Below, piece by piece: positions 1-64,000 of a DNA stretch of 64,000 bases. The position numbers were made by a program, and so were the translations under genes. The stretch spans positions 25,896 through 89,895 of the forward strand of contig JAQTQX010000019.1 of the NCBI GenBank assembly GCA_028712075.1, read 5' to 3'. The notes below the pieces were generated by a model. The model was given only the letters and a program-made list of their open reading frames with translations. It did not search any database and was not told where the DNA came from. This stretch comes from Desulfuromonadaceae bacterium. Its GTDB lineage: Bacteria > Desulfobacterota > Desulfuromonadia > Geobacterales > Pseudopelobacteraceae. Each line of letters opens with the position of its first letter. Position 1 is the stretch's first letter.

Positions 1-1907
1 CTCTGTTCTGTGAGATCGATTATCCAAAGGGTTTTGATACAACGAACTCTACGTATAAAGATTTATTAACAACAGTTGCAGCCATTAAAAAAGACCTTAT
101 TGTCCGGCGTTATCAAGTCATGACTTACTGTGAGTATTACAAGGGAGACGAAGGAGGGATGCCTGAAATCCCACCAGATAAAAAGGATATTTGGTTAATC
201 CTAAAACTCAAGATTTCTGGAGCAGCATATAGTCTTATCAAATATATTGATTCTGCTCTGGATGCTATTCAATTAACCGAATCGCAAATAATGCTCGTGA
301 CTAGCATGGCTGGACAAGGCAAAACGAACTTCATTTGTGATTTTGCCGAGAATTTTTGTTCAAAGTTCGATCTGCCAGCAGTTCTTATTCCTGCAAGGGA
401 ATTAAATACAGTTCCAAATCAGAGCATTGTGCAATACCTGCTAAATAACAGATACTTGTCACAGCTTAAGGATAAGTTTGAACTATTTGGCTTTTTTGAG
501 CAAGTCGCGGTTTCATCAAACAAGCCTTTTGTAATTTTGGTTGATGGCTTGAATGAGATAAAAAACACAGAGTCATTCCGTACAGAAATCAACGATGTTC
601 TAACTATCGCCTCAGAGTACCAATCCATAAAATTCATATTGACCTGTAGAACAGAATTTTTTGAACAAAAATTTTCATATCTTCTGAACAGCAGTTATTC
701 AGAAAAAGTGTATCATTTAAAGAATTTAAAAGCTGAGATGGAGGATTTTCATCTTAACCAAGCACTTGCTGCATATTTCAATTTTTTCAATATCACTGCT
801 GATTTAAGTGAGAATGCTACGGATTTTCTTAAACGTGATCTTCTTCTACTTAGGATTTTCTGTGAAAATAGCCAAGGTTGTAATCTTGGAAAAATTGACG
901 ACATTTATAAGGAAGAATTATTTGAGAATTATCTCTTGAAGGTAATTGATGGATTTGGCAGAAACACGAAGAAAATGGCGTTGCCAACGTTGTTCAAGCT
1001 TGTTAATGCAATGATAGAGGATGGCAGCCTTGCGAGCATGTCTACTGAGAAATTTAGTAGTGCAGAGTTAGAAGTCATAGAGCACCTCGTCAACGACGAG
1101 ATAATATTGCGGCATGAGATGCCGGAAATAGGACTGATGGCAATCGGTCATGAGTACGTAAATTTCACATATGATGAGCTTAGAGACTTTATTATTGCCT
1201 ACTATCTAGTGATGGATGTGTCTGGCCGAGATTTTGTTGAGTATAAACGGCTTGTTTCAAGAATAACAAAAGGGCAAGCCTATGAAGGTATGACAAAATT
1301 TTCCTACATACTCTCAAGAAAACATCATGTGGATGCAGTATCATCATTTATTGAAGAGCAGGATGATTTTTTATATAACTACTCAATATTGTTGCATTCG
1401 TTTTCACCCAAATATCACATTCAAAAAGACATTCAAATTATTCAGAATATACTATCAAGTAATAAACATGCACTAATGGTCAGAAGAACGGCTGCATATT
1501 TATTTAACCGTGACAAATTCAATGAAATACTCAACCTAAATATTCTCGTAAACCACATCAACTCTCTTGGTGATGATGATTACGTTACCTTCCTAAGAAC
1601 AATCTTTGATACCTACGGATATAGTCATCGCGAAGACTCACAACCAGGTAAGCTAGTAAAAAGTTATACCAACGACGTGTACAAGGTGATTGATTCATTG
1701 AAGGATGATCTTTTCATTTTTCTTTTGCAGGCAGCATCATCAACACGAGGTGGTACATATTATGACTTCGTAAATGCCTGCGTTAATGCTTATAGAGATA
1801 ATAGAAAGCTGAATTGTTTTGAGTATGTAGCTAAAGCTAAGTCTAGGCAAGTTCAGCAGATTGTTGGTGAGATTATAACGCGAGGGGATTATGCGCAAAA
1901 AAAATAA
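1..1907 (+). CDS. NACHT-type STAND P-loop NTPase (NLR-like), possibly 5'-partial
   Basis: The reading frame is open from the window edge to 1907, with no stop between nt 3 and 1907. The first in-window ATG is at 120 and has no convincing RBS. Walker A is SMAGQGKTN and Walker B is FVILVDGLNE, followed by FILTCRTE, which together form the NACHT/STAND signature. The long helical C-terminal region has no recognisable repeats. Codon usage is AT-rich. Confidence 0.75.
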   Translation, partial: LFCEIDYPKGFDTTNSTYKDLLTTVAAIKKDLIVRRYQVMTYCEYYKGDEGGMPEIPPDKKDIWLILKLKISGAAYSLIKYIDSALDAIQLTESQIMLVTSMAGQGKTNFICDFAENFCSKFDLPAVLIPARELNTVPNQSIVQYLLNNRYLSQLKDKFELFGFFEQVAVSSNKPFVILVDGLNEIKNTESFRTEINDVLTIASEYQSIKFILTCRTEFFEQKFSYLLNSSYSEKVYHLKNLKAEMEDFHLNQALAAYFNFFNITADLSENATDFLKRDLLLLRIFCENSQGCNLGKIDDIYKEELFENYLLKVIDGFGRNTKKMALPTLFKLVNAMIEDGSLASMSTEKFSSAELEVIEHLVNDEIILRHEMPEIGLMAIGHEYVNFTYDELRDFIIAYYLVMDVSGRDFVEYKRLVSRITKGQAYEGMTKFSYILSRKHHVDAVSSFIEEQDDFLYNYSILLHSFSPKYHIQKDIQIIQNILSSNKHALMVRRTAAYLFNRDKFNEILNLNILVNHINSLGDDDYVTFLRTIFDTYGYSHREDSQPGKLVKSYTNDVYKVIDSLKDDLFIFLLQAASSTRGGTYYDFVNACVNAYRDNRKLNCFEYVAKAKSRQVQQIVGEIITRGDYAQKK

Positions 1908-2253
1908 TTCGCTTCTGCTTCATCTTGATTCGATTCCAACATTTGAAGAATTTTCTGCTCAGATGAAGGTCTCTCCCAATGGATTTGGGTCTATCGTCTT
2001 GCGCTATGTTTATAGAAATATTTTCATCGACTCTGACGACCTACTTGAAGAGTACAATAAATACTACTCGGTAGAGTATCAAACTTTTTGCGCCTTCCTA
2101 TCTAAAAAAATTGGAGTTGAAATAGCTCCGACTGAAATTGAGGCAAAACATATTTTACGCATAGATCCATGGTTCACGCTACTCGATCCAATATACGACA
2201 ATAATTTTTTAGAAATGATAATAGGCCATTTGGGAGTTCACCGTGAAAATTAA
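1891..2253 (+). CDS. hypothetical protein (120 aa), translationally coupled to the NTPase gene
   Basis: ATG 1891 overlaps the NTPase stop codon by 17 nt. It shares the AT-rich codon style of its neighbours. I recognise no domain. Confidence 0.5.
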   Translation: MRKKNNSLLLHLDSIPTFEEFSAQMKVSPNGFGSIVLRYVYRNIFIDSDDLLEEYNKYYSVEYQTFCAFLSKKIGVEIAPTEIEAKHILRIDPWFTLLDPIYDNNFLEMIIGHLGVHREN

Positions 2254-2254
2254 A

Positions 2255-2641
2255 ATGGATTTTGTGTCTAACAGCTCATCAACATCATTCATTTACATGG
2301 GCAATGGCAATCTCAGCAAAAAAGTTTTTTTTGCAGCTGTTGGAGTTGCTAAGGATAGTCCTTTGATTGAAATATTTGATAGTCTTTATTATGCAATAAC
2401 AAGTGCAATCGATTCAGGAGAAAAAATCATCAATGAGGCTCAACTTGAACAGAAAGTTGAATATCCCGATTTTACAAAAGAAGTAATTGAAAAAGCAAAA
2501 GACGCCTTGGCTCAAGGGAAAAATGTCGTAATTGCAAAATTAAGCAGTGATGGCGACATCGGTGAAAGCTTTCTGTGCATGGAGGCTTTTGAAATTCTTT
2601 CATCGGACTTTTATTTAAGCGCCCTTGACAATTATTGGTGA
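2255..2641 (+). CDS. hypothetical protein (~128 aa)
   Basis: ATG 2255 lies 1 nt after the previous stop; an alternative GTG at 2243 overlaps it. The N-terminus has the Ser-rich motif FVSNSSSTSF. I recognise no family. Confidence 0.5.
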   Translation: MDFVSNSSSTSFIYMGNGNLSKKVFFAAVGVAKDSPLIEIFDSLYYAITSAIDSGEKIINEAQLEQKVEYPDFTKEVIEKAKDALAQGKNVVIAKLSSDGDIGESFLCMEAFEILSSDFYLSALDNYW

Positions 2642-2644
2642 ATT

Positions 2645-3673
2645 ATGAAAATGCGGCGCTATCAAGAGTTAGGCTATACAACATTATTTAACGCCAATAC
2701 GGGATTTTTTGCCCGGATTGAGGACAAAGGAAAAGCCGAACCATTCTGGGCCCAAAATGGTCCTGAGTTACTTGATATTGCCATAACCAGTTGGTGTGAT
2801 AAAGGATGTGACTTCTGTTATCGAAGTGCTGGGACTGATGGTAAACATATGTCACTAGATGACTACCGGCGTCTGATCGATCTGGCGGCCTCTATAGGGG
2901 TATATCAGGTTGCTCTCGGAGGTGGTAATCCAAACCAACATCCCGATTTTATTGAGATGCTAGAATATACCCAACATAAAGGAATTGTTCCAAACTATAC
3001 GACGAATGGCAGAGGGCTCACTACTGAAATTATTAAAGCATCAAAAATGTATTGTGGAGCGGTCGCCGTTAGCGCATATGAACCATATATTGAGACTGCG
3101 ACCGCTATTAAAAATCTTCTTGAATCAAATATTAAAGTTAATGTTCATTTTGTCCTTAGTTCTAAAAGTATAGGATCTGCAATAGAGTGGTTGAATAATC
3201 CACCTAAAATAATTAATGGAATCAACGCACTAATTTTTTTAAATTACAAACCTACTGGAAGAACAGTATTTCCAGATCTGATGATTAAGGACAACCCACT
3301 ACTCAAGCAATTTTTCCGTACTGCAACATCAATTCGCTACCCTTTTAAAATTGGTTTTGACTCTTGTAGCATCAGCGGTGTGTTTTCGCATACAGACGCA
3401 AGCTCGTCAATGGTAGAAGCTTGTGACGCCGGAAGGTTTTCAATGTTTATATCTGAAGAAATGAAAGCCTATCCATGTTCATTTTACAAAGCTTTTTCCG
3501 ATGGAGAACCCATAACAGACAAATCAAGTTTCATAAGTATTTGGCAAAATTCGCATGATTTCAACGGAGCGAGGGAATACTTTCGCTCTGATAGCTGCAA
3601 ATGCGATATCAAAAGAAAGTGTTTAAATGGCTGTCCGCTGTTTACTGACCTTAAAATTTGTGGAAGAACCTGA
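2645..3673 (+). CDS. radical SAM enzyme with C-terminal SPASM/twitch-like Cys cluster
   Basis: CX3CX2C cluster WCDKGCDFCY. GGE-like SAM motif ALGGGNP. C-terminal ACDAGRFSMFISEEMKAYPC followed by CKCDIKRKCLNGCP, resembling an auxiliary Fe-S (SPASM) domain. Only a 3-nt gap separates it from the upstream ORF. Confidence 0.85.
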   Translation: MKMRRYQELGYTTLFNANTGFFARIEDKGKAEPFWAQNGPELLDIAITSWCDKGCDFCYRSAGTDGKHMSLDDYRRLIDLAASIGVYQVALGGGNPNQHPDFIEMLEYTQHKGIVPNYTTNGRGLTTEIIKASKMYCGAVAVSAYEPYIETATAIKNLLESNIKVNVHFVLSSKSIGSAIEWLNNPPKIINGINALIFLNYKPTGRTVFPDLMIKDNPLLKQFFRTATSIRYPFKIGFDSCSISGVFSHTDASSSMVEACDAGRFSMFISEEMKAYPCSFYKAFSDGEPITDKSSFISIWQNSHDFNGAREYFRSDSCKCDIKRKCLNGCPLFTDLKICGRT

Positions 3674-3749
3674 TGGATAATGGTGGCTTATAGCGTCTAT
3701 GATAGGACTGTTTTCCACTAACCATCTATTTCGATTAAGGAAAGATTCA

Positions 3750-4640
3750 ATGAATATGTTGATTCTCAACATCCCCACAGCCATATTCTTACTTTCTCTG
3801 CTGTTCCCTCTCGCTGCAATATTCTGGTTTCGCCATTCTTGCAATAAGCACCGCACACCATTAACTCAAGATCTCTTGCGTGGCCCAGGGGATTCAATCC
3901 GCAAGGTAATCCAAAAAGTAGATGAGGATATTGACACTTACCTTATGATGATAGTCGTACTTCCCGTTACATGCTACGCAGTGTATATCACAGACCGGTA
4001 TGCAGCCAAGGATCATGCTCATTGGGTTGTTTATGTTCTCATCCTAGTTCTATCCCTTATATATTTTACCTTAAAGCTTGCACAAAGCCTCAAACAGCGT
4101 AACAACCTGCGTCTCGGCCTGGATTGCGAAATAGCCGTCGGGCAGGAACTGAACCGACTGATGCTTGGCGGTCATCACGTCTATCATGACTTCCTCGCCG
4201 ATAAATTCAATATTGATCATGTTGTTGTCGGGCCGAACGGTGTCTTTGCAGTGGAAACCAAAGGTCGGGCAAAATCAGACAAAAATCGTGAAGCTGATGA
4301 TGTGAAGGTGATTTTTGATGGCGATGTCTTGAAGTTTCCTGAGTGGACAGAGCGTAACTATCTGCCCCAAGCTCGACGGCAGGCCGATTGGCTGGCAAAC
4401 TGGCTCAGTAGTGCAGTTGGAGAAAAGATACCGGTAAAACCTGTGTTGGTTATTACGGGCTGGTTTGTGACAATCCTGAAGCCGTGTGATGTGCTGCTGG
4501 CGAGTGGGAAAAACATTCACCTCGTTATTCCCAAGCAGCGGGAAAATACCCTTACAGGCGAGCAGATTACACGTATTGCCCACCAGCTTGAGCAAAAATG
4601 CCGTAACGTGGAGCCGTTGGCATACAAGAAGAATCCCTGA
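3750..4640 (+). CDS. membrane-anchored NERD-domain (nuclease-related) protein
   Basis: Three N-terminal hydrophobic segments precede the NERD core HVYHDFLADKFNIDHVVVGPNGVFAVETKG. An AAGGAAAG RBS lies upstream of ATG 3750. The open frame extends back to 3699. Confidence 0.8.
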   Translation: MNMLILNIPTAIFLLSLLFPLAAIFWFRHSCNKHRTPLTQDLLRGPGDSIRKVIQKVDEDIDTYLMMIVVLPVTCYAVYITDRYAAKDHAHWVVYVLILVLSLIYFTLKLAQSLKQRNNLRLGLDCEIAVGQELNRLMLGGHHVYHDFLADKFNIDHVVVGPNGVFAVETKGRAKSDKNREADDVKVIFDGDVLKFPEWTERNYLPQARRQADWLANWLSSAVGEKIPVKPVLVITGWFVTILKPCDVLLASGKNIHLVIPKQRENTLTGEQITRIAHQLEQKCRNVEPLAYKKNP

Positions 4641-4690
4641 AATCGGTTTAGGCTCCACAACAAGCAGAGAACAATAACGGAATTCCTGAG

Positions 4691-5665
4691 ATGATCGACA
4701 TCTACATCAAATCCTTCTCCACCCTCCGCTCCGACATCAGCCGCACCCGCTGGACGGCAGCAACCAAATTCCGCGCTCCGCACAAACCGCTCCTGCTGCT
4801 GGCCGTGATCGACCTCATCGCCCAGGGCATCATAAAAACCAACTTCATCGAATTCACCCCCGACCTGGGGGAACTGTTCACCATCTACTGGTCCCGCGTC
4901 ATGCCCCCTGATCAGCGCTCAAACATCATCCTCCCGTTTTATCATCTGGGTTCCGACAAATTCTGGCACCACATCCCGAAACCTGGCATGGAAGCAGTTC
5001 TTGCCGCCACCCGCCAGATCAGGGGCGTGGCCCAGTTGCAGGAAATCGTGCTGGGGGTGAAACTTGATGATGAACTGTACACACTGCTCTGCCGGGAAGA
5101 ATCGCGCAATATGCTGAGAACCACCCTGATTGAAACCTGTTTTGCGCCGGAACTGCATGCCGCTCTGGTCGAACAGGGGATCATCAACAAGGAAGCTTTC
5201 CAATACAGCCAGACGCTTCTGGAGCAATCGCGCCATCAGCGGGTTCAGGAAGGTGAGGGTGCAGAGCAATACGCCCCGGCGGTGCGGGATCAGGCGTTCA
5301 GGCGGGTCATTGTCAGCATGTATGATCATCGTTGCGCCGTGTGCGGCATCCGCATGCTGACCGCTGATTGCCATACCGTGGTTGACGCCGCCCATATCGT
5401 GCCGTGGAGCTTGACGCATAACGACACTGTCCAGAACGGCATGGCGCTCTGCCGCCTCTGCCATTGGACTTTTGATGAGGGCTTGATCACCGTTTCCGGT
5501 TCATACGCCGTACTGGTCTCAAAACAATTATCCGCGAACAACAATATCCCAAGCCACATGCAGACCCTCTCCGGTCGCCCCATCATCGGGCCCGCCGAAC
5601 AGTTGTTTTGGCCTGAACCGGACGCGCTTCACTGGCACCAACAGAAGATCTTCAGGAAATATTGA
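4691..5665 (+). CDS. HNH endonuclease (HNH_2-type) with uncharacterised ~200-aa N-terminal domain; type IV restriction-like
   Basis: C-terminal motif HRCAVCG..HTVVDAAHIVPW..NGMALCRLCHWTFDEG. The N-terminus reads FSTLRSDISRTRWTAATKFRAPHKPLLLLAVIDLI. Confidence 0.85.
   Translation: MIDIYIKSFSTLRSDISRTRWTAATKFRAPHKPLLLLAVIDLIAQGIIKTNFIEFTPDLGELFTIYWSRVMPPDQRSNIILPFYHLGSDKFWHHIPKPGMEAVLAATRQIRGVAQLQEIVLGVKLDDELYTLLCREESRNMLRTTLIETCFAPELHAALVEQGIINKEAFQYSQTLLEQSRHQRVQEGEGAEQYAPAVRDQAFRRVIVSMYDHRCAVCGIRMLTADCHTVVDAAHIVPWSLTHNDTVQNGMALCRLCHWTFDEGLITVSGSYAVLVSKQLSANNNIPSHMQTLSGRPIIGPAEQLFWPEPDALHWHQQKIFRKY
4713..4818 (+). repeat. Direct repeat copy A (5' end of the intact HNH gene)
   Basis: The core CTTCTCCACCCTCCGCTCCGACA.CAGCCGC.CCCGCTGGACGGCAGCAACCAAAT.CCGCGC.CCGCACAA.CCGCTCCTGCTGCTGGCCGT is shared with copies at 5811, 6661 and 8581. 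Confidence 0.9.
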
Positions 5666-5694
5666 TGTTCCTGATCGAATGGCAATCAGTGTCA

Positions 5695-5781
5695 GACCAT
5701 TTTCCTGACTTCAGGAAAATGGTCTTTGTGAAGCTTCCAACCATGAAATTTTGGGCCATTTTGTTGACGTTAACAAAATGG
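5695..5781. repeat. Two adjacent hairpins sharing a CCATTTT motif
   Basis: Hairpin 1 is GACCATTTTCCT (5695-5706) paired with AGGAAAATGGTC (5713-5724). Hairpin 2 is CCATTTTGTT (5756-5765) paired with AACAAAATGG (5772-5781). They lie between the HNH stop codon and repeat copy B. Confidence 0.8.
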
Positions 5782-5787
5782 TCGATC

Positions 5788-5897
5788 TGGCTCACCCACT
5801 ACCTGAAAACCTTCTCCACCCTCCGCTCCGACACCAGCCGCTCCAGCTGGACAGCCGCAACCAAATACCGTGCCCGCATAAGCCGCTCCTGGCTGAC
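5788..5897 (+). pseudogene. Orphan 5' fragment of an HNH-endonuclease paralogue (repeat copy B)
   Basis: It translates as WLTHYLKTFSTLRSDTSRSSWTAATKYRA. The start codon position is mutated and there is a 1-nt deletion relative to the other copies. Similarity ends near 5897, next to the PIN gene stop. Confidence 0.8.
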
Positions 5898-5902
5898 GGT
5901 AG

Positions 5903-6316
5903 TTACTCTTTCTGCTCCAGAAACTGCGCCGGAGTCATAATGGGAATGTTGCGATAGGAACCAAGGCCGAGCAGATGCGGATCTCCGGAGATAATGGCCG
6001 AGGCGTTGGCGGCGACGGCGCAGGCCAGGAATTTGTCGTCGTCAGGATCTTCGACAATTACGGCGACTGGTTCCTTCGGTTGCACAAAGCGTGACCAGGA
6101 AAAGACAAATTCAAGTATGTTTACTTGCAAGGTGGAGGAAAATTTGAGTTTAGGGTAGGCAACGACACGTTGAAGCTCTGCGTAGATGTCGTTGGTGATG
6201 CAGTTGACAACCTTCCGCTGCTCCATCAGACTCAGCACAGCTTCCGGCTTGCCATCCCAGCCGAAGGCCGAGATGAAAACATTGGTGTCGATGACTATTT
6301 TTGTGACCGCGCCCAC
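5903..6316 (-). CDS. PIN-domain toxin (type II TA system)
   Basis: KIVIDTNVFISAF, DPDDDKFLACAVAANA and IISGDPHLL are typical of PIN-family toxins. It has a GTG start and overlaps the upstream small ORF by 22 nt. Confidence 0.85.
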   Translation of the reverse strand: MGAVTKIVIDTNVFISAFGWDGKPEAVLSLMEQRKVVNCITNDIYAELQRVVAYPKLKFSSTLQVNILEFVFSWSRFVQPKEPVAVIVEDPDDDKFLACAVAANASAIISGDPHLLGLGSYRNIPIMTPAQFLEQKE

Positions 6317-6522
6317 AAGACCGCCTCGGCAGCTGTTTCAGGTGCCAGTTTTGACCGTTTAGCCGTCCGTGAGGCTTCGCGGGTAATTTCTGCCAGCGGG
6401 AGTGGTGTATAAAGTTTCTTTTTGAAGAGCTGGTCGATCAGTTTTTTCAGCCCTTCGGGAGGAAATTGAGCCAGAGTTTCCACAAGTTGGTTGTTATTCA
6501 CCTGAATAGTCGGATTGTTCAT
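6295..6522 (-). CDS. putative cognate antitoxin (75 aa, family not recognised)
   Basis: ATG 6522 is preceded by a GGGAG RBS. The ORF overlaps the PIN start, which is the classic antitoxin-toxin arrangement. The longer 139-aa ORF in the track runs into repeat copy C and is not credible. Confidence 0.6.
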   Translation of the reverse strand: MNNPTIQVNNNQLVETLAQFPPEGLKKLIDQLFKKKLYTPLPLAEITREASRTAKRSKLAPETAAEAVLWARSQK

Positions 6523-6639
6523 ACCTGCTCCCTTTAGTGCGTCAACCTCTGTCGATATCGCGGAACGACCACCCCCGAAAAGGGAGGACTTGCTACATAA
6601 CAAGTGTGTTGATCGTACTGAGAAAATATCATGTTCTAC

Positions 6640-6765
6640 AATTAAATCCATAAAAAACAACTTCTCCCCCCTCCGCTCCGACACCAGCCGCTCCCGCTGG
6701 ACGGCAGCAACCAATTACCGCGCCCCGCACAAGCCGCTCTTGCTGCTGGCCGTTATCGACCTCAT
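6640..6765 (+). pseudogene. Orphan 5' fragment of an HNH-endonuclease paralogue (repeat copy C)
   Basis: It translates as IKSIKNNFSPLRSDTSRSRWTAATNYRAPHKPLLLLAVIDLI and has no start codon. Similarity stops at 6765. Confidence 0.8.
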
Positions 6766-6777
6766 TTATTTTAAATC

Positions 6778-6816
6778 ACAATGCATATTTAAATTATAAC
6801 TTTAAATATGCATTGT
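6778..6816. repeat. Perfect 16-bp-arm palindrome (ACAATGCATATTTAAA-N7-TTTAAATATGCATTGT)
   Basis: Arms are at 6778-6793 and 6801-6816. It begins 12 nt after the breakpoint of repeat C and ends 1 nt before ATG 6818. Confidence 0.9.
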
Positions 6817-6817
6817 T

Positions 6818-8044
6818 ATGCCGTCCTGTTCATGCTACTCTCCTCTCATGACCTACATTCCCCGTGACATCGAAACACGACTGGTGCGACTGCTCGCATC
6901 TTCTCCCTGCGTAGCAGTTACCGGCCCGCGCCAGGCCGGCAAGTCAACCCTGCTCAGGCACTGCCTTCCAGACTATCAATACGTTACCCTGGATGACCCG
7001 TTTTACCGGGAACAGGCCCATGCCGACCCGCTGCTCTTTCTGGACTCACTGGGAGAACGGTCTATCATCGACGAAATTCAGCTTGCGCCAAGTCTGCTCT
7101 CCTATGTCAAAATCCGGGTGGATAACCGGCGCAGTGTCAAAGGACAGTATGTCTTTACCGGCTCGCAGCAGTTCGGTCTGATCAAGAACCTGAGCGATTC
7201 GCTGGCCGGACGGATTGCTCTGCTGGAGCTGCTTCCGTTGTCGGTGGCCGAGAAACGGCGGTATCTGCCGCTACCGGATACCATCAGCCTGTTCAGGCAT
7301 GCGGCCCTGAGCGGCTGCTATCCCGAGCTGGTCGTGGATGAGGCCGTCGATCTGCCGTCGTGGTACGCCTCCTATCTGCAGACCTATCTGGAGCGCGATA
7401 TCCGCACACTCTACAATATCGGCGATTTGCGTGACTTCCAGCGGTTTGTGCGCCTGCTCGCGGCCCGCTGCGGTCAACAATTGAACATGTCCGATTTCAG
7501 CCGCGATCTGGGCATCTCCGTCCCGACCATTAAAAGCTGGCTCTCGATCCTGGAGGCCAGCCGGGTGGTCTATCTGCTGCCGCCGTACTATGCCAACATG
7601 GGCAAACGCATCACCAAGTCGCCCAAGGTCTATTTCATCGATATCGGTCTGGCCTGCAACCTGGCCGGGGTGCGGGATGAAGCACATCTCTTCAACGGTC
7701 CGATGGCTGGTCATCTGTTCGAAAACTTCTGCATACAGGAAACGGTCAAGTTTTTTCTGGGGAAGGGTGTACAGCCGCCGTTGTACTACATCAGGACCGG
7801 CAACGGCCTGGAGGTTGACCTGCTCGTCGAACCGTCAGCCGGGGTTCTGATTCCTGTGGAGATCAAACTTGGCAAAACTCCAACTCCGCAGCAGGCCCGG
7901 ACTCTGGCTTCCTTCCGTGCATCGTTCGCCCAGCTTGATCCGAAGCCTGGTCTACTGCTCTCACTTGCCGATCAGACCCGTTCGCTGACCCGCGAAGTTA
8001 CGGCGGTTACGCTGGATGATTATTTCGGACGGTTGGAAGGCTAA
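6818..8044 (+). CDS. AAA-family ATPase with DUF4143-like C-terminal domain
   Basis: Walker A is VAVTGPRQAGKSTLL and Walker B-like is SIIDEIQ. The C-terminal region (KVYFIDIGL..., LFENF) is typical of AAA_14/DUF4143 ATPases. An alternative start exists at 6848. Confidence 0.8.
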   Translation: MPSCSCYSPLMTYIPRDIETRLVRLLASSPCVAVTGPRQAGKSTLLRHCLPDYQYVTLDDPFYREQAHADPLLFLDSLGERSIIDEIQLAPSLLSYVKIRVDNRRSVKGQYVFTGSQQFGLIKNLSDSLAGRIALLELLPLSVAEKRRYLPLPDTISLFRHAALSGCYPELVVDEAVDLPSWYASYLQTYLERDIRTLYNIGDLRDFQRFVRLLAARCGQQLNMSDFSRDLGISVPTIKSWLSILEASRVVYLLPPYYANMGKRITKSPKVYFIDIGLACNLAGVRDEAHLFNGPMAGHLFENFCIQETVKFFLGKGVQPPLYYIRTGNGLEVDLLVEPSAGVLIPVEIKLGKTPTPQQARTLASFRASFAQLDPKPGLLLSLADQTRSLTREVTAVTLDDYFGRLEG

Positions 8045-8070
8045 GTACACAGAGGCGGGGTCTGCCATGA

Positions 8071-8172
8071 CATGAGACAATTATAGGAGAAATCAAAGGC
8101 GGAGACAAGTCAACCCAGCACAAGGATATTGAAACGGCAAAAGCTTACTGGAAGCGACAAAGGGAGAAATAG
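8071..8172 (+). pseudogene. C-terminal remnant of a HigB/RelE-type addiction-module killer protein
   Basis: It translates as ..IIGEIKGGDKSTQHKDIETAKAYWKRQREK*. GGDKSTQ.KDI is the conserved C-terminus of this toxin family. Only about 33 codons remain, directly upstream of the antidote gene. Confidence 0.6.
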
Positions 8173-8174
8173 CA

Positions 8175-8486
8175 ATGGCAAGAAAAACCGGCAATTATCA
8201 TTCGGAACATATTGAGTGGTTAAAAGACCCGGAGAATGCAGCCGGATACCTTAATGCAGTCATTGAAGAGGAAGATAAAGACGCTTTGCTTTTGGCGCTT
8301 CGCAATATCGCTGGAGCGGAAGGCGGCATGGCAGCAGTCGCAGAAAAGGCGCATCTTAAGCGGGAGAGTCTGTACCGCATGCTTTCCCCCAGTGGCAATC
8401 CGGCCCTGTCAAACCTGTTTTCCATACTTCATGGCATGGGATTGAAAATGACTATTCAGCCGGATAAGGCGGTAACGGCAACTTGA
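8175..8486 (+). CDS. HigA-type addiction-module antidote protein (HTH)
   Basis: LKDPENAAGYLNAVIEEEDKDALLLALRNIA..AEKAHLKRESLYRMLSPSGNP.LSNL..IL.GMGLKMTI matches the antidote family usually paired with the GGDKSTQ toxin. Confidence 0.8.
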   Translation: MARKTGNYHSEHIEWLKDPENAAGYLNAVIEEEDKDALLLALRNIAGAEGGMAAVAEKAHLKRESLYRMLSPSGNPALSNLFSILHGMGLKMTIQPDKAVTAT

Positions 8487-8562
8487 CGCCGCTGGCAAAA
8501 CCTCCGGGATCAGGTTGGACTTTCAGACAATTGAATATCCATTACTACAACGGTAATCCGAT

Positions 8563-8674
8563 ATGCTCACCAACTACCTGCAAACCTTCTCCACCCTCCG
8601 CTCCGGCACCAGCCGCTCCCGCTGGACGGCAGCAACCAAATACCGCGCCCCGCACAAACCGCTGTTTCTGCTGG
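8563..8674 (+). pseudogene. Orphan 5' fragment of an HNH-endonuclease paralogue (repeat copy D)
   Basis: The ATG is retained. It translates as MLTNYLQTFSTLRSGTSRSRWTAATKYRAPHKPLFLLG and then diverges. About 20 nt upstream of the ATG also resembles the leader of the intact gene. Confidence 0.8.
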
Positions 8675-8755
8675 GGTGTGTTGGGGAATACACCTTTAAA
8701 AACTGGCCTGATTCGGCAGGTCGTGTGATCTGGTGCTTAAAGGAGGAGTACCGAT

Positions 8756-8989
8756 ATGACAGCAAAAGAAATTATCAAACTGTCCATCTTTGAAGGAAAA
8801 CAAATCAGAAAAACCGTTCATGCTGAAGAATGGTATTTTTCCGTTATTGATGTTGTCGCGATATTATCTGAATCACCAACTTCTCGCCAATACTGGGGGA
8901 AAGTCAAGAGGAGGGAATTTACTGACTTTCAGTTGTCCCCAGTTTGGGTACAACTGAAGCTTGAAGCCGACGATGGGGAAGCTGTATAG
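8756..8989 (+). CDS. Bro-N-like domain protein, probably C-terminally truncated (77 aa)
   Basis: A strong AAAGGAGG RBS precedes the start. FEGKQIRKTVHAEEWYFSVIDVVAILSES..SRQYW resembles Bro-N/antirepressor N-terminal domains. The protein ends abruptly after LKLEADDG. Confidence 0.5.
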   Translation: MTAKEIIKLSIFEGKQIRKTVHAEEWYFSVIDVVAILSESPTSRQYWGKVKRREFTDFQLSPVWVQLKLEADDGEAV

Positions 8990-9066
8990 GGGTCGTATCT
9001 CAACTTCGTACGTCTCAAAAGAATATTCCATGGCCAACCTAACCGACTCCCCCCCTAACAATATTT

Positions 9067-9095
9067 CGGGCGGAACCAGTAACTGGTTCCGCCCG
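9067..9095. terminator. 13-bp GC-rich hairpin downstream of the minus-strand PHP-like gene
   Basis: CGGGCGGAACCAG-TAA-CTGGTTCCGCCCG. The flanking U-tract is weak on both strands. Confidence 0.4.
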
Positions 9096-9127
9096 AATTG
9101 TCTGGTGATGCCCGGATTGAATGTTGA

Positions 9128-10975
9128 TTACTTGTCTTTTTTCTCTACTACTTTCACAACAACCGGATTCGAGTAGAACCAGAGATCGTCCCACGCCATG
9201 TCAGCATTGCTGGTGCCGGGAGTATTGATAAGCGGGCTGCCGTTTGCATCGGTACCATAGACAATTTTAGTTCCGGTGGAGTCCATCTGCTTCACGTCGT
9301 AGCCGAGGTTGGTGCCGCGAATACGGAAGAACATATTATTCTGCACATTCGGTACGTCGAAGGTCATGGTGGTGTAGCCGTCATGACTTTTCCATGAAGT
9401 GGCATCAAACGTCTTGACGATACTGGCAACCGTCGGATCGATTGTTTTGAACTCCGGATTCGGTGTTACGCCATCAGCAAGAAATTTGCCGGCCCTGGTC
9501 GGATTGATGCGGCCCTGAATCAGCTGAACATGGTGAACAGCCGGAGCTTTGCAGATATAGCCGGCAGAAGCGTTGACACCGGCCTGGCAGTTGTTGCCGG
9601 ATGGAGTTTTGAAGGCGATTTTGACAGTAGCGTTCTGTCCTTTTCTAACGAACAGGGTTTCACCCATGGTCGCAGTTTCTTCATCGTGATGATTCCCGGC
9701 CTGCACTTTAAAATCAAGTTCGTTGATCAGGTCACCATGTACGGAGAAGGCGTTGCCGGAACGGAGACCATTGACAACATCTTCCTGGGTATACACATTC
9801 TCATGATCGTGATCTTTTTCACTCTTTTCGTCGTGCTCGCTGTCCTTGTCCTTATGATCGTTATGGCTGTTCTGTTTTACCTTCACGTAGGTCTTCAGGT
9901 ATTCACCCGGCCAGAAGTCTGCACCGGCATCATTGTGAAAATCTGAACTGGCGAAGTTGTAAAACCTGCGGCCATCAGCCAGCAGGTTGTCCCAGAGGCC
10001 GCCGACAGTGGCGATGTAGTATCCCGCGCCGCCGTAGGTACCGCCACCACAAGCTCCTGCACCGAATCCGCCACGGCCTGTTTCTTTCTCATGGCCGGGG
10101 ATCCCTTCAAAACCGAAGGCAACGGTCGGTCCGTTGTCGTTGATATCGCGGAAGGCTGCGATGTTCCAGGCGCCACCGGTAAGGCCGCAGCCGGCCCGTT
10201 CAACATGAGCCGGAACCATGTAGCCGGTTGTCGGGTAGTTGGCCTGCATCCACTTGACGCCGTCGATTGTTTTGTTGTGCAATTTGTTTAAGCCGAGTGT
10301 AGAAGAGTAGTCAGGTGCAGAGGCGGTGTATTCTGAACTCTGTTTTTTTCCGGTCCACCCCATTTTGTCAGCGGTGTTGGTAGTCAACGTACCGTCAGAG
10401 TCGGAGTTGTCGAAGCGGTATTCGAATTCGGCAATCGGCAGTGCGTTCGCAGCGACAATGCCGGTGCTGCAATGCTCGTGCCCCGGCGGGTTCCACTCCA
10501 TCCCGGACATAGCCAATTTGTTCGGATAGTTGGCACGAATAGTATTGATCCAGTCAAATGCTCCCATGTATGCCGGTCCGGCGTAGCCCGGAATGTCAGA
10601 AGTGCTGATAAGGGTCTGCCAACGCCACATTTTGCCGGCATCACCGACTGCAGGGTTCGGTGAATAGGTGCTCCAGGCATTATTAAAGTTGTCCTTGCCG
10701 CTGGCTCCGCCATGTTCGCTGTTGGCCTGGAAATCGACTCCGAAGCGGTACCCCTGAGGAATTACCCCTCTCCTGTAGAGCCCGGCCGGTTCTTTCCACG
10801 GAAACGTGGCTATTACACCGGGAGCCGTCAGGTCATTCATCGGGTAGGAGCCATCGGTGTATGTTGTGTGCTGATGGAAATCACCGGTCATCCACTTCTC
10901 GCCGGCCAGGGCGCTTCCAGCCGACAACATTGCTACTGTGAGAACTGCTGCGCATACTTTGCTGTTTGCTTTCAT
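9128..10975 (-). CDS. secreted PHP-like metal-dependent phosphoesterase with His/Asp/Lys-rich insert
   Basis: Signal peptide MKANSKVCAAVLTVAMLSAGSALA. The N-terminal GDFHQHTTYTDGS resembles the PHP HxH motif, and further His motifs follow (NSEHGG, GHEHC, PAHVE, SSDFHND). It carries the insert HNDHKDKDSEHDEKSEKDHDHEN. Confidence 0.65.
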   Translation of the reverse strand: MKANSKVCAAVLTVAMLSAGSALAGEKWMTGDFHQHTTYTDGSYPMNDLTAPGVIATFPWKEPAGLYRRGVIPQGYRFGVDFQANSEHGGASGKDNFNNAWSTYSPNPAVGDAGKMWRWQTLISTSDIPGYAGPAYMGAFDWINTIRANYPNKLAMSGMEWNPPGHEHCSTGIVAANALPIAEFEYRFDNSDSDGTLTTNTADKMGWTGKKQSSEYTASAPDYSSTLGLNKLHNKTIDGVKWMQANYPTTGYMVPAHVERAGCGLTGGAWNIAAFRDINDNGPTVAFGFEGIPGHEKETGRGGFGAGACGGGTYGGAGYYIATVGGLWDNLLADGRRFYNFASSDFHNDAGADFWPGEYLKTYVKVKQNSHNDHKDKDSEHDEKSEKDHDHENVYTQEDVVNGLRSGNAFSVHGDLINELDFKVQAGNHHDEETATMGETLFVRKGQNATVKIAFKTPSGNNCQAGVNASAGYICKAPAVHHVQLIQGRINPTRAGKFLADGVTPNPEFKTIDPTVASIVKTFDATSWKSHDGYTTMTFDVPNVQNNMFFRIRGTNLGYDVKQMDSTGTKIVYGTDANGSPLINTPGTSNADMAWDDLWFYSNPVVVKVVEKKDK

Positions 10976-11263
10976 CGTTAATTTCTCCTTTTTTATTTGT
11001 TATTCTGTAAGTCGAAGTAACCGTAGCATACAATTGTTACAGCGGTATGCCATGTTTGAAAATGTTGGGTAACAATATCGAATGCCCATAAAACACCGTA
11101 TATAGGCACTTGGCGGGCTTTCACGGTCAGCGGTTATCTGGAAACAGGGATTGAATCTCCCCCGTAATTGTGGACAGTCCGAAAAGCTGCTACAAACAAG
11201 CGCGAAGGACGGTTATGGTATCGAAAAGAAAGGTATGAATGGCATCAAAGGAGACGGGACCTA

Positions 11264-11752
11264 ATGGCTGATCAATCAATAACACTCTGGATCATCGGGG
11301 CAGTCCTGACCTTCACCGGTCTTGCGGGGCTGTTACTGCCGCTGGTACCCGGAGCACCGCTGTTGTTTCTGGGATTACTCCTTGGTGCGTGGGCAGAAGG
11401 TTTCCGCTACATAGGTGTGTGGTCTCTACTGCTCCTGGCAGGAATGGCCGCATTGACCTATGTGGTGGAGTTTGCGGCATCAATCCTGGGCGTTAAAAAG
11501 TATGGCGGGTCGCGCAGAGCCATGGCAGGTGCCGCTCTGGGCGGTGTGGCAGGGATGTTTCTCGGAATTCCGGGAATTCTGCTCGGGCCGTTTGTGGGGG
11601 CGGTTATCGGAGAACTGTCGTTACAGCGCAGCCTGGATGAGGCATCCAGGGCTGGCTTTGGAACCGTGGTGGGTCTGGCTATAGGTGTAGCCGGCAAACT
11701 TGCCATCGGTATCGCCATGATTGGTATATTTCTGCTGATCCGCTTGACCTGA
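11264..11752 (+). CDS. DUF456-family membrane protein
   Basis: ATG 11264 has an AAGGAG RBS about 12 nt upstream. LLPLVPGAPLLFLGLL and the Gly-rich TM segments are typical of DUF456. Confidence 0.75.
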   Translation: MADQSITLWIIGAVLTFTGLAGLLLPLVPGAPLLFLGLLLGAWAEGFRYIGVWSLLLLAGMAALTYVVEFAASILGVKKYGGSRRAMAGAALGGVAGMFLGIPGILLGPFVGAVIGELSLQRSLDEASRAGFGTVVGLAIGVAGKLAIGIAMIGIFLLIRLT

Positions 11753-11893
11753 TATTCAGGGTAAAACTTATACCCGAATGAATATCCGGGAACATGATCG
11801 CGGTGTACTGCATTTGATCGCTTTTAGTGGCTCAATTGAAAAATAATGAAAATTATGAGCGTGTAGTGCTGAGGCAAATACCCCATTGATTGA

Positions 11894-12094
11894 ACCAGTT
11901 GTTCATTCCGGCGAGGTGCAAGTTTGGCAGCCTCAATCAGGGTGAGCTACCTTGAGATCAACGGCATATGGTTTGTGGGTGCCATGGATATGTTGATAGC
12001 GGCCCACGCCAAGAGCTGCGCCGCGACACTTGTAACCAACAATCTGTGAGAGTTTGGAAGAATCAAAGGGCTGACGTTATTAAACTGGGTTTAG
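11894..12094 (+). pseudogene. VapC (PIN) toxin C-terminal remnant with in-frame stop
   Basis: It translates as ..GAMDMLIAAHAKSCAATLVTNNL*EFGRIKGLTLLNWV*. There is an internal TGA at 12047-12049 and no N-terminal part. Confidence 0.5.
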
Positions 12095-12282
12095 CAGATT
12101 CACTTAAAGGTGGGCAACGGCTATATTTGCTGCCCAATTTGAATTGACTTTAATGATATTTAAACGTAAGTAACCGTGAAATGCATTCAAGTTGGTGACT
12201 ACCCGACGAGTCTTTATGGTTCAGCATCGTCTGTATCCACTGCTTTTGTGCCCGGTCTACTGGAACCGTTGAAGTAGGAGGT

Positions 12283-14415
12283 ATGTTCGTGAGGTTTAGT
12301 TATAAGGTGCAGTTCGGTTACATCCTTGGTGCAGTGATAATAGGAACCGTCGGCATTGTGGGGGTCAGGGGGGCAGATGAAATCAATAAGCACTCCGAGA
12401 TTATCTCGGAACACGTTCTCCCGACGATCAAAGCATTGGACGATATTCGTTATGCCGGTCTGCGTATAATTTCATCGGTAGTCGAAAGCGGGCTACTGGA
12501 AAATGCTGCAACAAGCGGCAGGTCGAATGAAATGGTTATGCAGGTAGAGCAACAACAGATCGGAGAAGGGGAAGAGCTTTATCGAAAATCCTTCGATAAT
12601 TTTGCAAAGCTGGTTGCAAGAGAACCCGATGAGAAACATTATATTGAAAAAATCGGATTTCAAGGCGAAAGCCTGCACCGGGAGGCCAGAGTTTTACTTG
12701 ACCTGATACATCATCATGCGGACAAGTCTGATATTTTTGAATCAAAGGAGCGCTTTGAAGAGATCGAGAGAAATTTCCTTCATTCGGTCAATAGTATGTT
12801 GGCTCAAGAGTACGTACATCTTGACAAGATCAAAAATGCAGAGACCAGATCCATCTCATCCACGGCAAGAACAACCGGAATCTTATCTTTTATCGCCGTA
12901 ATCACCGGATTGGGTTTCGGATATCGACTGTCATTGGCCATTGTCCGGCCGCTGAAGCTGTTGAGAGAAGGTGCTGCAAAAATTGAGAGAGGGGATCTGG
13001 AAGAGCAGATCAATGTGAAATCAAGTGACGAGGTCGGCGAGCTGGCAGCCGCATTCGAAAAGATGCGGATCGAGTTGAAAACGTCACGGGATAACATCGC
13101 TGTTGAAATCATTGAACGTCAACATGCCCAGGAAGAACTTAACAGGGCAAAAAACCATCTGGAAGAGCGAGTAAAAGAGCGAACGGATGATTTGAACAGG
13201 GCCTATGATAATTTATTTACCGAAATGGAGCAGCGCAAGCGCAGCGATAATGAACGGGAGAAGATGCAGGTTCAGCTAAATCAGGCACAAAAGATGGAAT
13301 TTGTCGGAAGACTGGCTGGGGGGATAGCCCATGATTTTAACAACCTGCTGACGGTCATTCTCGGATACGCAGATATCGCTCTCATGCAGACAGATCCAAC
13401 CCATCCTTTATTTGACAACCTTGAAGAAATTCGCAAAGCGGGCGAACGCTCAGCCGATCTTACCCGCCAACTGCTGGCTTATTCCCGCCAGCAGACCATC
13501 GAGCCTAAAGTGCTTGATCTTAACGAGATCGTGTCAGGGATGCTCAAAATGCTGCAACGACTCATAGGAGAGAGCATAGATCTCAATTGGCACCCGTTTT
13601 CGAGCCTCTGGTACACCAGGCTTGACCCTTCCCAGGTTGACCAGATAATAGCCAATCTGTGCATCAACGCCCGCGATGCCATTGAAGATGTCGGCAAGAT
13701 AACAATCAATACGGGAAACAGCGTCATTGATGAGGACTACATCGCCCTCCATCCGGGCCTTGTTCCAGGCGAGTACGTGTGGATTGCTGTCAGCGACAAT
13801 GGCTGCGGGATGGACAAGGAAACTCTGTCCCGCATCTTCGAACCGTTCTTTACGACCAAAGGCGTCGGCAAAGGAACCGGCTTGGGGTTGGCAACAGTGT
13901 TCGGCATCGTCAAGCAAAACAATGGATACGTGGATGTGCAGAGCGAGCCGGGATCAGGAACCACGTTCAGGATCTATATGCCCCGACATGTCGGAACGGA
14001 CGAGCAGATCCTGTCGAAAGACGATGCGAAACCGATCCCGCATGGTCAGGAGTCTATCCTGCTGGTGGAAGACGATCCGTCTATACTGAAATTGGCTACG
14101 AAGATACTCTCAAACCTGGGGTACAGAGTCTTAACTGCCAACAACCCGGTAGAAGCTATCAATCTTGCCAGGGAACATGAGGGGGAGGTTCATCTGGTTT
14201 TGACCGATGTGGTCATGCCTGAAATGAACGGTCGGGATCTGACCCAAAATCTGCTGTCCATCAATCCACAGATCAAATGCATGTACATGTCGGGATACAC
14301 GGGCGATATTATTGGCCACCATGGTGTACTTAATGAAGGAGAGCACTTCATTCAGAAGCCGTTCACTCCCCAGAGACTGGCGATCAAGGTTCGTGAGGTG
14401 CTGGATGGTAACTGA
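12283..14415 (+). CDS. hybrid sensor histidine kinase/response regulator (HAMP-HisKA-HATPase-REC)
   Basis: H-box IAHDFNNLLTVILGY. ATPase G-boxes DNGCGMD and GKGTGLGLA. C-terminal receiver LLVEDDP..LVLTDVVMPEMNG. A GTG at 12289 is better spaced from the AGGAGG RBS. Confidence 0.9.
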   Translation: MFVRFSYKVQFGYILGAVIIGTVGIVGVRGADEINKHSEIISEHVLPTIKALDDIRYAGLRIISSVVESGLLENAATSGRSNEMVMQVEQQQIGEGEELYRKSFDNFAKLVAREPDEKHYIEKIGFQGESLHREARVLLDLIHHHADKSDIFESKERFEEIERNFLHSVNSMLAQEYVHLDKIKNAETRSISSTARTTGILSFIAVITGLGFGYRLSLAIVRPLKLLREGAAKIERGDLEEQINVKSSDEVGELAAAFEKMRIELKTSRDNIAVEIIERQHAQEELNRAKNHLEERVKERTDDLNRAYDNLFTEMEQRKRSDNEREKMQVQLNQAQKMEFVGRLAGGIAHDFNNLLTVILGYADIALMQTDPTHPLFDNLEEIRKAGERSADLTRQLLAYSRQQTIEPKVLDLNEIVSGMLKMLQRLIGESIDLNWHPFSSLWYTRLDPSQVDQIIANLCINARDAIEDVGKITINTGNSVIDEDYIALHPGLVPGEYVWIAVSDNGCGMDKETLSRIFEPFFTTKGVGKGTGLGLATVFGIVKQNNGYVDVQSEPGSGTTFRIYMPRHVGTDEQILSKDDAKPIPHGQESILLVEDDPSILKLATKILSNLGYRVLTANNPVEAINLAREHEGEVHLVLTDVVMPEMNGRDLTQNLLSINPQIKCMYMSGYTGDIIGHHGVLNEGEHFIQKPFTPQRLAIKVREVLDGN

Positions 14416-15208
14416 CTCATATTGACTGAATAGTCATTTACACAGAATCGTTGACAAGTCCGATGATATCACTTTGACTTTTGCTTTTATGCCATGGATA
14501 ACCTGAATGAGTAAAGGCTGATCGTAATGCAACCGATCAGCCTTAAGTCCAAGTGAATGGATATCCTGTTTTGTCAGGATTATTGGGAAACGAAATAATG
14601 TTCCCCATTAGTAATAAACCAGTATGTGTTTGAAAAAGAACTATTTCGCTTACCTCATCTACTGCATGTACATCAGACAATCAGTCTAGCAAATGTGAAT
14701 CCGGGTGAGCCTGTAATGACAGGACTTAAGTGGAGGCATAACCCCCATGAATGAAACATATTCTATTGAGTTGTGAAATTACGATTCTTCCAAACCTCCT
14801 CTCGTCGAAGTGGCTTCCTTGTGAAATAACACTTAGCATAAAGCAGGCCAAATCGTACAAAAAACATAACCATTTGATATTGCGGATAAATAATATTGTC
14901 TAGGGCCATGTTTATATTGTGCTCAACGGCAGTTGCCGCGAATTAACGGCACGGCTGACTGGATATAGCGAAACCTCCGGAAATGTGCGGATACAGTCTG
15001 ATAAATTCTCCATCGTACCTGGCCTTGCAAACGGATCAGGTAATCCATTTCCGGTGATTGCGGCATCGGCAAGACAACCAACACCGATGCTCTATACCGG
15101 GCTTCCGATGCCGGCCCGTCCTGCCGATTTGGTATAAACAGCTTGACGCCTTCTCCACCCATCAATGGGTTGCTTACATCGGAGTTCAACCCGAATTCAA
15201 AATCGCGG

Positions 15209-16519
15209 TTACATCTTGTCACCTCGCAGATATTCTGCAAAAAGCTTTGTTGCACCACGTGAAGCACAGAAATCACCACACATGGTACAAGTATGTTCGT
15301 CTTCAGGTATACGGCTGGCTCGAATAGCCCTTGCATCATCCGGGAAGAGTGCCAAATCGAATTGTCGCTGCCAGTCCAAATCCCTTCTGGCTTTTGACAT
15401 TTCCTTGTCACGCTGACGGCTCCTTTCCGGATACTTGTTCATGTCACCGATGTAAGCTGCAATCTTTGCAGCTTTTACCCCCTGGCGAACATCATCCTCA
15501 TTGGGGAGGGCAAGGTGCTCTGCAGGAGTTATATAGCAGATGAGGTCGGCACCATGGCTCGATGATTGTGCTGCACCAATGGCGGCAGTGATATGGTCGA
15601 ATCCGGGAGCAACATCGGTGCAAATTGGACCAAGCATGTAATACGGTGCACCGCCACTCATTCGCTTCTGGAGCTGAATGTTTCCAGCTATTTCATCAAG
15701 TGGCACATGTCCGGGTCCCTCAACCAGCATCTGGCATCCCATGTCACGACCTATTTCCGCCAGTTCGCAATTGATGAGCAGCTCCTGGATTTGGGCACGG
15801 TCGGATGAATCGTGAATAGCCCCGGCTCGGAGTCCGTTGCCGAGAGATAATACGGTGTCGTATTTTTTCAGGATTCCAACTACTCGGTCGAACTGCTCAT
15901 ACAATGGGTTCTCACGGTTGTTGGCAAGCATCCAGGCTGCCATTGATACACCACCCTTGGATACCAGCCCACCGTAACGGTACCCCTGCTTGCGTAGCCG
16001 TTCGATGGTATAGAGATTGATGCCGCAGTGAACAGCCATGAAAGCCATGCCGTCGGCACACTGCTGCTCAATAAGGTCAAAGAGAAGTTCTTCATCAAGT
16101 TTGTTCGGGTCGCCATATTTGCGTGCAGCTTCACAGAACGCCTGATAAAGGGGGACATTACCAACCGGTAGTTCAACAGCAGCTATGACTTCACGCCTGA
16201 CCCGGTCCAAATCTCCACCGACTGAAAGCTCCATCAGTGTGTCAGCTCCTGACTCCTGTGCGGCAAGAGCTTTGCGTACCTCGGCTGTGTAGTCGATGAT
16301 GTCGCTGGATGTGCCGATGGAGGCATTCACCTTGGTACGCAGACCTTTGCCAATGCCGGCTATCCGTTCCGGTTTGCGATTGATATTCCAGGGTATGACA
16401 ATTTTTCCTCCGGCTACCATCTGGCGGATGTACTCTGCCGGCAGGTTTTCGTCAATTGCCACACGGCTCATCTGTTCGGTTATGGTTCCTTGTCGTGCTA
16501 CTTCAATCTGGGTTGGCAT
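15209..16519 (-). CDS. thiC: ThiC-family radical SAM enzyme; given the B12 riboswitch, probably 5-hydroxybenzimidazole synthase BzaF rather than HMP-P synthase
   Basis: ThiC-like sequence throughout, with the C-terminal CTMCGDFCA Fe-S motif. I place the start at ATG 16519, 6 nt after AAGGAG. The longer ORF in the track (to 16642) would cover the leader terminator and riboswitch. Confidence 0.85.
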   Translation of the reverse strand: MPTQIEVARQGTITEQMSRVAIDENLPAEYIRQMVAGGKIVIPWNINRKPERIAGIGKGLRTKVNASIGTSSDIIDYTAEVRKALAAQESGADTLMELSVGGDLDRVRREVIAAVELPVGNVPLYQAFCEAARKYGDPNKLDEELLFDLIEQQCADGMAFMAVHCGINLYTIERLRKQGYRYGGLVSKGGVSMAAWMLANNRENPLYEQFDRVVGILKKYDTVLSLGNGLRAGAIHDSSDRAQIQELLINCELAEIGRDMGCQMLVEGPGHVPLDEIAGNIQLQKRMSGGAPYYMLGPICTDVAPGFDHITAAIGAAQSSSHGADLICYITPAEHLALPNEDDVRQGVKAAKIAAYIGDMNKYPERSRQRDKEMSKARRDLDWQRQFDLALFPDDARAIRASRIPEDEHTCTMCGDFCASRGATKLFAEYLRGDKM

Positions 16520-16548
16520 TCGCATCTCCTTGGCTGGTATATGAGCGG

Positions 16549-16583
16549 AAAAACAAAAAACCCCTGTCGGGAATGGACAGGGG
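16549..16583 (-). terminator. Intrinsic terminator acting as the riboswitch expression platform
   Basis: On the minus strand it reads CCCCTGTCCATTCCCGACAGGGG followed by TTTTTTGTTT, about 30 nt upstream of the RBS. Confidence 0.75.
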
Positions 16584-16639
16584 CGCGAATGCCACGGAGA
16601 GGATAGCGGGCTTCGGCCCCTCTTTCCACGGAGGTTCCA

Positions 16640-16790
16640 CAAAGCATCGGGTTGGCAGGTTTCCTGGCTCCAGGGTCATTTTACTTGCCGCGCCTTCCCG
16701 GTACATACCAGTGGCATAATGCGGCTTTCATCGCCTGTTACAGTTGCGGGACAGCAAGGGATTTTCACCCTTTTCCCTATTATCCGTAGT
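16640..16790 (-). promoter_or_regulatory. Cobalamin (B12) riboswitch aptamer
   Basis: The minus strand reads AATAGGGAAAAGGGTGAAAATCCCTTGCTGTCCCGCAACTGTAA ... GCCACTGG ... GGGAAGGCG ... GAGCCAGGAAACCTGCC. These match the conserved cobalamin-riboswitch core and B12 box. No TPP-box (CTGAGA) is present. Confidence 0.8.
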
Positions 16791-16835
16791 CAAATTGACC
16801 ACGGCACCAATCCGGGGTTTATACAGTTGATAATT

Positions 16836-16863
16836 CATTATCAGTCTTGAGTGGCAAAGTCAA
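16836..16863 (-). promoter_or_regulatory. Candidate sigma-70 promoter for the riboswitch leader
   Basis: Minus strand TTGACT-N16-ATAATG, about 45 nt upstream of the aptamer. Confidence 0.35.
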
Positions 16864-16905
16864 TTGAGTTCAGAACGGGAGACCGGCGTCTCTGTAGTTA
16901 CTCAA

Positions 16906-17400
16906 TTACAGACGTTTACATACAAAGTTTGTTGTTTCTGGCACTCCAGCACTTGTGCATTTAATTGGCTGAAGAGTTTGAGGATTTGTAGGGTAATTAA
17001 TACGGCTATCAGATATGGCATCACCTGAACATGCAAGAGGAGCAGAATCCCCACTGCCAATTATATAATCCTCGTTATACGACAATGGAAATCCCATGAA
17101 TTGATCTTGATACTGGGTTGCACTATTACAAACAAAAACCGTGATAACTTCAGAACAAGTATTCAGATACCTGTAAAGTTCAAATGGTGAATAAGTTCTA
17201 TTTAATGGTTGAAGACATGCATTCATTCCGCTAGTAACATTACTTGCTAAGATGGTAGTTGTAGTGACGCTTGCGGTGGTTGTTGTAGTAGAAGTGCTGG
17301 TAGTTGTAGTGCTTGATGTTCCGCTGGAACTACCATTTGATCCACCTCTACCACAAGATGTAATGATACAAAGCGAAACTGCCAGAAGTAACTTGACCAT
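16906..17400 (-). CDS. lipoprotein with Ser/Thr-rich linker and Cys-containing C-terminal domain
   Basis: ATG 17400 gives MVKLLLAVSLCIITSCG, a lipobox. This is followed by the tract SSSGTSSTTTTSTSTTTTTASVTTTT. Confidence 0.6.
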   Translation of the reverse strand: MVKLLLAVSLCIITSCGRGGSNGSSSGTSSTTTTSTSTTTTTASVTTTTILASNVTSGMNACLQPLNRTYSPFELYRYLNTCSEVITVFVCNSATQYQDQFMGFPLSYNEDYIIGSGDSAPLACSGDAISDSRINYPTNPQTLQPIKCTSAGVPETTNFVCKRL

Positions 17401-17549
17401 AGTTTTCTCGTTCACCTGATCCCCCTTTTTTGAAACTACCCATAACAATATGTAGATAGAAAGTGTAAATAAAATCGACAAGTCCTAAAGTAAAGGGACG
17501 CTACTTGTTCGAGTAAGCGTCCCTAATGAGTTTGAGCTATGTATTGCGA

Positions 17550-18317
17550 TTATGCTTTTGTATTCTTCCTGCGCTTGCCGTACACGGCGAGTCCAGCCAT
17601 ACCGAGACCAAGGAGGGCTATTGTTCCTGGTTCGGGTACTGGCGTGTTGTCAGGAGTATCGTTCAGGGCAATTGAAGTCTCAATCATGAGATTAGATGCT
17701 GATGTGTGACGCTCCGCAAAGAAGAAGTCAAAGCCGTAGTTGTTACCGGCCGTGAGCCCAAGAGTATCAAGATTGACCGATGCAGATGCTGCAGGATGGA
17801 TACCACCAAGATCAACTACTAACTGTTTATTGATGAACACCCAAACATCATCATCACCAGTGAAATTAAACTTTTGTCCCGCCTGGTATGTGAAATCAGT
17901 ATGGAGTTCATACGTAAAATGATAGTTATGAATACCATAGTTTCCTAATAATTGATCATCTATCGGGAAAAAGCCATCGTTAGAGTAAGTATAAACACTC
18001 GGGCTTGTTTCATTCAGAGTAATTGTGTGGCTCTTTGATGCGTTTACCCCTGCCACATCATTAAACCACTGGTTAAACGTTGTAGCACTCTGGATGCTAT
18101 CATTTGAAGTACCGACAAAAACAGGTTTGCCATCTAATCCAAGTGTTGGGCTGACTATTCCAGTTACAACCCCATTAATAGCCGCTTCAAAATCAGGGTT
18201 TGTTAAGGGAGTGAAGTCCCTTATTGTTCCCGTGAGATTAATTGAGGTCGCTGCTGAAATAGACGCTGTTGTCAGTACGGCTACAAATGCTGTTACAAGG
18301 ATTGATTTAAGTTTCAT
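17550..18317 (-). CDS. fibro-slime (PA14-like) domain protein with PEP-CTERM sorting signal
   Basis: Signal peptide, then GTIRDF..NPDFE, FFPID, HFTYELHTDFTY..G..F.FTGDDDVWVFIN..LVVDLGGIH and FFFAERHTS.SN. The C-terminus is VPEPGTIALLGLGMAGLAVYGKRRKN. Confidence 0.8.
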   Translation of the reverse strand: MKLKSILVTAFVAVLTTASISAATSINLTGTIRDFTPLTNPDFEAAINGVVTGIVSPTLGLDGKPVFVGTSNDSIQSATTFNQWFNDVAGVNASKSHTITLNETSPSVYTYSNDGFFPIDDQLLGNYGIHNYHFTYELHTDFTYQAGQKFNFTGDDDVWVFINKQLVVDLGGIHPAASASVNLDTLGLTAGNNYGFDFFFAERHTSASNLMIETSIALNDTPDNTPVPEPGTIALLGLGMAGLAVYGKRRKNTKA

Positions 18318-18476
18318 TGGCTTCCTCCCGAGTACCTCTAAAATAGCTGATTATGAGATAACTAACAGCAAACAGCGTACCAATTATGTAACACACTGAC
18401 AGCACAGATATTATTCAATATGCAATCTGATATTTTTTATAAATGTAAACTTTACCGACACTGCATTTCTCACAAC

Positions 18477-18671
18477 CTATAGTCCAGCTTCTTGACCACA
18501 TCCAGGGGCCTGCCGGCCTTGAGGTATTGACCGAATTGGTTCTACCTGCATGTTGAATCCAGTATCGACAATTGGATAGCGGATACTTGCCAAGCTCTGG
18601 GCCCATGCAGAAAAAATAAACACGGGAAGTAGAAACACCATAATTGAAAAAACAATTTGAACCTTTTTCAT
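18477..18671 (-). CDS. small secreted protein, possibly a truncated DUF1566-type N-terminus
   Basis: MKKVQIVFSIMVFLLPVFIFSAWA is a signal peptide. YPIVDTG...PGCGQEA resembles the start of DUF1566 proteins but stops early. Confidence 0.3.
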   Translation of the reverse strand: MKKVQIVFSIMVFLLPVFIFSAWAQSLASIRYPIVDTGFNMQVEPIRSIPQGRQAPGCGQEAGL

Positions 18672-18925
18672 GATCTCTTTCTGTATGCTGTTCTCTGTAG
18701 CTCTTCGATTGCCCGGCATCTACTATAGTGTTTTTTGGGATCCGCTGCATAACTGAAGGAATAGGCTGTCACATAGGAAACAGTGCCGTTGGCGTCAATC
18801 GTCCGTTGTTTGAAGGTTAAGGTTACCCCCAGATCGTTGTTTGTCTCGCCGCTTAGTTCTACCGGCAGATAGCCGTTGACAATATTTTGAGTGAGGTTGA
18901 CGGGGGAATAAGTTGGATTGTTACT

Positions 18926-19011
18926 TGGTAGCGGAGGCCGGACTCGAACCGGCATGAGGTTGCCCTCGGCAGATTTTGAGTCTGCTGTGTCTACCATTTC
19001 ACCACTCCGCC
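18926..19011 (-). tRNA. tRNA-Leu (anticodon CAA)
   Basis: The minus strand reads GGCGGAGTGGTGAAATGGTAGACACAGCAGACTCAAAATCTGCCGAGGGCAACCTCATGCCGGTTCGAGTCCGGCCTCCGCTACCA. It has a cloverleaf with a long variable arm, anticodon loop CTCAAAA and an encoded CCA. Confidence 0.9.
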
Positions 19012-19154
19012 AAGGTTGGTACTTATAATTCAGGCGACGTTTTTCGTCAAGTAGTTTTGCCTGGACCGGTTTGAGATGAGGGAATTGTTTTTTGCCAACT
19101 AATCGTAACTTTGTATGGCCGTCATGCGTAACGGTGCGGAAGTTCATCCTGAAT

Positions 19155-19361
19155 TCATCCACCAAGATATTTGGTCAGTTCCTCTGCAAGCGTTGCCGGA
19201 TGCAGCAAACGGGCAGGGGTTTTATCGTCACCGAAAAATTCCTTTGACCAAGGCTGGCGGCGTACCCAAGCCATCAGTTTTTCCCAGCCGGCCCAGGTTG
19301 AAAAGTCCACACCCTGAATGTTGGTAATCTGTTCAAGAAAAGTTTGTTCAAATCCAGTCAT
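19155..19361 (-). CDS. hypothetical small protein (68 aa)
   Basis: ORF starting MTGFEQTFLEQ. The RBS is weak and I recognise no family. Confidence 0.3.
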   Translation of the reverse strand: MTGFEQTFLEQITNIQGVDFSTWAGWEKLMAWVRRQPWSKEFFGDDKTPARLLHPATLAEELTKYLGG

Positions 19362-19478
19362 TGATACTCTCTCAAAAAAATCAATCTTGTGCCGCAACGT
19401 ACGTTTTGTATCGGTCTATCTGCCGGTTTGTTAACGTATCGGCGCAACGGTTGTGGATCGCTGTACTGTCACAGTACA

Positions 19479-20582
19479 CTATCCACGAAGATATTCAGAC
19501 AAAAATCGTCCCTTGTATTCCAGAAAACGTCCTTCTCCGATTGAGTGACGAATCTCTGCCATCATGGCCAGATAAAAATGGACATTGTGGATGGCGGACA
19601 GGACTGCCGAGAGCACTTCATTTGCCACAAAAAGGTGATGAAGGTAGGCCCGTGTAAAGTTTTGGCACGTATAACAGCTGCAGCTCGGATCGATCGGGAA
19701 AAAGTCGCGCTTGTAATTTTTATTGGTCAGGCGGATTTTGCCGCGACGGGTGAACAGTGTGGCACTCCTGGCATAGCGGGTCGGTATGACGCAATCGAAC
19801 ATATCTATACCCCTCTCAACACTTTCAAGAATGTCTTCGGGCAGGCCGACACCCATCAGATAGCGCGGTTTGTCTTCCGGCAGATGCGGAGTCGTGAAGC
19901 CGACAATCTTCTTGAGGAGTTCGAGCCCTTCTCCTACACTGACCCCGCCGATGGCATAGCCTGGCAGATCAAGTGTGCGCATTTCTTTTGTACACATTTC
20001 ACGCAGATCTTCAAAAATGCTCCCCTGTATAATACCAAATAGTGCCTGGCCGTTGTCAGTCATGGCGTTCTGGCACTCCTTCAGCCATCTGATGGTCTTT
20101 TTTGTTGACTTTTCAGCATACGATTTTTCACACGGGTAGGGGATGCACTCGTCAAAAGCCATGATAATATCGGCGCCAAGATCCTGTTGGATGCGGATTG
20201 CCGAGGCGGGGTCGAGATATATTTCTGAACCGGTGATTTCATGTTTAAAGAAAACGCCTTCTTCCGTGATGCGTTTGTTCGGCAGCGAGAATACCTGAAA
20301 ACCGCCGGAATCAGTCAGGATGGGCTTGTCCCATGCCATGAATTTATGCAGTCCTCCCGCTTTTTTGACCAGTCCTTCGCCCGGTTGCAGATGGAGGTGA
20401 TAGGTGTTCGACAGAATGATCTGGGAACCGGTTTCGTGTATCTGAGCGGGGGTTAAAGGCTTCATGGCGCCATGAGTAGCCACCGGCATGAATATCGGTG
20501 TCTGAATTTCACCACGGGCTGTGCTGACGATTCCAAGTCGCGCCGAACAACCCGGGTCCTTCTTTAACAACCTGAATTCCAT
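19479..20582 (-). CDS. tgt: tRNA-guanine transglycosylase (queuine tRNA-ribosyltransferase)
   Basis: ARLG..T.RGEIQTPIFMPVATHG, LTDSGGFQV and the zinc motif CSCYTC..FTRAYLHHL. ATG 20582 has a GGAG RBS. Confidence 0.92.
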   Translation of the reverse strand: MEFRLLKKDPGCSARLGIVSTARGEIQTPIFMPVATHGAMKPLTPAQIHETGSQIILSNTYHLHLQPGEGLVKKAGGLHKFMAWDKPILTDSGGFQVFSLPNKRITEEGVFFKHEITGSEIYLDPASAIRIQQDLGADIIMAFDECIPYPCEKSYAEKSTKKTIRWLKECQNAMTDNGQALFGIIQGSIFEDLREMCTKEMRTLDLPGYAIGGVSVGEGLELLKKIVGFTTPHLPEDKPRYLMGVGLPEDILESVERGIDMFDCVIPTRYARSATLFTRRGKIRLTNKNYKRDFFPIDPSCSCYTCQNFTRAYLHHLFVANEVLSAVLSAIHNVHFYLAMMAEIRHSIGEGRFLEYKGRFLSEYLRG

Positions 20583-20967
20583 GAAGTCTCCATAACTCAT
20601 CCGAGTCGTCAGTAAAGTGTTCCTGCTCAATTTCTGTGGATGTATTATCACGAAAACCAGTTAAAATGCAATTTGTGAGTGTGCGGCGCTGGTTATCCAT
20701 CTACTTAAATGCAATCTGTATACATAAAATGGTTGCATTTTGTTATAACGATGTTTAGTATCGCACCGGTTTAAAAACAGTATATTGTATGCACTCGCCA
20801 TTTGCGTTAATAAACGCTCTACATAACACTTCAAGGAGGTTTACGAATGAAAGTTGTCTCCAGATTTTGTTGGCGCGGTCCCCCGTGAGTACAAGCCGCA
20901 CAGATAACCCCATGCTGTAGTGAATAGATCTCGCATCTGAAATTAATCATCAAAAGGAAGGAATGCC

Positions 20968-21657
20968 ATGCAATTAACTTCATCATCAATCGGCAGAAAG
21001 ATTCTGATGGCGATTACGGGCCAGTCAATGGTTTTGTTCGCTGTTATTCATCTGCTCGGTAACAGTTCCATCTTCGGATGGCTCAATGGTGGCATCAATG
21101 CGTATGCCGAACATCTTCACAGTTTGCCACTCCCATTTATCATCGGTTTTCGACTGGTGATGCTGGCCATGGTCTGCGTGCATATCTGGTTCGGGATTCA
21201 ACTGACTATCGAAAACCGTGGTGGACGCCCGCAACAGTACGCAGTGAAGGCAACCCAGAAAACAACGTTTGCCAGTGAGAACATGATCTGGACAGGTGCT
21301 CTTCTCGGCCTGTTTCTTGTGTATCACCTGTTGCACTTTACATTCCAGACGATAAGTCCGGAAACTGCGGCGCTGAAAAACCTTGTGCCGCTCCATAACG
21401 AAATGGTTCCCAATGTACTCGGGATGGTTGTTGCCGGCTTTAAAAACTTTCTTGTCTCGTTTATCTACGCAGGAGCTATGATCGCACTGTTTCTGCATCT
21501 GTCTCACGGCATCCAGAGCTTCTTCCAGACTATGGGTTGGAGTTGCGATAAAACCCAGCCTATCCTTGTAAAATTCGGGACACTGGTCGCTCTCGTTCTT
21601 TTTCTGGGTTATGTTACCATCCCGCTGACAATTTTTGCCGGCATTCTGAAAGGTTAA
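20968..21657 (+). CDS. sdhC: succinate dehydrogenase/fumarate reductase cytochrome b subunit (b558 family)
   Basis: A 229-aa five-TM protein with conserved His residues, immediately upstream of sdhA/sdhB. Confidence 0.85.
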
Positions 21658-21667
21658 GGGGGTTATT

Positions 21668-23584
21668 GTGATACTTGATGGAAAATGTCCAACCGGACCT
21701 ATTGAAAAAAGTTGGGACAAGCACCGCTTCGACTTGAAGCTGGTTAATCCCGCTAACAAGCGCAAGTACAATATTATTATGGTCGGTACCGGACTTGCGG
21801 GTGGCGCTGCCGCTGCATCTCTTGGTGAACTTGGCTATAACGTCAAAGCATTCTGCTATCAGGACAGTCCTCGTCGTGCTCACTCTATTGCAGCGCAGGG
21901 TGGAATTAACGCAGCCAAGAACTATCCGAGTGACGGCGACTCGATCCTTCGTTTGATGTACGACACCATCAAGGGTGGCGACTTCCGTGCTCGTGAGGCT
22001 GATGTCTGGAGACTTTCGCAGGTTTCCAACAACATCATCGATCAGTGCGTTGCTCAAGGCGTCCCCTTTGCCCGTGATTATGCCGGTTATCTTGACAACC
22101 GTTCTTTTGGCGGTGCCCAGGTTTCACGTACATTTTACTCAAGGGGGCTTACAGGCCAGCAACTTTTGCTAGGCGCCTACTCGGCTCTGTCACGCCAGAT
22201 CAAGGCCGGTTCTGTTAAGATGTATACCCGCCGCGAAATGCTTGACCTTGTCGTGGTAGACGGTGTTGCCCGTGGCATCACGGTGCGCAACCTGGTGACC
22301 GGCGAGATTGAGTCCCACGCAGCCGATGCGGTTTGTCTGGCTTCAGGTGGTTATGTAAACGTATTCTACCTTTCCACCAACGCAAAGGGGTGCTCTGTAA
22401 CGGCTAACTGGAGTGCTGCAAAGAAAGGCGCTTTCTTTGCCAACCCCTGTTACACCCAGATCCACCCGACCTGTATTCCCCAAGCCGGCGAGTATCAGTC
22501 CAAACTGACGCTTATGTCCGAATCGCTACGAAATGATGGCCGCATCTGGGTTCCCAAGAAAAAGGAAGACTGTGGCAAGCATCCCGGCGAAGTTGCCGAA
22601 GCAGACCGTGACTATTACTTGGAGCGTAAGTATCCCTCATTCGGCAACCTTGCTCCCCGTGATATTTCCTCCCGTTCCGCAAAAGAGGCCTGCGATGATG
22701 GCCGCGGAGTCGGGCCTGGCGGTCGTGGTGTCTACCTTGACTTTGAAGAGTCCATCAAGCGCCTCAGCGAGGATACCATCCGAGAGAGGTATGGCAACCT
22801 GTTCGAGATGTATGAAAAAATCACCGACGAAAACGGTTACAAACGACCGATGCGTATCTATCCCGCACCTCACTATGCTATGGGTGGTCTTTGGGTTGAC
22901 TACAACCTGATGAGCAACATTCCCGGTCTGTTTGTTCTGGGTGAAGCCAACTTCTCGGTTCACGGGGCCAACCGTCTGGGTGCCTCTGCTCTTATGCAGG
23001 GTCTCTCAGATGGCTATTTCGTTATTCCTTACACTATCGGCGGGTATCTGGTGACAGTCAAACCAGGCTCTGTCAAAAACGATCACCCCGAATTCAAAAA
23101 ATCAGTTGAGGATGTCAAGACAAGAACCAATAAGTTCCTCAATATTAATGGCAAAAAGACCGTTACCGAATTCCACCGTGAACTGGGTAAGGTTATGTGG
23201 AACAACGTTGGTATGGCACGTTCCAAGGAAAGCCTCACAGAAGCGCTCAAGGTGATTCCGCAGATTCGTGAAGATTTCTGGAAAAATGTCAAGGTCGGCG
23301 GGTCTGGCACAGATCTCAACCAGCAACTGGAAAATGCCGGCCGGGTTGCGGATTTCCTCGAATTTGGCGAACTCCTGACGCGCGATGCCCTTCACCGCGA
23401 AGAGTCATGCGGCGGTCATTTCAGAACGGAACATCAACTTCCCGATGGCGAGGCCAAGCGTAATGACGCCGACTTTTCCTATGTCGGAGCATGGGAGTTC
23501 AAGGGTAACGACAAGGAACCTGAACTGCACAAAGAACCTCTGAAATTCGAGACTATTCATCTCGCAGTAAGGAGCTACAAATAA
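21668..23584 (+). CDS. sdhA: succinate dehydrogenase/fumarate reductase flavoprotein subunit
   Basis: FAD-binding site [24 protein letters not shown] with the covalent-FAD His, and the C-terminal [10 protein letters not shown]-like motif. GTG start after an AAGGGGG RBS. Confidence 0.95.
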
Positions 23585-24342
23585 TGAGCGATCACAAGAC
23601 AATGACATTGACACTGATCGTGTGGCGCCAAAAGAATGCCAGCGATCCCGGAAAATTTGAAACCTATACCGCCAAGAACATCACTGAGCACCACTCCTTT
23701 CTGGAGATGCTTGACTGCGTCAACGAAGACCTTATCCATGCCGGAAAAGAACCGATAGTTTTTGACCACGACTGCCGCGAAGGCATCTGCGGCATGTGCT
23801 CTCAGGTTATTAATGGCGCGCCTCACGGCGGGCAGGATCGTACAACGGTCTGCCAACTGCATATGCGTAAATTCAAAGATGGCGATACCATCTACATTGA
23901 ACCGTGGAGAGCTCGGGCCTTCCCGATCATTAAGGACTTGATCGTAGATCGTGCTGCTCTTGATACGATTATTCAGGCCGGCGGCTATACCTCCTGTCAT
24001 ACTGGTGGCGTGCCGGACGGTAATGCTATCTTGATTCCCAAGCCGATTGCTGAAGAGGCCACGGATGCAGCCGAGTGCATCGGGTGCGGCGCTTGTGTGG
24101 CCGGGTGTCCTAATGGTGCTGCGATGCTCTTCACCGGTGCCAAGGTTTCTCAATTGGCGTTGCTGCCACAGGGCAGGGCCGAAGCTGTTGCTCGCGTGAA
24201 AAACATGACTAATGCCATGATTGAATGCGGTTTTGGCAATTGCAGTAATCATTATGAATGCATGGCCGCCTGTCCCAAAGGCGTCAATGTCAAGTTTATT
24301 GCCAGGATGAACCGTGAATTTATCAAGGCTCAGTTTGCCTGA
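23584..24342 (+). CDS. sdhB: succinate dehydrogenase/fumarate reductase iron-sulfur subunit
   Basis: Cys clusters [21 protein letters not shown] and CMAACP. The start overlaps the sdhA stop. Confidence 0.95.
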
Positions 24343-24368
24343 TTTGTATCGATTTTCTGAATTACATC

Positions 24369-24402
24369 ATCGGGGCGGCTATCTGGCTGCCCCGATTTTT
24401 TT
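24369..24402 (+). terminator. Rho-independent terminator of sdhCAB
   Basis: ATCGGGGCGGC-TATCTG-GCTGCCCCGAT followed by TTTTTT. Confidence 0.8.
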
Positions 24403-24417
24403 GGGAACCGTTTTCCA

Positions 24418-25326
24418 GTGGATCTAGATTTTGTTCGCATTGAATGTAAACCTGTTTCGGCTGTTTCAGACCGCGTGGGCACCCAGTTGCATCATGCACT
24501 TCGCGGTTTTGAAGCATACTTCAAAAAGTCATGCTGCGTAAATGGTCAGGATTCGTGTGCTGTATGTTGCCGCAATGCAGATTGTCCCTATATTGATGTC
24601 TTTGCCCGGCAGTTGTCATCTGACCCTGAGGTCGTGCGACTCCATCAGAAACCGTCACTACCGTTCTCATTATATGTCGATACTGCCGATGGTGACATGT
24701 CAGCGGTGGCCATTGGTATCGTCATTGTTGGCAGGGCTGTTAACTATGTCGAGATATTTCACGCCGCACTCTGTGCCCTGGTTAAAGAGTACATTGCCTC
24801 ACTGCATCCGGAGGCAGATTGTCACCTCACGTCCTATATTCTTGATCATCAAGCGGTTCGGCATGAGATTGTCGGAACAAGACCGGTGTCAGAGTCCGTT
24901 ATTTTACTTTCAGGGCACCATATTCTGTGCCATTCCACTCATTCCGATCATGTGCGCGTAACCTTTGCTTCGCCGCTACGGCTTATGGCCGGTGGCTCTG
25001 TTGCTCGTTGTTTTGACTTTGCGCTCTTCTTTCGTTCACAATTGCGGCGCTGTTCTTCATTGTGTGCCTATTATGGTACGGGAAAACTTGATCTCGACTT
25101 TCCCCGTCTATCACATGCGGCCCGGAATGTATCAGTATTGGAAAACAGCATCTGTTATAATCAGCAAAAATATTTAGAGCAGACCGGTATGGCCGGCTTG
25201 CTCGGTGTTGCAGAGTGTACCGGTCTCATTGAGCCGATGTATGCGCTGTTGCTTCTCGGCAGCTATTTTAATGCCGGCAAGGGTGCTGCATTCGGGTGCG
25301 GACAGTACGAAATCGAGGTGATCTGA
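24418..25326 (+). CDS. Cas6-like RAMP protein (DUF2276/CRISPR_Cas6-type), solitary
   Basis: N-terminal Cys cluster plus CPY..F (CCVNGQDSCAVCCRNADCPYIDVF), then KPSLPFSLY. The C-terminal Gly-rich loop LLLLGSYFNAGKGAAFGCGQYEI is typical of this Cas6 subfamily. GTG start. Confidence 0.6.
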   Translation: MDLDFVRIECKPVSAVSDRVGTQLHHALRGFEAYFKKSCCVNGQDSCAVCCRNADCPYIDVFARQLSSDPEVVRLHQKPSLPFSLYVDTADGDMSAVAIGIVIVGRAVNYVEIFHAALCALVKEYIASLHPEADCHLTSYILDHQAVRHEIVGTRPVSESVILLSGHHILCHSTHSDHVRVTFASPLRLMAGGSVARCFDFALFFRSQLRRCSSLCAYYGTGKLDLDFPRLSHAARNVSVLENSICYNQQKYLEQTGMAGLLGVAECTGLIEPMYALLLLGSYFNAGKGAAFGCGQYEIEVI

Positions 25327-25328
25327 GC

Positions 25329-26057
25329 ATGTTGAAAAAAATTGTGATGCTATTGTATGCACCATGTAAGCATTCGTGCCTGGCGGTCACACTGGTGATA
25401 CTTCCCCTGCTTATCGCAGGGTGTGCGTCTGTCCGTACGCCTGCAGAGCTCCACTATATGGACGGGGCAATAATTGAATCCTTGTCAAGCAATGCCTCGC
25501 TTTCGTACACAACTCCGGACCGGAGCGATTCCGGCAGCGGCGTACTTATGTTCCGTAAGCCGGATCAACTGCGTATGATCATTCTGTCTCCCTTTGGTTC
25601 AGTTCTTCAGGAAATATTCGTTACCGGCCAAAACGTGACGATAATCGATACTGGCAATGGCATCGCGTTCAGCGGAACTGTGCAGGAGTTACCGAAAACA
25701 GGAAATTTTGCCGGATGGCAGTACGTTCACTGGCTTATCGATATGGATCCGCCCAGTTCATCGTATGGTACTAAATCTGTTGAGAGGGTTAACCGGTTCG
25801 GAGATAGCGAAAGAGCTGTTTTTGAGAATGGTTTAGTGGTGTCAAAATCCATTGCCGATGTCGGATGTGTCAAATATAGCAACTATACTGCCCTGCAGGG
25901 CATTGCAGTTCCCCATGAAATTACTTACGAGGCTGTTACCGGTGAACGCCTGGTAATCAAACTTGAAGAGCCTGAAATTAACCTGCCGGTTTCAGATGCC
26001 ATCTTTACACCTAAATTGAATACTCTCCGCGTGTATCCTCTTTCAATACTGAAGTGA
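25329..26057 (+). CDS. lipoprotein, LolB/DUF4292-like (tentative)
   Basis: Lipobox LPLLIAGC. ATG 25329 lies 2 nt after the Cas6-like stop codon. Confidence 0.55.
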   Translation: MLKKIVMLLYAPCKHSCLAVTLVILPLLIAGCASVRTPAELHYMDGAIIESLSSNASLSYTTPDRSDSGSGVLMFRKPDQLRMIILSPFGSVLQEIFVTGQNVTIIDTGNGIAFSGTVQELPKTGNFAGWQYVHWLIDMDPPSSSYGTKSVERVNRFGDSERAVFENGLVVSKSIADVGCVKYSNYTALQGIAVPHEITYEAVTGERLVIKLEEPEINLPVSDAIFTPKLNTLRVYPLSILK

Positions 26058-26163
26058 CGATCCTCGCGGCATTCATCCTATTGAATGCATCGTCATTATT
26101 GACAAACAGCAAGCGTGGCAACTAATATGTCAGCATTTTAGATTTCTCCGTGAAAGGTTGTGT

Positions 26164-27357
26164 ATGAAAGTTGTTATTCTTCTGGGTGATGGTATGTCGG
26201 ATATTGCGTACAGCGAACTCGGCAACAAATCCCCGCTGCAGCATGCTGCAACACCAAATATGGATTTTATGGCCATGCATGGTCAGATCGGGCTTGCTCA
26301 CACCGTTCCGGAGGGGCTGCCGCCTGGCAGTGATGTCGCCAATCTTTCTGTATTCGGATATGATCCCCGCTCCTGTTACACCGGGCGTTCACCACTTGAG
26401 GCTGTCAGTATGGGCGTCACCCTTGCTCCGGATGATGTGGCGTTCCGGATGAATCTGGTGACGCTCAAGCCACAGGGATGCTCTATCTATATGCAGGATT
26501 TTTCTGCTGACCATATTTCCACAGCTGAGGCCCGCTCTCTGGTAGAGACGCTGCAGAAGGAACTGGGTAACTCGGAATTTGAATTTTACCCCGGTGTCGG
26601 ATACCGGCATCTCATGGTCTGGCGCGGCGGAAAGGACGGTATGCGCACCACCCCGCCGCACGACATTACCGGTAAGGCGGTTCTTTCCTCTCTACCCACC
26701 GGAGATGGCGCTGATTCGCTCAACAATATCATGAATCACGCGCAGATGGTGCTGCACAGTCACCCGGTCAACGCCCGCCGCAAAGATGAAGGAAAACTTC
26801 CGGCCAATTCCGTCTGGCTCTGGGGGCATGGTAAAACGCCCCAAATTGAAACGTTCCGGAAAAAATTCGGCCTTTCTGGCGCGGTCATCTCTGCGGTTGA
26901 TTTGATCAAAGGGATCGGCGTCTGCGCCGGGCTTGATGTCATCAATGTTGAAGGAGCCACCGGTTACATTGATACCAACTATCTTGGCAAGGGGCAGGCT
27001 GCTCTCGCTGCTTTGGAACATCACGATTTTGTTTATGTTCACGTGGAAGCGCCTGACGAGGCATCGCATGCCGGCAATATGCAGCACAAGCTTCAGGCGA
27101 TAGAGGATTTTGACAGACTGGTGGTCGGAACTGTGCTGGAGGGGATCAAAAAATTCGGAGATTATGCTGTTCTCTGCATGCCTGATCATCCGACTCCGGT
27201 GAAGCTGATGACGCATACGTCTGATCCGGTTCCCTTTATTATCTATCGTGGCGGTGAAGGTGGGGGCAACGGTGCTGCATCGTATGACGAGTTCCAGGCC
27301 AAGGATACCGGTCTGATACTGGAAGGTCATATGCTGCTGCCGAAGCTGCTGTCATGA
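26164..27357 (+). CDS. apgM: cofactor-independent phosphoglycerate mutase, archaeal-type (ApgM family; also proposed as a homoserine kinase)
   Basis: MKVVILLGDGMSD..., VHVEAPDEASHAG and MPDHPTP are motifs of the metalloenzyme superfamily. Confidence 0.85.
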   Translation: MKVVILLGDGMSDIAYSELGNKSPLQHAATPNMDFMAMHGQIGLAHTVPEGLPPGSDVANLSVFGYDPRSCYTGRSPLEAVSMGVTLAPDDVAFRMNLVTLKPQGCSIYMQDFSADHISTAEARSLVETLQKELGNSEFEFYPGVGYRHLMVWRGGKDGMRTTPPHDITGKAVLSSLPTGDGADSLNNIMNHAQMVLHSHPVNARRKDEGKLPANSVWLWGHGKTPQIETFRKKFGLSGAVISAVDLIKGIGVCAGLDVINVEGATGYIDTNYLGKGQAALAALEHHDFVYVHVEAPDEASHAGNMQHKLQAIEDFDRLVVGTVLEGIKKFGDYAVLCMPDHPTPVKLMTHTSDPVPFIIYRGGEGGGNGAASYDEFQAKDTGLILEGHMLLPKLLS

Positions 27358-27383
27358 TATTGAACTATTTTACGTATAGAAAT

Positions 27384-27419
27384 GTTCAGGGCACCCGGAG
27401 TTAACCGGATGCCCTGAAC
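27384..27419. terminator. Hairpin between the convergent apgM and FecR-like genes
   Basis: GTTCAGGGCACCCGG-AGTTA-ACCGGATGCCCTGAAC, with one mismatch. Confidence 0.5.
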
Positions 27420-27421
27420 CG

Positions 27422-29077
27422 TTATTTCCTTCCTTTGGATCCCTTGCCTTCCTTGTCTCGCTGATCTTTTTCGTCTCCTTGGTCAGCTGTTCTCACCTTC
27501 CACACTTTTTTCTGCTTCTGTTCTTTCGGTGCGGTGCGTTGTCCCTGAGCTTCGCCATGACGAGTTGGTTGCTGCGATGTATGTGTATCCGTCTGAGCAG
27601 GAACCTGTGGGCGCTCTTTGCGTTCCGGACGATTTGAAGGCACAGCTGTCCTGGGTTCGGTTGATGGCTTAACCCGCTCATGGCGTACATCGGGGGCGGA
27701 ATCTTTTTTGTACTTACCGTTTTGCGCAGCGGGTGTCGGAGGAACTGCCTGTGGCCGGCCGGGACGCTGCTTCTCGATCAACCGGGGAAAACGTGTTTGC
27801 AACTCATGGGCGTTGCGATCTCTGGCGGGTGGAGGGGTAAATCGGGGTGGCGTGTGCGTGACAATCGGCATACGTGTTTCCCGAACAGGTTTGATGCGCG
27901 GACTGCCGAATGAAACTGACAGTGAAACAGCATTCGACTGGGACGGGCTTTGAAATGCGGTGCGCCCTCTTAAAAAATCATTCTGGAGAACGACACTGAA
28001 GCCGCCGCGTACATGCCTGTTCCGGTACGATACCGCTACGCCGCTGTTCATCGGCCTATCTTCAATATTAACACTGTGAGGGCCGTAGTTGCGGTGTCCA
28101 TAGAATGTTTCACCGGGAGCCAGAGGCGTCCAGCCGATGTGGCTGCCGCTATTGTACCATCCGACATAGCCCGGCCCCCAGTAAACATTGCCACGCATCG
28201 GCGGTATCCAGCACCAGCCGAATCTGCCGACAACAGCCCAGCGCCCGTAATGATACGGTGCCCATCCCCAGTTTTCGTAGGAAATCCAGACGTAGTCATC
28301 ACCTTTCCAGACCCAGCGTCCGCTCCGATACGGTGCCCAGTCAGCCGAGAGAACAACGGTGGGGTACCATACCATGCCATACTCCGGAGTACTGACCCAT
28401 CTGCCGGAGTTATCAAGTTCTCCCGCATACGCCCGCAATTCGGTGGGGAGGTTGTTATCCGATGACGCCATGCGGGACTTCAGCCTATCCCGTTCACTAT
28501 TCCACTGTTCCCAAGCATCGGGCGGATTGAGCGGCAGCAGCTCATTGTGTTCTTCTTCCAGTGCAATATGCTCCCCGGCTCGGACTTTCGTCCGGCTGCC
28601 GTTGCCTTCCACGTAGGCTGAACCTTTGAAAATGGAGACATCTTCCTGGCTGTTCGGCAGCATGTCGATGCGGAGCCGCGTTCGAGCATCAGGAAGAAGG
28701 GTCGTGTCATCAGCATCAATCTGAAGGGAGTCCTTGCCTGCGGTCGCTGATGTTTTGAGATACAGTTTGCCGCTGGCCAGATGCAGGTGGGTAAAACCCT
28801 CTTCAACAGCAATAAAGTCCAGTTGTGAGTCGCCATCAAGTCGTACCATGGTGCCGTCGGCAAGTTGGACTTCACACCTGCTCTCCGCGGGGTTCCAGAT
28901 CGCATCACCTTCATCAAAAGGTGTGTTGACCGATGCCGGCAGCCATTCCTCTGAATCGGGAGTGCGAAACATGACATCACCTTCAGTCAGCAACATTCTG
29001 GCGGGGCTGATGACGCCGGCGAGTGCGACGACAGGAAAAACAATAAGTGCCAGTACGAATATCAGCATTTTTTTCAT
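27422..29077 (-). CDS. FecR-domain protein with Trp/Gly/Tyr-rich (DUF6600-like) region and basic Pro-rich tail
   Basis: ATG 29077 follows a GGGAGG RBS and starts a signal/anchor sequence MKKMLIFVLALIVFPVVALA. The FecR-like region is EGDVMFRTPDSEEWLPA...GDAIW. Further features are YGRWAVVGRFGWCWIPP and a low-complexity tail rich in K, R, P and Q. Confidence 0.6.
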   Translation of the reverse strand: MKKMLIFVLALIVFPVVALAGVISPARMLLTEGDVMFRTPDSEEWLPASVNTPFDEGDAIWNPAESRCEVQLADGTMVRLDGDSQLDFIAVEEGFTHLHLASGKLYLKTSATAGKDSLQIDADDTTLLPDARTRLRIDMLPNSQEDVSIFKGSAYVEGNGSRTKVRAGEHIALEEEHNELLPLNPPDAWEQWNSERDRLKSRMASSDNNLPTELRAYAGELDNSGRWVSTPEYGMVWYPTVVLSADWAPYRSGRWVWKGDDYVWISYENWGWAPYHYGRWAVVGRFGWCWIPPMRGNVYWGPGYVGWYNSGSHIGWTPLAPGETFYGHRNYGPHSVNIEDRPMNSGVAVSYRNRHVRGGFSVVLQNDFLRGRTAFQSPSQSNAVSLSVSFGSPRIKPVRETRMPIVTHTPPRFTPPPARDRNAHELQTRFPRLIEKQRPGRPQAVPPTPAAQNGKYKKDSAPDVRHERVKPSTEPRTAVPSNRPERKERPQVPAQTDTHTSQQPTRHGEAQGQRTAPKEQKQKKVWKVRTADQGDEKDQRDKEGKGSKGRK

Positions 29078-29308
29078 AATGTCTGCCTCCCGGGATAAAA
29101 TCAAATATGTCTTTTCATGATAACACATAGATTAGTACAAAGATTATGCCATCACACTATATCAATCATTTCAACATGTTACGAAATATGCTGTCGAATA
29201 AAACGACTCAAATAAGGCACACCATGAGCCATTTGCAGTTACCGTTGGAATCAGGAGAAGCGCCGGAGGGGGCTTGACTCTCGTTACGATAATTACCATA
29301 ATGCCGCC

Positions 29309-30307
29309 ATGTTTTCCACCACTCAGTCACCCACCTCATTGTTCATGAATTCGCTTCGTATAGTCCTGCTTGCTGGCCTTTTCTGGTATCTGTTCAACCT
29401 GTTTTCAGCGCCGGGTAACGGCTCAATAATATACACGGTTTCATTCCCTCCCGGCAGCGGCATTCACAAGCTGGCCAGCGAGCTTGAAACCGGTGGCGTC
29501 ATTCGCAGTTCATGGCACTTTATTCTTATGACCCGGCTTCGGGGTGCCGCGCATCGCTTGAAAGCCGGTGATTACAATCTTTCAGATAACATGACCCCTC
29601 CCGAGATTCTCGCAAAAATTGTTTTGGGAGAATCGGATTACCGAAAATTCACCCTGCCTGAAGGATACTCCCTGTTTCAGGCAGCTGAGTTGTTGGAGCA
29701 AAAAGGGTACTTCAAAAAAAGCGTGTTTCTGGAAAAATGTCGAGACTCACGATTGTTAGAGCGTTTTGGAATTACAGAAGCGAGTGCAGAGGGGTATCTG
29801 TACCCGGCCACCTACAATCTCTCATTCGGGGGGGGGGAGGAACAGCTGCTGGTACAGATGATCGGGAGGTTTAACCAGGTTTTTGTATCACTGCCGGACG
29901 GGGAGGGGAAGAGACTATTTTCCCGTCACGAACTTATCACACTGGCATCATTAATAGAGAAGGAAGCTATTCTGGCAGATGAAAAACCGATTATTGCATC
30001 AGTATTTTATAATCGTCTGCGTGTCGGCATGCCGTTGCAGAGTGACCCGACGGCGGTGTACGGAGTGCGTGCCTTTTCCGGAAAAATAACAAAGGCCGAT
30101 ATCCAGAACCGTACGCCGTATAATACCTATCTCATTAAAGGCCTTCCCCCCGGCCCGATTGGCAACCCGGGCAAGGATGCCATGGAAGCGGCAATAAAAC
30201 CGGCACAAACGGACTACCTCTATTTTGTCGCCCGCCAGGACGGCACCCATCAGTTTTCTCGCACTCTCGCTGAACATAATAAAGCCGTCGTACGCTATCT
30301 TCGATAA
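29309..30307 (+). CDS. mltG: endolytic murein transglycosylase MltG (YceG-like)
   Basis: LASLIEKEA, SVFYNRL..GMPLQSDPT, YNTYLIKGLPPGPIGNPG and YLYFVARQDGTHQFS. Confidence 0.9.
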   Translation: MFSTTQSPTSLFMNSLRIVLLAGLFWYLFNLFSAPGNGSIIYTVSFPPGSGIHKLASELETGGVIRSSWHFILMTRLRGAAHRLKAGDYNLSDNMTPPEILAKIVLGESDYRKFTLPEGYSLFQAAELLEQKGYFKKSVFLEKCRDSRLLERFGITEASAEGYLYPATYNLSFGGGEEQLLVQMIGRFNQVFVSLPDGEGKRLFSRHELITLASLIEKEAILADEKPIIASVFYNRLRVGMPLQSDPTAVYGVRAFSGKITKADIQNRTPYNTYLIKGLPPGPIGNPGKDAMEAAIKPAQTDYLYFVARQDGTHQFSRTLAEHNKAVVRYLR

Positions 30308-30322
30308 CGCCTGTTTTGGGTG

Positions 30323-31483
30323 TTACCTGTGTGGTTGAGAAATTATATCGATAACAGTAATTTCCGGTGGGGCGAATAAGCGCATCGGGGGGCCCCAGGT
30401 GCCGGTGCCGCGAGATACATGGATGCGTGACCCAGCCTTGGTAATTGTTGTTCCGCACGGAATCGGGTATTGGAGCCTGACAAGAAAATTGAACGGAAAA
30501 ATCTGCCCGTCATGAACATGACCGGAAAGTTGCAGGTCAAAGCGACCGTCATTTTCCGGCTCAATCTCCGGCCGGTGCTTTAACAGAAGCTGGAACGATT
30601 CATGCGGTACCGATTTGATCAAAGCAGCTTCAGCAGCAGGATCGGCACGCCTGCCAGGATTGGCGGCTTGATCATCAATCCCGGTAATTGTAATGCCGTT
30701 GGCAAGGTGGACTGACCGATTCCGGAGGAGAATATAGCCTGCGGATTGACTGAAGGCGAGCGACTGAGGCAAACCGGCGTACACCTCATGATTGCCAATT
30801 ACGGCATACTTTCCGCCGGGAGCCGATAGTGCTGCAAGCCGTGCTGCATAAGGATTGGCACCGGTAATCATGTCATCCCGATTCAGTTTGCCATCAACCA
30901 GATCGCCGGTGCAGACAAGAATATCCGGCCCGGTCTTTTCAATGGCACTCAGAATATTCTGAAAACGCTTTTCTTCGAGCAGAAGCCCGACGTGCACATC
31001 CGAAATCTGGACAATGCGTATTCGTGGGGTGGATGAAGCGATTTTATCAGAGGCGATCACAACGTGTTCACTGCGGATCTGCTCTGCCTCGATAGTTGCA
31101 TAGATACTTGCGGTCACTGCAATCAACAGGGCTACTGAGCAGGTGACGCCGGGAGCCGCACAGAACTGATGGTGCGGAGACACTCGGCGACGTATGAATC
31201 GATAGGTATAGCTGCTTACATCAATGAAAAACAAAATGGAGGAAAATATCAGCAGGAAACCCATCCAAAGATACCCGGGCCATGCAAGATACGGCGCTGC
31301 TGCCTCATTACCAGAATGTTCCGCAAGACGGACAAGGAGCGGAATAACGGTCATGAAACTCATCCAGGCAATCAAGGCATAGCTCGTGAGCTGACCGGGA
31401 TGGAAAGCTTTACGCAGCCTGCTGTACACGAAGAAATGCATTCCTCCGTAGAGGGAAAGGAAGATGATCAGGAAGGTGAACAA
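30323..31483 (-). CDS. membrane-anchored metallophosphoesterase
   Basis: N-terminal TM segments, then QISDVHVG, TGDLVDG, GNHE and GHVH. Confidence 0.85.
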   Translation of the reverse strand: MFTFLIIFLSLYGGMHFFVYSRLRKAFHPGQLTSYALIAWMSFMTVIPLLVRLAEHSGNEAAAPYLAWPGYLWMGFLLIFSSILFFIDVSSYTYRFIRRRVSPHHQFCAAPGVTCSVALLIAVTASIYATIEAEQIRSEHVVIASDKIASSTPRIRIVQISDVHVGLLLEEKRFQNILSAIEKTGPDILVCTGDLVDGKLNRDDMITGANPYAARLAALSAPGGKYAVIGNHEVYAGLPQSLAFSQSAGYILLRNRSVHLANGITITGIDDQAANPGRRADPAAEAALIKSVPHESFQLLLKHRPEIEPENDGRFDLQLSGHVHDGQIFPFNFLVRLQYPIPCGTTITKAGSRIHVSRGTGTWGPPMRLFAPPEITVIDIISQPHR

Positions 31484-32124
31484 TTGACATGCTCCTTGAC
31501 ACCGCCAAAGGTCAGGCGATGGATGGGGGAGGGGCCGAGCCTTTTGATGGCATCCAGGTGAGACGCGCTGCCGTATCCTTTATGGCCGGCAAAGCCATAG
31601 CCGGGATATTGCTCGTCCATTTCAACCATGAACCGGTCACGGGTTACTTTGGCGATAATTGAAGCGGCGGCAATGGAAAGACTGAGAGAGTCCCCCTTTT
31701 TAATGGTTTTCTGGGGTATCGTGCTGTCAATTGTACTGATGCCATCGATCAGCAAAAAGTTTGGTTGAAGTGAAAGGTTATTAACTGCAGCCAGCATTGC
31801 TCCGCGCGTGGCCTGCAGAATGTTGATCCGATCAATGTCGGTTTCAGTCATAACGCCAATGCCGACTGAGAGAGCTTGTGTCATGATGACATCAAATAGT
31901 CTCTCCCGTTTGGCTGGAGAGAGCTTTTTGGAATCGTCAACCCCGCGGATCGTGAGGTCATGAGGAAGAATTACCGCCGCTGCCATGACCGGGCCGGCCA
32001 GCGGGCCCCGCCCCGCCTCGTCGATTCCTGCGACATGCCGATAGCCGTTGGTATGAGCTATCTTTTCATACAGGAGCGTGTCAACCACGCCTGTTGGGGA
32101 AAAAAGCTCGCCTTGAAACGTCAT
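31468..32124 (-). CDS. rnhB: ribonuclease HII
   Basis: VAGIDEAGRGPLAGPV, DSKKL and GYGSASH. Confidence 0.92.
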   Translation of the reverse strand: MTFQGELFSPTGVVDTLLYEKIAHTNGYRHVAGIDEAGRGPLAGPVMAAAVILPHDLTIRGVDDSKKLSPAKRERLFDVIMTQALSVGIGVMTETDIDRINILQATRGAMLAAVNNLSLQPNFLLIDGISTIDSTIPQKTIKKGDSLSLSIAAASIIAKVTRDRFMVEMDEQYPGYGFAGHKGYGSASHLDAIKRLGPSPIHRLTFGGVKEHVNCSPS

Positions 32125-32135
32125 GTGCTATCCTT

Positions 32136-32166
32136 GAAACAGAAAACCCCGCAGGAGCGGGGTTTT
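32136..32166 (-). terminator. Terminator/attenuator hairpin after rplS
   Basis: The minus strand reads GAAAACCCCGC-TCCT-GCGGGGTTTTC followed by TGTTTC. Confidence 0.65.
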
Positions 32167-32177
32167 CTGACGGTGAA

Positions 32178-32537
32178 TTATTTTGCAACCGGTACGTATT
32201 TTTTCTCGCGAATTCTGGCAGCCTTGCCGCGCAGTTTGCGCAGATAATACAGTTTAGCACGGCGGACGTGGCCGCGAACCATGATTTCAATAGTCTCAAT
32301 ATTGGGCGAATGAAGAGGGAACGTCCTTTCAACGCCAATGTTGTTGGATATTTTACGCACCGTGAATGTTTCACGTATGCCGCCATTCTGACGTGCAATA
32401 CAGACGCCCTGATATGCCTGGATACGCTGTTTGTCACCCTCAACAATTTTAACATGTACTTTTACGGTGTCCCCGACCTTGAAAGGGACAATATTCTTCT
32501 TCATTTGGTCAAATTCCAGAAAATCGATGGTGTTCAT
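32178..32537 (-). CDS. rplS: 50S ribosomal protein L19
   Basis: [40 protein letters not shown]. Confidence 0.95.
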
Positions 32538-32540
32538 TGG

Positions 32541-33173
32541 TTACCTTCCTCCTGTATGGTACTCGGTTTGTGAGTTTTGTATATCTTCCCGTTCTATTCC
32601 TTTAAGTCGATCAAGCATAATTGCAGCAGCAGAACGTACCGAGAGGTGATTATATGTTTCATTGCCCGCAATTGGTTCAAGTATCAGGTCAGCTGCTGAA
32701 AAACACTCGTCAGTCAATCCCCATCCGGTACCTAACAGAAGCAGATACGGTTGGTCGACATCCTGAATGAGCCGTCGGAACAGTCCCAACGGAGTTGAGT
32801 CGGGACGTTGCGCAGCGCCTGTGACAGCCGTCTTGACCGGTTTGCTGAATCCGGTTTGATAATCTGCTATTGCCGATGCAATCGATGGAGTTACCCTAAC
32901 AATATCAAGGGCTTGTCTGCGATCGGGGTTATAGTCTGCTCCCCAACCCTGCTGCCAGTGGCCACTGATCCGCTCCGCCAGTTTTCGCTGCTCTTCGGAT
33001 GGGGTCACAATATAAAAGCGATCAAGTCCGAATGTTTTCGATGAACGGGCAATATCGTGCTGATCAAGGTTTGTCAGCGCGGAGGTAACAACCTCGTGAT
33101 GTTTGTTGTACACCGGATAATGAACAAGGGCGACAGCCAGGTTGTTACAGGCCACCAGTTGCCTCCCGCTCAA
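32541..33173 (-). CDS. SPOUT-like SAM-dependent RNA methyltransferase (Methyltrn_RNA_4/DUF2168-like)
   Basis: [41 protein letters not shown] and [17 protein letters not shown]. Confidence 0.7.
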
Positions 33174-33888
33174 TATCAGCCAACATGCGATGATCTTCTC
33201 GTGTCAGAGGTGCCTTCGCAAGTAAATCCGGCCGCAACACCTTGGTCTTGCGGAGTGATTCTTTGCGCCGCCACTTTCTGATTAGTTCGTGATGCCCGGA
33301 AAGCAGTGCGTCCGGTACCGTTATACCGTTAAATTCCGGCGGTCGGGTATAATGCGGATACTCCAGCAGGCCGTCACTGAACGAATCAGATTCAGCCGAT
33401 TCGCTGCTGCCAAGCACTCCCGGAATCAGGCGGGCCACCGAGTCGACAATTGCCATAGCGGCTATTTCGCCACCCGAAAGAACAAAATCACCAAGAGAAA
33501 TATCATCTTCGACGTACAGGGAACGGATCCGTTCGTCAATCCCTTCGTAGCGTCCACAGACGATAATCAAGCCGGGACGACAGGCATATTCGGCGGCAAT
33601 GTCATGAGTAAGACGTCGTCCATGGGGCGATGTAAGCAGAACAGTTGATGACGGGCTTTGAGCCTTGACTGACTCAATACATGCTGCCAGTGGTTCTGCC
33701 TTCATGACCATTCCGGCACCGCCGCCGTAGGGTGAGTCATCAGCCGTCTGGTGACGATCAACCGCCCAATCACGAATGTTGTGCATCGAAATGTCAATGA
33801 GCTGTTTATCTTTTGCCCGCTTGATGATGCTTTCATCAAATGGACCGGAAAACATGCCGGGAAACAGGGTAAGAATGTCAAATCTCAT
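33145..33888 (-). CDS. trmD: tRNA (guanine37-N1)-methyltransferase
   Basis: [34 protein letters not shown] and [11 protein letters not shown]. Confidence 0.95.
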
Positions 33889-34406
33889 AAATCAAGCAGC
33901 CCGTCGAGCGGGGTAATAACCATTTTCTTTCCCGGAAGGTCAATGCTGTCAATGACATCGGCAATGGCGGGGATCAGATATTCCTTCTGTTCACCGCGTA
34001 CAACATAAATGTCGCTACTGCCGGTTTCAAAGATATCTACAATGGTGCCCAGCGTGGTTCCGGTATCGGTCTGAACAGAGAGGCCGAGCAGGTCACACCA
34101 GTAATACTCATCTTCATCAGGAACAGGCAATTGACTGCGTTCCAGACAGAGCTCCGACCCGACGAGTGGCAAAACCTGATTTATATCGGAAAAATCATCC
34201 AGACCGAGGATGAAACCGCTACTATGAGGTGAAACCCGCGTGATCCCGTACTCGCGAAGGACACCATCTTTCCCTTTCATGAACACGATTTTCGCGGCGT
34301 GCAGACTCTGAATATTTCCGGAATAAGAGAAAACTTTTAATAATCCCTTGATTCCATGAGTACCGATTATTTTGCCAACCGGTAGCAGTTCATTTGGATC
34401 AGCCAT
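33885..34406 (-). CDS. rimM: 16S rRNA processing protein RimM
   Basis: [14 protein letters not shown] and [10 protein letters not shown]. It sits in the conserved position between the KH gene and trmD. Confidence 0.9.
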
Positions 34407-34636
34407 TACTCTACAATCTTGAGGGTTGCCTTCTTGTTGTCTTTTGTGGAAACTGCATTAAGAATGGTGCGGACAGCCTTGGCTGTTCGACCTTCCTTGC
34501 CGATGATTCGTCCCATATCTTCCTTGGCAACAGTCAGGCTGATTACCAGTGTATCATCTTCAGTCGTTTCGGTCGCATGTACTTGAGTAGGGTCATCAAC
34601 CAGCGCTTTTGCAATACTTTCAACAAGAGTCTTCAT
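34406..34636 (-). CDS. KH-domain RNA-binding protein (UPF0109/YlqC-like)
   Basis: VAKEDMGRIIGKEGRTAKAVRTIL. Confidence 0.85.
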   Translation of the reverse strand: MKTLVESIAKALVDDPTQVHATETTEDDTLVISLTVAKEDMGRIIGKEGRTAKAVRTILNAVSTKDNKKATLKIVE

Positions 34637-34693
34637 GGCGGTGTCCTCTGCTTCTCATAGAGAGTGCCCGGCGTACCGGAAGAACAGGATGCG

Positions 34694-34960
34694 TTAAACG
34701 ACTGTTGCCGGTGTTTTATCAAGAAGTCCGGCATTCTTCAGAAGCTGACGAACAGTATCGGTCGGTTGTGCACCTTTACTCAGCCACTCAGACGCTCTCT
34801 CTGCTTTAAGTTTAACGATAGCCGGATTCTTTGTCGGATCATATGTTCCGACATTTTCGATGAAGCTGCCATCTCTGCGGCTCCTCTCATCAGCAACGAC
34901 AATCTGGTAAAAAGGTCTTTTTTTAGCGCCTGCGCGAGCAAGCCTGATTTTTGTAGCCAT
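34694..34960 (-). CDS. rpsP: 30S ribosomal protein S16
   Basis: [40 protein letters not shown]. Confidence 0.95.
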
Positions 34961-35022
34961 TGGTGATTCCTCCTGATTTTGTCCTTCTGGAATATATTAT
35001 GAACTCATGAACAGAATAGAGA

Positions 35023-36384
35023 TTAGCGGAACGGCATCATGCCTTTTCCGAGTCCCCCCATTCCTTTAAGGAGCCCCTTTGGACCAAGTCTCTGCATCAT
35101 TTTCATCATTTTTTGTGCTTCAGAAAAGCGTTTGAGTAGCAGATTAACTTCCTGTACGGTCGTGCCGCTTCCTTTTGATATGCGCAGGCGGCGACTGCCG
35201 TTAATTATACCGTGGTTAGCTCTCTCACCGGGTGTCATTGAGCGGATGATCGCCTCAATACGCTTGATTTCACTCTCGCTCGGCTGGGTACCCTTCATCT
35301 GTTTCATCATTTTGCCCATACCGGGAATCATGCCCATAATCGATTCCATAGAGCCAAGCTTTTTAATCTGCTGCATCTGTGCGAGAAAATCTTCCAGATC
35401 AAACTGGTTCTTCTTTAGTTTTTGCTGAAGAGCAACAGTCTCATTTTCATCAAAAAGTGACTGTGCTTTTTCGACGAGGGTCAGGACATCACCCATGCCA
35501 AGAATACGTGAAACGAGGCGATCAGCGTGAAAAACCTCCAACGCATCCAGCTTTTCACCAAGGCCGACAAATTTTATCGGTTTACCGGTAACCGCCTTAA
35601 TCGAAAGAGCGGCTCCGCCTTTTGCATCGCCATCAAGCTTGGAAAGCACAACGCCGCTGATCTCAAGGCGATCATTAAAACCACTGGCAACAGTTACCGC
35701 TTCCTGACCGGTCATGGCGTCAGCCACAAAAAGAATTTCACGAGGCTGAACAGCACCCTTGATCTCGCTCAACTCATTCATCAGGAAATCATCAATCTGA
35801 TGACGTCCAGCCGTATCGAGAAGGACCGTGTCGTAGCCGTTCAATTCTGCAAACTTCATGGCGCAGACGCAGATATCAAGTGGTTTCTGATCTGCACTTG
35901 AGGCAAAAACATCAATACCGAGCTGGCGACCGACTGTTTTCAACTGTTCTATTGCAGCAGGACGATATACATCAGCCGGCACCAAAAGCGGGCGGCGTTT
36001 CTGCTTTTTGAGCAGATTGCCAAGTTTGCCGCACGTTGTTGTTTTTCCGGCACCCTGCAGGCCAACCATCATGATGGCGACCGGCGGTTTTGCGGCAAGA
36101 TCGAGAGAGTTGTCTTCATCGCCTCCCATGACCAGTACAAGCTCATCATGGACGATTCTGATAACCTGCTGGCCAGGTGACAAACTGGTCAACACTTCAG
36201 TACCGACGGACTTGACCCGCACCTTCTCGACAAAATCCCTGACTACCTTGAAGTTTACGTCTGCCTCAAGAAGTGCGAGACGAACCTCGCGTAAAGCCTC
36301 CTTGATATTCTCCTCGGTCATTACACCCTGACCGCGAAGTTTTTTAAAGACGGATTCAAGTTTGTCGGATAGGCTGTCAAACAT
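35023..36384 (-). CDS. ffh: signal recognition particle protein Ffh
   Basis: GLQGAGKTTT, DTAGR and a Met-rich M domain (MGMIPGMGKMMKQM). Confidence 0.96.
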   Translation of the reverse strand: MFDSLSDKLESVFKKLRGQGVMTEENIKEALREVRLALLEADVNFKVVRDFVEKVRVKSVGTEVLTSLSPGQQVIRIVHDELVLVMGGDEDNSLDLAAKPPVAIMMVGLQGAGKTTTCGKLGNLLKKQKRRPLLVPADVYRPAAIEQLKTVGRQLGIDVFASSADQKPLDICVCAMKFAELNGYDTVLLDTAGRHQIDDFLMNELSEIKGAVQPREILFVADAMTGQEAVTVASGFNDRLEISGVVLSKLDGDAKGGAALSIKAVTGKPIKFVGLGEKLDALEVFHADRLVSRILGMGDVLTLVEKAQSLFDENETVALQQKLKKNQFDLEDFLAQMQQIKKLGSMESIMGMIPGMGKMMKQMKGTQPSESEIKRIEAIIRSMTPGERANHGIINGSRRLRISKGSGTTVQEVNLLLKRFSEAQKMMKMMQRLGPKGLLKGMGGLGKGMMPFR

Positions 36385-36518
36385 CGTGGGTATTGTAGTC
36401 CCGATACAAATTTATTCCAAAAGGGGATCACTATAAAGGGGTGGTGTGCGTGATGTCAAGAACTATTTGTTTTTAAAGCTGTATTGGTCGGGGGTATTCT
36501 TCGTATCCCGCGAGTTGA

Positions 36519-36836
36519 TCAGTCTCGACATATCAACTTTTCTGCACCGTCTGCTGCACTTTGTGTGGTGCCGTTGCTACGGTTCCAGATCACTTCATAG
36601 TGGGCATCACTAACTTTACGATAAATGGTGTCCGGCGGGACCGTTTCGGCAGTAAGAATCTGTGTGACAGCGTCGTAAAAGGTGTCATCAAAGCGAATGG
36701 CCAGTCCGCAATCAGTCGAGAAAGCCCTCGGTGCAGGTATGAGCAGGATGGTAATGCCCGCCTTTTTAAGGACATATTCTGCTTTCATAACGCGATGTGC
36801 CGAGTTGAAAACTGCAAACAACAGGTCTGTAGGCAT
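36519..36836 (-). CDS. DUF3343-domain protein (putative Se/S carrier-like)
   Basis: LLFAVFNSAHRVMKAEYVLKKAGI...IPAPRAFSTDCGLAIRF. Confidence 0.6.
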   Translation of the reverse strand: MPTDLLFAVFNSAHRVMKAEYVLKKAGITILLIPAPRAFSTDCGLAIRFDDTFYDAVTQILTAETVPPDTIYRKVSDAHYEVIWNRSNGTTQSAADGAEKLICRD

Positions 36837-36941
36837 GTTAGTTCACATCTCCGGAAATGTACGTATGTCAGTACCGCCATATAGTAATGGCAATTGACAA
36901 ATATCACACGAGTTTCTACTATGCCCGAAAGGGGTACGTGA

Positions 36942-37208
36942 ATGCATAGTACAATCTCCATTATCGGGCTGTTGTTTTTTGCTCTCGTTATAAATATACC
37001 ATGCGGTTATATTCGTCAAAATTTCCCCAAGTATTCCCTTATGTGGTTTTTTTTGATTCATCTGCCGATTCCTCTTATTGTTATATTACGAATCAAAGCC
37101 GGTCTTAACTGGTATTTTATCCCCATCACGCTCGGCAGTTCGGTGGCCGGACAAATAATTGGCGGTGCGCTCAGCCGCCGGAAAAAGCAGAATGACAAAG
37201 CGCCCTAG
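36942..37208 (+). CDS. small hydrophobic membrane protein (88 aa)
   Basis: Three hydrophobic segments. I recognise no family. Confidence 0.4.
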   Translation: MHSTISIIGLLFFALVINIPCGYIRQNFPKYSLMWFFLIHLPIPLIVILRIKAGLNWYFIPITLGSSVAGQIIGGALSRRKKQNDKAP

Positions 37209-37665
37209 AATGACATATCCTCGTGATTTGCCCGCACTGCTGGAAGAGAGCCTTGCAAAACTGGGGCTGGCTGAGCGTGTGCGTGAGGCCGAAATTTGGC
37301 GGATCTGGCCGGAGGTTGTCGGAGCAACGCTTTGCTGCCGGGCTCAACCGGTACGGATTATCAACGGCACCTTGACGGTTGCTGTTTCAAGTGCCCCCTG
37401 GATGCAAGAACTCCGCTTTATGACGGCACTGATGAAAGAAAAGCTTAACAGCCGACTTGGTGCCGAGGTTGTCCGTGATATCGTGTTGAAGGCGGGCAGG
37501 GTAGACGAGCCGGTTGCAGAAATCCCTGACGAAAACGCCTCTCCCCTCCCCATATCTTCGGATCAGTTGGCCCTGATGGCTGAACAGTCAGCATTGATTT
37601 CCGATCCGGAAACCCGCCAGGCCTTTATCGAGTTAATGCAGACCAGCATGGCCAGCCAGCGTTGA
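37192..37665 (+). CDS. DUF721 (DciA-like) protein
   Basis: EAEIWRIWPEVVGATLCCRAQPVRIINGTLTVAVSSAPWMQELRF. An alternative start is at 37210, directly after the upstream stop. Confidence 0.7.
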   Translation: MTKRPRMTYPRDLPALLEESLAKLGLAERVREAEIWRIWPEVVGATLCCRAQPVRIINGTLTVAVSSAPWMQELRFMTALMKEKLNSRLGAEVVRDIVLKAGRVDEPVAEIPDENASPLPISSDQLALMAEQSALISDPETRQAFIELMQTSMASQR

Positions 37666-39345
37666 TCAGGAACGGGTCAACTGACGGTATTTGATCCGGT
37701 GCGGAATATCAGCGGCCGCCCCCAGCCGCTTCCTGCGATCCTCTTCATATTCCGAATAATTTCCCTCATACCAGACCGCTTTGGAATCACCCTCAAAGGC
37801 GAGTATATGGGTGGCGATGCGGTCAAGGAACCACCTGTCGTGGCTGATAACAACCGCGCACCCGGCAAAATTTTCAAGCGCCTCTTCCAAGGCTCTCATG
37901 GTGTTAACATCCAGATCATTGGTTGGTTCATCGAGCAGAATAACATTAGCTCCGCTCTTCAGTATTTTGGCGAGATGGACGCGATTGCGTTCGCCGCCCG
38001 AAAGCATGCCCACTTTTTTCTGTTGGTCACTGCCGGAAAAGTTAAAGCGGGAGACATACGCCCGTGAATTAACGGTCACTTTACCAAGCGGAATCGCTTC
38101 CTGACCTTCAGAAATCTCTTCCCAGATCGTTTTGTCAGGATTCAGGGTATCGCGACTTTGGTCCACATACGCCAGTTGCACGGTGTCACCGATGCGGAAT
38201 GAACCTGAATCTGCAACCTCCTGGCCGGTAATCATACGGAACAGTGTGGTCTTGCCGGCTCCGTTCGGGCCAATAATGCCGACAATGCCGCCGCGCGGCA
38301 GGCGGAAGGTCATATCTTCAACCAATATTCTTTCTCCATACCCTTTGGCAACATGGTCTGCTTCAATGACAATATCCCCCAGTCGTGGGCCTGGCGGCAG
38401 AAAAATCTCAAGCTCCCGGGCATGTTTTTCGCTTTCCTGGGCAACCAGTTCCTCATACGCGCTGATACGCGCCTGAGATTTGGCATGGCGTCCCTTGGGC
38501 GACATTTTGATCCATTCAAGTTCGCGCTGCAGGGTTTTTTGACGATCACTTTCCTGTTTCTCTTCGTTGGCAAGGCGATTCTGCTTCTGCTCAAGCCAGG
38601 AAGAGTAATTGCCTTTCCAGGGGATGCCTTCACCCCGGTCCAGTTCCAGAATCCAACCGGCGACATTGTCGAGAAAATAACGGTCGTGAGTAACGGCAAT
38701 GACGGTGCCGGGATATGCATGCAGGTGATGCTCGAGCCAGGCGACGGTTTCGGCGTCAAGATGGTTGGTCGGTTCATCCAGGAGCAGAATATCCGGTTTT
38801 TTCAGCAGCAGACGGCAGAGTGCAACCCGGCGCTTTTCGCCGCCGGAGAGAACTTTAATCGACGTGTCTCTGTCAGGGCAGCGGAGGGCATCCATTGCCA
38901 TTTCCAGGCGTGAATCGAGATCCCATGCATCGAGATGATCAAGCTTTTCCTGGAGAACCGCCTGGCGGTCACACAACTTTTCAAAATCGGCATCCGGCTC
39001 AGAAAACTTGTCCGTGATAGCGTTGAATTCGGCGAGTAAATCGACGGTTTCCTGTACCCCTTCTTCGACAATCTGTCTGACGGTCTTGGTTTCGTCCAAC
39101 AGTGGTTCCTGTTCAAGATAGCCGACGGTATATCCCTGAGACAACACCGCCTGACCGTTAAATTCCTTGTCAACACCGGCCATTATCCGTAGCAGGGTTG
39201 ATTTTCCCGATCCGTTCAAGCCGAGTACGCCGATCTTGGCGCCGTAAAAATAGGAAAGTGAAATGTCCTTTATAATCGGCTTCTTGTCGTAAAATTTGCT
39301 GACCCGCATCATTGAATAAATAATCTTGTTTGGTTCGACAGCCAT
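37666..39345 (-). CDS. ettA: ABC-F ATPase, energy-dependent translational throttle EttA
   Basis: Two ABC cassettes (GLNGSGKSTLLRIMAG, LSGGEKRRVAL, GPNGAGKTTLF, LSGGERNRV). The N-terminus aligns with EttA. ATG 39345 follows a GGAGG RBS. Confidence 0.9.
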   Translation of the reverse strand: MAVEPNKIIYSMMRVSKFYDKKPIIKDISLSYFYGAKIGVLGLNGSGKSTLLRIMAGVDKEFNGQAVLSQGYTVGYLEQEPLLDETKTVRQIVEEGVQETVDLLAEFNAITDKFSEPDADFEKLCDRQAVLQEKLDHLDAWDLDSRLEMAMDALRCPDRDTSIKVLSGGEKRRVALCRLLLKKPDILLLDEPTNHLDAETVAWLEHHLHAYPGTVIAVTHDRYFLDNVAGWILELDRGEGIPWKGNYSSWLEQKQNRLANEEKQESDRQKTLQRELEWIKMSPKGRHAKSQARISAYEELVAQESEKHARELEIFLPPGPRLGDIVIEADHVAKGYGERILVEDMTFRLPRGGIVGIIGPNGAGKTTLFRMITGQEVADSGSFRIGDTVQLAYVDQSRDTLNPDKTIWEEISEGQEAIPLGKVTVNSRAYVSRFNFSGSDQQKKVGMLSGGERNRVHLAKILKSGANVILLDEPTNDLDVNTMRALEEALENFAGCAVVISHDRWFLDRIATHILAFEGDSKAVWYEGNYSEYEEDRRKRLGAAADIPHRIKYRQLTRS

Positions 39346-39483
39346 GATGATCCTCCACATAATTCAACAGAAATAACTGAAACGAGTCCCTTTTTACACG
39401 CCGTGTGAGTCCGGTGTCAATTGCTTTGGATAGTGCCATCCTGAATATGTCGAGTATGCAATAATATCCTGGTGTGCAATAAC

Positions 39484-39511
39484 TTGACAAACAGGACCAA
39501 TGTGGTATTGT
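39484..39511 (+). promoter_or_regulatory. Candidate sigma-70 promoter (TTGACA-N16-TATTGT with TG extension)
   Basis: -35 at 39484-39489 and TGgTATTGT at 39503-39511, about 30 nt upstream of ATG 39544. Confidence 0.35.
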
Positions 39512-39543
39512 TTACCCACATTCCATACAGGAGGAAAATTTCT

Positions 39544-40035
39544 ATGAGCATGAACGTTCAGGAAGCTATCAAGCGCTCCATCCATACAGAAAAAAATGCG
39601 ATGAATTTTTATCAACTAGGTGCTGAGAAGTGTAAAAATCCTGATGCCCTCCGTACCTTTAAGCTTCTGGCCGCGGAAGAACGGGAGCACGCCGCGCATT
39701 TCTACAAGATATACCAAGGGGGGGATATCCCTTCATTGGAAGACTTCCTGAATTCCCCACCTGACCACGAATCGAGCTGGATGTCTACTATTGAACGCCT
39801 CATTTCTGCGGACTTCAGTGAACAGAAAGCGCTTGAACTGGCTTTGGAACGTGAAATAAATCTTGAAGAGGCACTGCTCGAAACGGCTTCAAAGGTTGAT
39901 GACCCGGCCATCAAAGCTGTCTACGAGTTGAATGCCATGGAAACAAGGCACCATTATGAGCTCATTGAGTCGGAATACGCACGTTTGATGGGGATGGTTC
40001 ATGAATCTGATATAGATACGTTCGTGCGAGAATAG
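39544..40035 (+). CDS. ferritin-like/rubrerythrin-family protein (no rubredoxin domain)
   Basis: E...E..H diiron motifs (AAEEREHAAHF; ALEREINLEEA; ETRHH). ATG 39544 follows an AGGAGGA RBS. Confidence 0.7.
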   Translation: MSMNVQEAIKRSIHTEKNAMNFYQLGAEKCKNPDALRTFKLLAAEEREHAAHFYKIYQGGDIPSLEDFLNSPPDHESSWMSTIERLISADFSEQKALELALEREINLEEALLETASKVDDPAIKAVYELNAMETRHHYELIESEYARLMGMVHESDIDTFVRE

Positions 40036-40062
40036 CAGCAGTCGTTTATGGCTTACGGTCGG

Positions 40063-40086
40063 CAAGGGCGCAGTGATGCGCCCTTG
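40063..40086 (+). terminator. GC-rich hairpin after the ferritin-like gene
   Basis: CAAGGGCGC-AGTGAT-GCGCCCTTG. The T-tract is weak. Confidence 0.4.
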
Positions 40087-40127
40087 GTGTATGGAGCCCT
40101 ACCTTACTGAGTGGAAAAGGATTGTAC

Positions 40128-40637
40128 ATGCAGGAATCATCTTCTCAACTATCAGTGCTTGTGCTCGGCATCGGCAATCTTGTCATGAGCGATGATGCTG
40201 TTGGCGTTCTCGTTGCCCAGCGGCTTCAGCAAGAGTATCAGTTTCCCGGCAACGTTGAAATTTTGGATGGGGGCACCCTCGGACTGGATTTGCTGCCCAA
40301 ATTGGAGCGAATAACCAACCTTATCATCATAGATGCCGTTGAGACCGGAAGAGAAGCCGGCAGTTGTGTGCGATTAAGCGGCCAGGAGTTGCCTATTGCC
40401 CTTCAAACCAAGCTGTCGCCGCATCAGATGGGCCTCAAGGATCTTCTTGCGGTGTCGGAGCTCATGGGACATACACCGCAGGAAATGGTGCTGATTGGCG
40501 TACAGCCGGGATCAATAGACATGGAGGTCGGCTTGACACCAGCTGTTGCTGCCCAGCTTGACACGCTCGTGTCCGCCGTTCTGGCAGAATTAAGCATCTG
40601 GGGAATTTCTGTACGCATGTTGCAAACTGTGAACTGA
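40128..40637 (+). CDS. [NiFe]-hydrogenase maturation endopeptidase (HyaD/HybD family)
   Basis: VLVLGIGNLVMSDDAVGV, IIIDAV and LSPHQMGLKDLL. Confidence 0.8.
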   Translation: MQESSSQLSVLVLGIGNLVMSDDAVGVLVAQRLQQEYQFPGNVEILDGGTLGLDLLPKLERITNLIIIDAVETGREAGSCVRLSGQELPIALQTKLSPHQMGLKDLLAVSELMGHTPQEMVLIGVQPGSIDMEVGLTPAVAAQLDTLVSAVLAELSIWGISVRMLQTVN

Positions 40638-40691
40638 GATGAGTGACTCTGCAGCACTATTGGAAACATTATATTATGCCATTAGCCTAAT

Positions 40692-41525
40692 TCAATTTTT
40701 CTGGTTACCCTGCCCATCATTTAATGTTTCTTCTTCCCCGACATCTTCCGCCTCCTCATTTTTCTTAATCCCATCTGTGCCATTAACTTTGACCGGATTG
40801 TTTGTAACGGTTTCTTCCTGAATCTGCCAGTCCGGAACGACTGGTGACGGCGTAACAGGGGTCTCGTACTCGCGACTGCGGGTTGTCTTTCCGAGAGAAT
40901 CAGTTGCACTGATCGTATAACGGAGGCCGGTGCTGTCCGGCGGCACACCGGGAAGAGTCGCACTGTAGGTATAATGCGTACCGCCGACTTTTTCCATTTT
41001 CAGCGTCGATGATGCATTCTTGTCAATGCCATGGATTGTGCAGGTGACCTCTGTAATTATCCCCGGGCTACTGACGACCGTGTGGATGATGGTCTTTCTG
41101 TCGGAGACAACAAAGCTGTAGGGAAAGTGCTGAATTATAATGTCTTCACGCTTTGGTGATACCGTGGCTGCGACCGGGGAGGGGGTGCGGGTGTCTTTAC
41201 TCGAAATATGTTCCGTCTCGGGTGATGGTGCAGCTTGGCCAGATGGCTTGTCTGGTCGGGTGATTCCCACAGGGAGAGGAGCGGGAGTGACGGATCGCAA
41301 AAACTTCTTTTTTGAGCTGCCTGCAGACCGCTTTGAGGGGGTCCTTTTTTTTACCTTGTCAAGCTCGCTTAAAGGTATGTCAAAATCAGTTCCACTGCTT
41401 ACTGCAGGCTCTGCCGAAACGGTATGCACCTGTATAAAAGCACATGCTGACACAATGAAAATGGCATTGAGAAGATGCACGAGCGCTGGCCTACCTGATT
41501 TCATACGGGAGTATCCTTTCATCAT
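40692..41525 (-). CDS. secreted hypothetical protein with Pro/Ser-rich linker and Ig-like C-terminal domain
   Basis: N-terminal signal-like segment LLNAIFIVSACAFIQVHTVSA. I recognise no family. Confidence 0.45.
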   Translation of the reverse strand: MMKGYSRMKSGRPALVHLLNAIFIVSACAFIQVHTVSAEPAVSSGTDFDIPLSELDKVKKRTPSKRSAGSSKKKFLRSVTPAPLPVGITRPDKPSGQAAPSPETEHISSKDTRTPSPVAATVSPKREDIIIQHFPYSFVVSDRKTIIHTVVSSPGIITEVTCTIHGIDKNASSTLKMEKVGGTHYTYSATLPGVPPDSTGLRYTISATDSLGKTTRSREYETPVTPSPVVPDWQIQEETVTNNPVKVNGTDGIKKNEEAEDVGEEETLNDGQGNQKN

Positions 41526-41541
41526 TCACTTTGTATGTGCA

Positions 41542-42927
41542 CTACCCGACTTCACTGTATTCCCGGACCCGAAAATCAGCCCCCAGTGATTCTGCCAAAC
41601 GGCGGCACGCCTCAATGTCTATGCCCGGTACGGTAACAGCAGTGGCAGTTACGTTCGGAATGTATGCGGTTGCGGTACGGATGAAGTCGCAAATGCCGGC
41701 AAACCCGGTTTCACCGTAGGGGGTATTACAGAGTTGGTTGTAGGTTCGTGCATCAGGAGCATTCAGGCTGACGGAAACAACATCAACTAAACCGACCAGT
41801 TCCGGCAGGATAGTGCGGCCATGAACCTGGTTGGCCTGACCATCTGTATTGATTCGAATGAGGTAGCCGCGCCGTTTCAGTTCGCCAGCCACCTGTTTTA
41901 CGAGCTCAAGCCGTATAAGAGGTTCACCGAAACCGCAAAAAACAATTTCTTCAATACCGTCCGGTTGTCCGACCGCCGCAAGAACCTCCTCAAGTGAGGG
42001 CTCATGCTCCAGCATCAGATTATGCCCTTTGACCGTTAAATCATCAAATTTCGGGCAGAAAGTACAGTGATTCGAACAGCGGTTAGTGACGTTCAGATAG
42101 AGTGAGTTGCGAATTCGGTACGCTATTTTAGTCGATTGGTCCCATATCTGGATACCGAACAGATTACCGGCATTCTTTGTCGTAATACGGGCAACGTCCG
42201 CAAAAGATAATCCTTTGACTTCGGCGAGTTTCTCGGCGGCAAGCCTCACGTATGCCGGCTCGTTACGGGTGCCGCGATGAGGAGCCGGAGTCAGGTACGG
42301 GCAGTCGGTTTCCACCAGCATGCGGTCGATGCTGATGGCAGAAACCACATCACGCAGACTCTGGTTGCTCGGGAAGGTAATTGTTCCGGGAATCGATATA
42401 TAAAAACCGAGTTTTGTCGCCTCGGACGCCATGGCGGTATCACCGGAAAAACAGTGCAGCACACCTTTTCTCGGCACTTCTTCCCGCAGGATTGGCATAA
42501 TTCGTTCATGGGCATCGCGGTCGTGGATAATGACCGGTTTATCCAATTCAGCGGCCATTCGGAGAAATCGACGGAATACAAGTTCCTGGAGGTCTCGCGG
42601 GGAGCGGTCACGATAGAAGTCAAGCCCAATTTCCCCTATGGCAACTACTTTTGGGCTGGAAACTGCGAGATCTCTGATGATGTCATAGCAGGTATCCGAA
42701 ACCCGGGCGGCATCATGCGGATGGATACCGACAGTGGCGTACAATTGCGGATATTTTTCGGCAAGCTCGACTGATTCACGGCTTGACTCGATATCAGTGC
42801 CAACGACAATAATGGCTGATACTCCGGCATCTTCTGCGCGTTTCAGCATATCATCAAAGTCAGCCGCATAGTCGCGATAGTATATGTGAGCATGAGAATC
42901 GATTAAAACGGATTGCTGCAACGACAT
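41542..42927 (-). CDS. TatD-family hydrolase fused to a TatD-associated radical SAM domain
   Basis: The N-terminal ~255 aa are TatD-like (IDSHAHI, GEIGLDFYR, IIHDRDAH, HCFSG, ETDCPYL). The C-terminal ~200 aa carry LNVTNRCSNHCTFCPK (CX3CX2C). Confidence 0.85.
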   Translation of the reverse strand: MSLQQSVLIDSHAHIYYRDYAADFDDMLKRAEDAGVSAIIVVGTDIESSRESVELAEKYPQLYATVGIHPHDAARVSDTCYDIIRDLAVSSPKVVAIGEIGLDFYRDRSPRDLQELVFRRFLRMAAELDKPVIIHDRDAHERIMPILREEVPRKGVLHCFSGDTAMASEATKLGFYISIPGTITFPSNQSLRDVVSAISIDRMLVETDCPYLTPAPHRGTRNEPAYVRLAAEKLAEVKGLSFADVARITTKNAGNLFGIQIWDQSTKIAYRIRNSLYLNVTNRCSNHCTFCPKFDDLTVKGHNLMLEHEPSLEEVLAAVGQPDGIEEIVFCGFGEPLIRLELVKQVAGELKRRGYLIRINTDGQANQVHGRTILPELVGLVDVVSVSLNAPDARTYNQLCNTPYGETGFAGICDFIRTATAYIPNVTATAVTVPGIDIEACRRLAESLGADFRVREYSEVG

Positions 42928-43727
42928 TATGAGCCTTTCAATTCCTCTTTGAGTCCTTCGATAACCGCCTTTACCTCGGCGATCATGTCGGCAGCCTGTA
43001 CGGATTTCTCATGTTTCAGGTAACTTTCAAAGCAGGTAATTGCATCTGCAATACGATCCTGGTCCATGCAGATGCCACCGAGTGTCAGGTATGCCATACT
43101 GTAGGCGGGATCGAGCTGTACCGCTTTACGACAGGAATCCTCGGCTTCTTCAAGCTCTTCAAGATCGTAATACAACTCGCCCAGGTTGAAATGGGCCGCC
43201 GGATCCTCAGGGTCTATTTCAACTCCTTTACTGAAGGCGGCGATAGCACCTTCAACATCTCCCTGCCCGTAGAGGGCGTCCCCCAGAGCGTTGAGGGCAA
43301 ACACGTTTTCCGGTTCAAGCTCAAGTGCCTGGCGAAAGGCGCGAATCGCATCCTCACTACGATCCTGACTGTTGTACACCAGACCGATGCTCACAATGGC
43401 GTCGGCATCCTTGGGGTCTATCTCAAGAACGCTTTGGTAGCAGGCGAGAGCTTCTTTCTGCTTGCCGGATTCAAGCAGCATATCACCGAGCGTCGTCAAC
43501 GCGTCGGCATCCTCTGGAGATAGAGCGAGCCCCTCTCGGTAGTGTGCGATGGCATCATTTAGACGTCCCTCCTCAGCCAGCGCGTCCCCGAGGTAAAACC
43601 AGCTTTCCGGAAGTGTTTTATTCTGTTCCCAGTAATCTTTAAAAACGGAAACTGCCTCTGTGACTTTTCCGTGGTCAAGAAGTACAAGCCCTTTTTGTAC
43701 GGTGCTGTTGAGAACGGTATCGTTCAT
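42927..43727 (-). CDS. TPR-repeat protein
   Basis: About seven tandem 34-aa TPR-like units (A..Y...L...P....A...LG). Confidence 0.85.
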   Translation of the reverse strand: MNDTVLNSTVQKGLVLLDHGKVTEAVSVFKDYWEQNKTLPESWFYLGDALAEEGRLNDAIAHYREGLALSPEDADALTTLGDMLLESGKQKEALACYQSVLEIDPKDADAIVSIGLVYNSQDRSEDAIRAFRQALELEPENVFALNALGDALYGQGDVEGAIAAFSKGVEIDPEDPAAHFNLGELYYDLEELEEAEDSCRKAVQLDPAYSMAYLTLGGICMDQDRIADAITCFESYLKHEKSVQAADMIAEVKAVIEGLKEELKGS

Positions 43728-43785
43728 TGGAATATTCCTTTCGTATATTTGCCTGGATGTGCCAGGGGTCAGCCGGTACAGGTTT

Positions 43786-44232
43786 TCAGGTTATAAGATC
43801 CACCACAAGGCCTTTGATGCCGATAACCTTTGCCGTAATGGCCATACTGTCGCGATTTTCCTTAACGATAAGATTGTAAAGAGTGTCAGCTTCATGATTA
43901 ATTATGGTGATTATTTCGTAATAGCGTGGGTTCTGGGGGGTGCCGCCGAACTTTTCCAGCCGGTATGCATCCGCACTGACTCTTTTAGCAAGAGTACTCA
44001 AGAGATCCCGGAACTGCTTGAAATTTTTGAGCGTCGGCTCGGAAGTCAGTAGATTTCCGGCCTTCTCGATTTCGGCCCGAAGGACCTCAACTCCACCTTG
44101 GTGCGAATGTGCCCCCTCTTCCTGCTGACGCAGCTCATCAGCAAATACCGAACCCAGGGTTTTACTCAGCAGTGAGGGGCTTTTCGAATTTTTATCAAGT
44201 TCCCGTAGTGACGACGAATCCTCAATACGCAT
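43786..44232 (-). CDS. DUF327 (YaaR-like) protein
   Basis: TLKNFKQFRDLL...YEIITIINHEADTLYNLI....MAITAKVIGIKGLVVDL. I place the start at ATG 44232. Confidence 0.65.
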   Translation of the reverse strand: MRIEDSSSLRELDKNSKSPSLLSKTLGSVFADELRQQEEGAHSHQGGVEVLRAEIEKAGNLLTSEPTLKNFKQFRDLLSTLAKRVSADAYRLEKFGGTPQNPRYYEIITIINHEADTLYNLIVKENRDSMAITAKVIGIKGLVVDLIT

Positions 44233-44381
44233 ACACGTGACTCTCCCGCTGGCATTTTTGAGACAGACAGTATCATACCAGAGATCAAACGGCAATTGAT
44301 GCAAAAATGCAACAATGAGTTTAAATCATATTTCTTCTATGCTAGAATCCGCATGCGTTTTATGAAAGGAATTCAGGCCGT

Positions 44382-46598
44382 ATGAACGACAGGGTGTCAG
44401 AGGTAGAACGAAAAAAACGGTTTCGTGAAGCGGTTGTCATCGTTCTGGCCGTTATCCTGATCGTTTTTCTGACCAAGGCTGAAATCAGTCTGACCCAGTT
44501 GAGTTCAGATGCACGGCTTGGCAGCAACATTGCGATTTTTGCTGTGATCAACGTCGTCATACTGCTGGTCATACTGTTGGTATATCTGGTCAGTCGTAAT
44601 GTGGTGAAGCTGTTTGTTGAGAGCCGGTCAAATCCTCTTGCCAAAAAACTGCGTACGAAACTGGTTCTGTCATTTGTTGCTTTGTCGCTCGTTCCCACAC
44701 TTCTGCTGTTTTTTGCCGCAGCCGGATTCATCAACAATACCGTACATAACTGGTTCAATACCCAGGTGGAAACGTCCTTAAGTGAATCACTGGAAGTTGC
44801 CCAGACGTACTACCGGAATTCGGCATCCAATTCACTGTATTACGGTCGGCAGATCAGCCGGTTTATCAAAGAGCGGAAGCTGCTTAACGAGGCGAACCTG
44901 CCCCAGTTGAAACAGCTTATCCATCAGAAACAGATCGAATACAATCTCGGCGTGGTTGAAGTGTACTCCGCTCAGCGCGAGGAGTTGGTACGGGCGTCAA
45001 ATCCGGCGGTGCCCAAGGCGGATTTCACTAATCCTTCGTCTGAAGATATCAAGCGAGGTTTTGCAGGGGAGGAGCTTACCAGAGTAAACCAGGCGGGAAA
45101 AGCGGATCTGATACGCGGCATTGTGCCGATACGTTCAACATGGAACGAAACCGACGTCGTCGGTGTCGTTGTTGTCAATTATTATGTGCCGTATTCACTG
45201 GTCAACAAGATGAAGGAGATCACTGCATCGTACCATGAGTTTCGTCAGCTCAAAATTCTGAAAAATCCGATTCGGACCGGCTACATATTGACGCTCTTTC
45301 TGATTGCGATGGTCATCGTCTTTTTTGCCTACTGGATGGGTGTGTATCTGGCAAACAGCATGACCAAGCCGCTTCAGGAGTTGGTCCGTGCCACGCACGA
45401 AGTGGCGGAGGGTAATTTGGATGTCCGTATAGAATCCTACACTGCTGACGAAATTGGCATGCTTGTTCAGTCCTTTAATATGATGACCGATGATTTGCGT
45501 ACCAAACAGAACGCCCTGAATGTATCCAATCTCGAACTGATGCACAGCAATCAGGAGATCGAGCGTCGTCAACAGTATATGGAGATTGTCCTGCGTAATG
45601 TTGCAGCTGGAGTCATTTCAGTTGACAGTGAGGGCATCCTGCGCACGATAAACACTTCTGCCGAGCGTCTGCTCGGGTTACATGCGGCAAACGTTATTGG
45701 AAAAAACTTTCGTGAGGTTATTAGTGACAAGAATCTTGAATTTGCCCAGGATACGATCAAGGAGTTGCTCCAGTCAAAGCATGGCACAGTAAGCAAACAG
45801 GCGTTTCTTGATATTCGCGGTTCACGGGTTGCCTTGCAGCTTAACCTGACGATTTTGCGTACGGTAAATGGTGAAGTACTGGGTATAGTAGCCGTGCTTG
45901 ATGATCTGACACAGATGATGCGGGCCCAGCGCATGGCTGCGTGGCGAGAAGTTGCCCGTCGAATAGCCCATGAAATTAAAAATCCACTGACGCCAATTCA
46001 GCTGTCAGCACAGCGTCTCAGAAAACGGTATCTTGCCCGGTTCAGCGACGATGAGAAGGTTTTTGACGAGTGTACCGGCATGATAATCAAGTCGGTTGAA
46101 GATCTCAAAAACCTGGTAAACGAATTTTCCAATTTTGCCCGTATGCCCGCTATTCAACCTGAGCCGAATGATCTGAACGGGTTGATTCGTGAATCGTTGA
46201 CCCTGTACCAGGAGGCTCATCGAGGGGTGCGATTCGATGTTGTCCTTGATGCGCGTCTGCCGCTGCTATCAATTGATCGCGATCAAATCAGGCGGGTTTT
46301 TATCAACATTCTGGAAAATGCTGTAGCGGCCATGGGGGAGCAGGGAAGTGTTGTCGTAAAGACATATTTTGATGACGGGTTGAAAATGGCGGTTATCAGC
46401 ATTGCTGATGATGGGCCCGGAATACCTCCCGAGGATAAACCGCGCCTGTTTGAACCGTATTTTTCTACAAAGAAAAGTGGTACCGGTCTCGGTCTGGCTA
46501 TTGTCAGCAGCGTTATTACAGATCATGGCGGATTTGTCAGGATTCGCGACAACGTCCCGCACGGTGCAGTTTTTGTCATTGAGCTGCCGGTCGGATAA
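44382..46598 (+). CDS. NtrY-like sensor histidine kinase (TM-HAMP-PAS-HisKA-HATPase)
   Basis: Multiple N-terminal TM segments, a HAMP domain, a PAS domain, H-box RRIAHEIKNPLTPIQL and G-boxes DDGPGIP and GTGLGLAIV. Confidence 0.9.
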   Translation: MNDRVSEVERKKRFREAVVIVLAVILIVFLTKAEISLTQLSSDARLGSNIAIFAVINVVILLVILLVYLVSRNVVKLFVESRSNPLAKKLRTKLVLSFVALSLVPTLLLFFAAAGFINNTVHNWFNTQVETSLSESLEVAQTYYRNSASNSLYYGRQISRFIKERKLLNEANLPQLKQLIHQKQIEYNLGVVEVYSAQREELVRASNPAVPKADFTNPSSEDIKRGFAGEELTRVNQAGKADLIRGIVPIRSTWNETDVVGVVVVNYYVPYSLVNKMKEITASYHEFRQLKILKNPIRTGYILTLFLIAMVIVFFAYWMGVYLANSMTKPLQELVRATHEVAEGNLDVRIESYTADEIGMLVQSFNMMTDDLRTKQNALNVSNLELMHSNQEIERRQQYMEIVLRNVAAGVISVDSEGILRTINTSAERLLGLHAANVIGKNFREVISDKNLEFAQDTIKELLQSKHGTVSKQAFLDIRGSRVALQLNLTILRTVNGEVLGIVAVLDDLTQMMRAQRMAAWREVARRIAHEIKNPLTPIQLSAQRLRKRYLARFSDDEKVFDECTGMIIKSVEDLKNLVNEFSNFARMPAIQPEPNDLNGLIRESLTLYQEAHRGVRFDVVLDARLPLLSIDRDQIRRVFINILENAVAAMGEQGSVVVKTYFDDGLKMAVISIADDGPGIPPEDKPRLFEPYFSTKKSGTGLGLAIVSSVITDHGGFVRIRDNVPHGAVFVIELPVG

Positions 46599-46625
46599 GA
46601 TTCAGGTTTTATGTGAGGAGTTGCT

Positions 46626-47999
46626 ATGGATTATTCAATTTTGGTTGTCGATGATGAAACGGATATCAGGACCGCATTAACCGGCATTCTTGAAGATGAA
46701 GGCTACCAGGTTCTGCGCGCCGAAAGCGGGGCAGAAGGGATTGAATGCGCCATGCAGGAAGTTCCTGATCTGATTCTGCTTGATATCTGGATGCCGGGCA
46801 TGGACGGTCTGGAAACCCTTGAACAGCTCAAAAAAAAGCTGCCTCAGGTGACAGTCATTATGATTTCCGGTCATGGGACGATCGAAACAGCGGTCCGTGC
46901 CACCAAACTTGGCGCGTTTGATTTTATTGAAAAACCGCTTTCACTTGAAAAGGTATTGATCAGTGTCGCCAACGCTCTTCACTTGCATGAATTGAAAGTA
47001 GAAAATGCCGAACTTAAGCGCTCTGTCTCTGCGGATTCCGAACTTGTCGGAGAATCGGCAGTCATTGTTGCCATTCGCGAACAAATCCGTCGTGTCGCGC
47101 CCTCATCGTCGCCGGTTCTGATAAGCGGTGAAAAGGGCTCTGGAAAAAATTTGATCGCCTGCTCCCTTCACTGTCACAGTCCGCGACGGGAGCGTCCTTT
47201 CGTTGCGGTTCACTGTTCATCACTTCCAGAGGAACTGATTGACAGTGAACTGTTCGGGCATGAAAAAGGGGCTTTTGCCGGGGCGACCTCTCACAAGAAA
47301 GGACGGATCGACCAAGCTGACGGCGGCACGCTGTTTCTTGATGAAATTGGCGATCTGCCGCTCTCAACCCAGATGAAACTTCTGCACGTTATTCAGGAAC
47401 GCCGTTTTGAGCGATCGGGGGGGCTGCGTCCTCATTCCGTTGATGTCAGAATCATAGCGGCGACATCCCGCCCCCTTGATCGCGATATTGTTAATGGTGC
47501 TTTCAGCTCTGATCTCTATTATCAATTGTCGACAATTTCTTTTCAGGCCACGGCACTGCGTGAACGTCTCGATGATCTCGGCATGTTGGTTCAGCATTTT
47601 GTTGCGCAATTTTTCCGCCGGGAGGGGGGCGAGGCAAAAGCTTTTCTGCCTGAGGCTGTCGAAAAACTGCTGCAGTATTCATGGCCAGGCAACCTGCGTG
47701 AATTGAAAAATATGGTGGAGCGATTACTGATTGTTGCGGACGGGCGCGTTATTTCAGCACACGACATTCCGAACCTGTCGGGGGAGCCGGCACCCGGAAA
47801 AACGTCGTCTTCTGCGCTAAATGGTGCCCTGGCACGTACGGTACTGCGGGATGCCCGTGAGGATTTCGAGCGGGAGTTCATTATTCATAAACTTGAGGAA
47901 AATGACTGGAATATTTCCCGAACGGCTGAACTCATTGAGCTGGAACGGAGCAATCTGCACCGTAAGATTAAAAGTTATGGAATTGATGTCCGGAGATAA
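46626..47999 (+). CDS. sigma-54-dependent response regulator (NtrC/NtrX family)
   Basis: REC domain (ILVVDDE..DIWMPGMDG), AAA+ domain (GEKGSGKN, GAFAGA, LFLDEIGD, WPGNLREL) and a C-terminal HTH. Confidence 0.95.
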   Translation: MDYSILVVDDETDIRTALTGILEDEGYQVLRAESGAEGIECAMQEVPDLILLDIWMPGMDGLETLEQLKKKLPQVTVIMISGHGTIETAVRATKLGAFDFIEKPLSLEKVLISVANALHLHELKVENAELKRSVSADSELVGESAVIVAIREQIRRVAPSSSPVLISGEKGSGKNLIACSLHCHSPRRERPFVAVHCSSLPEELIDSELFGHEKGAFAGATSHKKGRIDQADGGTLFLDEIGDLPLSTQMKLLHVIQERRFERSGGLRPHSVDVRIIAATSRPLDRDIVNGAFSSDLYYQLSTISFQATALRERLDDLGMLVQHFVAQFFRREGGEAKAFLPEAVEKLLQYSWPGNLRELKNMVERLLIVADGRVISAHDIPNLSGEPAPGKTSSSALNGALARTVLRDAREDFEREFIIHKLEENDWNISRTAELIELERSNLHRKIKSYGIDVRR

Positions 48000-48005
48000 C
48001 GCGTA

Positions 48006-49346
48006 ATGCCCCGTATTACAAATAAATTTTCAATATTTTGGTCTCTTGTGGTTGGCGTGCTGATCGCTGCTTGCGTGGCAATTATTTGGTATGGCCGTGG
48101 TCATACCGGTCGCCCGGTTTCTGATAAAGGCGCTTTGGCGTTATTGCACGAAGCATACACGGCTATTACCAAACGGTATGTGGAAGTGCCCGATGCTGCC
48201 AAGCTGAAATTAAAAATGGTTGACGGTATGCTCGCAACGCTTGATCCGCACAGTGCGTACCTGCCGCCTGAACCGTATCACGAAATGGAAGTGCAGATGT
48301 CAGGACAGTTCGGCGGTGTTGGCATTGAACTCGGTACCAAAGAGGGCAAACTGACTGTTATTGCGCCGATTGATGATACTCCGGCCTTCAGGGCAGGTAT
48401 TGAAGCAAATGACCTTATTGCTAAAATAGACGGGGTAACTACAAACGGCATGAACATCACCGCAGCGGTGAAAAGGATGCGTGGTCAGAAGGGGACACCG
48501 GTGACGTTGACCATTGCTCGTGCAGAACACGCCAAACCGCTCACGTTTAACCTGGTTCGAGACATAATCAAGATAAAAAGTCTGAAAGCCAAGCTGCTTG
48601 AATCAGGGTATGGATTTATTCGAATCTCCCAGTTTCAGGAACGAACCGGCAGCGAGTTTAAAGAGGCGTTACAGGAACTGCACGCAAAATCTGGCGGATC
48701 TCTGAAAGGTTTGATTCTTGATCTGCGCTATAATCCCGGGGGCTTGATCAGTTCCTGTGTTGAAGTGGTCAACTGCTTTATCGGTGATGATATCAACAAT
48801 ACCACTATCGTCAGTACCAAAGGGCGAACTCCTGGAGCAAACCATGTCTACAACGCAACGTTGGGAACCAAAGAACCGCATTATCCAATAATAGTACTCA
48901 TCAACGGTGGCAGTGCCAGCGCTTCGGAAATTGTCGCCGGCGCTATGCAGGACCACAAGCGGGCTATTGTTCTCGGTACCCGGAGTTTTGGCAAAGGTTC
49001 CGTGCAGACTATTTTTCCCATGAAGGGCAATGCTGCGCTGAAATTGACAACCGCACGTTATTACACTCCGAGTGGGCGTTCGATTCAGGCGAAAGGCATT
49101 GTTCCAGATGTGGATGTTCCCGCAATAATCCCTCTGGTCCCCAAAGAAAAAGGGGCAGAATTCAGGGAAAAGGACCTTGAGAGGAGTCTTGCCTCCGACG
49201 GCAAGGATGAGGTATCGCAACCCCGGAAAAAAGAGTCGCCTCATGGCGGTGCCGGCACAGAGACAGATGTGCAAAAAGATTTTCAATTGAGGCGGGCTGT
49301 CGAGTTGCTACAGTCTTTCGCGTTGTTGAAGGAGAAAGGGTTTTAG
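48006..49346 (+). CDS. carboxy-terminal processing protease (S41 family)
   Basis: PDZ region, then LDLRYNPGG, NGGSASASEI and SFGKGSVQ. Confidence 0.9.
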   Translation: MPRITNKFSIFWSLVVGVLIAACVAIIWYGRGHTGRPVSDKGALALLHEAYTAITKRYVEVPDAAKLKLKMVDGMLATLDPHSAYLPPEPYHEMEVQMSGQFGGVGIELGTKEGKLTVIAPIDDTPAFRAGIEANDLIAKIDGVTTNGMNITAAVKRMRGQKGTPVTLTIARAEHAKPLTFNLVRDIIKIKSLKAKLLESGYGFIRISQFQERTGSEFKEALQELHAKSGGSLKGLILDLRYNPGGLISSCVEVVNCFIGDDINNTTIVSTKGRTPGANHVYNATLGTKEPHYPIIVLINGGSASASEIVAGAMQDHKRAIVLGTRSFGKGSVQTIFPMKGNAALKLTTARYYTPSGRSIQAKGIVPDVDVPAIIPLVPKEKGAEFREKDLERSLASDGKDEVSQPRKKESPHGGAGTETDVQKDFQLRRAVELLQSFALLKEKGF

Positions 49347-49361
49347 GGGCTGACGGTTCGA

Positions 49362-49592
49362 TTATTTCAATCCACGGTTTCTGAACAATCTCATCAATAA
49401 TACACCCATGATGGAGAGACAGAGACCCACGCAGAGGAACAGATAGCCGAGTGACCGCCCTTCGCCCAAGCCCCACAGGTCCTTGTTTTTCATGAGGAGA
49501 ATCAAGGCAAGACCGCCAAAGGTTCCTATTCCGCCGATAATGTAGATCGCAAAGGCAATTATCGCCAGTCCGATTCCCTGCTTCTTGCGCAT
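49362..49592 (-). CDS. small two-TM membrane protein
   Basis: MRKKQGIGLAIIAFAIYIIGGIGTFGGLALILL...LCVGLCLSIMGVLLM. Confidence 0.45.
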   Translation of the reverse strand: MRKKQGIGLAIIAFAIYIIGGIGTFGGLALILLMKNKDLWGLGEGRSLGYLFLCVGLCLSIMGVLLMRLFRNRGLK

Positions 49593-49613
49593 AGCGTTCC
49601 GTCCTCCTTCGTT

Positions 49614-50420
49614 TCAGTCGTTCAACAGTTCCTGAAGCTTTGCTCCGATATCGTCCTCCCGCATCATTGCTTCACCGATGAGGAATGCACCTGCACCATC
49701 GGATTGCAGCGATACAATATCTGCGCGGCTGTTTATGCCGCTCTCTGTGACAAGAAAGCGGTCATGCGGCATCATTTTTGCCAGCCGCCCTGTCGTAGAA
49801 AGATCTATAGAAAAGGTTTTCAAATTGCGGTTGTTGACACCAATCAGAGTGCAGTCAGTTTGTAGTGCCAATGTCATTTCCTCTTCATCATGGACTTCAA
49901 GGAGCACGTCCAGTTTAATTTCTTTTGCGATGGCGTAAAAGTCACGTAGCTGTGCCAGATCAAGGCAGGCGGCGATCAAGAGGAGGGCATCGGCGCCGGA
50001 CGCCCGTGCCTCGAATATCTGGTAAGGATCAATGATAAAATCCTTGCGCAGCAGCGGCAGTGAAACCGCCTCACGAATCAGAGTCAGGAAGCGGAGATGC
50101 CCCATAAAAAAATGCTCATCGGTCAGCACTGACAGGCAGGTTGCGCCATTGTTCTGATAGATTTCGGAAATCTCCAGCGGATCGAAATCGGGGCGGATGA
50201 TGCCTTTACTCGGAGAGCCTTTTTTTACTTCTGCGATGATGGCAGTCCATTCTGAGGCAGTCGCCTCACGCAGACGATGCTCGAAACCGCGAGGCAGATC
50301 TTCGAGGTCGCTGATGCGTGATTTGAGATCGTTCAGCGGTGTGACGATCCTGGCAGCGGCTATTTCCTGCCTTTTATGGGTGATGATGTTTTTCAGAATG
50401 TCCGGGGTGTTCGTTGACAT
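49614..50420 (-). CDS. trpC: indole-3-glycerol phosphate synthase
   Basis: IIAEVKKGSPSKG, LSVLTDEHFF.G, LRKDFIID.YQI and IGVNNRNL. Confidence 0.95.
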   Translation of the reverse strand: MSTNTPDILKNIITHKRQEIAAARIVTPLNDLKSRISDLEDLPRGFEHRLREATASEWTAIIAEVKKGSPSKGIIRPDFDPLEISEIYQNNGATCLSVLTDEHFFMGHLRFLTLIREAVSLPLLRKDFIIDPYQIFEARASGADALLLIAACLDLAQLRDFYAIAKEIKLDVLLEVHDEEEMTLALQTDCTLIGVNNRNLKTFSIDLSTTGRLAKMMPHDRFLVTESGINSRADIVSLQSDGAGAFLIGEAMMREDDIGAKLQELLND

Positions 50421-50442
50421 ATCTCTGGTGCATCCTCTCTGG

Positions 50443-51498
50443 TCATCGCATATTCGTCATGGAGACCAATTTTTCCAACTGCTGCAGCGCTCTTCCGGAA
50501 TCAATGGCTTCGGCAGCTGCTGACATCCCTTCAGTCGGGGTCGCAACTTTCCCGGCGGCAGTCAAGGCGTAACCGGCGTTCAAAAGAACGATATCCCGGC
50601 GTGGGCCTGTCTCACCGGAGAGCACGCGACGCGCGATAGTGGCGTTGGCGCCGGCATCGCCGCCTTTCAGGGCATCAATGGTACAGCGGTTCAAGCCAAA
50701 CTGCTCCGGAGTGATAGTGGTTATGGTTACGCCGGCGGGGGTGACTGTGGCAACCAGAGTCTCACTTGTAGTAGTTATTTCGTCCATACCGTCCATGCCG
50801 TGTACGACGAAACCGTGACGGCAGCCCAGTCTGCAGAGAACGCCGGCCAGCTTTTCCACCAGGTCGGCGCGGTAGACACCCATCACCTGAGTATCGGCAG
50901 CGGCCGGGTTGGTGAGTGGCCCTAGGATATTAAAAATTGTACGAATGCCGATCTCGCGGCGTGGTCCAATGGCGTACTTCATGGCTCCGTGAAGGGCGGG
51001 GGCGAACAGGAAGCCGACGCCGATCTCAGAGATACAGCGTTCAACCGTTTCCGGGGTGACGTCAAGGCTGACGCCAAGTTTTTCGAGAACATCGGCACTA
51101 CCGCATAGTGAAGAGACCGAGCGGTTACCATGTTTTGCAACCTTGACTCCGCAGGCGGAAACGACGAATGTGACGACTGTGGAAATGTTAAAGGTGTTGG
51201 TGCCGTCACCACCGGTGCCGACTACATCCAGAATGGTTTCCTGATCGATATTAATGTCGTCCCGGTCAATGTCAAGTGCCCCTTTTCCAACGCGAATCGG
51301 GGTGGCCCGTTCACGCATGACTCGGGCGGCGCCGGTTATTTCTTCGATCGTTTCACCTTTCATGCGCAGTGCGGTGATGAAGGCTCCAATCTGCGCAGGA
51401 GTACACTCACCAGACATGATCTGATTCATTACCTCGATCATTTCACCTTCTGTAAGGTCTTTGTGCTCAACTACTTTAGCGATGGATTTTTTGATCAT
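50443..51498 (-). CDS. trpD: anthranilate phosphoribosyltransferase
   Basis: [32 protein letters not shown] and [11 protein letters not shown]. Confidence 0.95.
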
Positions 51499-51515
51499 AT
51501 ACTGACCTCCAGTGT

Positions 51516-51545
51516 AAATAAAAAAGGGGATGTTTCCATCCCCTT
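51516..51545 (-). terminator. Rho-independent terminator after the response-regulator gene
   Basis: The minus strand reads AAGGGGATG-GAAA-CATCCCCTT followed by TTTTTTAT. Confidence 0.75.
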
Positions 51546-51571
51546 TCGGTTGTCATGCAAGCTGGAAGGGA

Positions 51572-52750
51572 TCAGGCCCCTTCCTTGATCTGCCTGATTG
51601 CTTCGCGGATCATGGCTTCGGCCAGGTCAGGAACGACTTCCCAGACGATCCGTTCGATCACTTCCTGGGACATAGCGGCGATGGCGGTCTTAAGCTGTTC
51701 TTCCGTCAGTGCCACAGGTACCTCTGTGGCAACAGCTGCGACAGGAAGCATCTTCTCAGAAGCAACAGCGGTATCGGGTACCGGGTCGGCCAGTGGTGCA
51801 AACGGCGTGACAGGCAGTGTAGGCGCCTCGAACGATGGGACGGCTACGCTGAAATCTGGTTCGGGAGGAGCCGATATAACGGGAGCTTCATCGTTGGCTG
51901 CAAAAACAACGTCTCCAAACGATGCCTCCGGAGGAGAAACGTCCTGTCTGGAAAATTCAGTTCCAGGTGGTTGTGTCGTAGCTCCGGCAGAAAAATCGAA
52001 AGTAGTTTCCTCTACTGGAATCCACTGGGAGCCGGTCTGCTGAGGATATGTGTCACCGCCACTGTCAGAAGTGGGTGGCGGAACAATCCCGACATCATTT
52101 TCTTCAGATACAACGGTAAAGACGTCGCGCTCAACGTCTGCCGGCTGTGTGGCAGCGTCTTTAATGCCCACCTCTTCAAGCGTTGGCGATTCTACAGGCT
52201 GGACAGGTTCTTGAGTAAAGGCGCTCCAGATATCAGAAGGCTCTTTCGGTTGCTCAACGGCAGCTTCCTGCTCAGAAAAATCAGGTGGAATATCCATCGG
52301 CTGAGGTACTATGTCGATGTCGGAACTTTGTTCAAACTGAGGTTCAGGCATTGCAACCGGTGCCGATGCGGCCCTCCTGGCGCCAAGTTCCAGAAGCTCT
52401 CTAACTTTGGTAATTATCTGCTGTGATTCAAAAGGCTTGGCAATAAAATCGTCCGCACCACATTTTTTCGCTCGTTCTTCGTCAAAAGGTTCGAATGACC
52501 CGGTCATGAGCAGGAGGGGTGTTGCCGCAAGAAGAGGAGTTGCACGAATCGCTTCAGCAACTTCGTACCCGGAAACTCCAGGCATCAGGGCATCAATCAG
52601 CAAAATATCGGGATTGATTTCATGTGCCTTGCTGATAGCTGACTTGCCGTTATCAACAACGGTCAGAGTGTATTCATCTCCCCCGAAAATAATGCCAATT
52701 ACCTTTTGGATGGTAATACTGTCATCGGCGACCAGCACATTAATGCTCAT
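51572..52750 (-). CDS. response regulator: CheY-like receiver plus long acidic/Pro-rich linker plus short conserved C-terminal helix
   Basis: ATG 52750 follows a GGGAGG RBS. REC motifs VLVADDS..DALMPG..K are followed by about 230 aa of low complexity rich in D, E, P and S. The C-terminus is SQEVIERIVWEVVPDLAEAMIREAIRQIKEG. Confidence 0.8.
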   Translation of the reverse strand: MSINVLVADDSITIQKVIGIIFGGDEYTLTVVDNGKSAISKAHEINPDILLIDALMPGVSGYEVAEAIRATPLLAATPLLLMTGSFEPFDEERAKKCGADDFIAKPFESQQIITKVRELLELGARRAASAPVAMPEPQFEQSSDIDIVPQPMDIPPDFSEQEAAVEQPKEPSDIWSAFTQEPVQPVESPTLEEVGIKDAATQPADVERDVFTVVSEENDVGIVPPPTSDSGGDTYPQQTGSQWIPVEETTFDFSAGATTQPPGTEFSRQDVSPPEASFGDVVFAANDEAPVISAPPEPDFSVAVPSFEAPTLPVTPFAPLADPVPDTAVASEKMLPVAAVATEVPVALTEEQLKTAIAAMSQEVIERIVWEVVPDLAEAMIREAIRQIKEGA

Positions 52751-52837
52751 CAATGCCTCCCTTGCTGAATGGATACGCAAGAATAAATATAGCGAACAAC
52801 TAACACAGGAGTAATATGGTGTCAAGGTATTAGCGTT

Positions 52838-54013
52838 TCAGGGTATTTTCGTGTCTCCGGCAATTTCGTCAGTGATTCTTGGCGTTGAAAATATCGAGAC
52901 CGCCAGGGTTGATATATCGCTTCGTAATTTGTTAAATTGCCGCACATGTGAGTAATCAAGGCGTACAGTCAACAGAATTACATACACGTCCTGTTCCGGG
53001 TCAATCCAGATGGAGCAGCCGCTGTAGCCGGTATGACCAAATGACATATCGGAAAAATAGCTGCCCCGGGGCGATGAAAATGGAGAGCTGATATCCCAGC
53101 CAAGTCCCCTGACAATTTTGCCGTTATGATAAAAATAGGGAGATGTCATTTGAGTTATAACCCGTTCTGTAAAGACCTGAACCCCGTTATATGTTCCATG
53201 GTTAAGAATCATCGTCGCGAATCTGTTCAAATCACTGGCGTTGCAGAATAGACCGGCATGGCCGGCAACTCCTCCGAGGCGCCGTGCGTTTATATCCTGA
53301 ACAACTCCTGCTTTCATCAGGCTGTCCTGACCCGCTGTGGGTGCTATGGTTGATACATCAGCCTGGGGAAGGAATGTGGTTTCAGCCATACCAAGCGGGG
53401 CAAATATCTCTTCAGTACAAAATGTATTCAGAGGGGTGTGTGTTACCCGTTTGAGTAGTTCCCCCAACAGTATGAAGTTAATGTCTGCATATCGGAAGTG
53501 ATTTCCAATGGTAGCCGAACTGTCCTGAAGGATGGTCTTTTCAAGCAGGCTTTGCAGCGGATCATTCTGAGGGATTTCAACATCATTAATGCCGGACGTG
53601 TGGGTAAGCAAATTGAGGATAGTGGTTTCCTCCCTGTTGGTCCCTTCAAATTCCGGGAACCAGAGGGTCAGGGGATCGAGAAGGCCGACACGTCCCTGCT
53701 CAAGAAGTTTCATGATTGCAGGAGTAGTGGCAAACACTTTTGTGAGAGAGGCGGTATCAAAAAGTGTCCGATCAGTGAGAGCGGGAGCCGCTGCATCAGG
53801 GTACAGTCTGCCTTGAGCTGTTCCGTACAGCTGGCCGGTATGATTACCAACTGCCACGACCCCACCGGCAATAAGGCCGCGACGGATGGCATTTTCCAGC
53901 ACAACATCTATGGTTGCCGCTCGGCCGATATCAAGCAGGTCATCTGCAAGTGAAAGGGTGGGTTCCAGAGAAAGAGTCAGTACAGTCAGGACGATTAAGC
54001 GGGCAATAAACAC
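52838..54013 (-). CDS. serine hydrolase (class C beta-lactamase/DD-peptidase family)
   Basis: Signal peptide, then SxxK (ASLTKVF), YxN (YADINF) and HTG (FGHTGYSG). Confidence 0.85.
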   Translation of the reverse strand: MFIARLIVLTVLTLSLEPTLSLADDLLDIGRAATIDVVLENAIRRGLIAGGVVAVGNHTGQLYGTAQGRLYPDAAAPALTDRTLFDTASLTKVFATTPAIMKLLEQGRVGLLDPLTLWFPEFEGTNREETTILNLLTHTSGINDVEIPQNDPLQSLLEKTILQDSSATIGNHFRYADINFILLGELLKRVTHTPLNTFCTEEIFAPLGMAETTFLPQADVSTIAPTAGQDSLMKAGVVQDINARRLGGVAGHAGLFCNASDLNRFATMILNHGTYNGVQVFTERVITQMTSPYFYHNGKIVRGLGWDISSPFSSPRGSYFSDMSFGHTGYSGCSIWIDPEQDVYVILLTVRLDYSHVRQFNKLRSDISTLAVSIFSTPRITDEIAGDTKIP

Positions 54014-54095
54014 AAGTTTTCTCTTCGGCTCAAGTGGTGTGGCACAAAGCCACTGAAAAAGGGAGGCAACTGTTGAATTGGTATGTTTAAAAGAT

Positions 54096-55277
54096 TCAGG
54101 AACGGTAATCAGCGTTAATGCTTACATATTCGTGTGTCAGATCTGATGTGTATACTGTTGCGCTGCCGGAGCCGATGCCCAGATCAACCGAAACAGTGAA
54201 TTCCTTCTGTTTGAGAACTTCAGTTCCCCGTGTTTCAGCATCCTCTCCGGCGAATATACCGTTTTTGGCCATACAGACACCATCAAAATGCAGCGACAAC
54301 AGCGATTGATCAACCTCCACCCCGGAATAACCGACTGCAGCAAAGATCCGGCCCCAGTTGGCATCTTGGCCAAAAAAGGCAGTCTTGACCAGGCTGGAAT
54401 TGGCAATCGCCATTGCGGCCCGTTTGGCTTCGTCATCATTTTTTGCGCCGTTGATGCGAATTTCGACAAATTTTGTCGCACCTTCACCATCTCTTACAAT
54501 CTGCTGTGCCAGTGAAAGTAGCACAGAATCGAGGATGCATGCAAAGGCGTTTCCCGCTGTGGAACCATCGGTGATCAACTGGTTTCCGGCCATGCCGTTT
54601 GCCATGATCAGGCAGGTGTCGTTGGTTGACATGTCACCATCGACAGTAATGGCATTGAATGAGCGGTCAACCGCACTGCGGAAGGCCTGCTGCAGAAATC
54701 CTGGCTCAACAGCAGCATCAGTGATGATAAAGGAAAGCATGGTGGCCATGTTGGGCATGATCATGCCTGCTCCCTTGGCAATGCCGGCAACGGTGTACCT
54801 GATATCGCTGACTGCGCCGCTGGCAGCCTCCATTTTGGGGAAGGTATCGGTGGTCATGATCGCCTGGGCGATATCGTCAAGTGTGCCGGAAGTAAGGCCG
54901 TCAACCAGGGGTGGAATGGCAGCTCTGATTCGTTCCATCGGCATTTGCACGCCAATAACTCCTGTTGAGCAGACTTGCACAGTTGCTGTTTCAATACCCA
55001 GAGCTGCGGCAACCAGATCACAGGTTTCATGAGCGACCTTCAGGCCGGCATCACCGGTGCAGGCATTGGCGTTGCCGCTGTTGACAATCAGTGCCCGGAC
55101 AGTACCGCATGCAATATGTTGCTGCGACAGGAGCACCGGGGCGGCTTTGACGCTGCTGGTAGTAAAGACGGCAGCAGCAGCAGCGGGAACCTCGGAATAA
55201 ATAAGTCCCAGATCTTTACGTCCCGCTTTCTTGATCGCTGCCTCTGCAGTTGAAAATAGAAAACCCTTTATATCCAT
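54096..55277 (-). CDS. argJ: bifunctional ornithine acetyltransferase/N-acetylglutamate synthase
   Basis: NSGNANACTG, the autocleavage site MATMLSFIITDA and the C-terminus YVSINADYRS. Confidence 0.95.
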   Translation of the reverse strand: MDIKGFLFSTAEAAIKKAGRKDLGLIYSEVPAAAAAVFTTSSVKAAPVLLSQQHIACGTVRALIVNSGNANACTGDAGLKVAHETCDLVAAALGIETATVQVCSTGVIGVQMPMERIRAAIPPLVDGLTSGTLDDIAQAIMTTDTFPKMEAASGAVSDIRYTVAGIAKGAGMIMPNMATMLSFIITDAAVEPGFLQQAFRSAVDRSFNAITVDGDMSTNDTCLIMANGMAGNQLITDGSTAGNAFACILDSVLLSLAQQIVRDGEGATKFVEIRINGAKNDDEAKRAAMAIANSSLVKTAFFGQDANWGRIFAAVGYSGVEVDQSLLSLHFDGVCMAKNGIFAGEDAETRGTEVLKQKEFTVSVDLGIGSGSATVYTSDLTHEYVSINADYRS

Positions 55278-55327
55278 GTGAGTACCCTTTCAAGAAAATG
55301 CAGTGTACAAAAGGGGTTCGGCCGTCA

Positions 55328-58021
55328 TTACTTCCCGCAGCATTTTTTGTATTTTTTACCACTACCACAGGGGCAGGTGTCATTGCGCCCGGCAACTTTC
55401 TGGCTTTTAGCCGGCTCCTGATGGTGCTCTTCGCTCCCGCCAAGGTTAAAAACCAGCTTCTTGCTCTGCATCTCCTCTTCCATCTCCTCGATTTCTTCGC
55501 CATCCTGATTGATCTGAACCCAGTAGATACGCTCGACAACCTCTTCACGGATGCGAATCATCATCTCCATGAACAGATTATACGCCTCTTTTTTGTACTC
55601 CTGTTTCGGGTCTTTCTGGCCATAGCCGCGCAGTCCGATACCTTCCTTGAGATGATCGATATTAAGCAGATGATCCTTCCAATGGGTATCAATAGCCTGC
55701 AGCATCATAATCTTGATGAGATGGTCCATTAATTCATCACCCATCTCCTGAACCCGACCATCAAACAGTGCGTGTGCCTGCTCGTTGAGAGTCTCCCTGA
55801 AATTGACCGGCGTCAAACGTCCGATCATTTCCCGCGGCAGGTCAAGATGCAGATTGAAGCATTTGAAGACACTGTCACTTATCCCCTGCCAATCCCACTC
55901 AAACGGTGAAACCTTCTCGACGGCATAGGCCGAGGAGATATCCTCTATCGTTTCGTCAAGCATTTCCAGGAAACTGCCACGAATATCCTGCCCGCCAAGA
56001 ATTTCACGGCGCTGGGTATAAATGACCTCACGCTGCTTGTTCATGACATCATCGTATTCGATAAGATGTTTACGGATATCAAAGTTGTGCGCTTCCACTT
56101 TTTTCTGAGCATTCTCAATTGATTTTGAGATCATGCTATGAGTAATAGCCTCCCCCTCTTCAATTTTGAGCAGATCCATGATTTTGGAGACCCGCTCTGA
56201 TCCGAAAATGCGCAGCAGGTCGTCTTCCAGGGACAGGTAAAATTTTGATGAGCCGGGGTCACCCTGGCGACCGGAGCGGCCACGCAGCTGGTTATCGATG
56301 CGGCGTGATTCGTGACGTTCCGTACCAAGAATATGGAGACCACCAAGTGAGATCACTTCTTCATGCTCGGCAAGGCACTCGGCCTTATAGGTGGCAAGTA
56401 CGCCTTCATACTGTTCGTCAGTCGCATCGGGATTGGCGCGTCGCCACTGTTTGGCAAGTGCATCCGGATTGCCTCCCAGTACAATATCGGTACCCCGTCC
56501 GGCCATGTTGGTGGCGATCATTATAGCGTGTTTGCGTCCTGCCTGGGATACGATTTCCGCCTCACGCTCATGCTGTTTGGCATTCAGGACGCTGTGCGGT
56601 ATCCCCTCACGCTTCAGCAGTTCAGATAACACCTCGGATTTCTCAATTGATATGGTTCCGACGAGACAGGGCTGACCAACAGTATAGTGGGTTTTGATGT
56701 CTTCTATGACCGCCTTGAACTTTTCTTTTTCTGTTTTGTAAATGACGTCAGGAAAGTCAGGTCTGAGCAGTGGCCTGTTGGTCGGGATAACGCTCACTTC
56801 AAGCTTGTAAATCTTATGAAATTCCTCGGCTTCCGTATCAGCAGTGCCGGTCATGCCGGACAGTTTGGCGTACATGCGGAAATAGTTCTGAAAGGTAATG
56901 GTAGCCAGGGTCTGGTTCTCGTTCTCAATTTTGACCCCCTCTTTTGCCTCAATTGCCTGGTGCAGGCCGTCTGACCAGCGTCGGCCGGGCATGAGCCTGC
57001 CGGTGAACTCATCGACAATCATGACTTCGCCGTCTTTAACGACATAGTCGACATCGAGTTTGTACATGGCGTGAGCACGAAGCGCCTGATTGACGTGATG
57101 GAGAATTTCTATGTTGCGGGGATCATACAGGTTGTCAATTTTCAGGAGCTTCTCCACTTTCAGAACACCCTGCTCGGTTAACGACGCACTCTTGGCTTTT
57201 TCGTCAATGGTAAAATCACCGGTATACTGTTTGCGCTTTCCGGAAAGAGTATTCGCTTCAACTTCGAGCACTTCGCCCTTTTCGAGCTTCGGAATGATGG
57301 CATTGATAATATAGTATTTGTCGGTGGAATCTTCCGTGGGGCCTGAAATGATCAGCGGCGTACGGGCTTCGTCGATCAGGATGGAGTCAACTTCGTCAAC
57401 GATGGCGTAATTAAAACCGCGCTGAACATAGTCAGCCAGGTCGAATTTCATGTTGTCGCGCAGATAATCGAAGCCGAATTCGTTGTTTGTGCCGTAGGTA
57501 ATGTCTGCGGCATAATTGGCCCGTCGCTGGTCGTCTTCAACGCCGTGAACGATGATGCCGACGCTCAGGCCAAGAAAGCTGTACAGCCGACCCATCCATT
57601 CGGAGTCACGCTTTGCGAGGTAATCGTTAACGGTAACAACGTGAACCCCATTACCGGAAATTGCATTCAGATAGGCGGGGAGGGTGGCAACCAATGTTTT
57701 CCCTTCCCCTGTTTTCATTTCAGCAATTTTTCCTGAATGAAGCACCATGCCGCCGATCAGCTGGACATCAAAATGGCGCATGCCAAGGACACGCTTGCCC
57801 GCTTCACGACAGACGGCAAAAGCCTCGGGGAGCAATGCATCGAGAGACTCTCCTTTTGCGTGGCGTTCCTTGAATTCAGTGGTTTTATGCTTCAGTTGTT
57901 CGTCGGAAAGCTGCTCTAAGGAGGCTTCAAGGGCATTAATCTGCGCGACGATGGGCCACATTTTCTTAAGCTCGCGCTCGTTCTTGCTGCCGATAAACTT
58001 TTTTATGAGGGAACTGAACAT
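55328..58021 (-). CDS. secA: preprotein translocase ATPase SecA
   Basis: [42 protein letters not shown] and the C-terminal zinc motif [14 protein letters not shown]. Confidence 0.97.
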
Positions 58022-58186
58022 AATGTTTTCTCCAGAAGATTATATGAATGTTGCGTAACGTCGGCTGAGTTCTTGTCAAAAAGACGTATCTACCGACACG
58101 CTTTCCATACCACAATTTACCGGTTAATACCATACTGCTTTGGTCCTGTCGCCATGCACTGCTGTTCAGGCGATACAGCACCAGTG

Positions 58187-59281
58187 CTATACATTAAAGC
58201 GGAAGTGCATGACATCGCCATCCTTGACGACATACTCTTTGCCTTCCAGCCGCATTAGGCCTTTTTCCTTGGCGCCGCTTTCACCGTTACAGGCAATATA
58301 ATCATTATACGCAATTACTTCGGCGCGAATGAACCCTTTTTCAAAGTCGGTGTGGATCACTCCGGCAGCCTGTGGCGCTTTGGTGCCATTGACAATGGTC
58401 CAGGCGCGCACCTCCTTGACACCGGCGGTAAAATAGGTGATAAGCCCCAGCAGCGCATAACCATTACGGATAAGACGATCAAGTCCGGCTTCAGAGAGGC
58501 CCATGTCATTGAGAAAGTCACTCTTCTCTGATCCGTCAAGCTCGGCAATCTCCGCTTCCAGTTTTCCGCAGATAACAACAACACCGGCGCCTTCGGCAGC
58601 GGCAATATCGTTCACCAGTGCAACGTTCTGGTGATGCCCCTCAAGGTCATCCTCAGCAACATTTGCAACGTACAGCACCGGCTTGTCTGTCAACAGATGC
58701 AGGTCGCGCATCCATATTCTTTCATCTTCATTCTGGGCCACCCCTTGAAGCTTTTTGACCTGTTCGAGCAGAGCACGCACCCGCAGGTAAAAATCGACTT
58801 CCTCTTTGGCCTTTTTATCTCCGCTGCGTGCCATTTTCTCGGCCCGCTGCAATTTTTTTTCAATGGTATCCAGATCTGCAAGAGCAAGTTCGGTATTGAT
58901 AACTTCAATATCGTCGGCAGGGGAAACACGGCCATTGACATGGACAACGTTATCGTCGTCAAAACAGCGGACCACGTGAACTATCGCATCAACGCTCCGG
59001 ATGTGCCCAAGAAACTGGTTGCCGAGTCCTTCACCCTGACTTGCTCCCTTGACCAGTCCGGCGATATCGACAAATTCAATTGTTGTCGGCTGTATCTTTT
59101 GAGGGTTAACGATTGCTGACAGCTGCTCCATGCGTGGATCAGGAACCTGAACAATACCGACGTTCGGCTCAATCGTGCAGAAGGGGTAGTTTGCCGACTC
59201 GGCCCCGGCAGATGTGAGAGCATTAAAGATGGTGGATTTGCCAACATTTGGCAGACCGACAATTCCGCAGTTAAAACCCAT
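58187..59281 (-). CDS. ychF: redox-regulated ATPase YchF
   Basis: [35 protein letters not shown] and a C-terminal TGS-like domain. Confidence 0.95.
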
Positions 59282-59284
59282 ATT

Positions 59285-59866
59285 CTATCCTTCCAGATAA
59301 TTCTTGTTATTAAAAAGACTCATTGATTTTGGGAGACCTTCTGTCAGCATCATTTCGAGCATTTCCCAACCTCCATCAAGGATACGAGGCAGCAGTTCCA
59401 TCTGGTCCGGCGGGATTTTCCCAAGAACGTGGCCGGTTGTGTCGCCATGAGGAGCTTTTCCAATACCGATGCGGAGTCGGGTGAAATCGCCTTTGCCCAG
59501 ATTCTCGATAATCGAACGGAGCCCATTGTGTCCGCCATGTCCGCCACCCACCTTGAAACGGATCATCCCGAAGGGGAGATCCAACTCATCATGGACGACA
59601 AGCAGGTTTGCGAGCGGTGCCTTGTAGAATTGAAGGGCAGGCATAACGGAATTTCCTGACAGATTCATGAATGTTTGGGGCTTAAGCAGTATGAGGCGAT
59701 GACCGGCAAAGTTCAATTCCCCGGAAAGCGCGGAGAACGACTTCTTGGAAATGGAAATATTTTCCAGATGTGCAAGACGATCCAAAAAAAGAAAACCCGC
59801 ATTATGGCGGGTCCATTGATAAGTGGGGCCGGGATTGCCCAGCCCCGCAATAATATAGGTGCTCAT
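59285..59866 (-). CDS. pth: peptidyl-tRNA hydrolase
   Basis: IIAGLGNPG..Y..TRHNAGF, KPQTFMNLSG and GGHGGHNGLRSI. Confidence 0.95.
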   Translation of the reverse strand: MSTYIIAGLGNPGPTYQWTRHNAGFLFLDRLAHLENISISKKSFSALSGELNFAGHRLILLKPQTFMNLSGNSVMPALQFYKAPLANLLVVHDELDLPFGMIRFKVGGGHGGHNGLRSIIENLGKGDFTRLRIGIGKAPHGDTTGHVLGKIPPDQMELLPRILDGGWEMLEMMLTEGLPKSMSLFNNKNYLEG

Positions 59867-59883
59867 ATATGCTAATCGATGTA

Positions 59884-60468
59884 CTATTCTGCTTCAGTTG
59901 TTTCTTCCTTGGCTCTGCCAAGAACACTGACAACAGGGATTTTGGCCTGGTCAAGTACGGTTATACCGGCTGGAAGGCTAATCTCGCCCACATGTATCGA
60001 GTGGGCAATCTTCAGGTCAGTGACATCGATTTCAATGCTGTCAGGAATGTTGCCTGGCAGACATTCTATGTGCAGTTCATGGTGAGCAAGATCGAGTAAA
60101 CCGCCTTCTTTCACCCCGATTGCAATGCCTTTAAGAACAACAGGGACCGTGAGACGAAGTTTTTCATTTGGGTTAATACGATGGAGGTCAACGTGCTTGA
60201 AGGTACGTTTGATTGGATCGCGCTGAAGGTCTGCTACAATGGCGATATTCTGATCGAGGCTGCCTCCGCCGATCAGGGTGATCAGGTTATTCTGGCCGCC
60301 AGCACCGGAAATTGCATCCTGAAGGTCGCGGATTTTAACGGTTACCGGAATTGGATCAACACCTTTGCCATATACAACACCCGGTACCATTTCAGCATTT
60401 CTCAGTCTGCGGCTTACGCTTGTACCGGTTTTGGTGCGTAATTCAATATTCATTTGCTTCTGTTGCAT
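59884..60468 (-). CDS. rplY: 50S ribosomal protein L25/general stress protein Ctc
   Basis: R...GTS.SRRLR....VPGVVYG and VDLHRI. ATG 60468 follows a GGAGG RBS. Confidence 0.9.
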
Positions 60469-60531
60469 AGGTTCCTCCACGTGTAGTGACGGATCAATAC
60501 CGTCCTATTCATAACCAGAATGTAATTGGTG

Positions 60532-61482
60532 CTATAAAAAAAGCGAACTTACGGATTCATCTTCATGGATGCGCCGAATAGCTTCAGCGAGCAAATCGGC
60601 AACTGAAAGCATCCGTATCTTGGGGGATAAATCATTGCCTCTGCCTGGGATGGTGTCGGTCAGAACCACCTCTTCGATATCAGATGAGTTAATACGTTCA
60701 ATGGCGGGGCCAGACAACACGCCATGGGTTGCGCAGGCAAAAATTGCTTTGGCGCCGTTTTCCTTAAGGGCCTTTGCTGCCTGGGTCAGTGTTCCGGCCG
60801 TGTCAATCATGTCATCAAGGATGATGGCTACCTTGTCGCGGACATCACCAATCAGATGCATAACTTCGGCGACATTCGGGCCGGTGCGGCGCTTGTCGAT
60901 TACAGCAAGCGAATATTCCAGTCGTTTGGCAAATGCCCGTGCTCTCTCGGTACCACCGGCATCGGGAGAAACCATGACAACCTGCTCACCGCTGAAGCGG
61001 TCCCTGAGGTAGTTTATAATGACCGGTGCTGCAAACAGATTATCCACCGGGATATTGAAAAAACCTTGAATTTGCCCGGCATGGAGATCAATAGTTACAA
61101 CTCTGTCAACACCAGCGGTTGTAATGAGATCTGCAACGAGCTTGGCGGTGATCGGCGTGCGAGGCGCCGCCTTGCGATCCTGACGCGCGTAGCCGTAATA
61201 GGGAATCACGGCAGTGATGGTTGCAGCAGACGCGCGTTTCAGGGCATCAGTAATTACCAGCAATTCCATCAGATTATCATTGGTTGGCGCACAGGTGGAT
61301 TGAACTACATATACATCGCGACCACGGACGTTTTCACCGATTTCCACCAACACCTCACCGTCAGAGAACCTGCGCACCCTGGCCGCTCCGAGTGGAACGC
61401 CGAGGCTTTCACATATTTTCTGGGTAAGATCAGGATTCGAATTACCGGAAAAAATCTTGATTTTATCGTGCATGTCGGACAA
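60532..61482 (-). CDS. prs: ribose-phosphate pyrophosphokinase
   Basis: [34 protein letters not shown] and DDMIDTAGT. Confidence 0.96.
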
Positions 61483-61613
61483 ACGCCTTTCAAAATAGCT
61501 GCAGGGTAGTGATCAGATGCTTAAAGGAGATAATATATACTAAATCATTTATCAAAATGCAACCTACTTTTCAAAAGCACTTATGTGGCGGCTGTTGTTG
61601 ATGATCTGCTACG

Positions 61614-63443
61614 TTATGTCTCCTCAATTATTCCCTCCTGAAGGGCAAATGCAAGAAAATCATCACGCTCATTTTTAGTCAGTACACTGGTAACAGCAAG
61701 ATGCTGATCGCCGTAATCACGAATCTGCTCAATCAACTGTACATAGGGTGCATCAAAGGTTTCGGTACATATCGTTCCGTTGTTGAGGTAGAGTGCCGCA
61801 TGTGATCCTGTAGGCGCGAGGTGTTTATACATCCAGGCAATGTTCGGTTCGCCGCATTCAAGCAACTCGTCAATATCGTAGGTAAAATGAACTATTCTGG
61901 TGGAAGCGGCGACCTTGTAGCGCCCGGAGTTCAGCGTGTCACCAGTTGAATCGGGATGAGCTGCGAGCAGCACTTCAGCATAGTGTCGGTGGTAGCTCAC
62001 AATATCTGATACCAGCGGCAGATATCGCGCCATCTTACCGCCGCTGAAAAGATGCGTAATGAACAGCCGCTGCAGATTCCAGATATCATCATCGTTAAAG
62101 TCAGTTTCTTCTGCCGTGCCTCCATGGCGGGCAATCAGCCACTCACTGAAAAGTTGCAGCACTTCGGACGGTTTCCTGCCAAGAACGGTAATAATAGCGT
62201 TGAACCAGGCAACGGCCTTCCCTCTGGTATAAAAAATGTCACATGCAGCAGCAATGTTGGCGGCTGTTGACATGTCTGCGACGCTGAATGTAACGGAATA
62301 ATCCAGTAGGTAAGGGGCGTGTCTGTTCCAGTGAATGGCGAGAGAATCTCCGCGAGCTGCAAGTCGGGTGCCTGGCAAAACGGCAAGCGGGAAAATATCA
62401 AGATGGTTCGGATACAGCGACAGAGCATAGTCAAGGCTCTTCTGGAAACCATTCAGAGTGTCACCCGGCAGCCCATAGATCAGATCAAAACCGAAAACGG
62501 CACCACTTTCATTGAGCAATCCGACTTTCTCAGAGAAGTCAGATGAATTAAATGATCTGCCGACAAGTTTCAAAACTTTCTGATCGGCACTTTGCAGACC
62601 AATTTGCAGTGAACATGGTATCTGTGAGAAAAGATCTGCCATCTCACGGTCAAAAAATTCACTGCGAACTTCAAAGTGGAAATGAATATTCGGCGCGTGT
62701 TTTTTAATTATCTTCAGGATAGATTTTGCTCGTTTTCTGTCCCGGTTAAATGTTGAATCAAGTACGAATATCTGGGCAACATGTGCATGGCTAAAATGCT
62801 TCAGCTCAGCTTCAACTCTTTCCAACGAAAATAACCGAACGCCATCAACTCCACGGGCATCAAAACAAAAATCACACGTAAAGCTGCATCCGCGTGACAA
62901 TTGCCATAACACGGCCGGATTTGCGGGCGTATCAATAATACCGGTCAAATATGGTGACGGGATTATGTCAAGTTCTGCAAGAGGTGGGGAAGGGGATGAA
63001 ACGGCAGAGCCGGGGAGCATAATGCCGGGAATTGCAGAATACTCACCCCCCTCTGTCAAAGCTTGACAGAATGATAAAAACGGCACTTCGCCTTCGCCAA
63101 TAAATATGAAATCAAAGAGTTTCATGCGTGCAAAAGCTCCAGCATCTGCCGTAACTTCGGGTCCCCCGCACAATAATTTTATTGAGGGGTACGTTTGTCT
63201 GATCTTTGCCGCAATGTCGCAACAAAGCTCCCGATTCCAGAGATAAATTGAAAAACCGAGTGCGTCAGGAAGTGGTTCGACAAGTTTCTCAGCACATGCG
63301 GCTGCCTTTTCATGGACAAAAAAATCAATAAGATCGATTGCAACAGAACAGTTCTCTTGTGCATATGACTTCAAAAACGCGGTAGCCAGCGGAATTGATT
63401 GCGAGGAGCGATAGGGGTGTATTGAAACGAGTTTTACGAGCAT
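61614..63443 (-). CDS. B12-binding-domain radical SAM protein (function unknown)
   Basis: The N-terminus has Rossmann-like B12-binding-type architecture. The radical SAM cluster is LSRGCSFTCDFC, followed by a long C-terminal extension. The start is ATG 63443 or TTG 63464. Confidence 0.8.
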   Translation of the reverse strand: MLVKLVSIHPYRSSQSIPLATAFLKSYAQENCSVAIDLIDFFVHEKAAACAEKLVEPLPDALGFSIYLWNRELCCDIAAKIRQTYPSIKLLCGGPEVTADAGAFARMKLFDFIFIGEGEVPFLSFCQALTEGGEYSAIPGIMLPGSAVSSPSPPLAELDIIPSPYLTGIIDTPANPAVLWQLSRGCSFTCDFCFDARGVDGVRLFSLERVEAELKHFSHAHVAQIFVLDSTFNRDRKRAKSILKIIKKHAPNIHFHFEVRSEFFDREMADLFSQIPCSLQIGLQSADQKVLKLVGRSFNSSDFSEKVGLLNESGAVFGFDLIYGLPGDTLNGFQKSLDYALSLYPNHLDIFPLAVLPGTRLAARGDSLAIHWNRHAPYLLDYSVTFSVADMSTAANIAAACDIFYTRGKAVAWFNAIITVLGRKPSEVLQLFSEWLIARHGGTAEETDFNDDDIWNLQRLFITHLFSGGKMARYLPLVSDIVSYHRHYAEVLLAAHPDSTGDTLNSGRYKVAASTRIVHFTYDIDELLECGEPNIAWMYKHLAPTGSHAALYLNNGTICTETFDAPYVQLIEQIRDYGDQHLAVTSVLTKNERDDFLAFALQEGIIEET

Positions 63444-63582
63444 TATCAGAGTCTTTCGTATCAACGGAACGTTGCAAAACCAACCGGAAACAACAAATTA
63501 CAGGGGAAAATACCATGGATCATTGACTCCGTACAGAGGAGTTTGCGGTATCTGCACCAATAGATTCTATATCAGAAAAACA

Positions 63583-63611
63583 TTGACACGTCGTATCGAG
63601 TTTGCTACACA
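63583..63611 (+). promoter_or_regulatory. Candidate promoter for tRNA-Ala (TTGACA-N17-TACACA)
   Basis: A perfect -35 and a weak -10, about 15 nt upstream of the mature tRNA 5' end. Confidence 0.3.
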
Positions 63612-63626
63612 GGCAACTCACTTTGT

Positions 63627-63702
63627 GGGGGTGTAGCTCAGCTGGGAGAGCGCTTGGCTGGCAGCCAAGAGGTCATCGGTTCGATCCCGTTCACCTCCAC
63701 CA
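63627..63702 (+). tRNA. tRNA-Ala (anticodon GGC)
   Basis: GGGGGTGTAGCTCAGCTGGGAGAGCGCTTGGCTGGCAGCCAAGAGGTCATCGGTTCGATCCCGTTCACCTCCACCA. It has the G3:U70 alanine identity pair, anticodon loop CTGGCAG and an encoded CCA. Confidence 0.92.
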
Positions 63703-63710
63703 ATAAATTC

Positions 63711-63743
63711 AATGGGTTAGCGTTATGCTGACCCATTTTTTTG
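63711..63743 (+). terminator. Rho-independent terminator after tRNA-Ala
   Basis: AATGGGTTAGC-GTTAT-GCTGACCCATT followed by TTTTTT. Confidence 0.8.
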
Positions 63744-64000
63744 TTGCTGACTATATGTTTCGTATCCTCCCCTGGTCCAAAAGCGATAATCTGCTATTCC
63801 AACACCAGTGCCGGTATATGCTGCTCATCATCTCGGATGTCTGGCTCATTCCGTCATATACGACAGTATTGCCAATTATGACAGCTTTTTTTGCCGATAT
63901 TCTCTTTACGCTGTAGCATCCCAATTCATTTTCTCCCGCGCAATCAGATTGTTACGCTCTCAGCTTTCACAGACCAGCTCTGGCACGTTAGTTGATAGAG

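Follow-up and report, generated by a model that had tools for sequence, protein, structure and literature searches.

The window, that is, the whole stretch of 64,000 nucleotides analysed here, carries at nt 3–3673 four tightly packed co-directional genes on the forward strand, in the order ORF1–ORF2–ORF3–ORF4, which in our judgement probably constitute a self-contained, horizontally mobile NLR-like conflict module and would act most probably as an abortive-infection anti-phage system. ORF1 encodes a STAND NTPase that carries its own interchangeable effector, ORF2 and ORF3 encode two orphan small proteins, and ORF4 encodes a radical SAM (rSAM)/SPASM enzyme. Most of the module lies within the window; only the 5' part of ORF1 is located upstream of the window edge. 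The features are as follows.

3–1907, + strand: ORF1, the C-terminal 634 residues (252–885) of an 885-aa protein, frame open at the window edge
312–326, + strand: Walker A motif GQGKT of ORF1, Lys358 at nt 321–323
531–557, + strand: Walker B motif VILVDGLNE of ORF1, Asp432
636–656, + strand: NACHT-type sensor-1 motif ILTCRTE of ORF1, Arg467; C267 and R268 invariant in alignment A9
1891–2253, + strand: ORF2, 120 aa, orphan, fast-evolving small protein
2050–2079, + strand: Tyr-rich motif E-Y-x-K-Y-Y-S-x-E-Y of ORF2 (alignments A5 and A3)
2243–2641, + strand: ORF3, 132–133 aa from the predicted GTG start at 2243, orphan alpha/beta protein
2270–2290, + strand: N-terminal N-S-S-S-T-S-F motif of ORF3; no variation among the 29 sequences of alignment A2
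2636–2638, + strand: codon of the C-terminal Trp of ORF3, the final residue before the stop
2645–3673, + strand: ORF4, 342 aa, radical SAM/SPASM enzyme
2795–2818, + strand: radical SAM cluster motif CxxxCxxC of ORF4 (CDKGCDFC; C51, C55, C58), invariant in alignment A1
3422–3661, + strand: SPASM-type auxiliary-cluster region of ORF4 (C260, C278, C318, C320, C326, C330, C339)

The four genes form an obligate and mobile cassette

As was noted in the preliminary description, the genes are co-directional, ORF1 and ORF2 overlap by 17 nt, and ORF3 and ORF4 are separated by 3 nt. The 1-nt gap that had been placed between ORF2 and ORF3 did not stand: ORF3 almost certainly starts at the GTG at 2243 (MKIKMDFVSNSSS...), because its homologues begin with MKI+xDF, and ORF2 and ORF3 would therefore overlap by 11 nt.

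In 160 independent loci, homologues of all four proteins are encoded on one strand and in the order found here. The order ORF1–ORF2–ORF3–rSAM, whose conservation had been proposed earlier as a check, was kept in every locus examined, both in genomes (80/80 rSAM-anchored loci, spread over more than 12 phyla) and in metagenomes (67/67 NTPase-anchored loci whose downstream DNA exceeds 1.2 kb), and in PLSDB the same seven plasmids carry ORF1 and rSAM (7/7). The linkage of the four genes is far beyond chance, and their order is obligate. Mean pairwise identity is highest for rSAM (0.57), the best-conserved of the four genes, and falls through ORF3 (0.40) and ORF2 (0.27) to the C-terminus of ORF1 (0.15–0.23), as expected for an enzyme combined with fast-evolving interface parts.

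The cassette is horizontally mobile. In K. aerogenes it is carried by an ICE, whereas A. tumefaciens Ach5 has it on plasmid pAt, next to DUF4365 and integrase genes. Its occurrence is patchy, spanning more than 12 phyla and including some MAGs of archaea. In the genome studied here it is a low-GC cassette within a high-GC background: the AT-richness remarked on initially corresponds to a GC content of 0.34–0.43 at nt 1–4000 versus 0.48–0.58 from about nt 4500 on. None of the complete E. coli genomes examined carries the cassette, which screens based on E. coli have therefore probably missed.

Around the 80 loci the flanking genes are mixed, with housekeeping, mobile-element and defence functions. 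The NERD (PF08378, 1.3e-15), HNH_2 (3.3e-12) and PIN_3 genes, which had been listed as the surroundings of the block, are indeed present in the window, and Abi_2, BglII-like REase and YhcG nuclease genes lie upstream of the cassette. However, the NERD and HNH genes are unlinked island neighbours, and the NERD, HNH, PIN and TA genes adjoin the module in this genome only, which does not support them as its context.

ORF1 couples a swappable effector to an Avs2-like NTPase

The first nucleotide of the ORF1 frame in the window, nt 3, corresponds to residue 252, and the suggestion that an effector domain might lie upstream proved correct when the complete gene, which encodes 885 aa, was obtained from the Desulfuromonadaceae MAG GCA_028688735.1 (locus L001:6606-9263). 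Judged from its sequence, the full protein has the predicted architecture SMEK_N(Mrr/REase)–linker–STAND NTPase, the effector and the beginning of the linker being encoded upstream of the window. The N-terminus matched SMEK_N (Pfam, 3.6e-43), and in the PDB this domain matched Mrr of the Kordia Mrr-APAZ pAgo system (26bh, E = 9e-46), in addition to the PADLOC model of an Argonaute-associated REase (Aga_REase-PNTD1-PNTD2, 2.6e-51). It has QxT in place of the canonical (D/E)xK, and therefore its nuclease activity is not assured.

The NTPase itself is Avs2-like and of the NACHT type. It matched Avs2 in PADLOC (1.2e-17) and in NCBIfam (NF041813, 3e-12), with 45 bits against a cut-off of 1000 for the Avs2 equivalog model, and the only PDB match of ORF1 was Avs2 9o4e (residues 224–659, 1.1e-10). 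The GQGKT, VILVDGLNE and ILTCRTE motifs are present as first described. Of the 78 ORF1 orthologues called, 72 contain G[QHTKR]GKTN, the other six being cut fragments or pattern misses, and the Walker B residues D233, G234, N236 and E237 (alignment A9 numbering) are invariant or nearly so. The linker is helical, with a conserved KYIPxxFVE motif, the C-terminal domain is short and fast-evolving, and the long sensor domain of Avs2 (~800 residues) is absent.

In orthologues, whose length ranges from 734 to 1178 aa, SMEK_N is replaced with a CBASS-type PNP nucleosidase effector (5e-21), a trypsin-like protease, an alpha/beta- or LmuA-like hydrolase, a 2-TM domain or further types, while ORF2, ORF3 and rSAM stay constant. 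Since the N-terminal domain of ORF1 is swappable, it is the STAND protein that carries the effector, and not the rSAM enzyme, to which the preliminary description had tentatively assigned this role. The more general proposal of a multi-gene NLR-like module was borne out, as an Avs2-like NTPase with three linked partners.

ORF4 is a radical SAM enzyme with a complete SPASM domain

ORF4, for which 2220 homologues were collected, matched Radical_SAM of Pfam (1.5e-13, 51.7 bits versus a cut-off of 29.5). The CDKGCDFC and GGGNP motifs and the C-terminal Cys cluster were found as reported earlier, and all seven SPASM Cys residues (7/7) are invariant in A1; the window ORF4 reads Cx1Cx5Cx3C versus the canonical Cx2Cx5Cx3C of its homologues. 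Its profile aligned to SuiB (5v1q) over aa 49–333, the SPASM domain included, and the nearest solved rSAM structures, those of SuiB, PqqE and SkfB, are of protein- or peptide-modifying SPASM enzymes.

A different activity is suggested by the PADLOC pVip models, which match the ORF4 core (4e-11), and by T4-like phages, which encode a full-length homologue (29% identical; phrog_7293, 4e-32) with no ORF2 or ORF3 neighbour beside its gene, a hint that ORF4-type enzymes can work without these two proteins and on other targets. The rSAM might then resemble viperin or Ophion and be directed at small molecules or nucleic acids; it would make a compound for antiviral action or signalling, while ORF2 and ORF3 would serve as scaffolds and ORF1 would be a sensor or second effector. 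Ophion, another non-viperin rSAM defence system, is a precedent for this, and it also speaks against the earlier view of antiviral rSAM enzymes. Nevertheless, we find this reading improbable: the pVip/viperin matches are confined to the N-terminal ~100 residues of ORF4 and reach 34.9 bits versus a cut-off of 180, the seven-Cys SPASM domain is complete and the nearest solved relatives modify peptides, and genes for a nucleotide kinase, a PRTase or a PHP protein are absent from the cassette. Moreover, for Avap1, the rSAM partner of KpAvs2, no viperin-type nucleotides were found and the model had no NTP pocket (Bechon et al. 2024, Nat Commun, PMC11564622). A protein substrate remains the reading of ORF4 that we prefer.

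ORF2 and ORF3 are orphan small proteins

ORF2 was detected in the same slot in 58 of the 80 genome loci, by tblastn or profile, and in all 75 metagenome loci with room for it; ORF3 is present in all 80 rSAM-anchored loci. As had been noted initially for families, neither matched a known family, and neither matched a known fold. ORF2 had no match in Pfam, NCBIfam, PADLOC or PHROG, no fold match in PDB (AF2 model, pLDDT 77.5) and no RRE/PqqD signal, and the ORF3 model (AF2, pLDDT 81) had no match in PDB or BFVD. The ORF3 family comprises 535 clusters at 50% identity, and the best-scoring 150 of them are all stand-alone proteins of ~120–150 aa or shorter fragments. In ORF2, E54, Y59, E62 and Y63 are invariant in A5, and the last three are invariant or nearly so in A3. 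The FVSNSSSTSF stretch of ORF3 is present as described; NSSSTSF occurs in nearly all 80 loci, with NSSTTSF in one, and Trp is the last residue in 78 of 80 orthologues.

This terminal Trp recalls C-terminal modification sites, the best NCBIfam matches of ORF4 are MftC, WgkB, NirJ2, AhbD and PqqE, and combinations of a peptide, an rSAM/SPASM enzyme and an AP-ATPase have been described (Kaur et al. 2020, eLife, PMC7159879), as if the cassette served RiPP or cofactor maturation (PQQ, mycofactocin, streptide-like), ORF2 or ORF3 being the precursor and the STAND protein only a non-immune regulator. A RiPP-like cassette under STAND control, which had been offered before as an alternative, is however very unlikely. 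ORF4, which has no RRE domain because just 45 residues precede its cluster motif, fell far short of every NCBIfam equivalog cut-off (at most 67 bits versus 265–850); no short precursor, RRE/PqqD, peptidase or transporter/exporter gene was found; and ORF3, at ~133 aa, is confidently predicted by AF2 to be a folded protein and not a short peptide. Additionally, the interchangeable death-effector domains of ORF1 are typical of immune STANDs, and the cassette is found on ICEs and plasmids with a patchy phyletic pattern.

Proposed mode of action

In ORF1, a single protein would combine the roles of receptor, switch and executioner. By analogy with Avs proteins, an infection cue would cause the nucleotide-dependent oligomerisation of ORF1 and turn on its N-terminal effector, the output here being presumably DNA cleavage. 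ORF2, ORF3 and rSAM would act as obligate partner subunits and not as the effector, and this trio appears to replace the ~800-residue sensor of canonical Avs2. In our preferred, unproven model, ORF1 is bound by ORF2, ORF3 or both, much as Avap2 binds the linker between the nuclease and NTPase of KpAvs2 (PMC11564622). The rSAM enzyme would act on a protein substrate, most plausibly ORF3 (a putative substrate), at the NSSSTSF motif or the C-terminal Trp, and the modification state of the small protein may gate or broaden NTPase activation.

Comparison with known systems

ORF4 shares the CxxxCxxC core and the seven-Cys SPASM domain with SuiB, PqqE, MftC, SkfB and anSME. Unlike these maturases, it has no RRE domain or short precursor peptide, and it is partnered by two small folded proteins and a STAND protein of the immune type. 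The FxSxx-COOH/AP-ATPase systems (PMC7159879) are conflict systems of similar concept, in which a STAND NTPase is joined by a small protein and an rSAM/SPASM enzyme; in contrast to them, the module has no metallopeptidase, FxSxx C-terminal peptide or vWA-MoxR core, and its STAND protein is an Avs2-like NACHT and not an AP-ATPase. The Mrr effector of Mrr-APAZ short prokaryotic Argonaute systems belongs to the same domain family as SMEK_N of ORF1, which is however coupled to a STAND NTPase, with no APAZ or Argonaute partner. With Avs2 (AVAST type 2; 9o4e; NF041813), ORF1 shares a homologous linker–NTPase–winged-helix module (E 1e-10 to 1e-17) and a variable N-terminal effector, but it lacks the terminase-sensing C-terminal domain and never occurs alone.

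The closest counterpart is KpAvs2, an Mrr nuclease fused to a STAND, validated along with two accessory proteins, the radical SAM enzyme Avap1 and Avap2, as an abortive-infection operon in which Avap2 is needed, and Avap1 is needed against T2 (PMC11564622). The statements that antiviral rSAM enzymes are not STAND-linked, and that no system of such composition had been described, were thus not borne out, the claim of novelty being overstated. In both operons the STAND protein joins an Mrr-type nuclease through a helical linker to an Avs2-like NTPase, and it is accompanied by a radical SAM gene and one or more small proteins; full defence by KpAvs2 depends on the accessory proteins. The module could even be this system, with ORF4 as the Avap1 orthologue and ORF3 (or ORF2) as an Avap2/DUF6375 relative, in which case its novelty would be limited to one extra small gene. 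In support of that, a K. pneumoniae prophage record ends within the start of a SMEK_N gene; ORF2 and ORF3 had no HMMER match to DUF6375, the family linked to Avap2 (none to PF19902 at E<=1 among the 48 and 29 family members searched), but that link was made by HHpred only, and homology may therefore exist despite the negative HMMER result. We nonetheless consider such an identity doubtful. There are four genes here versus three, the partners are linked in 100% of cases versus ~5% of Avs2 proteins with Avap partners (PMC11564622), and tblastn of plasmids with ORF1 found no canonical Avs2. ORF1 and its orthologues resemble Avs2 only up to about residue 659 of the latter, so that the long C-terminal sensor of KpAvs2 (at least 1352 aa, versus 885 aa here and 734–1178 aa in the orthologues) has no counterpart in ORF1. 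Compared by description only as far as the accessory proteins are concerned, the module is a four-gene variant of the KpAvs2–Avap1–Avap2 kind.

Organization of the cassette

Four tightly packed ORFs, all read in the same direction, occupy nt 3-3673 of the window, and every motif quoted for them in the preliminary description was found there:

ORF1, nt 3 (window edge, frame open) to the stop at 1907: STAND NTPase
ORF2, nt 1891-2253: small protein, 17-nt overlap with ORF1
ORF3, nt 2243 (GTG) to 2641: small protein, 11-nt overlap with ORF2
ORF4, nt 2645-3673: radical SAM/SPASM enzyme (rSAM), starting 3 nt past ORF3

The start of ORF3 had been placed at ATG 2255, which is too far downstream: as ORF3 homologues open with MKI+xDFVSNSSS, its true start is GTG 2243. 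ORF1 is indeed cut at the window edge, as had been suspected. An exact-protein look-up with ORF4 led to the same locus in a Desulfuromonadaceae MAG (GCA_028688735.1, locus L001), which gave the complete ORF1, a protein of 885 aa with residue 252 at window nt 3. The low GC content ascribed to this block was also borne out, with GC of 0.34-0.43 to nt 4000 as compared with 0.48-0.58 past ~4500. Promoter-like sites were no more frequent than shuffles predict, and a terminator scan returned 7 terminator-like sites versus a shuffle mean of 3.5 (~2x), none of them at an operon boundary.

Linkage and spread of the four genes

A scan with the rSAM alignment, taking one genome per GTDB species, gave 80 loci. 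They come from Alpha-, Beta-, Gamma- and Zetaproteobacteria, Desulfobacterota, Campylobacterota, Bacteroidota, Verrucomicrobiota, Planctomycetota, Acidobacteriota, Chloroflexota, Cyanobacteria, Clostridium, Nitrospirota, Myxococcota and Chlamydiae, and from three archaeal MAGs. Each of them (80/80) carries homologues of ORF1 and ORF3 together with the rSAM gene, with order and strand unchanged. By tblastn, ORF2 was detected in 58/80 loci, and all but one of the remainder hold an ORF of 119-152 aa in the same slot. A reciprocal, NTPase-anchored scan of metagenome contigs gave 80 further loci; ORF2, ORF3 and rSAM followed in order wherever the contig continued for more than 1.2 kb downstream (67/67), and the 13 loci without rSAM were contigs that had been cut off. 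Additionally, ORF1 and rSAM occurred on the same seven plasmids of PLSDB. Clearly, the four genes form a strict unit, and the synteny in 80/80 rSAM-anchored loci supports the earlier proposal of a multi-gene NLR-like defence candidate with two orphan proteins. The family has no entry as a named system in PADLOC 2.0 or NCBIfam.

The cassette is mobile. It is carried on an ICE in Klebsiella aerogenes and on the pAt plasmid in A. tumefaciens Ach5, where it adjoins DUF4365, (p)ppGpp synthetase and integrase genes, and it lies in a low-GC patch of the source genome. A megablast/blastn search of 5,426 complete E. coli genomes with the K. aerogenes copy as query gave no match.

Domain architecture of ORF1

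The complete ORF1 consists of a SMEK_N domain, a linker that carries the conserved motif KYIPxxFVE, and the NTPase. Its Walker A (GQGKT, K358), Walker B (VILVDGLNE) and sensor (ILTCRTE) motifs are invariant or nearly so in the alignment of the NTPase, and all agree with the STAND/NACHT signatures (Walker A GxxGxGK[ST], Walker B hhhhDGhDE-like, sensor-1 Arg in TxR). The Pfam NACHT model (PF05729) scored 22 bits (E=1.6e-4), under its cut-off of 26.7; the NTPase is NACHT-like but divergent. The module matched Avs2 in PADLOC (1.2e-17) and NCBIfam (3e-12), and the sole match of the ORF1 profile in a PDB search was Avs2 (9o4e, residues 224-659, E=1.1e-10), which clearly points to an Avs2-like NTPase module. 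ORF1 failed the full-length Avs2 equivalog (45 bits versus the NCBIfam cut-off of 1000), with the alignments confined to Avs2 residues ~150-660. At 885 aa, ORF1 is shorter than Avs2 (~1300-1500 aa), and the C-terminal, terminase-sensing domain of Avs2 (~800 residues) has no counterpart in it; in its place there is a short, poorly conserved tail (aa 700-885, mean pairwise identity 0.15-0.23).

The SMEK_N domain (residues 10-149, Pfam 3.6e-43) is encoded upstream of the window and was read in L001. A profile of 31 SMEK_N domains matched the Mrr domain of the Kordia jejudonensis Mrr-APAZ pAgo system (PDB 26bh, E=9e-46) and the PADLOC model of Argonaute-associated REases (2.6e-51), which identifies SMEK as the Mrr/REase-type effector domain of short Argonaute systems. 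The invariant residues E37, D67, Q78-x-T80 and K87 make up a variant of the PD-(D/E)xK motif, so that SMEK_N is only a putative DNA-cleaving domain.

Among ORF1 orthologues, the segment that precedes the KYIP motif is swapped, while the NTPase, ORF2, ORF3 and rSAM are constant.

N-terminal domains of 73 clustered ORF1 orthologues
SMEK_N: 45/73
Helical type, Bacteroidota: 12/73
Domain of ~293 aa: 5/73
Very short N-terminus: 5/73
CBASS-type PNP nucleosidase (PADLOC effector, 5e-21): 1/73
Trypsin-like protease: 1/73
LmuA-like alpha/beta hydrolase: 1/73
Cys-peptidase-like domain: 1/73
2-TM domain: 1/73
Domain of 173 aa without assignment (locus L071): 1/73

Such swapping is a signature of immune STAND proteins with an N-terminal death effector. 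Thus, the rSAM, which had been put forward as the effector, is not the effector: ORF1 bears an exchangeable one while the rSAM stays constant. The trio of ORF2, ORF3 and rSAM is predicted to be part of a constant sensing or regulatory core.

Short proteins of ~110-345 aa encoded on plasmids of Bacillus, Acinetobacter and Vibrio also contain SMEK_N, and neither an NTPase nor an rSAM gene lies near them (loci L172-L174 and 33 PLSDB records), which makes SMEK_N a promiscuous effector module. A literature search for 'SMEK domain' found nothing, and the NCBI label 'SMEK domain-containing protein' conceals the identity of this domain with the Mrr/REase domain that short Argonaute systems carry. One more copy was found in Klebsiella phage ST15-OXA48phi14.1 (NC_049454.1), a P2-like K. 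pneumoniae prophage, where the first 96 codons of a SMEK_N/Mrr-type gene (nt 2-289, minus strand) lie at the end of the record, just beyond the integrase gene. The fragment, 41% identical to ORF1, may mark where a KpAvs2-like gene begins at the border of the prophage; the remainder of the gene lies beyond the record.

ORF4 and its relatives

ORF4 matches Radical_SAM (PF04055) with 51.7 bits versus a cut-off of 29.5. The cysteines of its CxxxCxxC motif (C51, C55, C58), which only 45 residues precede, are invariant, as are those of a seven-Cys SPASM arrangement (C260, C278, C318, C320, C326, C330, C339; canonical pattern ...C...C...Cx2Cx5Cx3C...C), and ORF4 is predicted to bind the corresponding clusters. 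PF13186 is pre-annotated on many of its homologues. The ORF4 profile aligns to SuiB (5v1q) over aa 49-333, the SPASM domain included, and also matches PqqE and SkfB.

Curated NCBIfam families, that of viperins included, were all missed widely. As a prokaryotic viperin (pVip), ORF4 scored 34.9 bits versus a cut-off of 180 (NF038283), and its PADLOC pVip matches were confined to aa 46-147. Among known RiPP or cofactor maturases (PqqE, MftC, SuiB, AlbA), the best score was that of MftC (67.5 bits versus a cut-off of 265), the others also being far below.

Full-length homologues of the cassette rSAM (~29% identity; phrog_7293, unknown function) were found in 172 phage records. They are carried by T4-like phages, among them Slopekvirus, Karamvirus and phages of Cronobacter, Enterobacter and Citrobacter, an example being:

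Klebsiella phage vB_KM5a1_KLB10 (locus L084), nt 4941-6086: phage rSAM

The cluster motif of the phage enzymes is CX7CX2C, and they have fewer C-terminal cysteines than the cassette rSAM. No ORF2 or ORF3 homologues were found near the rSAM genes of the T4-like phages, suggesting that enzymes of such type may act on another target. The phage rSAM could serve in counter-defence, act as a decoy, or use the same chemistry independently.

On the Methylobacterium indicum plasmid pVL1_2 (locus L089, nt 4695-7909), a gene for a 600-aa AAA+ ATPase is followed by one for a 441-aa radical SAM protein, whose extreme N-terminus (LRIGHATNSSSSHSIV) recalls the N-terminal DFVSNSSSTSF of ORF3. We rejected a Rosetta-stone fusion of ORF3 with rSAM in this protein (N-terminal GHATNSSSSHSIV), the likeness being confined to the motif and not significant (hmmsearch 0.9 bits, hhalign probability 11%). 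The locus is only a lead toward a wider association of the NSSS motif with rSAM enzymes.

ORF2 and ORF3 as folded orphan proteins

Neither ORF2 nor ORF3 matched anything in Pfam, NCBIfam, PADLOC or PHROGs. AlphaFold models built on the family alignments were reasonably confident (pLDDT of 81 for ORF3 and 77.5 for ORF2), and Foldseek found no significant PDB match for either model, nor a BFVD match for that of ORF3. The top-ranked match of ORF3, TRADD-N, was discarded as noise (E=0.8, TM 0.15; nothing at E<0.1 in PDB or BFVD). The ORF3 family comprises 535 clusters at 50% identity, and the 150 best-scoring of the 535 contain only stand-alone proteins, ~120-150 aa long, or shorter fragments. Its N-terminal NSSSTSF is conserved, and Trp is the last residue in 78/80 orthologues; ORF2 has a conserved EYxKYYSxEY motif. 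According to the models, both are predicted to be folded proteins of 120-133 aa, unlike a short precursor peptide.

We consider a RiPP or cofactor pathway a highly improbable reading of the cassette: neither small protein resembles a short precursor, just 45 residues lie ahead of the cluster motif in the rSAM, and ORF2 does not qualify as a PqqD/RRE chaperone, as 0/48 of its members match Pfam PqqD and its AlphaFold model has no significant PDB match.

Genomic neighbourhood

In the source genome the cassette is flanked by Abi_2, BglII-like REase, YhcG nuclease, NERD, HNH/PT-restriction-like and PIN genes. The preliminary description had placed NERD, HNH, PIN and TA genes beside the module. NERD and HNH are missing beside the cassette in 79/80 loci (HNH was found once, by tblastn), so that we do not regard them as members. 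The flanks are heterogeneous: 166 Pfam families were matched by 125 sampled flanking ORFs, and no partner recurred among them. In L001, the stretch just upstream of ORF1 (nt 2527-6381) holds Abi_2, HI1420-downstream-domain, PDDEXK_3, BglII-like REase and YhcG/DUF1016 nuclease genes; therefore, the cassette lies inside a larger defence island that extends to the left of the window.

A gene for an HNH_2-type endonuclease adjoins the cassette in three unrelated hosts:

Source MAG, window nt 4691-5665
Roseovarius albus (locus L006), nt ~3167-3541
Klebsiella aerogenes (locus L085), nt 5593-6390

The window copy resembles a phosphorothioated-DNA-binding restriction endonuclease (NF045808, 9e-42, under the family cut-off). 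As the gene is missing from most loci, its association with the cassette is loose or coincidental.

We also observed a direct repeat of ~115 nt, present in four copies with 69-85% identity over window nt 4688-8674, whose 46-nt core occurs 4 times versus 0 expected:

4688-4802, + strand: copy 1, the 5' coding end of the HNH/PT-DNA-restriction-like gene
5785-5899, + strand: orphan 5' fragment
6635-6749, + strand: orphan 5' fragment
8560-8674, + strand: orphan 5' fragment

The orphan fragments bracket small cassettes, namely PIN with an antitoxin, an AAA-type ATPase (6818-8044) and a HigA-like gene. The array looks as though a single attachment-like site had been used for insertion or recombination several times over.

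Possible mechanism and significance

The module probably functions as an Avs2-derived abortive-infection system. Upon activation, ORF1 would oligomerise and release its N-terminal effector, here a putative Mrr-like nuclease, and ORF2, ORF3 and rSAM would act as obligate partners in place of the sensor domain that ORF1 lacks. The gradient of mean pairwise identity (0.57 for rSAM, 0.40 for ORF3, 0.27 for ORF2 and 0.15-0.23 for the ORF1 tail) fits a constrained enzyme acting with fast-evolving interface components.

How the rSAM might contribute can be proposed only tentatively. The nearest solved relatives of the enzyme modify peptides or proteins, and the terminal motifs of ORF3 are conserved, which favours ORF3 as the putative substrate, whose modification state would gate the NTPase. 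It is conceivable, if rather unlikely, that the rSAM post-translationally modifies a dedicated folded partner, likely ORF3 at its invariant NSSSTSF or the C-terminal Trp, with ORF2 possibly serving as a co-substrate or chaperone. The modified protein would then be the ligand or co-receptor by which the sensor-less NLR-like NTPase is armed or gated. The 172 phage records with a full-length, 29%-identical rSAM and no ORF2 or ORF3 homologue nearby argue against ORF3 as the substrate. Production of a small molecule by the rSAM, which would fit a phage enzyme devoid of these partners, seems to us quite unlikely; SuiB-type relatives act on peptides or proteins.

Across all domains of life, NLR-like STAND proteins serve as central immune receptors; they are usually viewed as one-polypeptide receptors to which a pathogen protein binds directly. 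To our knowledge, radical-SAM protein chemistry has been described in innate immune sensing in no kingdom; if the modification of ORF3 by the rSAM were true, such chemistry would serve this function, and the role of Avap1-type enzymes, the radical SAM partners of Klebsiella KpAvs2, would be explained too. KpAvs2-Avap1 is the sole validated case of a STAND protein with a radical SAM partner; the role of the enzyme was left unexplained, and the system is an awkward model because this partner is optional. The four-gene family is a cleaner model, as its rSAM/SPASM enzyme and two orphans are obligate, it spans more than 12 phyla, and its STAND protein lacks the sensor; the contribution of radical chemistry to NLR-type immunity thereby becomes directly testable. 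Additionally, the family contributes two protein families for which no fold relatives could be detected, and reveals that NCBI SMEK_N is the Mrr effector found in short Argonaute systems.

Comparison with known systems

In the three-gene operon of Klebsiella pneumoniae, KpAvs2 (an Avs2) is encoded with Avap1, a radical SAM protein, and Avap2, which matches DUF6375 by HHpred, and the operon confers abortive-infection defence (PMC11564622). Avap2 is required and binds a helical bundle between the KpAvs2 nuclease and NTPase, while Avap1 is needed against T2 but dispensable against SECphi18; no viperin-type products were found for KpAvs2-Avap1, and Avap proteins partner with ~5% of Avs2 proteins (PMC11564622). 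The preliminary description had held that no described defence system of this composition is known and that the characterised antiviral rSAM enzymes are not STAND-linked; the former does not stand beside the published KpAvs2-Avap1-Avap2 operon, and the latter is outdated by Bechon et al. 2024 (PMC11564622). Its observation is confirmed and its interpretation partly supported.

Both systems have an N-terminal Mrr-family nuclease domain on the STAND protein (in ORF1, SMEK_N at 3.6e-43). The present module also has a strictly linked rSAM gene, a candidate counterpart of Avap1. We nevertheless think it unlikely that they belong to the same family. The present module has four genes rather than three, its STAND protein, which is far shorter, has no Avs2 sensor, and its partners are obligate, in contrast to those found with ~5% of Avs2 proteins. 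Its two orphan proteins do not match DUF6375: PF19902 was not matched at E<=1 by HMMER with 48 ORF2 and 29 ORF3 members. As Avap2 itself was assigned by HHpred, a remote homology may still exist despite this HMMER result. A relaxed tblastn search of plasmids found no Avap1, Avap2 or KpAvs2 sequences, and the phage collection gave only the 96-aa SMEK_N fragment.

Two further systems are precedents in concept only: those that combine an FxSxx-COOH peptide, an rSAM/SPASM enzyme and an AP-ATPase (Kaur et al. 2020, PMC7159879), and Ophion (rSAM, PHP and PRTase). The main text of a 2026 census of 589 STAND clades is silent on rSAM partners (PMC13581612). In its logic, the present module is a variant of the KpAvs2 type.

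What the first reader, a model, noticed from the sequence alone, without database searches (positions are those of the whole stretch)
4691..8674. The same ~105-nt gene 5' end occurs four times: one intact HNH gene plus three orphan fragments that delimit unrelated cassettes
SEEN:
- The segment CTTCTCCACCCTCCGCTCCGACACCAGCCGCTCCCGCTGGACGGCAGCAACCAAATACCGCGCCCCGCACAAGCCGCT... occurs on the + strand four times.
- The copies are at 4713-4818 (start of the intact HNH gene), 5811-5897, 6661-6765 and 8581-8674.
- By eye the copies differ by only a few substitutions, plus one 1-nt deletion in copy B, over the ~75-nt core.
- Copies B and D share a different N-terminus (W/MLT.YL.TFSTLRS) from copy A (MIDIYIKSFSTLRS).
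- The leader ~20 nt upstream of the ATG is also similar in A and D. The fragments are therefore remnants of at least two paralogues, not one duplicated segment.
- All three fragments break off within a ~25-nt window, just after the codons for APHKPLLLL.
- Unrelated modules lie between and after the copies. A PIN toxin with antitoxin (minus strand) lies between B and C. An AAA/DUF4143 ATPase with orphan HigA lies between C and D. A Bro-N fragment follows D.

INFERENCE:
- The clustered breakpoints and DNA-level conservation suggest this segment acts as a recombination or insertion hotspot. It could be an att-like target of cassette-type elements, or a site for repeated replacement of the 3' part of tandem paralogues.
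- The geometry is unusual for classical 5'-end-targeting integrases, because the 5' fragments lie downstream of the intact gene.
Basis: partly seen in the sequence, partly recalled or inferred. Interest (0 to 1): 0.75.

Follow-up and report, generated by a model that had tools for sequence, protein, structure and literature searches.

The report
Restriction-gene start stubs scaffolding toxin-antitoxin cassettes
The first ~100 bases of a DNA-restriction gene occur four times in a row, once as the live gene and three times as dead stubs each fused to an unrelated toxin-antitoxin or ATPase module, and related genomes show modules gained, lost or swapped exactly at these stubs, most likely by ordinary homologous recombination rather than a dedicated cassette enzyme.

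Summary
Four direct copies of the 5' end of an SBD-HNH (ScoMcrA-like type IV restriction) gene lie at 4691, ~5783, ~6639 and 8563 (0 expected by chance). Two independent assemblies support the order.

Copy A is the intact gene. B, C and D are dead stubs. Each starts at or just upstream of the start codon and ends at gene nt ~105, 128 and 112.

The stubs are fused by different illegitimate junctions to:
- a PIN toxin-antitoxin pair;
- a DUF4143 ATPase with a truncated higB and higA;
- a truncated phage-type gene.

The pattern recurs in at least nine other Desulfuromonadales loci. There are 11 independent junction classes, all within gene nt 50-181 of 975 (P~5e-10).

Related genomes differ by whole modules bounded by stubs, and two stubs are chimeric with different crossover points. 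I found no recombinase, no fixed crossover and no attC-like fold.

Best reading: a hypervariable defence/toxin-antitoxin hotspot between NERD and DUF456. Stubs arise by insertion or truncation at the gene start and then act as portable homology for RecA-type deletion, insertion and exchange. The closest known analogue is "insertion with long target duplication" of restriction-modification genes. The strong 5' bias is unexplained. Interest is moderate.

The parts
3699..4640 (+). NERD-domain membrane protein. Conserved left border of the variable region.
   Evidence: Pfam NERD, 58 bits. 87% DNA identity to L046, where it is followed 167 nt later by DUF456.
4691..5665 (+). Intact SBD-HNH (ScoMcrA-like type IV restriction) gene. 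Copy A of the repeat is its leader plus first ~43 codons (about 4669-4818).
   Evidence: Pfam HNH_2, 46.5 bits. Residues 28-149 match the solved sulfur-binding domain 8h0l, E 1e-15. NCBIfam PT-DNA_restrict scores 143 bits, below the cutoff of 180.
5694..5781 (+). Two strong hairpins after the HNH stop (5694-5725 and 5756-5781) sharing the stem CCATTTT/AAAATGG. The first is the gene's own terminator-like hairpin. The second abuts stub B.
   Evidence: DNA fold z = -6.5. The motif occurs only twice in the window (0.03 expected). One copy follows homologous genes in L029-L032.
5783..5897 (+). Stub B: gene nt -4 to ~105 of a B/D-type paralogue. Start codon destroyed, 1-nt deletion. It ends 5 nt before the PIN stop codon.
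   Evidence: The same stub-PIN junction occurs in L008, L009, L052 and L053.
5903..6522 (-). Cassette 1: PIN toxin (5903-6316) with an overlapping 75-aa upstream partner (6295-6522).
   Evidence: Pfam PIN_3, 77.5 bits; TIGR00305. The partner has no family hit. Window 5790-6543 is ~93.5% identical to L008 and L009.
6628..6765 (+). Stub C: unambiguous over 6661-6765 (gene nt 24-128). The profile HMM extends it to about nt -3, with a diverged first 20 nt and a short insertion.
   Evidence: The upstream part is not significant alone. The left flank matches L009 stub 2 and the right flank matches L009 stub 3.
6778..8044 (+). Cassette 2a: palindromic operator-like site (6778-6816) and AAA_14/DUF4143 ATPase gene (6818-8044).
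   Evidence: Pfam DUF4143, 159 bits; AAA_14, 84.5 bits. The unit 6780-8045 occurs without any stub in L046-L049 at 82-84% identity.
8071..8486 (+). Cassette 2b: C-terminal remnant of a higB-type toxin (8071-8172) and an intact HI1420-type antidote (8175-8486).
   Evidence: phrog_3445 'toxin', profile positions 77-100 of 103, E 7e-4. Pfam dnstrm_HI1420, 65.8 bits.
8499..8674 (+). Stub D: leader (-64) to gene nt 112, with an intact ATG. The open frame runs 76 codons into unrelated sequence.
   Evidence: 82% identity over 176 nt to the leader plus start of the intact homologue in L016. ORF 8563-8793.
8756..8989 (+). Truncated 5' fragment of a ~270-aa phage-type gene.
   Evidence: phrog_15286, positions 6-76 of 274, E 7.5e-11. 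No Pfam hit.
11265..11752 (+). DUF456 gene. Conserved right border of the variable region.
   Evidence: Pfam DUF456, 121 bits. 78% DNA identity to L046, where it lies next to NERD.

Best explanation
**What it is.** The repeat is the start of SBD-HNH type IV restriction genes: a few to ~64 nt of leader plus the first 35-43 codons. Copy A belongs to a live gene. B, C and D are dead 5' stubs. Each stub is fused at its own illegitimate junction to an unrelated selfish or defence module:
- a PIN toxin-antitoxin pair;
- a DUF4143 ATPase that has overwritten most of a higB toxin next to higA;
- a truncated phage-type gene.

The whole 6.6-kb block sits in a variable slot between two conserved genes, NERD and DUF456.

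**How it works.**
- Step 1 (inferred). Stubs are created when a module lands in, or a deletion ends in, the first ~50-180 nt of such a gene. This often leaves direct duplications of the gene start on both sides of the module, as in 'insertion with long target duplication'.
- Step 2 (supported by comparison, mechanism inferred). Once two or more stubs lie in direct orientation, they act as 40-130-nt patches of portable homology.
  - RecA-type recombination between any two stubs deletes the modules between them.
  - The excised circle or incoming DNA from a relative can re-insert (Campbell-type) or swap modules at any other stub or at the start of an intact gene.
- Step 3 (inferred). Only short stubs are seen. 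Longer repeats next to an intact copy would be lost quickly by the same recombination, and/or longer SBD fragments are selected against.

No dedicated recombinase is involved.
For: **Anatomy**
- Four copies, 0 expected by chance.
- Stub extents and junctions.
- Module identities.
- The SBD-HNH assignment.

**Recurrence**
- Stubs next to toxin-antitoxin modules occur in L002, L003, L006, L008/L053, L009/L052, L015, L019/L021, L023 and L026.
- There are 11 junction classes, all at gene nt 50-181 of 975 (P = 4.9e-10 under a uniform null).
- Every stub starts at or upstream of the ATG.
- Only two 3' fragments were seen.

**Stub-bounded polymorphism and chimeras**
- Window stub C combines the left flank of L009 stub 2 with the right flank of L009 stub 3. 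MazEF+ParE/RelB is absent in the window.
- L003 stub 2 is a divergent paralogue's 5' end joined at nt ~85 to the C-type stub plus the ATPase module, which is 98.7% identical to the window.
- L008/L053 and L009/L052 diverge exactly at stub 1.
- L006_3 and L026 share the same stub-cargo junction but have different left neighbours.
- Inferred crossover intervals differ (nt 24-65 versus 85-128), as expected for homologous rather than site-specific recombination.

**No site-specific machinery or structure**.

**Not intrinsic to the cargo or to one DNA sequence**
- The cargo gene exists without a stub elsewhere.
- A paralogue with no detectable DNA similarity to the repeat also occurs as a ~183-nt 5' stub (L006 5965-6150). 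So the phenomenon is not tied to one DNA sequence.

**Variable slot.** L046 has NERD and DUF456 167 nt apart.

**Precedent.** Restriction-modification genes, including type IV and mcrA/HNH genes, are found flanked by long, variable direct target duplications without mobility genes. Those repeats often span a translation start (PMC2853133).
Against: - The direction of each event (deletion or insertion) is not determined. No excised circle or recA dependence was shown.
- No 'empty site' with a single uninterrupted B/D-type gene in the same context was found for the PIN or ATPase modules.
- In L009 the two stubs flanking MazEF/RelBE differ in their first ~20 nt. They are therefore not a simple target duplication of each other.
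- The survivorship argument for short stubs does not explain two things. It does not explain why 5' stubs outnumber 3' remnants so strongly. It also does not explain why several stubs begin within a few nt of the start codon.
- Homology patches of 40-100 nt at ~90% identity are poor substrates for RecA.
- Most sequences are short-read metagenome assemblies.
- My DNA patterns required gene nt 32-65, so copies lacking that part could not be found by the collection scans.
Confidence: 0.55

Rival explanations
1. Passive decay. The locus once held several tandem full-length SBD-HNH paralogues. Each was separately truncated by unrelated insertions or deletions. The stubs are inert scars with no role in later rearrangements.
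For: - Stubs are pseudogenes: B has lost its ATG and reading frame, and C has lost a recognisable start.
- At least two paralogue types are present.
- The locus is littered with other truncated genes: the higB remnant, the phrog_15286 fragment and the DUF4143 remnant in L009.
- Junctions are illegitimate and all different.
Against: - All 11 independent junction classes fall in the first 181 of 975 nt (P~5e-10).
- 3' remnants are nearly absent.
- Several differences between genomes start or end exactly inside stubs, and two stubs are chimeric.
- In L009/L008 the stubs are ~89% identical to the window's gene. The resident intact paralogue there is alignable at only 70-73% and in patches, so those stubs are not decayed copies of the neighbouring gene.
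Confidence: 0.2
2. Pure insertion with long target duplication. Each module entered a single resident gene start by one event that itself duplicated ~70-190 nt of the target (leader plus first codons). This leaves the downstream copy, and initially the gene, intact. There is no later stub-to-stub recombination. Selection for keeping the restriction gene functional explains the 5' location.
For: - Modules are flanked by overlapping direct copies of the gene start: PIN by -4..105 and ~-3/24..128; the ATPase module by ..128 and -64..112.
- There are no mobility genes.
Against: - C and D are 95% alike over nt 25-100 (4 mismatches in 76) but unalike upstream of nt ~24. L009 stubs 2 and 3 show the same upstream mismatch. 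The flanking copies are therefore not plain duplicates.
- L009 stub 1 reaches nt 112 while stub 2 stops at nt 65. A simple duplication cannot produce this; recombination between copies is needed.
- The L003 chimera joins two different paralogue types.
- The downstream-most copy (D) is not attached to a gene body.
Confidence: 0.15
3. A site-specific cassette system. The conserved core of the repeat (about gene nt 24-63) is an attachment site recognised by a recombinase encoded elsewhere. That enzyme inserts and excises toxin-antitoxin or defence cassettes, as integrons or accreted integrative elements do.
For: - All stubs found share nt ~37-50, and most share nt 24-63. That stretch is identical in copies from several genera.
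- The arrays resemble chromosomal integron arrays rich in toxin-antitoxin cassettes (general knowledge).
- Third-codon-position identity among intact genes is somewhat raised in codons 1-31: 0.63-0.76 in the overlapping 13-codon windows, peaking in codons 7-19, against a gene mean of 0.63.
Against: - The shared core is partly an ascertainment effect of my search patterns.
- There is no recombinase near any array.
- Stub ends fall at 11 positions and inferred crossovers lie in different intervals.
- The repeat has no hairpin or imperfect palindrome.
- A paralogue with no detectable DNA similarity to the repeat shows the same kind of stub.
- Intact homologues in nine loci have attracted no cassettes.
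Confidence: 0.07

Closest known systems
Insertion with long target duplication of restriction-modification gene complexes (Nobusato et al. 2000; Furuta, Abe & Kobayashi 2010, PMC2853133)
   Same: - Selfish or defence modules lie between long (>30 bp, variable length) direct repeats derived from the target.
- No transposase or integrase is present.
- The repeats often span a translation start.
- Type IV and mcrA-like HNH genes are involved.
- The repeats are proposed to allow amplification and release.
   Different: - Here the target is the restriction gene's own start, and the inserted modules are toxin-antitoxin or ATPase genes rather than restriction-modification systems.
- The events are serial, giving an array of three or more stubs.
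- The flanking copies are not plain duplicates of each other.
- Clean empty sites were found only for one module (MazEF/RelBE) and for the whole block (L046).
Orphan toxin/immunity modules downstream of cdiA and rhs genes (polymorphic toxin loci; from my own knowledge, not checked in a paper here)
   Same: An intact gene is followed, in the same orientation, by an array of fragments. Each fragment repeats a short conserved piece of the main gene and is followed by a different module. Homologous recombination at the repeated piece deletes or swaps modules.
   Different: - There the repeated piece is internal and recombination creates a new in-frame toxin fusion.
- Here the repeated piece is the gene start, and the downstream modules are separate genes (one on the opposite strand). 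No new functional fusion results.
Chromosomal integron cassette arrays (attC repeats, IntI)
   Same: Tandem small cassettes, many of them toxin-antitoxin pairs, are separated by ~100-nt direct repeats. Cassette content differs between relatives.
   Different: - No intI was found.
- The repeat is coding sequence with no attC-like imperfect palindrome.
- Cassette boundaries are not at a fixed point.
Tandem accretion of integrative elements at gene ends (integrase-less cis-mobilisable elements; tRNA-end repeats delimiting cargo islands; from my own knowledge)
   Same: Repeated fragments of one gene end delimit cargo modules, some lacking their own integrase.
   Different: - Those repeats are att sites with a defined crossover.
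- Orphan fragments lie on the side predicted by site-specific integration, and an integrase is present in at least one unit. None of these holds here.
Cassette-like variation of restriction genes between conserved framework genes (E. coli immigration control region; Sibley & Raleigh 2004, cited in PMC2853133)
   Same: A slot between conserved flanking genes (here NERD and DUF456) holds different restriction or defence genes in different strains.
   Different: That variation is explained by homologous recombination in the conserved flanks. Here there are additional internal homology patches, the stubs.

Membership tests
SBD-HNH phosphorothioate-dependent type IV restriction endonuclease (ScoMcrA/SprMcrA-like) | N-terminal sulfur-binding domain (SBD) | tested here: met
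   Residues 28-149 align to the solved SBD 8h0l (SBDHga1), E 9.8e-16. Precomputed Pfam PF26340 DNA-SBD_ScoMcrA is listed as 'weak'.
SBD-HNH phosphorothioate-dependent type IV restriction endonuclease (ScoMcrA/SprMcrA-like) | C-terminal HNH nuclease domain | tested here: met
   Pfam HNH_2 scores 46.5 bits against a cutoff of 21. Similar to TagI (6ghs) and the HNH endonuclease 6yex.
SBD-HNH phosphorothioate-dependent type IV restriction endonuclease (ScoMcrA/SprMcrA-like) | Reaches the NCBIfam NF045808 (PT-DNA_restrict) curated cutoff | tested here: not met
   143.1 bits against a cutoff of 180, although aligned over residues 17-322. It is a relative, not a certified member of that model.
SBD-HNH phosphorothioate-dependent type IV restriction endonuclease (ScoMcrA/SprMcrA-like) | Cleaves phosphorothioate-modified DNA | not testable with these tools
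   Needs biochemistry.
Insertion with long target duplication (Kobayashi group criteria) | Inserted genes flanked by direct repeats >30 bp derived from the target, insert <20 kb | tested here: met
   PIN module flanked by stubs B and C, overlapping over nt 24-105. ATPase module flanked by C and D, overlapping over nt 24-112.
Insertion with long target duplication (Kobayashi group criteria) | No transposase or integrase in or next to the insert | tested here: met
   None within ~11 kb upstream (precomputed Pfam) or among the ten ORFs scanned, nine of which lie in the ~15 kb downstream. The modules themselves are toxin-antitoxin and ATPase genes.
Insertion with long target duplication (Kobayashi group criteria) | A related genome has an empty site with one copy of the repeat | tested here: inconclusive
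   - Met for MazEF+ParE/RelB: the window has one hybrid stub where L009 has two.
- Met for the whole block: L046 has NERD and DUF456 adjacent.
- No empty site was found for the PIN or ATPase modules.
Insertion with long target duplication (Kobayashi group criteria) | The two flanking repeats are duplicates of one another along their whole overlap | tested here: not met
   C and D are 95% alike over nt 25-100 but unalike upstream of nt ~24. L009 stubs 2 and 3 also differ in their first ~20 nt.
Integron | intI tyrosine recombinase adjacent to the array | tested here: not met
   Not among the annotated or scanned genes around the window array or the L003, L006, L008 and L009 arrays.
Integron | attC sites: imperfect palindromes that fold as single strands | tested here: not met
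   Both strands of stubs C and D fold no better than shuffles (z -0.48 to -1.78).
Site-specific integrative element accretion (att repeats) | Identical crossover point or fixed repeat boundaries in all copies | tested here: not met
   3' ends fall at nt 50, 63, 65, 78, 85, 89, ~108, 112, 119, 128 and ~181. Inferred crossovers lie in nt 24-65 and nt 85-128.
Polymorphic-toxin-type orphan array (cdiA/rhs) | The repeated fragment is fused in frame to an alternative C-terminal domain, followed by an immunity gene | tested here: not met
   Stub B abuts the 3' end of a minus-strand gene. Stub C is followed by an operator and a gene with its own start. Stub D runs into 41 codons with no family hit.

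The most novel reading that the evidence does not exclude
The start of SBD-HNH genes is a preferred landing and exchange platform for small selfish or defence modules across Desulfuromonadales. It would be a recombinase-free, homology-driven counterpart of an integron.

In this reading a ~100-nt gene-start stub travels with each module and lets it hop between any loci carrying such a gene. Alternatively, an unrecognised targeted process acts at this gene start, for example breaks made near the start of the gene by the neighbouring NERD or helicase nuclease.

Either version would explain why 11 of 11 independent junctions lie in the first 181 nt and why nearly only 5' stubs survive.
Probability: 0.2. 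Interest if true: 0.7.

Novelty: new variant of a known kind. Interest (0 to 1): 0.45.

Why it matters
Toxin-antitoxin and defence modules are highly mobile, yet most carry no mobility genes, so how they move is largely unexplained.

This locus and its relatives give a concrete, testable picture. Short stubs of one defence gene's start act as shared homology that lets neighbouring modules be deleted, inserted and swapped. The process builds and reshuffles a defence/toxin-antitoxin island between two conserved genes.

If the strong bias to the gene start reflects a mechanism rather than survivorship, it would point to a new way in which defence islands grow.

It is also a practical warning. Such stubs break short-read assemblies at each repeat. 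Gene callers annotate them as small 'HNH' or hypothetical genes.

Tried and rejected
- **RNA element or riboswitch in the repeat:** no Rfam match at E<=1 over 3500-9500.
- **attC-like or other structured recombination site:** folds are not better than shuffles.
- **Promoter inside the stubs driving cargo:** the consensus scan finds no sigma-70-like site at any stub. The leader is conserved between D, L016 and L006_1, but no convincing -35/-10 pair could be read, so I make no promoter claim. Seven of eight first cargo genes are co-oriented with their stub (p=0.035), which is only suggestive.
- **DNA-level constraint on the repeat in intact genes:** third-position identity in the 13-codon windows covering codons 1-31 is 0.63-0.76, peaking at 0.76 in codons 7-19, against a mean of 0.63. 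The HNH motif region is as high. This is not distinctive.
- **Concerted evolution of stubs within a genome:** pairwise mismatch counts over nt 25-100 show no clustering by genome.
- **Plasmid origin:** no similarity to 72,556 plasmids.
- **Circular cassettes:** the two Logan unitigs end in the 27 nt shared by stubs C and D, which is shorter than what I take to be the Logan k-1 overlap (k=31, from memory). They are assembly-graph branch points, not evidence of circles.
- **The stub travels with the DUF4143 gene everywhere:** false. L046-L049 have the gene and its operator without a stub.
- **Bro-N identity of ORF 8756-8989:** no Pfam hit, and no similarity to the Bro-N protein next to the homologous gene in L037.
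- **Geobacter genome papers describing 'multicopy nucleotide sequences':** the G. bemidjiensis paper, the only one opened, has no passage mentioning toxin or endonuclease.

Full report
**1. The observation**

The repeat is real.
- The repeat finder reports one family of four direct copies starting at 4688, 5785, 6635 and 8560.
- A 31-nt degenerate core occurs four times on the + strand, against 0.00 expected.
- A profile HMM built from nine intact homologous gene starts finds exactly these four copies in the 64 kb window.

In gene coordinates:
- Copy A is the start of an intact 324-codon gene (4691-5665).
- B (~5783-5897) covers nt -4 to ~105. It has lost its ATG and has a 1-nt deletion.
- C is unambiguous over 6661-6765 (nt 24-128). 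Its extension to the start codon is seen by the profile HMM but is not significant alone.
- D (8499-8674) covers nt -64 to 112 with an intact ATG.

Two independent assemblies confirm the order of the pieces.
- Window 1-6944 is identical to the end of NCBI MAG contig JAQTXP010000037.1.
- Two Logan unitigs of SRR22315508 equal window 5638-6711 and 6685-8636.

**2. The gene and the modules**

The gene is an SBD-HNH enzyme.
- Pfam HNH_2 scores 46.5 bits.
- Residues 28-149 match a solved sulfur-binding domain (8h0l, E 1e-15).
- NCBIfam 'phosphorothioated DNA-binding restriction endonuclease' scores 143 bits, below its cutoff of 180.
- The repeat therefore encodes the N-terminal extension and the first helix (APHKPLLLL) of the SBD.

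The modules between and after the stubs are as follows.
- Between B and C: a minus-strand PIN_3 toxin with an overlapping 75-aa partner.
- Between C and D:
  - a palindromic operator plus an AAA_14/DUF4143 ATPase gene;
  - the last 24 codons of a higB-type toxin (phrog_3445, E 7e-4);
  - an intact HI1420-type antidote.
- After D: the first 76 of ~274 codons of a phage-type protein (phrog_15286). Pfam does not call it Bro-N.

No recombinase lies within ~11 kb upstream or ~15 kb downstream, where the genes are core (ThiC, TGT, succinate dehydrogenase).

A related contig (L046) has the NERD gene (87% DNA identity) and the DUF456 gene (78%) only 167 nt apart. In the window they are 6.6 kb apart. 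The whole block is thus the content of a variable slot between two conserved genes.

**3. The same thing elsewhere**

Exact-pattern scans of one genome per species and of JGI metagenomes returned 5 and 21 loci. Thirteen carry real copies, all from Geobacter/Pelobacter/Desulfuromonadaceae-type contigs.

Only two of these copies are shown to be intact genes (L005, L016). A third (L004) is cut by its contig end, so its state is unknown. The rest are stubs next to small modules, mostly type II toxin-antitoxin pairs: MazEF, ParE/RelB, HigBA and PIN.

Aligning 23 copies gives 11 independent stub-to-cargo junction classes, at gene nt 50, 63, 65, 78, 85, 89, ~108, 112, 119, 128 and ~181.
- Given only that nt 1-50 must be present for detection, the chance that all 11 fall at or before nt 181 of 975 is 5e-10.
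- Every stub begins at or upstream of the start codon.
- 3' remnants are nearly absent.
- A paralogue with no detectable DNA similarity to the repeat also appears as a ~183-nt 5' stub (L006 5965-6150).
- By contrast, nine loci holding intact close homologues (78-94% protein identity) have no extra stubs.

**4. Evidence that the stubs are recombination joints**

(a) The unit 'stub B + PIN pair' (window 5790-6543) is ~93.5% identical in L008 and L009, with the same stub-PIN junction but different left neighbours.

(b) In L009 (= L052, 99.97%) the order is:
- stub 1 (to nt 112);
- PIN pair;
- stub 2 (nt 24-65);
- MazEF;
- ParE/RelB;
- stub 3 (to nt 128);
- remnant of the DUF4143 gene;
- bioF.

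The window has a single stub C. Its left flank matches that of stub 2 (86.7%) and its right flank matches that of stub 3 (83.5%), and the two toxin-antitoxin pairs are missing. That is the structure expected from recombination between stubs 2 and 3 within nt 24-65, or from the reverse insertion.

(c) In L003 the DUF4143-higA module is 98.7% identical to the window starting at gene nt ~85. Upstream of that point the stub is the frameshifted 5' end of a much more divergent paralogue. This implies a crossover in nt 85-128.

(d) Haplotypes L008/L053 and L009/L052 are 96-97% identical from stub 1 (nt ~13) rightward to bioF/bioH and unrelated to its left.

(e) L006 and L026 share a stub-cargo junction (nt 89) but differ upstream.

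The crossover intervals differ, the stub ends differ, and the stub has no fold (z -0.5 to -1.8) and no Rfam match. The DUF4143 gene with its operator also occurs without any stub in L046-L049. These facts favour homologous and illegitimate recombination over a site-specific system.

**5. Mechanism proposed**

Shown:
- the anatomy;
- the recurrence;
- the non-random position of junctions;
- stub-bounded differences between related genomes;
- chimeric stubs;
- the absence of recombinase genes and of structure.

Inferred:
- (i) Stubs arise when a module lands in, or a deletion ends in, the first 50-180 nt of an SBD-HNH gene. Direct copies of the gene start are often left on both sides.
- (ii) Stubs in direct orientation then serve as 40-130-nt homology patches for RecA-type deletion. 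Through excised circles or incoming DNA, they also allow Campbell-type insertion or exchange at any other stub or intact gene start.
- (iii) Only short stubs persist. Longer repeats are lost faster and/or longer SBD fragments are harmful.

On this reading B, C and D need not be three separate decayed genes. They can be one or two gene starts multiplied by serial events, with the intact gene A (a different allele type) lying upstream in the same slot.

What the model does not explain well:
- the near-absence of 3' remnants;
- the fact that several stubs begin within a few nt of the start codon;
- how the founding junctions arose.

**6. Comparison with known systems**

The nearest description is 'insertion with long target duplication' of restriction-modification genes.
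- Modules without mobility genes are flanked by long, variable direct repeats of the target.
- The repeats often span a translation start.
- It is seen for all restriction types, including an mcrA/HNH gene, and the repeats are proposed to permit amplification and release (PMC2853133).

This case differs in several respects.
- The target is the restriction gene's own start.
- The cargo is toxin-antitoxin and ATPase genes.
- The events are serial.
- The flanking copies are not plain duplicates of each other.

It works somewhat like orphan toxin arrays downstream of cdiA/rhs, where a repeated conserved piece allows module swapping. It fails the defining in-frame fusion. It resembles an integron array in appearance but fails both defining features, intI and attC.

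**7. Verdict**

The 'att-like site of cassette-type elements' is not.

The finding is a new variant of a known kind, of moderate interest. The unexplained and statistically strong 5' bias is the part most worth following up.

Limits:
- Nearly all sequences are short-read metagenome assemblies.
- My collection scans required gene nt 32-65, so stubs lacking that stretch were invisible.
- The direction of every event is inferred.

Noticed in passing
L028 8217-10975; L029-L032; L003 3533-5436; L015 288-2254; L037 1510-7700; window 3699-5665: The SBD-HNH gene is usually the second gene of a pair.
- In the loci where I read or have coordinates for the junction (L028-L032, L003, L037), its ATG overlaps the stop of the upstream gene (ATGA, or TAATG in L003). 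In L015 the two genes overlap in the same way by coordinates, but the junction was not read.
- That upstream gene is a 595-aa NERD-UvrD helicase in L028-L032, L003 and L015. In L037 it is a 1739-aa protein with DEAD and UvrD helicase domains but no NERD hit.
- In other loci it follows a NERD membrane protein (window, L004).

This looks like a two-gene NERD/helicase + SBD-HNH defence unit.
   Followed up: partly
window 1-3800 (and L001/L050 upstream): A low-GC stretch (33-40% against ~50-58% nearby) holds several defence-like genes:
- the 3' part of an 885-aa SMEK_N/NACHT-like ATPase;
- two small ORFs;
- a radical SAM protein.

Further upstream on the MAG contig are DUF1016, a BglII-type endonuclease, PDDEXK_3, an HI1420 antidote and Abi_2. 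This is a defence island.
   Followed up: partly
window 5694-5725 and 5756-5781: Two perfect hairpins with the same stem base (CCATTTT...AAAATGG) lie 59 nt apart after the HNH stop (fold z -6.5). Homologous genes in L029-L032 have only one. The second hairpin ends 4 nt before stub B, as if a second copy of the gene's 3' end had been joined to the stub.
   Followed up: partly
window 8071-8172: The DUF4143 ATPase gene ends 26 nt before the last 24 codons of a higB-type toxin. The 'orphan' HigA is thus the survivor of a toxin-antitoxin pair whose toxin was overwritten.
   Followed up: yes
L006 6150-6512: A ~164-nt unit (GGAATTCGGGGGACATCTTAC... plus leader plus stub) is tandemly duplicated. Its left end abuts two different stubs, that of the DNA-unrelated SBD paralogue (5965-6150) and L006_2. 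This suggests a small mobile or duplicating segment with a fixed left end.
   Followed up: no
L046 3832-7197 compared with window 3699-11752: In L046 the order is NERD - DUF456 - DMT - DUF4143 ATPase, at 87%, 78% and 84% DNA identity to the window's genes. The ATPase inside the window's array may therefore be the relocated local orthologue from about 1 kb downstream, rather than a foreign gene.
   Followed up: partly
L037 7839-8075 (also L038-L041): A DndE-family gene (phosphorothioation system component) sits directly downstream of a 90%-identical SBD-HNH homologue. This is an odd neighbour for an enzyme family that cuts phosphorothioated DNA.
   Followed up: no
L035 11697-16573: A Tn7-like set (TnsA-like/rve, TniB, TniQ) lies ~700 nt downstream of another intact homologue. 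No stub is present there.
   Followed up: no
L004 (VFKX01000004.1): An 8.1-kb contig binned as 'Candidatus Falkowbacteria' carries a NERD gene (47% protein identity to the window's) followed by the repeat at 94% identity. It is probably a mis-binned Desulfuromonadales contig.
   Followed up: no
window 6944: The NCBI MAG contig JAQTXP010000037.1 ends at window position 6944, inside the ATPase gene and not at a repeat. The window continues seamlessly, so it comes from a different, longer assembly of the same or a near-identical organism.
   Followed up: partly

Follow-up and report, generated by a model that had tools for sequence, protein, structure and literature searches.

A cobalamin riboswitch with an intrinsic terminator precedes a solitary, predicted bzaF gene in a Desulfuromonadaceae genome

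The minus strand of a 64,000-nt stretch of Desulfuromonadaceae DNA (contig JAQTQX010000019.1 of assembly GCA_028712075.1; hereafter the window, meaning the whole stretch that was analysed) carries what is very probably a single-gene transcription unit, in which a class I cobalamin riboswitch (RF00174) precedes an orthologue of BzaF and would place it under feedback control through a terminator OFF switch. The sequence of the enzyme suggests that its product is 5-hydroxybenzimidazole. Published reports describe BzaF as a ThiC paralogue with a single subunit, which makes this compound from 5-aminoimidazole ribotide (AIR) (PMC7726332, PMC8123684, PMC12661338, PMC13119186, PMC6461909). In the scheme that we propose, BzaF would turn AIR into 5-hydroxybenzimidazole, the lower-ligand base of the Geobacter-type cobamide, and CobT, CobS and CobU would then attach the base; the genes for these three lie at another place in the genome, behind a sister riboswitch. 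Thiamine pyrimidine synthesis would fall to a different gene, the true thiC of a TPP-riboswitch operon. Because this system has already been described in Geobacter relatives, the locus is unremarkable except that the gene stands alone, and it leaves knowledge of the pathway unchanged.

The gene (15209–16519, minus strand) encodes a 436-amino-acid radical SAM enzyme of the ThiC family, which we predict to be a 5-hydroxybenzimidazole synthase from its match to PF01964 (598.7 bits), its clade, Asn228, its cysteine motif and the genomic context of its orthologues. A preliminary description of this DNA, made from the letters alone, had reported a ThiC-type open reading frame of this length with the motif CTMCGDFCA, and both are present. 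The C-terminal cluster motif reads C411-X2-C414-X3-C418, and both short-form paralogues in the genome have the CX2CX3C arrangement. The protein resembles the ThiC enzymes of Caulobacter (3EPM) and Arabidopsis (4S25) in its fold, its C-terminal three-cysteine motif and, by prediction, its substrate AIR; the glutamate of its EGPGH motif, E267, corresponds to CcThiC E413, and its catalytic cysteine, C328, corresponds to CcThiC C474. The Protein Data Bank holds structures of ThiC only, and none of BzaF. The two types differ at an active-site position: Asn228, in the motif LGNGLRAG, aligns with CcThiC D374, which is AtThiC D383, the Asp in the motif GDGLRPG (the pair E422/E413 served to check the numbering). 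An Asn in place of this Asp is the BzaF residue reported in PMC12661338. LGNGLRAG occurs in all 81 members of the clade and LGDGFRPG in all 21 ThiC paralogues, and a further 21 clade-specific positions, for example N67S, D97E, P232A and R188K, set the protein apart from ThiC.

NCBIfam was considered as a discriminator between ThiC and BzaF and was rejected, because it contains no BzaF or BzaA model and its ThiC models also pass BzaB-type proteins. The window protein exceeds the cut-offs of both ThiC models (NF009895, 597.7 versus 410; TIGR00190, 562.3 versus 460), and its match to the BzaB model TIGR04386 is strong but sub-threshold (546 versus 700 bits). A BzaB-model-positive protein, P0126, likewise scores 596.9 on NF009895; the ThiC models therefore do not separate the paralogues. 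Most close homologues are named ThiC in public records. Together with the NF009895 score and the missing BzaF model, these names bear out the earlier warning that automated annotation as thiC would be misleading.

To place the protein among its paralogues, a tree of 32 representatives with BzaA and BzaB was built by quick search. The window protein falls into a clade (99% SH-aLRT) with P0116, which carries the NCBI name ‘5-hydroxybenzimidazole synthase BzaF’, and this clade lies apart from the Geobacterales ThiC clade (100%) and from the BzaA/BzaB clade (98%), as anticipated by the preliminary description. The link to BzaF is drawn from the NCBI-named protein, which is 87% identical to the window protein, from synteny with published locus tags and from one published signature residue. 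A sister protein, P0122, is found in a cobT-cobS context. Orthologues with 85–92% identity are present in 51 of the 61 genomes of the order, nearly all of which also encode a ThiC protein that is 46–50% identical to the window protein; no intermediates were seen. Among 20 sampled ThiC paralogues, 17 have a TPP riboswitch about 1.6 kb upstream, and none has a cobalamin riboswitch. Of the 80 related loci, 52 have the bzaF orthologue within a riboswitch > cobU > cobT (> cobS) operon, on the same strand, a context that matches the layouts published for G. sulfurreducens (bzaF GSU3005, cobU GSU3010; PMC7726332) and G. daltonii (cobU-cobT-cobS-cobC-cbiA-bzaF, Geob_0538–0543; PMC13119186). The BzaF enzymes (EC 4.1.99.23) of G. 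sulfurreducens (GSU3005) and Desulfuromonas acetoxidans are of the same single, approximately 436-residue ThiC-family radical SAM type and come from the same order. The window gene shares with them the Asn signature, the clade of the NCBI-named protein, control by a cobalamin riboswitch and a genome with cobT and without bluB or bzaD/E.

The genome contains exactly two PF01964 genes, which are located on different contigs, and no tandem paralogue. The second encodes a ThiC protein with 48% identity to the window protein and is located on contig C42 in a TPP-riboswitch > thiE/thiD > thiC operon, where it directly follows the thiE/thiD fusion. No TPP or cobalamin riboswitch stands directly before this thiC; the TPP element (63 bits) lies further upstream, before thiE/thiD. 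Another TPP riboswitch precedes thiG-thiE, and the two TPP riboswitches of the genome are on contigs C42 and C27. The preliminary description had proposed a search of the genome for a separate TPP-regulated thiC and for cobT; the former is the gene just described, and the latter occurs in a cobU-cobT-cobS set behind another cobalamin riboswitch. CobU, CobT and CobS were confirmed, and CbiD and CobQ are present. BluB and BzaD/E-type proteins gave no match above cut-off in the genome, and the predicted cobamide is therefore [5-OHBza]Cba (Factor III type).

Two other identities for the enzyme were weighed against BzaF. It might be another genuine ThiC isozyme (HMP-P synthase) that is under B12 repression by chance, a reading that we consider highly unlikely. 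The equivalog cut-offs of NF009895 and TIGR00190 and the naming of most close homologues as ThiC speak for it, but the same models also pass the BzaB-model-positive protein, the thiED-thiC operon already supplies a TPP-regulated ThiC, and the protein itself lies outside the ThiC clade. Moreover, the conserved active-site Asp is replaced by Asn (the BzaF substitution of PMC12661338), orthologues reside within cobU-cobT-cobS operons, and the locus has no thiamine regulon context, with no TPP element and with unrelated neighbours. Outside the thi operon and behind a cobalamin rather than a TPP riboswitch, the gene also differs from thiC in its regulation. The protein could instead be a subunit of the BzaA or BzaB type, one that depends on a partner paralogue and does not act alone, a reading to which we give almost no weight. 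The ThiC paralogues BzaA and BzaB of acetogens (Moorella and Eubacterium type) serve the same lower-ligand step, also behind cobalamin riboswitches, and the strong match to TIGR04386 would fit such a subunit, although it stays below threshold. However, the only other PF01964 gene in the genome is the thi-operon ThiC, and neither this locus nor any of the 80 related ones has a tandem paralogue, whereas the reference bzaA-bzaB pair (P0272 and P0126) is a tandem behind a cobalamin riboswitch. That pair falls into a different clade (98%), and both of its proteins keep the Asp at the signature position. The earlier proposal of BzaF rather than ThiC is supported, and all three checks suggested with it agree: the riboswitch class, the clade, and the separate TPP-regulated thiC with cobU-cobT-cobS behind another cobalamin riboswitch.

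Upstream of the gene, a full-length cobalamin riboswitch aptamer (16637–16826, minus strand) matches RF00174 over model positions 1–189 with 124.6 bits, compared with a gathering score of 31.5 (E = 7.5e-31 in Rfam), far beyond chance. The preliminary description had ended this region at 16790; the aptamer extends 36 nt further. It had also expected RF00174 to prevail over RF00059 and had noted the absence of a TPP box, and indeed RF00059 has no match in 16400–17000, even at E ≤ 10. The leader motifs listed there are all found on the minus strand (GGGAAAAGGGTGAAAATCCCTTGCTGTCCCGCAACTGTAA, the B12 box GCCACTGG, GGGAAGGCG and GAGCCAGGAAACCTGCC). The B12 box (16708–16715, minus strand) was read directly from the sequence and aligns with the GCCACUGg consensus in the Rfam alignment, and the core motifs GGGAA..GGTG, CCCGCAACTGTAA and GAGCCAGGA.ACCTGCC likewise align to the RF00174 consensus. 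A promoter-like sequence, TTGCCA-16 nt-AATTAT (16830–16857, minus strand; 9 of 12 matches in a consensus scan), ends 4 nt upstream of the aptamer; it is a consensus match only, and such sites are fewer in the region than in its shuffles. We expect the natural ligand of this riboswitch to be 5-hydroxybenzimidazolyl cobamide and not cobalamin itself.

An intrinsic terminator (16550–16584, minus strand), identified by a terminator scan, consists of a 9-bp GC-rich stem, a 7-nt loop and the tail TTTTTTGTTT, and reads GCCCCTGTCC-ATTCC-CGACAGGGG(T) plus a T-run at 16559–16550. The hairpin and T-run at 16584–16550 stand ahead of the ribosome-binding site, as described previously. The terminator starts 53 nt past the aptamer and is conserved in related leaders, where its stem is maintained through one-sided and two-sided (compensating) changes. 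The ribosome-binding site AAGGAG (16526–16531, minus strand), read from the sequence and conserved in related leaders, precedes the ATG at 16519 by 6 nt; this ATG is the start codon. Another ATG in frame, at 16525, lies directly against the ribosome-binding site, and relatives do not conserve it. An aptamer with an intrinsic terminator behind it makes the classic OFF switch at the level of transcription, and the leader has the same full consensus architecture as other RF00174 elements with a terminator platform, with the B12 box and then the terminator and nothing that differs structurally.

Between the aptamer and the terminator, leader comparison and folding revealed an expression-platform segment, TGGAACCTCCGTGGAAAGAGGGGCCGAAGCC (16609–16639, minus strand), that contains the candidate antiterminator part GAGGGGCC. 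The segment is nearly invariant in nine leaders, the genome’s own cobU leader among them. When the nascent RNA was folded without the 3′ terminator arm, GAGGGGCC paired with GCGCCCCUG, the 5′ arm of the terminator. We infer that GAGGGGCC may act as the antiterminator, a thermodynamic prediction that is accompanied by little independent covariation. With an adenosyl-cobamide bound to the aptamer, the GC-rich hairpin and T-run (16584–16550) would form and transcription would halt before the ribosome-binding site; with no ligand, the GAGGGGCC segment would bind the 5′ arm of the terminator and allow read-through into bzaF. The leader would thus operate as an OFF switch, and the overall logic would be feedback repression of bzaF by the cell’s own cobamide.

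Folding also suggested a second layer of control, in which GGCAUUCGC (16593–16585), just 5′ of the terminator, would pair with GCGAAUGCC (16523–16515) across the start codon of bzaF, so that ligand-bound transcripts that escape termination would also be blocked in translation. This 9-bp helix encloses the terminator in both the minimum-free-energy and the centroid folds, and five related solitary leaders have it intact, one of them with a G-U pair; in leader L013, six of its nine pairs are kept, with a C-G to A-T double change. However, the five leaders with the intact helix are close relatives and count as about one observation, and its 3′ arm spans a Pro codon as well as the start codon, both under constraint in any case. 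RNAalifold failed to recover the helix, its register is not kept in the more distant solitary leaders L040, L069, L073 and L082, and the fold z-score is only −1.6. The start-codon helix is thus weakly supported, and we regard two-layer control as a minor and rather doubtful rival to control by the terminator alone.

The practical value of the bzaF assignment is that the gene can be annotated correctly. Pipelines that rely on homology name it thiC, which would leave the genome with two ‘ThiC’ genes and hide its predicted capacity for a benzimidazolyl cobamide. LGNGLRAG versus LGDG[FL]RPG, combined with the riboswitch class, provides a simple means of separating BzaF from ThiC in Geobacterales genomes.

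The solitary position, which the preliminary description had called unusual, is indeed so: bzaF stands alone with its own riboswitch directly upstream in only 9 of the 80 related loci (9 of 72 informative ones). In most relatives, as in G. sulfurreducens (PMC7726332) and G. daltonii (PMC13119186), bzaF is distal in a riboswitch > cobU > cobT > cobS(-cobC-cbiA) operon, whereas the window gene is monocistronic and lies 0.1 kb behind its own leader copy, among genes for a hybrid histidine kinase, a PEP-CTERM fibro-slime protein and tgt, all of which are unrelated. Over 228 nt, a span that takes in the platform and terminator, the leader shares 85% identity with that of the genome’s own cobU operon, and it therefore looks like a duplicate of the cobU-operon leader. 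It is also 84–88% identical to the cobU leaders of related operons, and its match to the genome’s transporter riboswitches is confined to about 100 nt of core. Most likely, bzaF left an operon of the cobU-cobT-bzaF-cobS type and took a leader copy along. The duplicated leader would then be a small example of a riboswitch duplicated together with a gene that moves out of its operon. Downstream, in a gene-poor stretch of 0.8 kb (14416–15208), tblastn detected no eroded remnants of cobS, cobC or cbiA, and the DNA of this stretch resembles none of the 80 related loci.

A broader reading, which we offer as a tentative and rather unlikely possibility, is that the riboswitch and bzaF make up a small relocatable unit, about 1.6 kb long, which has moved out of the cobUTS operon more than once, each time with a leader copy and, in this lineage, perhaps with the 9-bp helix as a translational layer. 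If so, the relocated unit and the translational layer would give lower-ligand synthesis a set-point of its own, separate from that of nucleotide-loop assembly. The solitary loci share only roughly 1.4–1.6 kb of leader plus gene, except for three pairs of loci in which the shared part is somewhat longer. The neighbourhood of the solitary copies differs from genome to genome, and at least two sequence groups can be distinguished among their leaders.

The 436-aa ThiC-family gene of the window had been placed behind a cobalamin, not a TPP, riboswitch in the preliminary description, and the Rfam searches bear this out. In a whole-window scan, the sole riboswitch is RF00174 (Cobalamin), whose aptamer lies on the minus strand at 16637–16826, covers model positions 1–189 and scores 124.6 bits against a gathering threshold of 31.5. 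A permissive scan of 16400–17000 (E ≤ 10) returned RF00174 and three sub-threshold sRNA matches, with no TPP (RF00059) match. The motifs quoted in that description were all found on the minus strand of 15100–17100, and the span of 15209–16790 that it gave is otherwise exact; the aptamer reaches 36 nt past its end. A promoter-like TTGCCA-16-AATTAT (consensus match) occupies 16857–16830 (−). The intrinsic terminator claimed just before the ribosome-binding site is present: a terminator scan located GCCCCTGTCC-ATTCC-CGACAGGGGT followed by TTTTTTGTTT at 16584–16550 (−), and the AAGGAG site at 16531–16526 (−) lies 6 nt 5′ of the ATG at 16519. Placement of the terminator between aptamer and ribosome-binding site matches the standard transcriptional OFF design, and the leader would be predicted to respond to its ligand accordingly.

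The ORF at 15209–16519 (−) encodes, as described, a ThiC-type protein of 436 aa, the end of which contains HTCTMCGDFCASRG. Its only Pfam family is PF01964 (ThiC radical SAM family; 598.7 bits). The protein passes the NCBIfam ThiC equivalogs NF009895 (597.7 versus 410) and TIGR00190 (562.3 versus 460) and falls below the cut-off of the BzaB model TIGR04386 (546 versus 700), in a library that holds neither a BzaF nor a BzaA model. Because the homologue P0126 passes the BzaB and ThiC models alike (TIGR04386, 733.2; NF009895, 596.9), the NCBIfam ThiC models cannot tell ThiC from its B12 paralogues. In agreement with this failure, public homologues 87–92% identical to the window protein are mostly named 'phosphomethylpyrimidine synthase ThiC', and a few are named '5-hydroxybenzimidazole synthase (BzaF)'. 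Automated annotation as thiC is therefore misleading, as had been anticipated.

In the genome assembly (53 contigs, 4.15 Mb, 99.8% completeness), the window protein matches two genes and no others: its own, and one for a 428-aa paralogue (48% identical) at 6280–7566 of contig C42. The paralogue begins 4 nt past the stop codon of a gene for a fused ThiE/ThiD protein of 497 aa, which scores above cut-off on TIGR00693 as well as TIGR00097, and a TPP riboswitch (C42:4599–4724, 63 bits) lies just 5′ of the fusion gene, so that a second thiC behind a TPP riboswitch is present in the genome. Another TPP riboswitch (locus L003; C27:95146–95244 (−), 66.1 bits) is followed on the same strand by two ORFs that, by sequence reading, are ThiG-like (258 aa) and ThiE-like. 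TPP therefore controls the thiamine genes of this genome, a set to which the window gene does not belong. Both ThiC-family proteins of the genome carry the cluster motif C-X2-C-X3-C (CTMCGDFC and CTMCGEFC), which is not diagnostic for BzaF versus ThiC; the long-form ThiC motif C-X2-C-X4-C (CSMCGPKFC) is one residue longer.

The same division extends across 61 genomes of the order, in which the proteins matched by the window protein fall into two sharply separate identity classes: 51 of the 61 hold a match of 85–92% identity, nearly all hold a second of 46–50%, and no identities between these groups occur. Twenty of the 46–50% paralogues were examined with 3 kb of upstream sequence each. In 17 of them, a same-strand TPP riboswitch precedes the gene by ~1.6 kb, which is the length of thiE/thiD; a cobalamin riboswitch occurs in none of the 20 regions.

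Phylogeny separates the two groups as well. Among 1.84 billion cluster representatives searched, the nearest distinct clusters include P0122 (65% identical to the window protein; gene preceded by cobT, cobS and a gene of the TauE family), P0123 (57%; on a 1.4-kb contig) and P0126, whose gene is directly 3′ of that for a further PF01964 protein, P0272 (interpreted as BzaA), the pair being preceded by a cobalamin riboswitch of 103.4 bits. In a 60-row tree (IQ-TREE, LG+C20, quick search, SH-aLRT support), the window protein lies outside the ThiC clade and shares a clade of 99% support with ten orthologues from the related loci, P0116, P0117 and proteins of G. metallireducens and Geoalkalibacter; the clade takes its BzaF label from P0116 (Desulfuromonas sp. 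TF, NCBI name) and P0117 (JGI '5-hydroxybenzimidazole synthase'). P0122 is sister to this clade (100%), with P0123 next out. The Geobacterales TPP-operon ThiC proteins form a separate 100% clade, BzaA and BzaB a 98% clade, and long-form ThiC (590–635 aa, E. coli and plant type) a further clade. The window protein is therefore neither a member of the ThiC clade nor the product of the only thiC in its genome.

Active-site residues were compared by HMMER alignment to PDB chains. Caulobacter ThiC (CcThiC) E413 is Arabidopsis ThiC (AtThiC) E422 (PMC12661338), which sets the numbering offset at 9. Window E267 (VEGPGH) aligns with CcThiC E413, and window N228 with CcThiC D374, that is, AtThiC D383 (GDGLRPG). 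BzaF is reported to carry Asn in place of this Asp (PMC12661338). All 81 BzaF-clade sequences read LGNGLRAG here, and each of the order's 21 ThiC paralogues reads LGDGFRPG; the Asn also occurs in P0122 (GNGIRAG) and P0123 (GNGMRAG), and the Asp is retained in BzaA and BzaB. Altogether, 22 positions distinguish the BzaF clade from ThiC (for example N67S, D97E, R188K, D228N and P232A). The catalytic Cys C328 (CcThiC C474) and cluster residues C411, C414 and C418 are retained.

Gene context was surveyed in 80 named loci with an 85–92% orthologue (Geobacteraceae and Desulfuromonadales MAGs; Geomonas, Citrifermentans, Geomobilimonas and Pelotalea isolates), using nhmmer with the window aptamer and tblastn with the genome's CobU, CobT and CobS. 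The order is riboswitch, cobU, cobT, cobS and, further on, bzaF in 34 loci, and riboswitch, cobU, cobT, bzaF (then cobS) in 18; in 11, cob genes are adjacent and the contig ends before any riboswitch; in 9, the riboswitch directly precedes bzaF (107–335 nt), as in the window; and in 8, the upstream sequence is too short to classify. ORF reading gave cobU-cobT-bzaF-cobS-cobC at L033, cobU-cobT-cobS-bzaF-cobC at L022, and cobU-cobT-cobS-cobC-cbiA-bzaF-cbiM... at L014 and L084. The orthologues are thus embedded among lower-ligand attachment genes, and the solitary layout is indeed unusual (9 of 72 informative loci). The Pelotalea chapellei contig NZ_JAHDYS010000035.1 (L021; 1577 bp) carries a bzaF orthologue alone and breaks 144 nt 5′ of the start codon, as would be expected if a duplicated riboswitch leader breaks assembly.

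The window gene forms a monocistronic unit without cob or bza neighbours, in line with the solitary position noted previously. Upstream on the same strand lie a Ser/Thr-rich 190-aa putative lipoprotein (16906–17481 (−); no family match), a protein with a fibro-slime domain and a PEP-CTERM sorting signal (17550–18317 (−); TIGR02148, 136 bits), a tRNA (18929–19011) and tgt; a hybrid histidine kinase is convergent downstream. The window leader is 85% identical to the cobU leader of its own genome (contig C51) in an ungapped 228-column alignment that begins in the P2 region and takes in both platform and terminator. Its identity to the cobU leaders in operons of the L033 and L022 types is 84–88% over 223–255 columns; only 32–113 core columns align with the genome's four transporter riboswitches. 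The C51 operon, cobU-cobT-cobS, equals an L033-type operon minus bzaF. The most economical interpretation of these comparisons is that bzaF moved out of an L033-type cob operon together with a leader copy. Solitary loci of different genomes share only ~1.4–1.6 kb of leader and gene, with differing flanks, and their leaders form at least two sequence groups; relocation may have occurred once or several times. The 0.8 kb from the bzaF stop codon to the kinase (14416–15208) is poor in genes and contains no cobS, cobC or cbiA remnants by tblastn with CobS, CobC and CbiA (best E = 0.49). A 118-nt piece of it (~15005–15122) is 78% identical to a site on C29, and a 50-nt piece 86% identical to one on C22; both may be small dispersed repeats.

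The genome has six cobalamin riboswitches, the window's included. The one on C51 precedes cobU-cobT-cobS (L006; C51:161116–163850 (−); cob genes above NCBIfam cut-off), which supplies a cobT elsewhere in the genome; cobC is not directly downstream of cobS. Two tandem pairs (L007–L010) lie at C6:18677–19243 and C6:25756–26353 (both −), scoring 98.7 + 62.7 and 93.2 + 60.5 bits; by ORF reading, one pair precedes a cbiMNQO-like cobalt transporter and the other a TonB-dependent receptor and btuFCD-like genes. The genome also encodes CbiD (343 bits) and CobQ (536 bits), and the organism therefore has an anaerobic corrin pathway. No protein of the genome reaches the cut-off for BluB or for TIGR04385-type BzaD/E.

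Hazra and Mehta, both in 2015, reportedly showed that BzaF of Geobacter and Desulfuromonas forms 5-hydroxybenzimidazole from AIR. Judged by sequence, the window system is of this already known kind, with 5-hydroxybenzimidazole as its predicted product. The preliminary description is correct, and its BzaF interpretation is supported and very probably right, with enzyme product and switch response as predictions. Four papers citing these studies describe Geobacter and Desulfuromonas BzaF as a cobalamin-riboswitch ThiC paralogue that converts AIR to 5-hydroxybenzimidazole (PMC6461909, PMC7726332, PMC8123684, PMC12661338). The L014/L084 layout is the same as the published G. daltonii operon cobU-cobT-cobS-cobC-cbiA-bzaF (Geob_0538–0543; PMC13119186) and is compatible with the numbering of G. 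sulfurreducens bzaF (GSU3005) and cobU (GSU3010) (PMC7726332). Since bzaF and cobT are present and bluB and bzaD/E absent, the predicted cobamide is [5-OHBza]Cba, the cobamide of G. sulfurreducens (PMC8123684). The sole departure from known BzaF systems is the solitary gene with its copied leader, shared by about one in eight related loci.

Comparison of leaders also suggested how the expression platform might fold. Related leaders show changes on one or on both sides of the terminator stem and still retain it, and TGGAACCTCCGTGGAAAGAGGGGCCGAAGCC (16639–16609), between aptamer and terminator, is nearly unchanged over nine leaders. If the 3′ arm of the terminator is left out of the fold, GAGGGGCC base-pairs with GCGCCCCUG, the 5′ arm, as a plausible candidate antiterminator. 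In the minimum-free-energy platform fold, GGCAUUCGC (16593–16585) pairs with GCGAAUGCC (16523–16515) over the start codon, enclosing the terminator; the 9-nt complementarity is perfect. This helix is not kept in register in more distant leaders; it is kept in five close leaders, and the L013 leader has 6 of 9 pairs and one double change. Possibly, it could mask translation of read-through transcripts.
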